This document shows, one piece after another, positions 1 through 24,000 of a stretch of 24,000 bases of DNA. Source of the DNA: an uncultured Actinomycetota bacterium (lineage in GTDB: Bacteria; Actinomycetota; Actinomycetes; Propionibacteriales; Nocardioidaceae). The stretch's first letter is position 1. The number at the start of each line of letters is the position of its first letter. The notes under the pieces were generated by a model, which saw nothing but the letters and a program-made list of their open reading frames with translations, ran no database searches and was not told the origin of the DNA. A program made the translations under genes and the position numbers. The stretch covers positions 507,558-531,557 of the forward strand of contig CAWIUT010000010.1 in the NCBI GenBank assembly GCA_963839365.1, given 5' to 3'.

Positions 1-395
1 TCCGGGTGGTCGTGGCGGCCGCGGCGGCGGCCGTCGTAGCGGGCGTGAGCGTGGCGGTCCCGCAGATCCTGGACCGGCCCACCCAGACCGGGGTCGCGAT
101 GTCCCAGGTGCAGTCCACCCCGCTGCGCGCCAGCCTGGCGATGGACGGCACGGCGTGGGGCACCAAGCTGACGCTGGCGTGCACCTACGCCGGCCCGGTC
201 TACCCCGGGCAGGTGCCGACCTACACGCTGCTGGTGCACACCCGCAGCGGCCGTACCGAGCACGTGGCCACCTGGCGGGCCGTCCCGGACAAGACCACGG
301 TGCTCAACGCGGCCACCGACGCCCGGCCGGGCGAGATCGCCTCAGTAGAGGTGCGCACGACCAGCGGCCAGCCGGTGCTCCGGCTGGCGGGCTGA
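1..395 (+). CDS. anti-sigma factor, transmembrane helix plus extracytoplasmic C-terminal domain; 5'-truncated by window edge
   Basis: The frame is open from the window edge (codons from nt 3) to TGA 393-395. An Ala/Val helix (AAAAAAVVAGVSVAV) is followed by a beta-rich domain (..AMDGTAWGTKLTLACTY..VEVRTTSGQPVL). I recognise this as the C-terminal pattern of actinobacterial zf-HC2 anti-sigma factors. The N-terminal sigma-binding part would lie off-window. The family call is from motif memory only. Confidence 0.5.
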   Translation, partial: RVVVAAAAAAVVAGVSVAVPQILDRPTQTGVAMSQVQSTPLRASLAMDGTAWGTKLTLACTYAGPVYPGQVPTYTLLVHTRSGRTEHVATWRAVPDKTTVLNAATDARPGEIASVEVRTTSGQPVLRLAG

Positions 396-725
396 CCGTC
401 GGTGGATGAACGAGACCACCAGCAGGGCGAGTCCGCCCAGGATGGCAACCACCTCCGCGGCCGCCGCGGTGAGCTCACTGCTGCCGCGGAAGGACTCCTG
501 CAGCCCGAACAGCCCCACCGTCACCGAGATGAGGAACCCGCCCAAGGTGGCGGCACCGAACCCGGCCGCGGCCAGCGCTGGCAGCCAGTGCCGCCACAGC
601 AGCACCAGCACCCCGATGACCAGGCCGCCGACGGCGTTGAGCAGGAACAGCGGCCCGATCGTCGGGATCGAGGCGAAGTCGTCGACGAGCCACAGCTTGA
701 AGTGGACCACGGCCGACACCAGCAC
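342..725 (-). CDS. small polytopic membrane protein of unknown function (GTG start; N-terminus possibly lost to a frameshift)
   Basis: 127-aa ORF with three clear hydrophobic helices (IGPLFLLNAVGGLVIGVLVLLW, LPALAAAGFGAATLGGFLISVTVGLF, AAAAEVVAILGGLALLVVSFI). Its 3' end overlaps the convergent anti-sigma gene by about 50 nt. See the finding on a possible frameshift at 726-768. Confidence 0.55.
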   Translation of the reverse strand: MLVSAVVHFKLWLVDDFASIPTIGPLFLLNAVGGLVIGVLVLLWRHWLPALAAAGFGAATLGGFLISVTVGLFGLQESFRGSSELTAAAAEVVAILGGLALLVVSFIHRRSARQPEHRLAAGRAHLY

Positions 726-815
726 CGGCGGCGGCGGTGATGACGCGGAGGATCATGACCTTCTCCAACGAGCCCGGCGTCGGCGCGGTTCACCGGCGCC
801 GGACCGGTCCAGGGA

Positions 816-2111
816 TCACCTTCGCGGCAGCCGCAGCCCGAGTAGACCACCGGCCGCGACGACCGCTGCGGCCAGCCCGAACGCGGCCCCGTAGGACCCG
901 GCGTCCACCAGCGCTCCGGCGACCACGGGCCCGACCACCGAGCCGAGGTCGCTGGCCATGTTGAACACCGCCACCACCGTGCCGCTGCGCCGTCCGGCCA
1001 CGTCGCCCACCAGGGCCCCCGGCACGCTGCCGAGGAACGCAGAGCCGGCCGCGAACACGCACATTGCGACCATCACCAGCCACAGCGTGCCGCCGTAGCC
1101 GAGCAGCGCCAGCCCAGCCGCTGCGACGAACGCGCCCAGCACCAGCATGGGCCGACGTCCCACGGAGTCCGTCCACCGGCCGGCCGGCAGCATCAGCGCG
1201 GTCTCCACGAGCGCGGAGACCAGGAACGCCACGGCCGCCCACCAGGCCGGTTCGCCCAGGCCGTGCACGATGAGCAGCGGGACCACCGTGCTGCGCACGC
1301 CGAACACCGCCAGCCCGACCGCCAGGTTGGTGGTCAGCGCGGCCTGGTACTCCCGGGTCCGCAGCACCGAGGCGAAGGTCGGCTCGTGCGCCGGGTCGGG
1401 GCCGTCCGGCGGTGCCTGCTCCGGTGCCTGCTCGTTCGCGGGAGCGCCGGCCGTCGCCGCGTCGTACGACGCAGCGGACGCGCGCTCCCCGCGGCCGAGG
1501 AAGGCCAGTGCGACCGCGCCGGCGAGAGCCAGCGTGCCGCCGTAGAGGAAGAACGGCGCGCGCAGGGAGATCCCGAGCACCGCGCCGCCGAACGCCGGCC
1601 CGACGATGCCCCCGAGCAGGAATCCCGAGCGGTAGATGCTCATCGCCTGGCCGCGCATCCGGGGACCCGCGGCGCGCAGCACCTGGCTGACCGCGGCCAC
1701 CCCGAACACTGCGGAGCCGACACCGCCGATGCCGCGCAGCACCAGCAGCTGCGGGTAGTCCTGGGAGACCCCCGCCAGCAGGCTGGAGACGCCGACCACG
1801 CCGATGCCGAGGGCCAGCCCGGTGCGCTCCCCGAGCCAGTCCACCAGCCGGCCGGCGCCGAGCCCGGACAGCAGCCGCATCAGGGCGAACGCGGAGACCA
1901 CCGCCCCGGCTGCGGCCGCGCTCACCCCGAACTGCTTGGCGAACAGCGGGATGGCCGGGGCCACCACACCGAAGCCGAGCGCCACGCAGAACGCCACCGC
2001 CGACATGGTCAGCACGTCCCGCGGCATTCCCTCGGGGAGCCCTTGCGCGACCCGGCCCGCGACTCTCCGGAGGTGGGTGGGAGACCCTGCTCGCTGCGGC
2101 ACGGGCATCAT
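816..2111 (-). CDS. MFS transporter
   Basis: Trimmed from ORF 816..2612 to the ATGATG at 2106-2111 (MMPVPQRAG..). There are twelve hydrophobic segments around a central hydrophilic loop (..GRGERASAASYDAATAG..). MFS-type loop motifs are present (GRLVDWLGER, LPAGRWTDSVGRRP). The upstream 167 aa of the ORF are Ser/Arg/Cys-rich junk overlapping the yihY-like gene out of frame. Confidence 0.85.
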   Translation of the reverse strand: MMPVPQRAGSPTHLRRVAGRVAQGLPEGMPRDVLTMSAVAFCVALGFGVVAPAIPLFAKQFGVSAAAAGAVVSAFALMRLLSGLGAGRLVDWLGERTGLALGIGVVGVSSLLAGVSQDYPQLLVLRGIGGVGSAVFGVAAVSQVLRAAGPRMRGQAMSIYRSGFLLGGIVGPAFGGAVLGISLRAPFFLYGGTLALAGAVALAFLGRGERASAASYDAATAGAPANEQAPEQAPPDGPDPAHEPTFASVLRTREYQAALTTNLAVGLAVFGVRSTVVPLLIVHGLGEPAWWAAVAFLVSALVETALMLPAGRWTDSVGRRPMLVLGAFVAAAGLALLGYGGTLWLVMVAMCVFAAGSAFLGSVPGALVGDVAGRRSGTVVAVFNMASDLGSVVGPVVAGALVDAGSYGAAFGLAAAVVAAGGLLGLRLPRR

Positions 2112-2145
2112 CGTGCCATTCGGGTCCGGCGGGCACCGGAGACGG

Positions 2146-3057
2146 TCACGGCAGCCGTGGGTACTCCGAAGCGACCTCCGCGCCGAGCAGGAAGACGTTC
2201 GCCGACAAGAAGACGAAGAAGATGAACGCCGCCACGGCGCCCAGCGACCCGTACACGGCGTGGTAGTGCCCGAAGTGGTCGAGGTAGAAGGCGAAGCCCT
2301 CCTTGAGCAGCTGGAAGCCGAGCGCCCCCACCAGTGCCCCGGGCCAGGTGGTCGTCCACCGGCTGTCCACCGCCGGGACGACGCTGTAGAAGAACAGGAA
2401 CAGGCCGAACGCGAGCAGCATCGGCACCACGAACCCGACCAGCCAGCCGGCGGCCTCCGCCAGCGGGCCCAGCGGGCCCAGCACGTGCGCAGCGGAGTGG
2501 CTGCCGGAGCGGGCGATCCGCACGGCCAGCGTGAGCCCGAGCGAGATTCCGAGCAGCACCCCGGCGACCGCGACCAGGCCGAGGTCGAACAGCTTGCCGC
2601 GCAGCAGCCCACGTCGGGTCTCCGCGTCCCACGCCAGGGTCAGGGCGCGCCGGGTGGCGGTCATCATGCCGCTGGCCGCGATCACGAGTCCGACCAGCCC
2701 GAACAGGCCGAGCGCACTGCTGCCGGTCTGCATCTGCGCGACCAGGTGCTTCAACGAGGACTGGCCCGGGTCGGTGAGGGGAATGTAGGTGGTCACGACC
2801 GTCACGACGTTGTTGCGCACGGTCTCCGGGTCCAGCAGCAGCCCGGTGAGCGCAAGCAGGAGGATCAGCAGGGGGAAGATGGACAGCAGCACGTGGTAGG
2901 AGATCGCCGCGGCGAGCTGCGGCCCGTCGTCGTCGAAGAACTCGACGACGGATCGCCGGGTGAGCCTGACGATCTGCCGCGGGACGGGGCCGAGCCGGGC
3001 AAGCGTGCGCTGCACGAGCGCACGTGCAGCAGCGGGTCGGGTCCGTTCGGCGGCCAT
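2146..3057 (-). CDS. YihY/virulence factor BrkB family inner-membrane protein
   Basis: Trimmed from ORF 2146..3873 to ATG at 3055-3057 (MAAERTRPAAAR..). The family-typical N-terminus ..FFDDDGPQLAAAISYHVLLSIFPLLILLL.. and the C-terminus ..YGSLGAVAAFIFFVFLSANVFLLGAEV.. are present. It lies 34 nt upstream of the MFS gene on the same strand. Confidence 0.85.
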   Translation of the reverse strand: MAAERTRPAAARALVQRTLARLGPVPRQIVRLTRRSVVEFFDDDGPQLAAAISYHVLLSIFPLLILLLALTGLLLDPETVRNNVVTVVTTYIPLTDPGQSSLKHLVAQMQTGSSALGLFGLVGLVIAASGMMTATRRALTLAWDAETRRGLLRGKLFDLGLVAVAGVLLGISLGLTLAVRIARSGSHSAAHVLGPLGPLAEAAGWLVGFVVPMLLAFGLFLFFYSVVPAVDSRWTTTWPGALVGALGFQLLKEGFAFYLDHFGHYHAVYGSLGAVAAFIFFVFLSANVFLLGAEVASEYPRLP

Positions 3058-3096
3058 GGTCCGCCATTCTGGCAGTGACGAGAGGATGATGAACCG

Positions 3097-3951
3097 ATGG
3101 CTGACCGGCTGCTGGTGACTCCCTATGCGAGGGACCTCACCGTGGTGTCCCTCCTGGACGAGCGGGGAGTGTGCCTGCCTGACCGGGCTGGGCGGCCTGC
3201 CAGCGTGGAGCTGCTCGAGTCGATCCTGGCGCGGGAGGGCTGGCAGTACCGGTCCCGGCTGGTCACTGGCGCCTGGGAGGCGCACTTCGTTGCCTACGGC
3301 GGGCGCCGGCCGCCGATCCGCGAGGTGAGCCTCGGAGCCGACGGCACCTTGGACTTCGGTGCCAGTCCGCTCTACGGGTCGTGGCACGTGTCGCAGGAGG
3401 TCGCCCGGAACTGCGGGCCGCAGGTCGCCGTGGAGTCCGGCGGCCGAGCCATCTGCCTGGTCACCGAGGCCACCCCCTACGAGGAGTTCCACCAGACGAT
3501 GGCCGGCCGCGCGGTGCCGGAGGACCGCAGCGACCTTCAGTGGGACGGCGCGTCGCAGCGGGAGGAGCGGCCGCACACCACCCGGCTGGCGGGGCTGCTG
3601 CCGACTCCGGAAGAGGCGCTGGAGGTCGCGCTGGCCGGGGGGTCGGGGCACGAGCAGGCCGCCACCCAGGTCGGCCGGGCGCTGCAGGCCTACCGGTGGT
3701 CCGGCCCGCAGTCCCCGCCGCTCAGCCTGGATGCGGCGCGCCACCGCGCCGTGCTGGAGCGGCTGCGCCGGTACGTCCGGGACACTCCCGTGCCCGCGGC
3801 GGACCTGGTGTGGGCGCTGGGGCAGGCGGACGGCACCCGCGACGACCTCGCGGCGCTGCTCGCCCGGCTGCAACCGGGCGACGGCCCCGGCGACGGGGCG
3901 GCTGACCCCGCCGCCGAGACGATGGCCATGGCCCGGGTCTTCGTGCGTTAG
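3097..3951 (+). CDS. hypothetical protein (no recognisable domain)
   Basis: 284-aa ORF with an ATG preceded by GAGAGGA (3080-3086). Third codon positions are strongly G/C along its length. It is soluble and Arg/Ala/Glu-rich. I recognise no motif. Confidence 0.6.
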   Translation: MADRLLVTPYARDLTVVSLLDERGVCLPDRAGRPASVELLESILAREGWQYRSRLVTGAWEAHFVAYGGRRPPIREVSLGADGTLDFGASPLYGSWHVSQEVARNCGPQVAVESGGRAICLVTEATPYEEFHQTMAGRAVPEDRSDLQWDGASQREERPHTTRLAGLLPTPEEALEVALAGGSGHEQAATQVGRALQAYRWSGPQSPPLSLDAARHRAVLERLRRYVRDTPVPAADLVWALGQADGTRDDLAALLARLQPGDGPGDGAADPAAETMAMARVFVR

Positions 3952-4934
3952 CGGCGGGGGCGCTGGGTGGAGCCGCGCACCCGGAGCGCCGCGGGCACCG
4001 TGCTGCTTGACGGGTCGAGCTGCTCCCGCTCGATGGCGTGAACCAGCACCCGGATGGCCAGCGTGCCGGCCAGCCGGGGGTTGATGTCCACCCCGGTGAT
4101 CTGCGGGTGGCAGGCGAGCAGCATCGGTCCGTCGACGTACGACGCGAGCAGGACGTCGTCGGGCACGGCGAGCCCCTGCTCGTGCAGGACGTGCAGCGCG
4201 GTGACCGCGGCACCGTCCGGGACCGCGATGACCGCGTCGGGCGGGTTCTCGGCCACGCCGCTCAGGGCGTGCACGACATCCTCGTCGGTGAACGCCAACG
4301 GGATGTCGAGCAGGGTGAACTCGACCCCGGGACGGCGGTACGCCTGCTGGAGGTCCTGGCCGAAGGCGGTCTCCTGGCCCGGCGTCAGGACGGTGATCCG
4401 CCTGGCGCCGGCGGCCATCAGGTGCCCGACCAGGTCGCCCATGGCGGCGGTGTGGTCGGACTGGACCACGCCCACCGCGTCGGCCCCGGGGGAGAGGTCG
4501 CGCTCGCAGGTGACCATCGGCACCGGCATCGCGCGCAGCGTCTCGAGCACGGGGTCGTCGAGCGCTGGGTCGGCGACGATGATCCCGTCGAGGTGCAGCG
4601 CCCGCAGCTGCTCCGCGTCGGGCCAGGCGGGCACCAGGGTGAGCGCGAACCCGCGGCCCAACGCGGCCTCGGCCGCCCCCCGCGAGAGGTGCACGTAGTA
4701 CTCGAAGCCCACCGTGCGGTCGGGGACGTAGAGGCCGATGGCGCCGGACCGGCCCAGCCGCAGGTTCCTGGCAGCGGCACTGGCAACGTAGCCGATCGAC
4801 TCGGCGGCCGCCTGGACCCGCTGGCGGGTGTCCTCGGCGATGCGTCCGCGCCCGGCCAGGGCGTCCGACACGGTGGTGGTCGACACCCGGGCGGCCTTGG
4901 CGACGTCGTGGATCGTCGCGCGGCGGGTGGGCAT
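3948..4934 (-). CDS. LacI family transcriptional regulator
   Basis: Trimmed to ATG 4932-4934 (MPTRRATIHDVAKAARVSTTTVSDALAGRGRIAEDTRQRVQAAAESIGYVASAAARNLR). This is the canonical LacI/GalR N-terminal HTH, followed by a periplasmic-binding-protein-like effector domain. It is divergent from the 5152.. operon. Confidence 0.9.
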   Translation of the reverse strand: MPTRRATIHDVAKAARVSTTTVSDALAGRGRIAEDTRQRVQAAAESIGYVASAAARNLRLGRSGAIGLYVPDRTVGFEYYVHLSRGAAEAALGRGFALTLVPAWPDAEQLRALHLDGIIVADPALDDPVLETLRAMPVPMVTCERDLSPGADAVGVVQSDHTAAMGDLVGHLMAAGARRITVLTPGQETAFGQDLQQAYRRPGVEFTLLDIPLAFTDEDVVHALSGVAENPPDAVIAVPDGAAVTALHVLHEQGLAVPDDVLLASYVDGPMLLACHPQITGVDINPRLAGTLAIRVLVHAIEREQLDPSSSTVPAALRVRGSTQRPRR

Positions 4935-5043
4935 GGGGGCCAACCTATCGCCTTGCCGCGGCCCCCGGGCCCGGGTCGCTGAGGGGGTCGCCGGGCCCCC
5001 GGGACGCCCGTCTCGGATCGTGAAGTGTCCCCTGGCAACCCCT

Positions 5044-5061
5044 TGCCGGAACGTTCCTGCA
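5044..5061. promoter_or_regulatory. candidate LacI-family operator (18-bp palindrome with central CG)
   Basis: tgccGGAACGTTCCtgca has 8 of 9 symmetric pairs and a perfect 10-bp core GGAACGTTCC centred on CG. It lies in the 217-bp divergent spacer, about 110 nt from the lacI-like start and about 90 nt from the amidohydrolase start. Its shape matches the generic LacI/GalR operator architecture. Confidence 0.45.
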
Positions 5062-5151
5062 CGTGTTTGGCTGTGGCCCGGCGCACGTGGGGGACCTCCG
5101 CGACATCTCGGGACCTCCCACGCCGATGTCCTAGTGGAGAGGAAGTCTGCG

Positions 5152-6810
5152 ATGTCAGCACCTGTGCCGGACGGCCCCGCCGACCTCGTGGTCCGCGGGG
5201 GGCGGCTGTTCACCGCCGTGGACCCGGGACCGGCGGGGTCCGGCGACGGTCTGGACGCGATCGCGGTCAAGGGCGACCGCATCGTCGCCGTCGGCCGGGG
5301 GGACCTCGACGGGCGCATCGGTCCGCGGACCGAGGTCGTCGACGCCCGCGGCGGCATGGTGGTCCCCGGCTTCCAGGACGTCCACGTCCACGCGCCGTTC
5401 GCCGGCCACAACATGCTCCGGCTCTGGCTCAACGACGAGCCGGGACGCCAGGCCTACCTGGACCGGGTCCGGGAGTACGCGCGGCAGCACCCGGACGAGG
5501 AGTGGATCGTCGGCGGCGGCTGGGCGATGGAGTACTTCCCCGGCGGGACGCCGGTCAAGGAGGACCTCGACGCCATCGTGCCGGACCGCCCGGTCTTCTT
5601 GTTCAACCGTGACGTGCACGGAGCCTGGGTCAACTCGCGCGCCCTGAAGATCGCCGGCATCACGCGGGACACCCCAGACCCCGTGGACGGGCGGATCGAG
5701 CGGGACCCGGTCACCGGGGAGCCGACCGGCACGCTGCACGAGGGCGCGGCGTACAGCTTCAACGAGCGGATCGTGCCGCTCCCGGACCAGGTGACCTGGG
5801 AGAACGCCATCCGCGCCGCGCAGCGGCACCTGCACGCGCTGGGCATCACCGGCTGGCAGGACGCCTGGGTGACCCCTGCGACGGGGCAGGCCTACCAGTC
5901 CCTCGCGCAGCGCGGCGAGCTGACCGGCCGGGTGGTGGGCGCACTGTGGTGGGACCGGCACCGCGGGGTGGAGCAGATCGAGGAGCTGCGGGCGCGGCGG
6001 GAGCGCGGGGTAGCCGGGGCCTTCCTGCCCACGTCGGTCAAGATCATGCTCGACGGGGTCATGGAGAACTACACCGGAGCGCTGCTCGAGCCTTACTGCG
6101 ACGGCTGCGGGGGCACGACGACGAACAGCGGGCTGAGCTACGTCGACCCCGAGCTGCTCGAGGCAGCAGTCACCGAGCTGGACCGGCACGGCTTCCAGGT
6201 GCACATGCACGCGATCGGGGACCGGGCGGCGCGCAACGCCCTCGACGCGGTGGCCGCGGCGCGGGCGGCCAACGGGCCGAACGACAACCGGCACCACGTG
6301 GCGCACCTGCAGCTGCTGCATCCCGACGACCTTCCCCGGTTCGCCGAGCTGGACGTGGTCGCCAACCTGCAGGCCTACTGGGCGCAGAAGGAGCCGCAGA
6401 TGGACGTGCTGACGGTGCCCTTCCTCGGGGAGGAGCGGTCCCGGCTCCAGTTCCCCTTCGGTGACCTGATGCGGCACGGGGCGCGCCTGGCGATGGGCAG
6501 TGACTGGGCGGTCACCACCGCGGACCCGCTGCAGCAGATCGAGGTCGCGGTGACCCGGGCCGATCCCGGCCGGCGCTCCGACCAGCCGTTCCTGCCCGAG
6601 CAGGCGCTGCCGTTGCCCGTGGCGCTGCGCGCCTTCACCGCCGGGTCGGCCTACGTCAACCACGACGACGACGCGGGCGTGCTGCGGGTCGGCGCGCGCG
6701 CCGACCTCGCGGTCCTCGACCGGGACCTGTTCGCCGGCGAAGGCACGCCTCCGGCGGATGCGTCCGTGACCCTGACCGTCGCAGCCGGGCGGATCGTGCA
6801 CCGGCGCTAG
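5152..6810 (+). CDS. metal-dependent amidohydrolase, YtcJ-like (amidohydrolase 3 family)
   Basis: Trimmed to ATG 5152, preceded by GGAGAGGAAG (5136-5145). The sequence reads N-terminal ..GGMVVPGFQDVHVHAPFAG.. (HxH metal site), ..FQVHMHAIGDRA.., ..NRHHVAHLQLL.. and C-terminal ..LAMGSDWAVT.. (Asp). This is the typical TIM-barrel amidohydrolase layout. Confidence 0.85.
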   Translation: MSAPVPDGPADLVVRGGRLFTAVDPGPAGSGDGLDAIAVKGDRIVAVGRGDLDGRIGPRTEVVDARGGMVVPGFQDVHVHAPFAGHNMLRLWLNDEPGRQAYLDRVREYARQHPDEEWIVGGGWAMEYFPGGTPVKEDLDAIVPDRPVFLFNRDVHGAWVNSRALKIAGITRDTPDPVDGRIERDPVTGEPTGTLHEGAAYSFNERIVPLPDQVTWENAIRAAQRHLHALGITGWQDAWVTPATGQAYQSLAQRGELTGRVVGALWWDRHRGVEQIEELRARRERGVAGAFLPTSVKIMLDGVMENYTGALLEPYCDGCGGTTTNSGLSYVDPELLEAAVTELDRHGFQVHMHAIGDRAARNALDAVAAARAANGPNDNRHHVAHLQLLHPDDLPRFAELDVVANLQAYWAQKEPQMDVLTVPFLGEERSRLQFPFGDLMRHGARLAMGSDWAVTTADPLQQIEVAVTRADPGRRSDQPFLPEQALPLPVALRAFTAGSAYVNHDDDAGVLRVGARADLAVLDRDLFAGEGTPPADASVTLTVAAGRIVHRR

Positions 6811-6833
6811 TCGAGCCTCCCCCAGGAGACCCC

Positions 6834-8216
6834 ATGTCAGACACCCACACCCAGCCTCGGTTGCAGCGCGTGCTCGGGGTGCCCGAGCTCGTGCTGTTCG
6901 GGCTGGCCTACATGGTCCCGCTGACGGTGTTCACCACCTACGGCGTGGTGACCGACCTGACCCACGGACACCTGCCCGGCTCCTACGTCCTGACGCTGGC
7001 CGCGATGCTCTTCACGGCGTACAGCTACGGACGCATGGTCGTCGCGCACCCCTACGCCGGGTCGGCCTACACCTACACCCAGAAGTCGTTCGGGTCGCAC
7101 GTCGGGTTCGCGACCGGGTGGGCGCTGCTGCTCGACTACATCTTCCTGCCGATGATCAACTACCTGGTCATAGGGATCTTCGTGCAGGCTGCGGTGCCGA
7201 GCATCCCCGCCTGGGTCTGCGTGGTCGTCTCGATCGTGCTCGTGACGCTGCTGAACGTGTTCGGCATCAAGCTGGTGTCCACGATGAACCTGGCCCTGGT
7301 CGCCTTCCAGGTGGTCTTCCTCGTGGTGTTCTTCGTGTTGGCCTTCGGGACCATGGGCCACCAGGGCGTGCCGTCGCTCGCCGCGCCGTTCTTCGGACAC
7401 GGCGCCAAGCCGGGGGAGCTGTTCGCCGGGGCCGCCATCTTGTGCCTGTCCTTCCTCGGCTTCGACGCGATCTCAACGTTGTCGGAGGAGGCCCGCGACG
7501 CGCGGCGCAGCATCCCGAAGGCGATCATGCTGGTGACGCTCATCGGCGGGGTCACCTTCATCGCCGTCTCCTACGTCGGCCAGCTGGTCTTCCCCGACTA
7601 CCACCACTTCACCAACGTCGACTCCGCCGCGACCGACGTGATGCGCCGCGCGGGCGGTGCCTTCCTCGCGTCGTTCTTCACCGCGGCCTACGTGGCCGGC
7701 TGCTTCGCCTCCGCGATGGCGTCGCAGGCGAGCGTGGCCCGAATCCTCTATGCCATGGGACGCGACGGGGTGCTGCCGCGCCGGCTCTTCGGGCGTCTGC
7801 ACCAGCGCTTCAGCACCCCGGCGAACGCCGTCGTGCTGGTCGGGGCGGTGTCCTTCGTGGCGTTGGCGCTGAGCCTGTCCGTGGCCGCCGCGATGATCAG
7901 CTTCGGTGCGCTGGTGGCGTTCTCGATGGTGAACCTGTCGGTGATCAAGCGCTATCTCATCGACACCGGGGCGCGGGACGCCTCGTCGGTGCTCCGGTAC
8001 GGCGTCGTACCAGCGATCGGCGTCGGACTGACGATCTGGCTGTGGACCAGCCTCTCGAAGACCACCTTCGAGGTCGGGCTGTCCTGGCTGGCGGTCGGGC
8101 TGGTCTACCTTGCTGTCGTGACACGAGGCTTCCGTCGGCAGCCACCGGTGCTGGACCTGTCGGAGAGTGACGACGAGCCGAACGGGGCCGGTGTGGCCGA
8201 GGAGGTGCGGGCCTGA
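6834..8216 (+). CDS. APC superfamily amino acid/polyamine permease
   Basis: ATG 6834 is preceded by CAGGAGA (6823-6829). It has about 12 TM segments. The N-terminal ..LGVPELVLFGLAYMVPLTVFTTYG.. and ..SAYTYTQKSFG.. resemble PuuP-type APC permeases. It starts 23 nt after the amidohydrolase stop. Confidence 0.85.
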   Translation: MSDTHTQPRLQRVLGVPELVLFGLAYMVPLTVFTTYGVVTDLTHGHLPGSYVLTLAAMLFTAYSYGRMVVAHPYAGSAYTYTQKSFGSHVGFATGWALLLDYIFLPMINYLVIGIFVQAAVPSIPAWVCVVVSIVLVTLLNVFGIKLVSTMNLALVAFQVVFLVVFFVLAFGTMGHQGVPSLAAPFFGHGAKPGELFAGAAILCLSFLGFDAISTLSEEARDARRSIPKAIMLVTLIGGVTFIAVSYVGQLVFPDYHHFTNVDSAATDVMRRAGGAFLASFFTAAYVAGCFASAMASQASVARILYAMGRDGVLPRRLFGRLHQRFSTPANAVVLVGAVSFVALALSLSVAAAMISFGALVAFSMVNLSVIKRYLIDTGARDASSVLRYGVVPAIGVGLTIWLWTSLSKTTFEVGLSWLAVGLVYLAVVTRGFRRQPPVLDLSESDDEPNGAGVAEEVRA

Positions 8217-9064
8217 TGGCCGACAGCGGACCGGACACCACGGGCGCCGAAGCCGTGACCGTGGCACTGTGCCAGCTCCATCCGCGGATCGGGGAGCGCG
8301 AGCACAACCGTGCCCGCATCCTGGAGTCGGTGCGCGCGGCCGCGGTGAAGGGCGCCCGAGTGGTCGTGCTGCCCGAGCTGGCGACCAGCGGCTACGTCTT
8401 CAACAGCCGCGAGGAGGCCCGGGGGCTGGCCGAACCGGCGGACGGGCCGACCGCACAGGCGCTGCAGCAGGTTGCCGCGGAGACCGGGGTCACCGTCGTG
8501 CTGGGGATCCCGGAGGTCGACCCGTCGGGGCGGCTGTTCAACAGCGCCCTGGTCGTCGACGCCACCGGGGTGCGGGCGGTCTACCGCAAGGCCCATCTGT
8601 GGGCCCGGGAGCCGGAGTTCTTCGAACCTGGCGACAGCCCACCCGCCGTGCTCGACATGGGCTGGGGCCGGCTGGCGGTGCTGGTCTGCTACGACCTGGA
8701 GTTCCCCGAATGGGTGCGCCGCACCGCGCTCGCCGGCGCGGACCTGATCTGCGCGCCCACGAACTGGCCGGCCGAGCCGCGGCCCGCGGGGGAGCGGCCC
8801 ATCGAGGTGGTCGGCGTGATGGCCGGGGCTGCTGCCAGCCGGGTCTTCATCGCGGCGTGTGACCGCGTGGGGGAGGAGCGCGGCACCGGGTGGGTGAGCG
8901 GTTCGGTCGTGGCCGGTCCCGACGGGTACCCGCTGGTCCTGGCCGACCTCAGCGACAACGAGCAGCTCCTGCTGGCGACCTGCCCTCTGACCGAGGCGCG
9001 GGACAAGTCGCTGGGTGAGCTCAACCACCGTTTCGACGACCGACGGCCGGAGCTTTACGCCTGA
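8216..9064 (+). CDS. carbon-nitrogen hydrolase (nitrilase superfamily amidase)
   Basis: The start ATG overlaps the permease stop (TGATG at 8214-8218). The Glu-Lys-Cys triad context is visible: VVVLPELATSGY, VYRKAHLW, VLVCYDLEFPE. Confidence 0.85.
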   Translation: MADSGPDTTGAEAVTVALCQLHPRIGEREHNRARILESVRAAAVKGARVVVLPELATSGYVFNSREEARGLAEPADGPTAQALQQVAAETGVTVVLGIPEVDPSGRLFNSALVVDATGVRAVYRKAHLWAREPEFFEPGDSPPAVLDMGWGRLAVLVCYDLEFPEWVRRTALAGADLICAPTNWPAEPRPAGERPIEVVGVMAGAAASRVFIAACDRVGEERGTGWVSGSVVAGPDGYPLVLADLSDNEQLLLATCPLTEARDKSLGELNHRFDDRRPELYA

Positions 9065-9214
9065 CGCGTCGCCCGGCGGACAGCCGAGGGCTGAAGGCAG
9101 CGCCCGGCTGCGCCGCGGCGCCGCAGAGCGGACAACCCTCGCATTGCGGGCCACCCCGCCGGCAATTCGGCGAATCGCCTGTCCGTCGGCACGATCCAAG
9201 CCATCATCTTTGCC

Positions 9215-10255
9215 GTGCATCCACGAACCCCCGGTCCTCGCTCCCGCATGCCCGGCCTCCGTCTGCTCGGCGTGCTGGCGTTCGCCCTCGCCAGCATCAC
9301 CGCTGCCACCCAGCTCCCGGCCGCGCCGTCACAGGCGGCCGGTCGCGACCCAGCGGCGGCCGCGCGGGCCGGCGTGACCCCCGTGGTGCAGGTCAAGCGG
9401 CACAGGGGCGTGGTGACCGGTGACGGGCACGCGGTGTTCCTGGCCAACCGGACCGAGTTCCGCCCGCGTCGTACGCAGGTGACTGTGCCTCCGAGGGTGC
9501 GCGCCCGGTCCTGGGTCGTGGTGGACCTCGGCACCGGTCGGCTGCTGGGCAAGCACAACGCCCGCAAGCCGCTGCCGCAGGCGTCCACGATGAAGCTCCT
9601 GACCGCGGTGACCGCGGCCCGGGCGGTGGACAGGAGCGTGCCCCACAAGGTCACGCGCTCGGAGGCGCACCAGATCTGCACCTGCGCGGGGCTGGCGCCC
9701 GGTCACTACTACACCTTCCAGACGCTGATGGAGGGCATGCTGCTGCCCTCGGGCAACGATGCGGCCGAGGCGCTGGCCGGTTCCTACCGCGGCGGCAGCG
9801 CCGCCTTCTACGGCCGGATGAACCAGGTCGCGCGCAGTCTCGGCGCGCGGGAGACGGTGGCCATGAACGCGTCCGGGCTGACCGCTCCCGGGTCGCACTC
9901 GTCGGCGCGGGATCTCACCATCCTGCTGCGGGCAGCGCTGCGACGCCCTGCGATCAGGCACGTGATGGCGATGCCGTCGGCCACGATCGCCACCTACTCC
10001 GGGCGGCACGCGCACACCGTCTCCCGGGGCACCAACTACGTCAACACCTACCCGCACTCGCTGGGCAAGAGCGGCTACACCACCCCCGCCAAGAACACCC
10101 TCGTGGTGGCCACCTGGCTGGGCCCGCACCACCTCGCCGCCGCGGTCATGGGCGCGCCCTACGGCTACTCCACCTCGGACGCGCGCGGGCTGAGCACCTG
10201 GGCCGCGAAGAACTTCGCCGGCCTGCGTGCGGTCGGCCGGTTGCCACACTCCTGA
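9215..10255 (+). CDS. D-alanyl-D-alanine carboxypeptidase (serine peptidase S11 / PBP5-type), secreted
   Basis: Signal peptide (MPGLRLLGVLAFALASITAATQLPAAPSQAAG). SxxK motif ASTMKLLT, SxN motif LPSGNDAAEAL, and a K(T/S)G motif LGKSGYTT. The start is either GTG 9215 or ATG 9248. Confidence 0.8.
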   Translation: MHPRTPGPRSRMPGLRLLGVLAFALASITAATQLPAAPSQAAGRDPAAAARAGVTPVVQVKRHRGVVTGDGHAVFLANRTEFRPRRTQVTVPPRVRARSWVVVDLGTGRLLGKHNARKPLPQASTMKLLTAVTAARAVDRSVPHKVTRSEAHQICTCAGLAPGHYYTFQTLMEGMLLPSGNDAAEALAGSYRGGSAAFYGRMNQVARSLGARETVAMNASGLTAPGSHSSARDLTILLRAALRRPAIRHVMAMPSATIATYSGRHAHTVSRGTNYVNTYPHSLGKSGYTTPAKNTLVVATWLGPHHLAAAVMGAPYGYSTSDARGLSTWAAKNFAGLRAVGRLPHS

Positions 10256-10433
10256 TCGGCGAGACTTCGCCCTCGAAGGCCGCCAGCAGCCGCGCGCTGT
10301 GTAGGGGCCACAAGGACGTGCAGCCTCCCCCGATATTCGCCGAATGAGCGCACGAACCGGCAAGGGTGCACGTCCGTATGGCCCCCCGGGGGGCGCGGAG
10401 TCATCCGCCAGACCAACCGTGTCCCCACGCGAG

Positions 10434-10682
10434 TCAGAAGGAGGACGCGTGCGGGGGGCGGAACCCGACCTTCTCTTCGGAGGGCATGAGGATCCACAGG
10501 ATCGGATAGACGAGAATCTGGCTGCCGGGGATGACCAGGAGCAGCAGCACGAACAGGATCCGGGCGGGCCACGGCGGGATGCCGACACGTCGTCCGAGGC
10601 CGGCGCACACTCCGCCGAGCACTCGCCCATCAACCGGTCGGACGAACCCTCGGCGGGCGAAGCTTTGCTGGATGGCATTCAT
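10434..10682 (-). CDS. PspC domain-containing membrane protein
   Basis: Trimmed to ATG 10680-10682 (MNAIQQSFARRGFVRPVDGRVLGGVCAGLGRRVGIPPWPARILFVLLLLVIPG..). This is the typical PspC N-terminal domain followed by one TM helix. Confidence 0.75.
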   Translation of the reverse strand: MNAIQQSFARRGFVRPVDGRVLGGVCAGLGRRVGIPPWPARILFVLLLLVIPGSQILVYPILWILMPSEEKVGFRPPHASSF

Positions 10683-10809
10683 GAACGGTGCACTTCCTCG
10701 GATCGGGTTGCCTTGCTGACAAGGTCCACTGTGCGTCGCGGCAGGGCGCCGGCACATCCGGCGAAGCCCTGAGCCGACCCTGAACATGCGTCCCTGCAGC
10801 TTGTGGGCG

Positions 10810-11655
10810 TCACCGGGTGTCCGGGTCGGGTGCGTCCCGACGGAGTACGGCGTCCCGCAGCACCGTTCCGCCGCCGAAGGAGCTGCTCACCCGACTGCCG
10901 GCGAGCACCCGATAGGGCGCAGCCGAGACCGAGGCGGCGCGCGCCAACGCCGTACCGGGACAGGCATCCGCGGACGCGACAACCAGGAGGTTTCCGGCGC
11001 GCCGGCCTTTCAGCGTGCTCGGCTCCGCGCCGACCACCTGGTGCTGCCAGCAGCATCGCAGCCCGCCGACCACGTCCCGGGTCAGGGCGAAGGGGGCGTG
11101 GTCGGTCAGGTTGGCCACGAACACGCCTCCCGCATCGAGCACGCGCGCGACCTGCTCGAAGCACTCGACGGTGAGCAGCTCGCCGGGCACGCGCCCGTCG
11201 AGGTAGGCATCCAGGACGACGACGCCGACCGATCTCTCGCGCACCTGTGTCAGGCCCCGACGGCCATCGACCGGGCGCACCCGGATGCCACTGCGCCGGG
11301 GCAGCGGCAGCTCGGACCGCACACGCTCGGTCAGCTCCTCGTCCGGCTCCAGCACGATCTGGTGCGATCCGGGCCTGGTCGCGGCCACGTAGCGCGGCAG
11401 CGCGAGGCCGGCGCCACCGATGTGCACGATCCGCAGCGGCTGGCCCGGCCGGCTCCGGCCATCGATGACATCAGCCATCCGACGCAGGTAGTCGAACCCG
11501 AGGCGAGTGGGGTCTTCCAGGTCGACCAGCGACTGGTCGCGGCCGTCGACCCGGACCAGGAACGAGTCGGGCCGGTCGGACGCGATGATCTCGACCACGG
11601 TTCCGGGCCGGTTCGCAGCGGGGCTCGTCGAGCCGGTGGTCGCAGGCACGGGCAC
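10810..11655 (-). CDS. spermidine synthase-like SAM-dependent methyltransferase-fold protein
   Basis: GTG start at 11653-11655 lies immediately after the TAG (11656-11658) of the upstream AKR gene. It carries a Gly-rich nucleotide loop IVHIGGAGLALPRY, an acidic VLEPD, and VVVLDAY..G..P..L. This matches actinobacterial spermidine-synthase-like proteins. The substrate cannot be told from sequence. Confidence 0.65.
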   Translation of the reverse strand: MPVPATTGSTSPAANRPGTVVEIIASDRPDSFLVRVDGRDQSLVDLEDPTRLGFDYLRRMADVIDGRSRPGQPLRIVHIGGAGLALPRYVAATRPGSHQIVLEPDEELTERVRSELPLPRRSGIRVRPVDGRRGLTQVRERSVGVVVLDAYLDGRVPGELLTVECFEQVARVLDAGGVFVANLTDHAPFALTRDVVGGLRCCWQHQVVGAEPSTLKGRRAGNLLVVASADACPGTALARAASVSAAPYRVLAGSRVSSSFGGGTVLRDAVLRRDAPDPDTR

Positions 11656-12624
11656 CTACAGCCCGGTGGGAGCCCGTGGGGCGTAGGACCGCTCCAGGAG
11701 GTCGGTCTCGTCGTCGCTGAGCTCAACTTCGAGTGCTGCCACAGCATCGGCGAGGTGGTGAGGCTTGGTGGCGCCGACGATCGGTGCGTCCACGACGGGG
11801 GTGCGCAGCACCCAGGCGAGCGCGACCTGAGCCATGGGAACCTCCCGCTGCCGGGCGATGCCTTCAACGGCGTCGACGATCGCCTTGTCACTGTCTTGGT
11901 AGAGCTTGCGGGCGAAGGCGTCGCTCTCGGAGCGCTGGGTCTGCTCGCCCCACGGACGGGCCAGCCGCCCGCGGGCGAGTGGGCTCCAGGGGATCGACCC
12001 GATCGCCTGGTCGGTCAGGAACGGGAACATCTCCCGCTCTTCCTCCCGCATGAGCAGGCTGTACTGGTCCTGCATGGACACGAACCGGGTCCACCCGTGC
12101 AGGTCGGCAGCGTGCTGCATCTTCGCGAGCTGCCAGGCCCACATGGAGGACGCCCCGATGTAGCGGGCCTTGCCGGCCTTGACGACGTCGTGCAGCGCCT
12201 CCATGGTCTCCTCGACCGGAGTGTGCCGGTCGAAGCGGTGGATCTGGTAGAGGTCCACGTAGTCGGTGCCGAGGCGGGTGAGGGAGGCGTCGATCTGTTC
12301 CATGACGGCTCGGCGGGAGAGACCCGAGCCGCCGGGACCGTCGTGCATCCGCCCGTGCACCTTGGTGGCGAGAACGATGTCCTCACGCCTGGTGAACCGC
12401 TTGATCGCCCTGCCGACGAACTCTTCGGACGAGCCGTGGCTGTAGACGTTGGCGGTGTCCCAGAAGGTGATGCCGAGATCCACGGCCTGCCGGAAGTAGG
12501 GCTGGGCGGCGTCCTCGTCGAGCACCCAGGAGTGTCCACCCATGGAGGCGTCGCCGTAGCTCATGCAACCCAGGGCGATCCGGCTGACCGTGAGTCCGGT
12601 CCGGCCCAGACGGGTGTACTCCAT
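11656..12624 (-). CDS. aldo/keto reductase (NADPH-dependent oxidoreductase)
   Basis: Trimmed to ATG 12622-12624, preceded on the minus strand by GAGAGGA. MEYTRLGRTGLTVSRIALGCMSYG.., ..FWDTANVYSHGSSEEFVGRA.., ..DYVDLYQIHRFD.., ..ARYIGASSMWAWQ.. are classic AKR family motifs (catalytic Asp/Tyr/Lys/His context). Confidence 0.9.
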   Translation of the reverse strand: MEYTRLGRTGLTVSRIALGCMSYGDASMGGHSWVLDEDAAQPYFRQAVDLGITFWDTANVYSHGSSEEFVGRAIKRFTRREDIVLATKVHGRMHDGPGGSGLSRRAVMEQIDASLTRLGTDYVDLYQIHRFDRHTPVEETMEALHDVVKAGKARYIGASSMWAWQLAKMQHAADLHGWTRFVSMQDQYSLLMREEEREMFPFLTDQAIGSIPWSPLARGRLARPWGEQTQRSESDAFARKLYQDSDKAIVDAVEGIARQREVPMAQVALAWVLRTPVVDAPIVGATKPHHLADAVAALEVELSDDETDLLERSYAPRAPTGL

Positions 12625-12744
12625 GGTGGGGATCCTCTCGTTCGACGTCGCGCGACCGGGTCCTACCCGGAGCGGCCTGTCGCAATACCGATGAGTCGGT
12701 GACTGCTCGCCGGGCTGCCGGAGGGGGCCGGGTCGCGTGAGACC

Positions 12745-13353
12745 ATGCGGTCCATGGTCGAGGAACCGGGGTCGCGCCGGGTGGCGGCCCCGGACAAGGA
12801 GACCCTGTCCTTCGGCAGCCGCCGAAGGTCTCGCACGTGGGCGCGGCCGGTGCTGGTAGCGGCCGTGCTCGCCGCAGGTGCCGGGGTGGGCGTCTTGCTG
12901 CTCCGCCCGGACCCGTTGCCTCCACCCCGCGCCGTGGCCGCGGTCGGAGGGGCCGGCTGGACGGTCACCACGGACCGCGCCGCGCACCGTTCGAGCTTCA
13001 CGTTCGAGCTGCGCAGCACCGTCGCCGGGCCGGTCACCATCACCGGGGTCGGACGCAGCGCTCGGGGCCTCCAGCTGCTACGCACCCGCGCTCGCCCCCG
13101 ACGCGACGGGAGCGCCCTGGGTCGGCCCGGTGGTGCCCCGCTGCCGATCTCGGTCGGGCGGAGCTCACTGGTGGCCGTGACCTTGGTCTACCACGTGATC
13201 GGGTGCCCCGGGTTGCGCGGGCGATCCTGGCCGATCCCGGTCACCTACCAGGTCGGTGGGTCGCGCACCCGCACGACGATGATCGATCCGGGAGGCGGCT
13301 CCTTCGAGCTGGCCTGGCACGACGCGCTGACGCATCGCGCCTGCGGCGACTGA
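12745..13353 (+). CDS. hypothetical membrane-anchored protein (single TM, extracytoplasmic domain)
   Basis: High third-position G/C throughout. It has a basic N-terminus, one TM helix (PVLVAAVLAAGAGVGVLLL), then a Thr/Val/Arg-rich domain of about 140 aa with two Cys. No motif recognised. The start codon is uncertain. Confidence 0.55.
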   Translation: MRSMVEEPGSRRVAAPDKETLSFGSRRRSRTWARPVLVAAVLAAGAGVGVLLLRPDPLPPPRAVAAVGGAGWTVTTDRAAHRSSFTFELRSTVAGPVTITGVGRSARGLQLLRTRARPRRDGSALGRPGGAPLPISVGRSSLVAVTLVYHVIGCPGLRGRSWPIPVTYQVGGSRTRTTMIDPGGGSFELAWHDALTHRACGD

Positions 13354-13464
13354 GCGGCAGGAGGGTTCGGCGCGCGGCGAAAGGCGCGCAGCGTCCGAGC
13401 CCCCGCTCCACTCGTCGCGAAACGGGCCACATGGGCTCTGGAAAGCGCCACCCCGCCGCATCTT

Positions 13465-13799
13465 GTGTGGGGGAACCGGCGTCCGACCTGGCATCAGGGC
13501 CATGACGTCAGTCGGGTCTACGAGCTGCGCCGCCGGGCGCCGCCGGGCGCGGGACTGGTGCTGCCGCTGGTGCGCCGGCGGTGGCTGCCCGGGATCAGCA
13601 CCCAAGCGTCCTGCTCCACCACCTCGCCGTCGAGGACGCCAGCACCTCCGGGAGCGCCACGTCCAACATGGGCGAGTCCGGCGGGGTCGCCGAGCTCGAG
13701 AGGTTCAAGCAGTCGTTCGGCACCGTTCGGGTTCTTGGCCAGGTTACCGCTGGCGGTGGCAGAGAACACACGTACAAGATTCGGGCATTTTGCCGGTAG
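13465..13799 (+). pseudogene. possible degraded coding remnant(s) upstream of the heliorhodopsin gene; no product assignable
   Basis: By hand count, 40 consecutive codons in one + frame (13605-13724) end in G or C. A second + frame is similarly biased from 13465 to about 13635. The bias collapses at 13723, exactly where the msrA-like repeat starts. The minus-strand frames that share these wobble positions cannot be excluded. No intact gene-like ORF with a recognisable product is present. Confidence 0.25.
13723..13759. repeat. direct repeat copy A (orphan copy of the msrA 3'-end segment)
   Basis: ccgttcgggttcttggccag (13723-13742) is identical to 14874-14893. With one 1-nt indel the similarity continues to 13759/14909 (33 of 37 aligned columns, hand count). 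Confidence 0.7.
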
Positions 13800-13930
13800 G
13801 CCCATCCAGTGAAGGCAGCCACCGCCATGGCCCTGGCAGGTCGGTTGCCGCGGAGGTGGGGGACCTTCGGCTCTGATGGCGTCCGTTGCCCGTCGCAACC
13901 CTGGGGTAACGCTGGTTCGAGGGAGGCGCC

Positions 13931-14722
13931 ATGGCTGTCAGGACAAAGCCGGCCACCCCGTCGCCGACCGAGCGCACCGCGCTCGGCTACAGGGGGCTGA
14001 GGGTGTTCAACGTCGTCGTCGGGGTGCTGCTGGCGGCGCAGGCCCTGTACATGCTGCTCACGAGCAACGATCTCGCGCTCCCGGTCACCGCGTCCTTCCT
14101 GCGGACCAACCCGGTCGCAGTGACCCCACCGTCACCGCCCGAGTCGCTGTTCTCGCTGGGTATCGGCGTGACGGTGGCGGTCTTCCTGCTGCTCGCTGCG
14201 CTGGACCACTTCACCGCGGCCGCCCCTGGGGTGCACCGCTGGTACGAGCGCGGTCTCGCCCTGCGCTCCAACTACGCGCGCTGGGTGGAGTACTCGGTCT
14301 CCGCATCAATCATGATCGTGCTGATCGGCCTGTTCGTGGGCATCCGTGACCTCGCGGCACTGATGGGCATCTTCGCGGCGAACACCGGGATGATCCTGTT
14401 CGGACTGCTGATGGAGCGACAGCAGAGGCCCGGTGAGGCGGACTGGAGCGCATTCTGGTTCGGCTCGCTCATCGGTCTCGTCCCCTGGGCAGCCATCGCG
14501 ATCTACGTCGCCCAACCGCCGTCCGTGCCCGCCTTCGTGTACGTGATCGTCGTGGTGCAGTTCCTGCTGTTCTTCAGCTTCGCCGCGAACATGGCTCTGC
14601 AGTACGCCCAGGTGGGGCGTTGGCGAAGCTACGTGTACGGCGAGGTGGCCTACGTCGTGCTCAGCCTGACCGCCAAATCGCTGCTCGCCTGGCTGATCTT
14701 CGCGAACGTCCTGCGCAGCTAG
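13931..14722 (+). CDS. heliorhodopsin (7-TM retinal-binding photoreceptor, HeR family)
   Basis: ATG 13931 is preceded by GGGAGG (13920-13925). The 263-aa protein has seven hydrophobic segments. HeR signature blocks are RWVEYSVSASIMIVLI (Glu120), MILFGLLME, FWFGSLIGLVPWAAIAIYV and YVVLSLTAKSLLAWLIF (Lys249, AAA 14675-14677). These match my memory of reference HeR 48C12 (RWVEYSLSSSVMIVLI, MILFGWLQE, FWFGCIAGIVPW, YIVLSLVAKSALAWQIF). Confidence 0.9.
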   Translation: MAVRTKPATPSPTERTALGYRGLRVFNVVVGVLLAAQALYMLLTSNDLALPVTASFLRTNPVAVTPPSPPESLFSLGIGVTVAVFLLLAALDHFTAAAPGVHRWYERGLALRSNYARWVEYSVSASIMIVLIGLFVGIRDLAALMGIFAANTGMILFGLLMERQQRPGEADWSAFWFGSLIGLVPWAAIAIYVAQPPSVPAFVYVIVVVQFLLFFSFAANMALQYAQVGRWRSYVYGEVAYVVLSLTAKSLLAWLIFANVLRS

Positions 14723-14827
14723 CGCCGCAGCTGCATCCCTTGTCCGGCCCGGGTTCCGGGGTCCGGATGCCGCCAAGCTCGGAGGGCACGCCTTCCCGGT
14801 CCAGCATCCGCTGCCGGACTCACGGGC

Positions 14828-15475
14828 TCAGTCGTCGGGGAACGGCACTTCGGTGGCCGAGTGGCAGCGGTAGCCGTTCGGGTTCTTGGCCAGATACTGC
14901 TGGTGGTGGTCCTCGGCGTAGTAGTACGTCGGCGCGGGCGTGACCTCCGTGGTGACCGGACCGTACCCCCGGCGCCGCAGCTCCGGCTCGTAGACCGCGA
15001 TGAGCTCGCGGGCCACCTTCTCCTGCTCCGCGTTGCAGGGGTAGATCGCCGAGCGGTACTGCGTGCCGATGTCGTTGCCCTGGCGCATCCCCTGGGTGGG
15101 GTCGTGGAACTCGAAGAACGCCTTCACCAGGTCGGCGTACGACACCACGCTGGGGTCGAAGACCACCCGGACCGCCTCGGTGTGCCCGGTCATCCCGGTG
15201 CACACCTCTTCGTACGACGGGTGCGGGGTGATGCCACCGGCGTAGCCGACGGAGGTGGACCAGACTCCGGGCATCTGCCAGAAGACCTCCTCCGCGCCCC
15301 AGAAGCAGCCGAGGCCGAACATCGCCACCTCGAAGCCGTCGGGGATGTCGGACTCGTCGGTGACCAGCGGCGCGTCGAGCACCAGGTGCTTCTCCGCGAG
15401 CGTGAACCAGGGCTCGTCACGGCCCGGAAGCGCCTGCTCAGAGGTGGGCATCTCCTGCTTGCGGTGGAACAACAC
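14828..15475 (-). CDS. msrA: peptide-methionine (S)-S-oxide reductase MsrA
   Basis: GTG start 15473-15475 is preceded on the minus strand by AGGAGAGGA. The N-terminus MLFHRKQEMPTSEQALPGR.. parallels E. coli MsrA (SLFDKKHLVSPADALPGR). The active-site motif is FGLGCFWGAE. The C-terminus is ..HHQQYLAKNPNGYRCH... Confidence 0.95.
   Translation of the reverse strand: MLFHRKQEMPTSEQALPGRDEPWFTLAEKHLVLDAPLVTDESDIPDGFEVAMFGLGCFWGAEEVFWQMPGVWSTSVGYAGGITPHPSYEEVCTGMTGHTEAVRVVFDPSVVSYADLVKAFFEFHDPTQGMRQGNDIGTQYRSAIYPCNAEQEKVARELIAVYEPELRRRGYGPVTTEVTPAPTYYYAEDHHQQYLAKNPNGYRCHSATEVPFPDD
14874..14909. repeat. direct repeat copy B (inside the msrA 3' coding end)
   Basis: Partner of 13723-13759. On the minus strand it encodes ..HHQQYLAKNPNG.. 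of MsrA. Confidence 0.7.
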
Positions 15476-15573
15476 GGTCCTCTCCTCGCCTCGGTTCTAC
15501 GACGGTAACGACCGGCGTCCGCGGATCCTTCCCCGGGCGTCGGGGAAGCGGGCCGGCCGGTAGGGTCGCCGAT

Positions 15574-16731
15574 GTGACCGAACAGCTGCACAAGACCGGG
15601 TTCGAGACCCGCGCGATCCACGCCGGCTCGGAGCCGGATCCCACCACCGGCGCGGTGACTCCGCCCATCTACGCCACCAGCACCTACAAGCAGGACGGTG
15701 TCGGCGGGCTGCGCGGCGGCTACGAGTACTCCCGCTCCGCGAATCCCACCCGCGCGGCGCTCGAGGAGTGCATCGCCGCGCTGGAGGAGGGGGAGCGCGG
15801 GTTCGCGTTCGCCAGCGGGCTGGCCGCCGAGGACACCCTGCTCCGCAGCCTCTGCCGGCCCGGTGACCACGTGGTCATCCCCGACGACGCCTACGGCGGC
15901 ACCTACCGGCTGTTCGCCAAGGTGGCCCAGCCGTGGGGGCTGGAGCACAGCTCCGCCGCGGTCGCGGACGTTGACGCGGTGCGCGCCGCCATCCGTCCGG
16001 GGCGGACGAAGCTGGTATGGCTGGAGACGCCGACCAACCCAATGCTGAACATCGGCGACATCGAGGCGGTCGCTGCCGTCGCCCACGACGCCGGAGCGTT
16101 GCTCGTGGTCGACAACACCTTCGCCTCGCCGTACCTGCAGCAGCCGCTGACCCTCGGCGCCGACGTCGTGCTGCACTCCACCACGAAGTACTGCGGCGGG
16201 CACTCCAACGTGGTCGGCGGCGCCCTGGTCGTCCGCGACCACGACATCGCCGACAAGATCGCTTTCCACCAGAACTCCATCGGCGGGGTTGCCGGGCCGT
16301 TCGACGCCTGGCTGGTGCTGCGCGGTCTGAAGACGCTGGGTGTGCGGATGGAACGGCACTGCGACAACGCCGAGGCGGTCGTGGACTTCCTGAGCGGTCA
16401 CGGCGCGGTCTCGACGGTCATCTACCCCGGTCTGGACGACCACCCCGGGCACGCGGTATCCGCCAAGCAGATGAAGCGTTACGGCGGGATCGTCTCGTTC
16501 CGGGTCGCCGGCGGGGAGCAGCAGGCGCTGGCGGTCTGCCGGAAGGCCAAGGTGTTCACGCTGGGTGAGTCGCTCGGCGGTGTGGAGTCGCTGATCGAGC
16601 ACCCGGGCCGGATGACGCACGCCTCGGTCGCCGGCACCGACCTGGAGGTGCCCTCCGACCTGATTCGGCTGAGCGTCGGCATCGAGACCGCCACCGACCT
16701 GGTGACCGACCTCGACCAAGCGCTCGGCTGA
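15574..16731 (+). CDS. metB: cystathionine gamma-synthase / gamma-lyase family PLP enzyme
   Basis: GTG start 15574. ..TRAIHAG..PIYATSTY.. at the N-terminus, ..DNTFASPYLQQPL..GADVVLHSTTKYCGGHSNVVGG.. (PLP lysine in STTKY), and ..ESLGGVESLIEHP... This is the Cys/Met-metabolism PLP family. Its position near greA/mca matches mycobacterial metB. Confidence 0.85.
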   Translation: MTEQLHKTGFETRAIHAGSEPDPTTGAVTPPIYATSTYKQDGVGGLRGGYEYSRSANPTRAALEECIAALEEGERGFAFASGLAAEDTLLRSLCRPGDHVVIPDDAYGGTYRLFAKVAQPWGLEHSSAAVADVDAVRAAIRPGRTKLVWLETPTNPMLNIGDIEAVAAVAHDAGALLVVDNTFASPYLQQPLTLGADVVLHSTTKYCGGHSNVVGGALVVRDHDIADKIAFHQNSIGGVAGPFDAWLVLRGLKTLGVRMERHCDNAEAVVDFLSGHGAVSTVIYPGLDDHPGHAVSAKQMKRYGGIVSFRVAGGEQQALAVCRKAKVFTLGESLGGVESLIEHPGRMTHASVAGTDLEVPSDLIRLSVGIETATDLVTDLDQALG

Positions 16732-16745
16732 CGTGACCGAGCTCC

Positions 16746-18122
16746 ATGACTGAGCTGGTCTGCTGCGTCGACTTCGGTTCGACGTTCACCAAGGCCGCGC
16801 TCGTCGACGTCGACAGCGGCGTGCTGGTCAAGTGCGCGGAGCACCGGACGACGGTCGACACCGATGTCCTGGACGGCTGGGAGGCGTGCCTGGCCGAGCT
16901 GGCCGCTGAGCACCCCGACGCAAAGGACGCCGAGGTGCTCGCCTGCTCGTCCGCCGGTGGGGGGCTCAGCATTGCCGTGGTCGGGAACGAGGAGCTGGTC
17001 ACGGCCGAGGCCGGACGCCGCGTGGCCCTGTCCAGCGGCGGCAAGGTCGTGCACGTGGCCAGCGGCGGCCTGGACAAGGCCGGGGTGGTCCGGCTGCGTG
17101 AGGCGCACCCGGACGTGGTGCTGCTGGTCGGCGGAACCGACGGCGGGAACACGGAGGTCCTGCTCGGCTGCGCCAACGCCTTGGCCACGGCACGATGGCG
17201 CGGGCCGGTCGTGGTCGCCGGCAACGTGGAGGCCCGCGACGAGGTCGCCGCGCTGCTGGACCGGGTCGGCACGCCGTACGTGCTCGCCGACAACGTGGTC
17301 CCGCAGATCGGGGTGCTGGCACCGGCCTCCGCGCGCGCCGCGATCCGAGCGATGTTCCTGCGTCACGTGATCGGCGGCAAGCACCTGTCGGCGAGGGCCG
17401 ACTTCACCACGATGGTGCGTGGCGCCACCCCCGACGTGGTGCTCACCGCCGTGGAGCTGCTCGCGCACGGGCTCGACGAGGAGCATCCCGGCGCGGGAGA
17501 CGTAGCGGTCGTCGACGTCGGCGGAGCGACCACCGACGTGCACTCCGTGGTCGAGGTCGATCCGGAGGACGCCGGGCTTGGCCGCGAGGTGGTCGCCACC
17601 GTGCCGGTGACCCGCACCGTGGAGGGCGACCTCGGGATGCGCTGGAGCGCGGTCACCACGGTGGCCGAGGGCATCCGGGCCGGCCTGGTCGATGAGCAGG
17701 ACCGCGAGCGGCTGGAGCACGCCGCCCGCCGTCGCCAGGCCGACCCCGGGCTGCTGCCCGTCGACGAGCAGGGCGCCGCGCTGGACCGGGGGATCGCCTC
17801 GCTGGCCATCGCCGTCGCGCTGCGCCGGCACGCCGGCCGCGCCCGGGTGGTGTTCGGGCCGGACGGCCGACTGGTGGAGCGCACCGGCACCGACCTGCGC
17901 GAGGTGGACATGCTGGTCGGCTCCGGGGGCGTTCTCCGGTACGGCGGACCGGCCGCCCGCAGCGTGCTCACCGCCCGGCTCGACGACACGGGAGGGTGGC
18001 AGGTGCCGCGCGATCCGCGGACCGTGGTGGACAACGACTACGTGCTGGCTCCAGCCGGCCTGCTGGCCGCCGACCACCCTCGCGCGGCCTTCGCGCTGCT
18101 GGGGACGCTGTTGCAGGGCTGA
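16746..18122 (+). CDS. GlmL/MutL-like (glutamate mutase accessory-type) ASKHA-fold protein
   Basis: The N-terminal VCCVDFGSTFTKAALVD is a phosphate-1 motif of the actin/HSP70/sugar-kinase fold. A second ..VAVVDVGGATTDVHSV.. motif is present. Length and layout match proteins annotated as 'glutamate mutase L' in actinobacteria (from memory). It starts 14 nt after the metB stop. Confidence 0.6.
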   Translation: MTELVCCVDFGSTFTKAALVDVDSGVLVKCAEHRTTVDTDVLDGWEACLAELAAEHPDAKDAEVLACSSAGGGLSIAVVGNEELVTAEAGRRVALSSGGKVVHVASGGLDKAGVVRLREAHPDVVLLVGGTDGGNTEVLLGCANALATARWRGPVVVAGNVEARDEVAALLDRVGTPYVLADNVVPQIGVLAPASARAAIRAMFLRHVIGGKHLSARADFTTMVRGATPDVVLTAVELLAHGLDEEHPGAGDVAVVDVGGATTDVHSVVEVDPEDAGLGREVVATVPVTRTVEGDLGMRWSAVTTVAEGIRAGLVDEQDRERLEHAARRRQADPGLLPVDEQGAALDRGIASLAIAVALRRHAGRARVVFGPDGRLVERTGTDLREVDMLVGSGGVLRYGGPAARSVLTARLDDTGGWQVPRDPRTVVDNDYVLAPAGLLAADHPRAAFALLGTLLQG

Positions 18123-18166
18123 CGCTTCGGCTTCGCTGCCGATAGCGACCGCCTACGCTTTGCGGC

Positions 18167-19447
18167 ATGGACGTTCGGCGGCGACTCTCCCGCAGCATGA
18201 CCCGACTGCGGGAAGCGCAGCGACGCAGGGCCGAGGAGGGCTTTGCGAGGCCACCCGAGGTGCGGACGCAGCCGGCGCCCATCGTGGTCGGGCAGTCCAA
18301 CTTCGCCCAGGCGCGGGTGCCGCACGGCGTGGACCTCGCCGCCGCCTGGGCATGGCGGTCCCTGGTCATCGCCGCGGCGGGGCTGGGCATCGGCTACACC
18401 CTCGGCAAGTTCTCGCTGATCGTGCTGCCCGTCGTGATCGCGGTGCTCATCTCCGCGCTCGCCGTGCCGGTCGTGGAGGCGTTGGACCGGGCCGGTCTTC
18501 CGCGCAGGCTGGCCGCCCTGCTGGTGGTGGTCGGGGGCCTCGCGTTCGTGGCGCTGCTGCTCACCTTCGTCGGCCAGCAGGTGGCCCAGGGCGCCAACGA
18601 GCTCGCCCGGCAGGTGGTCGACGGACTCGAGCAGATCCGCCTGTGGCTGCAGAACGGCCCGCTGCACGCCAGCGACTCGCAGATCAACGGCTACATCACC
18701 CAGGTGCAGGACCTGATCACGTCCGGGAACAAGCACGTGGTCACCCGGATCACCGAGGTGGGCAGCACGCTGGGGCACATCGTCGCCGGGTTCTTCATCG
18801 TCTTGTTCGCGACCTACTTCTTCCTCGCCGACGGGGCCAGCATCTGGTCCTGGGTGGTCCGGATCTTCCCGCGAACGGCCCGGGGCCGTGCAGACTCCTC
18901 CGGCCGGGTGGCCTGGGTGTCGCTGACCGCGTTCGTGCGAGCCACCGTGCTGGTCGCGCTCACCGACGCCATCGGCGTCACGCTGGTCGCGCTGATCCTC
19001 AAGGTCCCGTTCGCGCCGGCCATCGGTGTGCTGGTGTTCCTCGGGTCGTTCATCCCGCTGATCGGAGCGACCCTCTCGGGGTCGGTGGCCGTGCTGGTGG
19101 CGTTGGTCGCGCACGGCCCGCTGGTGGCGCTGCTCATGCTCGCCGGGGTCGTGCTGGTGCAGCAGATCGAGGCGCACGTGCTGCAGCCGTTCATGCTCGG
19201 CCGGTTCGTCCGGCTGCACCCACTGGGCGTGATCCTGGCCATCGGCTGCGGGGTGCTGGTCGCCGGGATCGCCGGTGCGCTGGTCGCAGTGCCCCTGGTG
19301 GCCGCGCTGAACGCGGTGGTGCTGCACCTCGCCGACACCGCCGGCACCGGCGAGGCCGACACCGCCGGCACCGACGAGACGGCCCCCCCGACCGACAGCA
19401 CCGAGCCCGCCGACGCCGACCCGACCGAGACCCCCGCCGGGGGCTGA
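18167..19447 (+). CDS. AI-2E family transporter (PerM/YhhT-like permease)
   Basis: About 8 TM segments. Family-typical ..FFIVLFATYFFLADG.., ..IPLIGATLSG.. and ..VQQIEAHVLQPFMLGR... It has a basic cytoplasmic N-terminus and an acidic Thr/Asp/Pro-rich C-terminal tail. Confidence 0.8.
   Translation: MDVRRRLSRSMTRLREAQRRRAEEGFARPPEVRTQPAPIVVGQSNFAQARVPHGVDLAAAWAWRSLVIAAAGLGIGYTLGKFSLIVLPVVIAVLISALAVPVVEALDRAGLPRRLAALLVVVGGLAFVALLLTFVGQQVAQGANELARQVVDGLEQIRLWLQNGPLHASDSQINGYITQVQDLITSGNKHVVTRITEVGSTLGHIVAGFFIVLFATYFFLADGASIWSWVVRIFPRTARGRADSSGRVAWVSLTAFVRATVLVALTDAIGVTLVALILKVPFAPAIGVLVFLGSFIPLIGATLSGSVAVLVALVAHGPLVALLMLAGVVLVQQIEAHVLQPFMLGRFVRLHPLGVILAIGCGVLVAGIAGALVAVPLVAALNAVVLHLADTAGTGEADTAGTDETAPPTDSTEPADADPTETPAGG
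19331..19378 (+). repeat. 2 x 24-nt tandem repeat inside the AI-2E transporter tail
   Basis: gccgacaccgccggcaccggcgag / gccgacaccgccggcaccgacgag (23/24 identical), encoding ADTAGTGE-ADTAGTDE. Confidence 0.8.
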
Positions 19448-19476
19448 GCAGCCGGCACGGCCGGGGAGCGCCGTCG

Positions 19477-20103
19477 TCAGTCGCGCCCGCGGCGGTGCCG
19501 CACGACCGCCCGCACCAGGAAGGCGGCGCCGATGGCGACGAGGCCGATCAGCACGTAGAGGCTGTATCGGTTGATCTGGTGGTAGATGACGTCGATGTTG
19601 CTGCCGGCGAAGTAGCCCACCGACGCCCAGGTGCCCACCCACAGCACCGCGCCGATCGTGTTGAAGACCACGAACCTGTGCCAGGGCATCGACGAGGTGC
19701 CCGCGATGATCCCGTTCAGCTGGCGCAGCCCCTCGATGAACCGGGCCACCACCACGATGCCGCCGCCGCGCTTCTGGAAGAACCGTTCGGCCTTGTCCAG
19801 CCGCTCGGGGGTGATCAGCACGTACTTCCCGAAGCGCTCGACGACCCGGCGTCCGCCGTACGCCCCGATCGCGAAGCCGATGTTGTCGCCGATCACCGCG
19901 GCGACGATCCCGATCGCGATCACCGCGAAGATGTTGAGCTGGCCGGCACCTGCGTAGACCGCCGCGGCGATCAGGATCGTCTCTCCTGGCAGCGGGACGC
20001 CGAAGTCCTCCAGGGTGACGAACCCGCCGACGGCGAGGTACCCGTACTGGTTCAGCACCGGCGCCAGGCTCGCCAGCACTCCGGGCAGCGACGGGTGGCT
20101 CAT
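19477..20103 (-). CDS. DedA family membrane protein
   Basis: Trimmed from ORF 19477..21348 to ATG 20101-20103 (MSHPSLPGVL..). The DedA signature is ..VTLEDFGVPLPGETILIAAAVYAG.. and ..GGGIVVVARFIEGLRQLNGIIAG... Confidence 0.85.
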   Translation of the reverse strand: MSHPSLPGVLASLAPVLNQYGYLAVGGFVTLEDFGVPLPGETILIAAAVYAGAGQLNIFAVIAIGIVAAVIGDNIGFAIGAYGGRRVVERFGKYVLITPERLDKAERFFQKRGGGIVVVARFIEGLRQLNGIIAGTSSMPWHRFVVFNTIGAVLWVGTWASVGYFAGSNIDVIYHQINRYSLYVLIGLVAIGAAFLVRAVVRHRRGRD

Positions 20104-20166
20104 AGACGCAGATCCTGCCAGCCCGCCCTGTCGGTCCCGGCACCGGCAGCCTCTATCGTGTCGGGC

Positions 20167-21402
20167 ATGAGGACTGACCGGGACGTCGACGAAGCCGTCC
20201 CCGCACCTACCCTGACCGACATCGAGGCCGCGCAGGAGCTCCTGCGCGGGGTCGCGATCCGGACCCCGATCGAGGAGTCGCGCTGGCTCTCGGCGGCCGC
20301 AGGCGGACCGGTGCTGCTCAAGTGCGAGAACCTGCAGCGCACCGGGTCGTTCAAGATCCGCGGCGCCTACACGCGGATGTCCAAGCTGTCCGACGCGGAG
20401 CGGGCGGGCGGCGTGGTGGCGGCCAGCGCCGGAAACCACGCCCAGGGCGTGGCGCTGGCCGCGCAGCTGTTGGGCATCCGGTCCACGGTGTTCATGCCGG
20501 AGGGCGCACCCATCCCGAAGGAGAAGGCCACCCGGGGCTACGGCGCCGAGGTGCGGTTCCAGGGGCACAGCGTGGACGAGGCGCTGGTGGCGGCCAAGGA
20601 GTTCGCCGCCGAGACCGGGGCGGTGCTGATCCATCCGTTCGACCACCCGGACATCCTCACCGGGCAGGGCACCTGTGGCCTGGAGGTGCTCGAGCAGTGC
20701 CCCCAGGTGCGCACCGTGCTGGTGCCCACCGGCGGTGGGGGGCTGGTCGCCGGGATGGCCACCGCCATCAAGAGCCGCAACCCCGACGTGCGCGTGATCG
20801 GCGTGCAGGCCGAGGGGGCCGCGGCGTACGCCGAGTCGCTGCGGCAGGGCCACCCCGTCGCACTGTCCTCGATGACCACGATGGCCGACGGGATCGCGGT
20901 CGGCTGTCCGGGCACGGTGCCCTTCCGGGCCGTCCAGGAGTACGTCGACGAGATCGTCACCGTCTCGGAGGAAGCACTGTCGCGGGCGCTGCTGATGACC
21001 CTGGAACGGGCCAAGCTGCTCGTCGAGCCGGCAGGGGCGGCCGCGGTGGCCGCGATGCTGGAGAAGCCGGACCGGTTCGGGACCCCGGCGGTGGCGGTGC
21101 TCTCCGGCGGCAACGTCGACCCGCTGCTGCTGATACGGGTGCTCCGGCACGGCATGGCGGCCGAGGGCCGCTACTTGTCGTTCCGGGTGCTCATCCCGGA
21201 CACTCCCGGTGGTCTGGCCAAGCTGCTGTGCGAGCTCGCGGAGGTGGAGGCCAACGTGCTGGACGTGGTGCACGAGCGCACCTCGGCTCGCCTGCACCTC
21301 GACGAGGTCGACGTCGCCCTGCAGGTGGAGACCCGCGGTCCGGAGCACGCGGAGCGGGTGATGTCCCGGATCCGCGAGTGCGGCTACCGCGTGAACGTGT
21401 GA
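20167..21402 (+). CDS. ilvA: threonine ammonia-lyase (threonine dehydratase), short form with one C-terminal ACT-like regulatory domain
   Basis: Trimmed from ORF 17692..21402 to ATG 20167 (MRTDRDV..). PLP-lysine motif ENLQRTGSFKIRGA, ..ASAGNHAQGVA.., Gly loop ..VPTGGGGLVAGMA.., and a C-terminal ..RYLSFRVLIPDTPGGLAKL.. ACT-like fold. Confidence 0.9.
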   Translation: MRTDRDVDEAVPAPTLTDIEAAQELLRGVAIRTPIEESRWLSAAAGGPVLLKCENLQRTGSFKIRGAYTRMSKLSDAERAGGVVAASAGNHAQGVALAAQLLGIRSTVFMPEGAPIPKEKATRGYGAEVRFQGHSVDEALVAAKEFAAETGAVLIHPFDHPDILTGQGTCGLEVLEQCPQVRTVLVPTGGGGLVAGMATAIKSRNPDVRVIGVQAEGAAAYAESLRQGHPVALSSMTTMADGIAVGCPGTVPFRAVQEYVDEIVTVSEEALSRALLMTLERAKLLVEPAGAAAVAAMLEKPDRFGTPAVAVLSGGNVDPLLLIRVLRHGMAAEGRYLSFRVLIPDTPGGLAKLLCELAEVEANVLDVVHERTSARLHLDEVDVALQVETRGPEHAERVMSRIRECGYRVNV

Positions 21403-21411
21403 ACGGTCACC

Positions 21412-21915
21412 TCAGCCGGTGTACGGCACGGCGTCGACGATCTCGACCGCGAGCTTCTTGCCGTTGGGAGCGTCGTACTTGACGGTCTCGCCCTTCTTGG
21501 CGCCGATGATCGCCGAGCCCAGCGGGGACTGCGGGGAGAACACCTGGAGGCCCTCGGTGGTCTCCTCCATCTCCCGGGCGCCGAGCAGGAAGGTCTCCTG
21601 CTCGTCGTCCCCGACGAACCGGTAGGTGATCTTCATCCCGGGCTCGACAACGCCGTCGTCGGCGGGCGTCTCACCGACCTGGGCGCGGCGCAGCATGTCC
21701 TCCAGCTGCCGGATCCGCGCCTCGACCTTGCCCTGCTCCTCGCGTGCCGCGTGGTACCCGCCGTTCTCCTTCAGGTCGCCCTCCTCGCGGGCCGCGCTGA
21801 TACGGGCCACGATCTCGGCACGGACCGGGCCCCGCAGGTTCTCGAGCTCTGCCTCGAGCTTGTCGTAAGCGTCCTGGGTCAGCCAGATCACGTTCTGCTC
21901 GGTCGACTGGGTCAC
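21412..21915 (-). CDS. greA: transcription elongation factor GreA
   Basis: GTG start, with AGGAG about 10 nt upstream on the minus strand. ..WLTQDAYDKLEAELENL.. (coiled-coil), ..EEGDLKENGGYHAAREEQ.. (the conserved acidic tip) and a C-terminal ..SPQSPLGSAIIGAKKGETV... Confidence 0.95.
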   Translation of the reverse strand: MTQSTEQNVIWLTQDAYDKLEAELENLRGPVRAEIVARISAAREEGDLKENGGYHAAREEQGKVEARIRQLEDMLRRAQVGETPADDGVVEPGMKITYRFVGDDEQETFLLGAREMEETTEGLQVFSPQSPLGSAIIGAKKGETVKYDAPNGKKLAVEIVDAVPYTG

Positions 21916-22034
21916 GGTTGCGGTGCTCCTACTGCTTGTCGAGGGCCGCGGCGCGCGTCAGGCGCCACCGCAGCTGCGTGCAAGGCAAGTAACGAAGTTT
22001 ACCAACCGGGCGCGGGCCGACCCAATTCCGCGGC

Positions 22035-22424
22035 TCAGTGCCCGGCCACGCAGCGGACCAGCTGCACGTTGTAGGCCCGCCGCTCGGTCCGGATGCTCTT
22101 GGTGAGCGTGACGGTGGCCGGCTGCGGCGGCCCCACCCGGAAGCCGAGCTCACCGACCACGGCGTTGTCGGAGGCCAACGCCTGCAGCACGCACCTCGCG
22201 ACCATCTGCCGGCTGGGCCGGACCACCGTCACCTTGGCCACCACCTCGTGGCTGGCCGGAGGACGGAACGAGACCAGCTGACCCTGCACGGTCGAACGGC
22301 TGTGCATCACGATCGCCCACACCAGCCATCCCACCGCGACGACGGCCAGCGCAACGACGCCGGCGACGAGCGCGATCCGGGCCGGCCGACGGCGGGTGCC
22401 GTATCGCTGTGCGAGGTCGCTCAC
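22035..22424 (-). CDS. DUF4307-like single-pass membrane protein (Rv1081c-type)
   Basis: GTG start. It has a basic N-terminus, one TM helix ([23 protein letters not shown]), then a beta-rich domain of about 90 aa. Its position between greA and mca is as I recall for mycobacterial Rv1081c. Confidence 0.7.
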
Positions 22425-22447
22425 CGCTCCATCCTAGGATTGCTGTC

Positions 22448-23326
22448 ATGTTGCGCCTGATGCACGTGCACGCCCATCCCGACGACGAGTCGAGCAAGGG
22501 AGCCGCCACCACCGCCAAGTACGTCGCCGAGGGCGTCGACGTCCACGTGGTCACCTGCACCGGTGGCGAGCGTGGCTCGATCCTGAACCCGAGGATGGAC
22601 CGTCCCGAGGTGCTGGCCAACATCGGTGAGATCCGGCGCCAGGAGATGGAGCGGGCCCGGGAGATCCTCAAGGTGCAGCAGCACTGGCTGGGCTTCGTGG
22701 ACTCCGGAATGCCCGAGGGGGATCCCCGGCCGCCTCTGCCGGAGGGCTGCTTCGCGCTGCAGCCGGTCGGGGTGGCCGCCGAGCCGCTGGTCCGGCTGGT
22801 ACGCACGCTGCGCCCGCACGTGATGACCACCTACGACGAGAACGGTGGCTACCCGCACCCCGACCACGTGATGTGCAACCGGGTAGCGGTGGCCGCGTTC
22901 GAGGCGGCCGGCGACCCGGAGCGGTACCCGGACGCCGGCGAGCCCTGGCAGCCGTTGAAGCTGTACTACCACCACGGCTTCCACCGGGAGCGCACCCAGG
23001 CGTTGCACGACGCGATGGAGGCCCGGGGGCTGGAGTCGCCATACGCCGACCGGCTGGCCAAGTGGCAGCCGGACCCGGAGCACGCCCGCCGGATCACCAC
23101 CCAGATCCCGTGCGCGGACTACTTCCCGACCCGCGACCAGGCGCTGCTGGCGCATGCCACGCAGATCGACCCCGACGGAGCGTGGTTCGCGTGCCCGCTG
23201 GAGGTGCACCAGGAGGCGTGGCCCACCGAGGACTTCGAGCTGGCCCGCACCCTCGTCGACGTGGACATCCCCGAGGACGACCTGTTCGTCGGGGTCCGTG
23301 AGCAGGTTCGGGGCGTCTCGGCATGA
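22448..23326 (+). CDS. mca: mycothiol S-conjugate amidase Mca (LmbE/PIG-L deacetylase family)
   Basis: Trimmed to ATG 22448 ([25 protein letters not shown]..). It matches M. tuberculosis Mca as I recall it (..[21 protein letters not shown].., ..[17 protein letters not shown].., ..HATQIDP.., ..WPTEEFELAR). The greA-adjacent context favours Mca over the paralogue MshB. Confidence 0.85.
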
Positions 23327-23661
23327 TCTTCGCGTTCGGCTCAGCCTGGGGCACCGTGCTGGCCAAGAAGGTTCCCAACCCCAACGACGTGGTGGGCGGC
23401 TGGGTCGCCTTCTTCGTGGTGCTGGCCATGGGGGCGGCGGTGGTCTTCCTCTACTTCAGCCTCAAGAAGCAGCTCGGCAAGGTGAACTTCGAGGAGAAGG
23501 GCGACCCCGGCGACGGCGAGGATGCGGATGACGCGCAGTCGCCGGAGGACCCGGAGGAGCGGGCGCCCCTCGAGCCGCAGGACGGGGACAGCGAGGCGCC
23601 GGAAGAGGTCCCCGAGGGCGGGGAGCAGTCGGCGGACCGCCCCTCCGACGGCACGTCCTAG
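23323..23661 (+). CDS. small membrane protein with highly acidic C-terminal tail
   Basis: ATG overlaps the mca stop (ATGA 23323-23326). It has one clear TM helix ([21 protein letters not shown]) followed by about 60 aa rich in Asp/Glu/Pro/Gly. Confidence 0.6.
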
Positions 23662-23667
23662 GAGACT

Positions 23668-23700
23668 CGGGCGCCGTCCCGCTCGCCCGGACGGCGCCCG
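23668..23700 (+). terminator. strong GC hairpin, candidate intrinsic terminator after the mca operon
   Basis: Perfect 12-bp stem cgggcgccgtcc (23668-23679) / ggacggcgcccg (23689-23700) with a 9-nt loop. It begins 7 nt after the stop codon and is followed by the AT-rich aattaactca. There is no canonical U-tract, as is common in actinobacteria. Confidence 0.6.
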
Positions 23701-23788
23701 AATTAACTCATCGCTTAACCGGCCGTTGACCAGGCTCCGGTGGCGGATGAGAGTGGCCGGACCATCGCCGCACGTGAGGAACTCGGCC

Positions 23789-24000
23789 ATGCAGGTTCCC
23801 GCCCCCTTCGAGTACGAGCGTGCCACCACCGTCGAGCACGCCCTGCAGCTGCTGGAGCAGCGCGGGGAGGAGGCTCGGCTGGTCGCCGGCGGGCACAGCC
23901 TCATCCCGATGATGAAGCTCCGGCTCGCCAACCTCGAGTACGTCATCGACATCAACGACCTGCACGACGAGCTCGGCTACATCCGGATGGGTCAGGACGA
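23789..24000 (+). CDS. FAD-binding (medium, CoxM/CutM-like) subunit of a molybdopterin-dependent dehydrogenase; 3'-truncated by window edge
   Basis: Not in the ORF track because no stop falls within the window. ATG 23789 is preceded by GAGGAA (23775-23780). My translation is MQVPAPFEYERATTVEHALQLLEQRGEEARLVAGGHSLIPMMKLRLANLEYVIDINDL... This is the typical N-terminus of xanthine/CO-dehydrogenase family subunit M (..AGGHSLxPMMKLR..). Confidence 0.8.
   Translation, partial: MQVPAPFEYERATTVEHALQLLEQRGEEARLVAGGHSLIPMMKLRLANLEYVIDINDLHDELGYIRMGQD

Follow-up and report, generated by a model that had tools for sequence, protein, structure and literature searches.

Two heliorhodopsins (HeRs) of known structure are the points of reference for the protein described in this work: 48C12 (PDB 6SU3/6SU4/6UH3), a subfamily 1 member from a freshwater actinobacterial fosmid, and TaHeR (6IS6), from the archaeal host Thermoplasmatales archaeon SG8-52-1. 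Other members of the family are known by their reported partners, namely glutamine synthetase for AbHeR (PMC9529153), photolyase for TfHeR (PMC9769723) and the ABC transporter OmrDE for OcHeR (PMC11109279). These three come from actinobacterial or Firmicute monoderm hosts, and a light-dependent modulation between proteins, exerted on the cytoplasmic side, has been proposed for them. Proton transport has been demonstrated in viral HeRs only (PMC9448325). The earlier note on this DNA had mentioned such partners, and the absence of ion transport in most HeRs, correctly on both counts (PMC9529153, PMC9769723, PMC9448325).

The HeR gene studied here lies within a 24-kb window (i.e., the whole stretch of 24,000 nucleotides that was analysed). 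Its product is of the same length class as 48C12 and 43-46% identical to it over 241-259 aligned positions, and the two have in common the Lys/Glu/Ser triad of the Schiff base, His80, the Arg104/Glu149/Glu230 network, Pro40, Pro172, the AB-loop hairpin and the fenestration residues (48C12 numbering), with a TM score of 0.87-0.89 between our model and 6SU3. They differ by His23Leu, Ser76Ala, Ser112Ala, Gln213Met (a common variant), Leu202Gln, Asn207Phe, Gln247Leu, Ser201Val and Phe79Asp (beside His80), and by an EF loop that is 5 residues shorter than that of 48C12. TaHeR has the same fold (TM 0.85/0.89) and, at 37-39% identity, is the more distant of the two. AbHeR, TfHeR and OcHeR, which we liken to it by their published descriptions, belong to the same family; unlike these, whose genes share an operon with that of the partner, the HeR gene described here stands alone. 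Closest are the HeRs of Micromonospora (e.g., M. siamensis, M. marina and M. maritima) and of Nocardioidaceae and Streptosporangiaceae MAGs, which share a clade with it at 69-83% identity and carry an identical signature (Leu34/Ala89/Ala125/Gln210/Leu255), whilst their genomic position and neighbours are different in every case.

The heliorhodopsin gene and its product

The following features, all on the forward strand, make up the gene and its immediate upstream region:

13761..13930, +: HeR leader, non-coding, presumed promoter region (promoter inferred)
13920..13926, +: Shine-Dalgarno-like AGGGAGG, with the ATG 4 nt downstream (sequence reading)
13931..14722, +: HeR coding sequence, 263 aa and stop, ATG start (PF18761, NF038020, fold model)
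14030..14032, +: Leu34 codon, in the column of 48C12 His23, a clade-defining substitution (alignment)
14288..14290, +: Glu120 codon GAG, predicted Schiff-base counterion, equivalent to 48C12 Glu107 (alignment, codon check)
14675..14677, +: Lys249 codon AAA, predicted retinal-binding Lys, equivalent to 48C12 Lys241 (alignment, codon check)

The earlier note had described this ORF exactly as it is, with its length and both ends, and had read Glu120 and Lys249 from the correct codons. All the motifs it quoted are present, i.e., RWVEYSVSASIMIVLI (117-132), YVVLSLTAKSLLAWLIF (241-257), MILFGLLME, FWFGSLIGLVPW and LDHF with His93, as is the basic N-terminus (R4, K6, R15, R21 and R24), and the TM3 of 48C12 that it gave is the sequence of the PDB chain. 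At ~71% GC, each of the six frames contains spurious ORFs; the HeR frame has the signature of a real coding gene, with a GC3 of 0.905 against 0.88-0.95 in the neighbour genes.

The ORF encodes a genuine, intact heliorhodopsin from an actinomycete of the soil. Its translation matches PF18761 (Heliorhodopsin) over all 242 positions of the profile (1-242) with 288.7 bits (E 4e-86, cutoff 26.7), and the NCBIfam equivalog NF038020 ('heliorhodopsin HeR') with 268.6 bits (cutoff 100), so that both family profiles are matched at full length above their cutoffs. No other Pfam family matches the protein at E<=1, and the type-1 family Bac_rhodopsin is thus unmatched. A sequence search of the PDB returns 48C12 (E 6e-56) and TaHeR (E 5e-51), and the HMMER alignment to 48C12 places Glu120 on Glu107, Lys249 on Lys241, Ser245 on Ser237, Ser124 on Ser111 and His93 on His80, the first two being the columns on which the earlier note had staked its assignment. 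Ser245 lies at -4 from Lys249, where type-1 rhodopsins have Asp (the position of BR Asp212). Fourteen of the 17 highly conserved polar or charged HeR residues listed in PMC7049168 are identical, the exceptions being His23, Ser76 and Gln213; the eleven that the same source assigns to the cavity and the cytoplasmic network are all kept (11/11: His80, Asn101, Tyr108, Asn16, Glu230, Arg104, Tyr92, Glu149, Gln216, Tyr226 and Trp105, in 48C12 numbering). Identity extends to the retinal-pocket residues Phe72, Met115, Met141, Ile142, Phe206, Asn138, Trp173 and Gly145, and to the structural prolines.

With 37 homologues as input, AlphaFold2 gave a model of moderate confidence (mean pLDDT 71, pTM 0.69) that consists of seven helices and the HeR-specific beta-hairpin of the AB loop, with strands at 49-53 and 72-77. 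When compared by Foldseek it superposes on the HeR structures 6SU3, 6UH3 and 6IS6 with TM scores of 0.85-0.89 and an rmsd of 2.2-2.9 A, as against 0.47-0.59 for type-1 rhodopsins (best ~0.59, at 14% identity); the superposition on HeR crystal structures called for by the earlier note thus gives 0.87-0.89 on 48C12. With helix boundaries taken from the model, the N-terminus and the BC, DE and FG loops hold 11 Lys and Arg residues, and the AB, CD and EF loops and the C-terminus hold 3. By the positive-inside rule this predicts an inverted topology with the N-terminus inside the cell, and the N-in arrangement suggested previously fits such a distribution (11 inside, 3 outside). Purifying selection acts on the gene, as shown by pairwise dN/dS values of 0.14-0.27 with six orthologues.

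The family is large, with >1,000 clusters at 90% identity (E<1e-20) and 2,843 representatives when clustered at 50% (E<=1e-3). The statement that HeRs are often left as hypothetical proteins holds for JGI, where relatives often bear the name 'hypothetical protein', and fails for NCBI, whose model automatically names its members 'heliorhodopsin HeR'. Since the family runs into thousands and is named automatically at NCBI, this is an ordinary HeR and less remarkable than the earlier note held. Around it lie mca (PIG-L), DUF4307, greA, threonine dehydratase, an AI-2E transporter, a GlmL-like 'MutL', a Cys/Met PLP enzyme and msrA, whose products are 82-90% identical to those of Nocardioidaceae MAGs and in shared order, including the actinobacterial mca-DUF4307-greA arrangement; by these matches the host is a monoderm of the Actinomycetota. 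The HeR is 83% identical to its orthologue in the MAG GCA_035690905.1, where housekeeping proteins are 83-89% identical. Recent foreign origin was considered on compositional grounds and rejected, as the gene has GC and GC3 values like those that nearby genes for membrane proteins span. The gene, having diverged like the housekeeping proteins and being of normal composition, thus looks native to the lineage, yet positionally mobile.

The region upstream of the gene is poor in signals. DNA homology of the leader with the HeR locus of that MAG (L002) begins at 13858; the upstream region has no Rfam match at the gathering threshold, nor at E<=1 beyond noise, and no sigma-70 or terminator consensus was found in it. 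No features were detectable in the 570-nt stretch upstream of HeR, and the four ORFs within 13463-13898 have no Pfam match. The idea that this gap is a remnant of the alpha/beta-hydrolase gene that follows msrA at a related locus (L081) was rejected. Downstream, the spacer between HeR and msrA folds no better than its shuffles (z = -0.6).

Residues that set the soil-actinomycete clade apart

When 143 relatives at >=65% identity (Micromonospora, Nocardioidaceae, Streptosporangiaceae, Acidothermaceae and Mycobacteriales MAGs) are compared with 53 more distant HeRs, the former turn out to share a set of fixed residues, which in 48C12 numbering are His23Leu, Phe37Leu, Ser76Ala, Asp at position 79, Ser112Ala, Ala120Gly, Leu202Gln, Phe205Leu, Gln247Leu and Thr252Val, and mostly Phe in place of Asn207 (125/143). 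In the protein's own numbering the signature reads Leu34, Ala89, Asp92, Ala125, Gln210, Phe215 and Leu255. The column of His23 is Leu in every one of the close relatives (143/143) and His in 50 of the 53 distant HeRs. Leu34 and Ala89 being fixed in 143/143, this HeR does not have His23 and Ser76, which PMC7049168 counts among the highly conserved residues. Their lack is not disqualifying for membership in the family, as about 25% of diverse representatives lack His23: in ~100 full-length ones the column holds 70 His, 8 Tyr, 6 Leu and 5 Phe, so that loss of His23 is a minority state and not unique.

These positions bear on a QM/MM study (PMC9726877), which proposes that, after proton transfer to His80, an outward relay runs through His80-His23-water-Gln26-Trp246 with Ser76 reorienting, and which describes a separate intracellular network formed by His80-Asn16-Tyr92-Glu230-Arg104-Glu149. 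On alignment, the extracellular path of the present HeR is without His23 and Ser76, and its intracellular network is fully intact. The changes fixed in the clade would therefore appear to abolish the outward relay proposed for His23 and Ser76 while sparing the whole of the cytoplasmic network, and we infer that the clade, if it signals at all, would do so via its cytoplasmic face. The loss of both residues could also alter or slow the photochemistry, in ways not predictable from sequence. Since His23 is not invariant (~20% Tyr, Leu or Phe), reading these changes as a lost relay may over-interpret a tolerated substitution. No characterised member of the clade was found in the searchable literature; the characterised Nocardioides/Streptomyces HeR of PMC7807009 was left out of this comparison.

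The repeat footprint at the 3′ end of msrA

The gene downstream of HeR is msrA, which runs towards it and shares part of its sequence with a short stretch on the other side of HeR:

14828..15475, -: msrA, for peptide methionine sulfoxide reductase; HeR and msrA converge, with 105 nt between them (PF01625, E 4e-62)
14874..14910, -: proximal repeat copy, inside the intact msrA coding sequence, where it codes HHQQYLAKNPNG (repeat search)
13723..13760, -: distal repeat copy, a degenerate remnant of the msrA 3′ end (codons HHQQYLAKNPNG), in which a 1-nt indel leads to a stop (repeat search)

The two copies form a perfect 20-nt direct repeat (13723-13742 = 14874-14893; 0 expected in 100 shuffles), which extends to ~38 nt with one indel, and they bracket HeR in a segment of ~1.1 kb, the distal, frameshifted copy being located 170 nt upstream of the gene. 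At 38 nt, the repeat in the window is short.

This footprint is established, and it is not confined to the window. Among 72 msrA loci with >=300 nt of downstream sequence, six (the window and the loci L081, L085, L093, L095 and L161) have a partial copy of the msrA 3′ end, in the same orientation, 0.4-2.5 kb downstream; the remaining repeat matches in the survey, whichever their orientation, are 11-15-mers of the kind expected by chance. Four of the six copies (those of L093, L095, L161 and the window) have the same starting junction, the HHQQY codons. That of L161 is 74 nt long and 98.6% identical, and in L093 the distal tail has the allele HANTGVK as opposed to the resident HSATGVPFP, so that one of the two copies must derive from another lineage. 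What lies between the copies varies:

Window: HeR
L081: alpha/beta-hydrolase
L085: unknown 382-aa protein
L093: Glyoxalase_6 protein
L095: nothing
L161: FAD monooxygenase and ABM protein

In related genomes the mca-greA-ilvA-metB-msrA synteny is kept at L081-L084 and L086, with different genes after msrA; the metB side is syntenic, and the far side holds YCII, an alpha/beta-hydrolase or DUF3303. From the DD-carboxypeptidase gene to msrA there are ~500 nt in L086, as compared to 4.6 kb in the window. HeR loci elsewhere in the clade have no direct repeats around HeR, and it is therefore the msrA site, rather than HeR, to which the footprint pertains; nor were fragments of the msrA tail found in the 80 other HeR loci. 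The occurrence of the same footprint around unrelated cargo at five other msrA loci argues that adjacency to msrA reflects an insertion hot-spot and not a functional link.

Neither the six inserts nor the 24-kb window has a recombinase or integrase, and the 99 ORFs downstream of msrA show no recombinase among their 25 commonest Pfam families. The mechanism of insertion could be a trans-acting integrase, a Campbell-type single crossover or the decay of larger islands. Genomic islands with attL/attR at gene 3′ ends likewise have repeats derived from the end of an intact target gene and varied cargo; unlike them, the msrA inserts are of 0.4-2.5 kb and without integrase or other recombinase. In the literature we did not find msrA reported as an attachment site. 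It is hard not to wonder whether the last ~75 nt of msrA could serve as one in Nocardioidaceae-like actinomycetes, for tiny cassettes of one or two genes and no recombinase, each of which would carry its own replacement msrA tail; HeR would then be one such cargo, taken up through a recombinase acting in trans or a Campbell-type single crossover. We regard this as a tentative and rather doubtful idea.

Neighbouring genes tell as little of function as the footprint would suggest. The HeR gene is monocistronic, like 61% of HeR (helR) genes, for which transcription as single genes is reported (PMC11109279), and none of the ten recurrent classes of HeR neighbours described in that work is adjacent to it. 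A tblastn search with 21 proteins of the window against 80 other HeR loci found nothing syntenic and no recurring neighbour, and conserved neighbours were for that reason rejected as a clue to function; they vary even within the clade. Clustering of ~1,000 neighbour ORFs gave only weak, clade-local recurrences (a small membrane protein, a second small unannotated family, a MerR/B12-binding-like regulator, an SDR and GTP cyclohydrolase I), and the window encodes no homologue of any of these. Since HeR would have been inserted where related genomes have unrelated cargo, we do not take its neighbours for functional partners.

Possible roles of the protein

The reading that we favour, and consider rather probable, is that of a functional HeR acting as a slow light sensor or regulator with an unlinked partner, its monocistronic gene sitting in an insert at the msrA 3′ end. 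The protein would cross the membrane in seven helices from a cytoplasmic N-terminus and would bind all-trans retinal on Lys249 in a protonated Schiff base whose counterion is Glu120. Its clade keeps the retinal pocket, and likewise the complete hydrogen-bond network on the cytoplasmic side (His80, Asn16, Tyr92, Glu230, Arg104 and Glu149). Illumination would alter its cytoplasmic face and thereby modulate a partner encoded elsewhere in the genome, presumably an unlinked cytoplasmic or membrane protein. Retinal binding, the sensor role, signalling on the cytoplasmic side and the history of the insertion are in this account what we infer; by analogy, a slow-cycling sensor or regulator is the most likely role for a HeR, given the precedent of HeRs that act on glutamine synthetase, photolyase or an ABC transporter. 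Genes for carotenoid or retinal synthesis (crt, blh and RPE65 families) are absent from the coding-signal ORFs of the window, every one of which was scanned and a handful of which have no profile match, in agreement with the earlier note, which had seen no crt or blh gene there.

The position of the gene invites another thought, namely that HeR and msrA, adjacent and 105 nt apart, form a module against photo-oxidative stress in which light sensing by HeR raises or activates the repair of methionine sulfoxide. Redox genes (thioredoxin, peroxidase, catalase and glyoxalase) are enriched near HeRs, for which a role against light-induced oxidative stress has been proposed (PMC8612252). The two genes are convergent, however, making co-transcription impossible, msrA is found within 8 kb in 0/80 other HeR loci and HeR in 0/84 other msrA loci, and the closest HeR-bearing relative (MAG GCA_035690905.1) has HeR (L002) and msrA (L082) on separate contigs. 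With the adjacency explained by the repeat footprint as an insertion site, and no link between HeR and MsrA found in the literature, such a module is very unlikely. An insert of variable content next to a decayed msrA fragment, with no chromophore pathway within the window, might on the other hand suggest an inert passenger that is no longer functional; this we hold to be most improbable, in view of an intact ORF with every catalytic residue present, a dN/dS of 0.14-0.27, a Shine-Dalgarno sequence and a clade conserved across several actinomycete families.

Two further alternatives concern what an active protein would do with light. It might harvest energy, rather than signal, with an external xanthophyll at the lateral fenestration as a second antenna, as proposed for HeRs in a preprint (bioRxiv 10.1101/2025.11.27.691015) whose evidence consists of docking and structure only. 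The fenestration motif is indeed intact (the aromatic Phe175 and Phe214, the small Ser179 and Ala218, and Gly182, corresponding to 162, 206, 166, 210 and 169 of 48C12), but the conserved Asn207 of 48C12, placed by the preprint where the carotenoid lies, is a bulky Phe215 here and in the 125/143 clade members already mentioned, and energy-converting activity has not been demonstrated for any bacterial HeR, which leaves this role unlikely, if less so than the module with msrA. Light-gated or light-driven proton transport in the manner of the viral V2HeR3 could be read into Gln210, a polar residue at the position of 48C12 Leu202 in an otherwise hydrophobic extracellular half, where many viral subfamily 2 HeRs have Glu. 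Gln is not ionisable, though; the identity to 48C12 (43-46%) goes with a retinal pocket of subfamily 1 type, Pro185 (48C12 Pro172), missing from subfamily 2, is present, and HeRs of the 48C12 type transport no ions (PMC7049168). The odds of a transporter thus seem to us as slight as those of an inert passenger.

In conclusion, the genomic context is uninformative at the HeR-msrA locus: the footprint removes the sole tempting contextual clue to function, and guards against the appealing but wrong interpretation of HeR plus MsrA as an oxidative-stress module. The msrA 3′ end, at which inserts recur, may itself merit a dedicated comparative study; if it does act as an attachment site, it would be a gene-capture site, loosely integron-like, that moves photoreceptor genes within soil actinomycetes. 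The clade to which this HeR belongs is large and uncharacterised and, being naturally without His23 and Ser76, offers a natural mutant in which the part of the extracellular His23-Gln26-Trp246 relay in signalling could be tested.

Partial copies of the msrA 3′ end

The end of msrA, the peptide methionine sulfoxide reductase gene convergent with the heliorhodopsin (HeR) gene, recurs as a partial second copy 0.4–2.5 kb downstream in six of the 72 loci, at the following positions:

window, 13723–13760 (−) and 14874–14910: the remnant and its counterpart in msrA
L081, 10586–10605/11683–11702: msrA-tail copies
L085, ~3651–3674: msrA-tail copy
L093, ~1667–1713: msrA-tail copy
L095, ~5133–5155: msrA-tail copy
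L161, 9170–9243: msrA-tail copy

The HHQQY codons mark the start of the copy in L093, L095, L161 and the window, and the enclosed cargo amounts to one or two genes that are unrelated between loci, with no recombinase between the copies in any of the six. Taken together, the msrA 3′ end looks like a recurrent insertion hot-spot, an earlier description of which was not found in the literature. In the close relative L086, compared here with window 10256–14827, the DD-carboxypeptidase gene lies only ~500 nt from msrA (reverse complement 334–837), with a YCII-like gene alone between them; therefore, the PspC, spermidine-synthase-like, aldo/keto reductase, hypothetical and HeR genes of the window form a variable segment of 4.6 kb. 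Between its hypothetical gene (12745–13353) and the msrA-tail remnant lie ~370 nt (13354–13722) of weak coding statistics, for which neither Pfam nor Rfam nor the related loci offer a match.

A 23-nt element that flanks a Dehalococcoidia HeR in both orientations, direct as well as inverted (L074, 7274 and 9086), is probably a dispersed repeat bearing no relation to the msrA footprint.

Other genes of the window

Two other arrangements in the window involve the following genes:

10810–11655 and 11656–12600 (−): aldo/keto reductase and spermidine-synthase-like genes, abutting in the same reading frame
16746–18122: GlmL-family protein (Pfam 'MutL', PF13941), scoring below the methylaspartate-mutase accessory equivalog cutoff

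At the boundary of the first two, the downstream GTG directly follows the upstream stop, an abutment which suggests that they are translationally coupled. In all five loci compared (the window and L081–L084), the GlmL-family gene is directly downstream of a Cys/Met PLP enzyme gene; in four of the five an AI-2E transporter gene comes next, and there is no glutamate mutase in the vicinity.

The Schiff-base lysine and the neighbours of HeR

Across ~100 diverse representatives of the HeR family, arginine replaces the Schiff-base lysine (Lys241 of the reference 48C12) in about 12, and asparagine occupies this column in one close member of the HeR clade. Such proteins may be retinal-free and HeR-like, or else artefacts of alignment or assembly.

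In a few clade members, a gene upstream of HeR seems, by eye, to encode a MerR-family regulator of the light-responsive CarH/LitR-like kind, with a B12-binding-like domain at its C-terminus; it lies ~3.3 kb from HeR in L008 (3758–4660) and adjoins it in L019 (6617–7519) and L024 (865–1836), which is consistent with the 'MerR' class of HeR neighbours in PMC11109279.

A multi-pass membrane protein of ~165 aa is right beside HeR in seven loci of the same clade (L006, L010, L013, L016, L021, L024 and L025), its gene being convergent and directly downstream in five of the seven, and a protein of ~187 aa from a second recurrent family (L013, L016, L021, L024 and L033), unannotated like the first, comes next after it in several loci. 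Neither has a homologue in the window; the two could be a partner pair specific to the clade.
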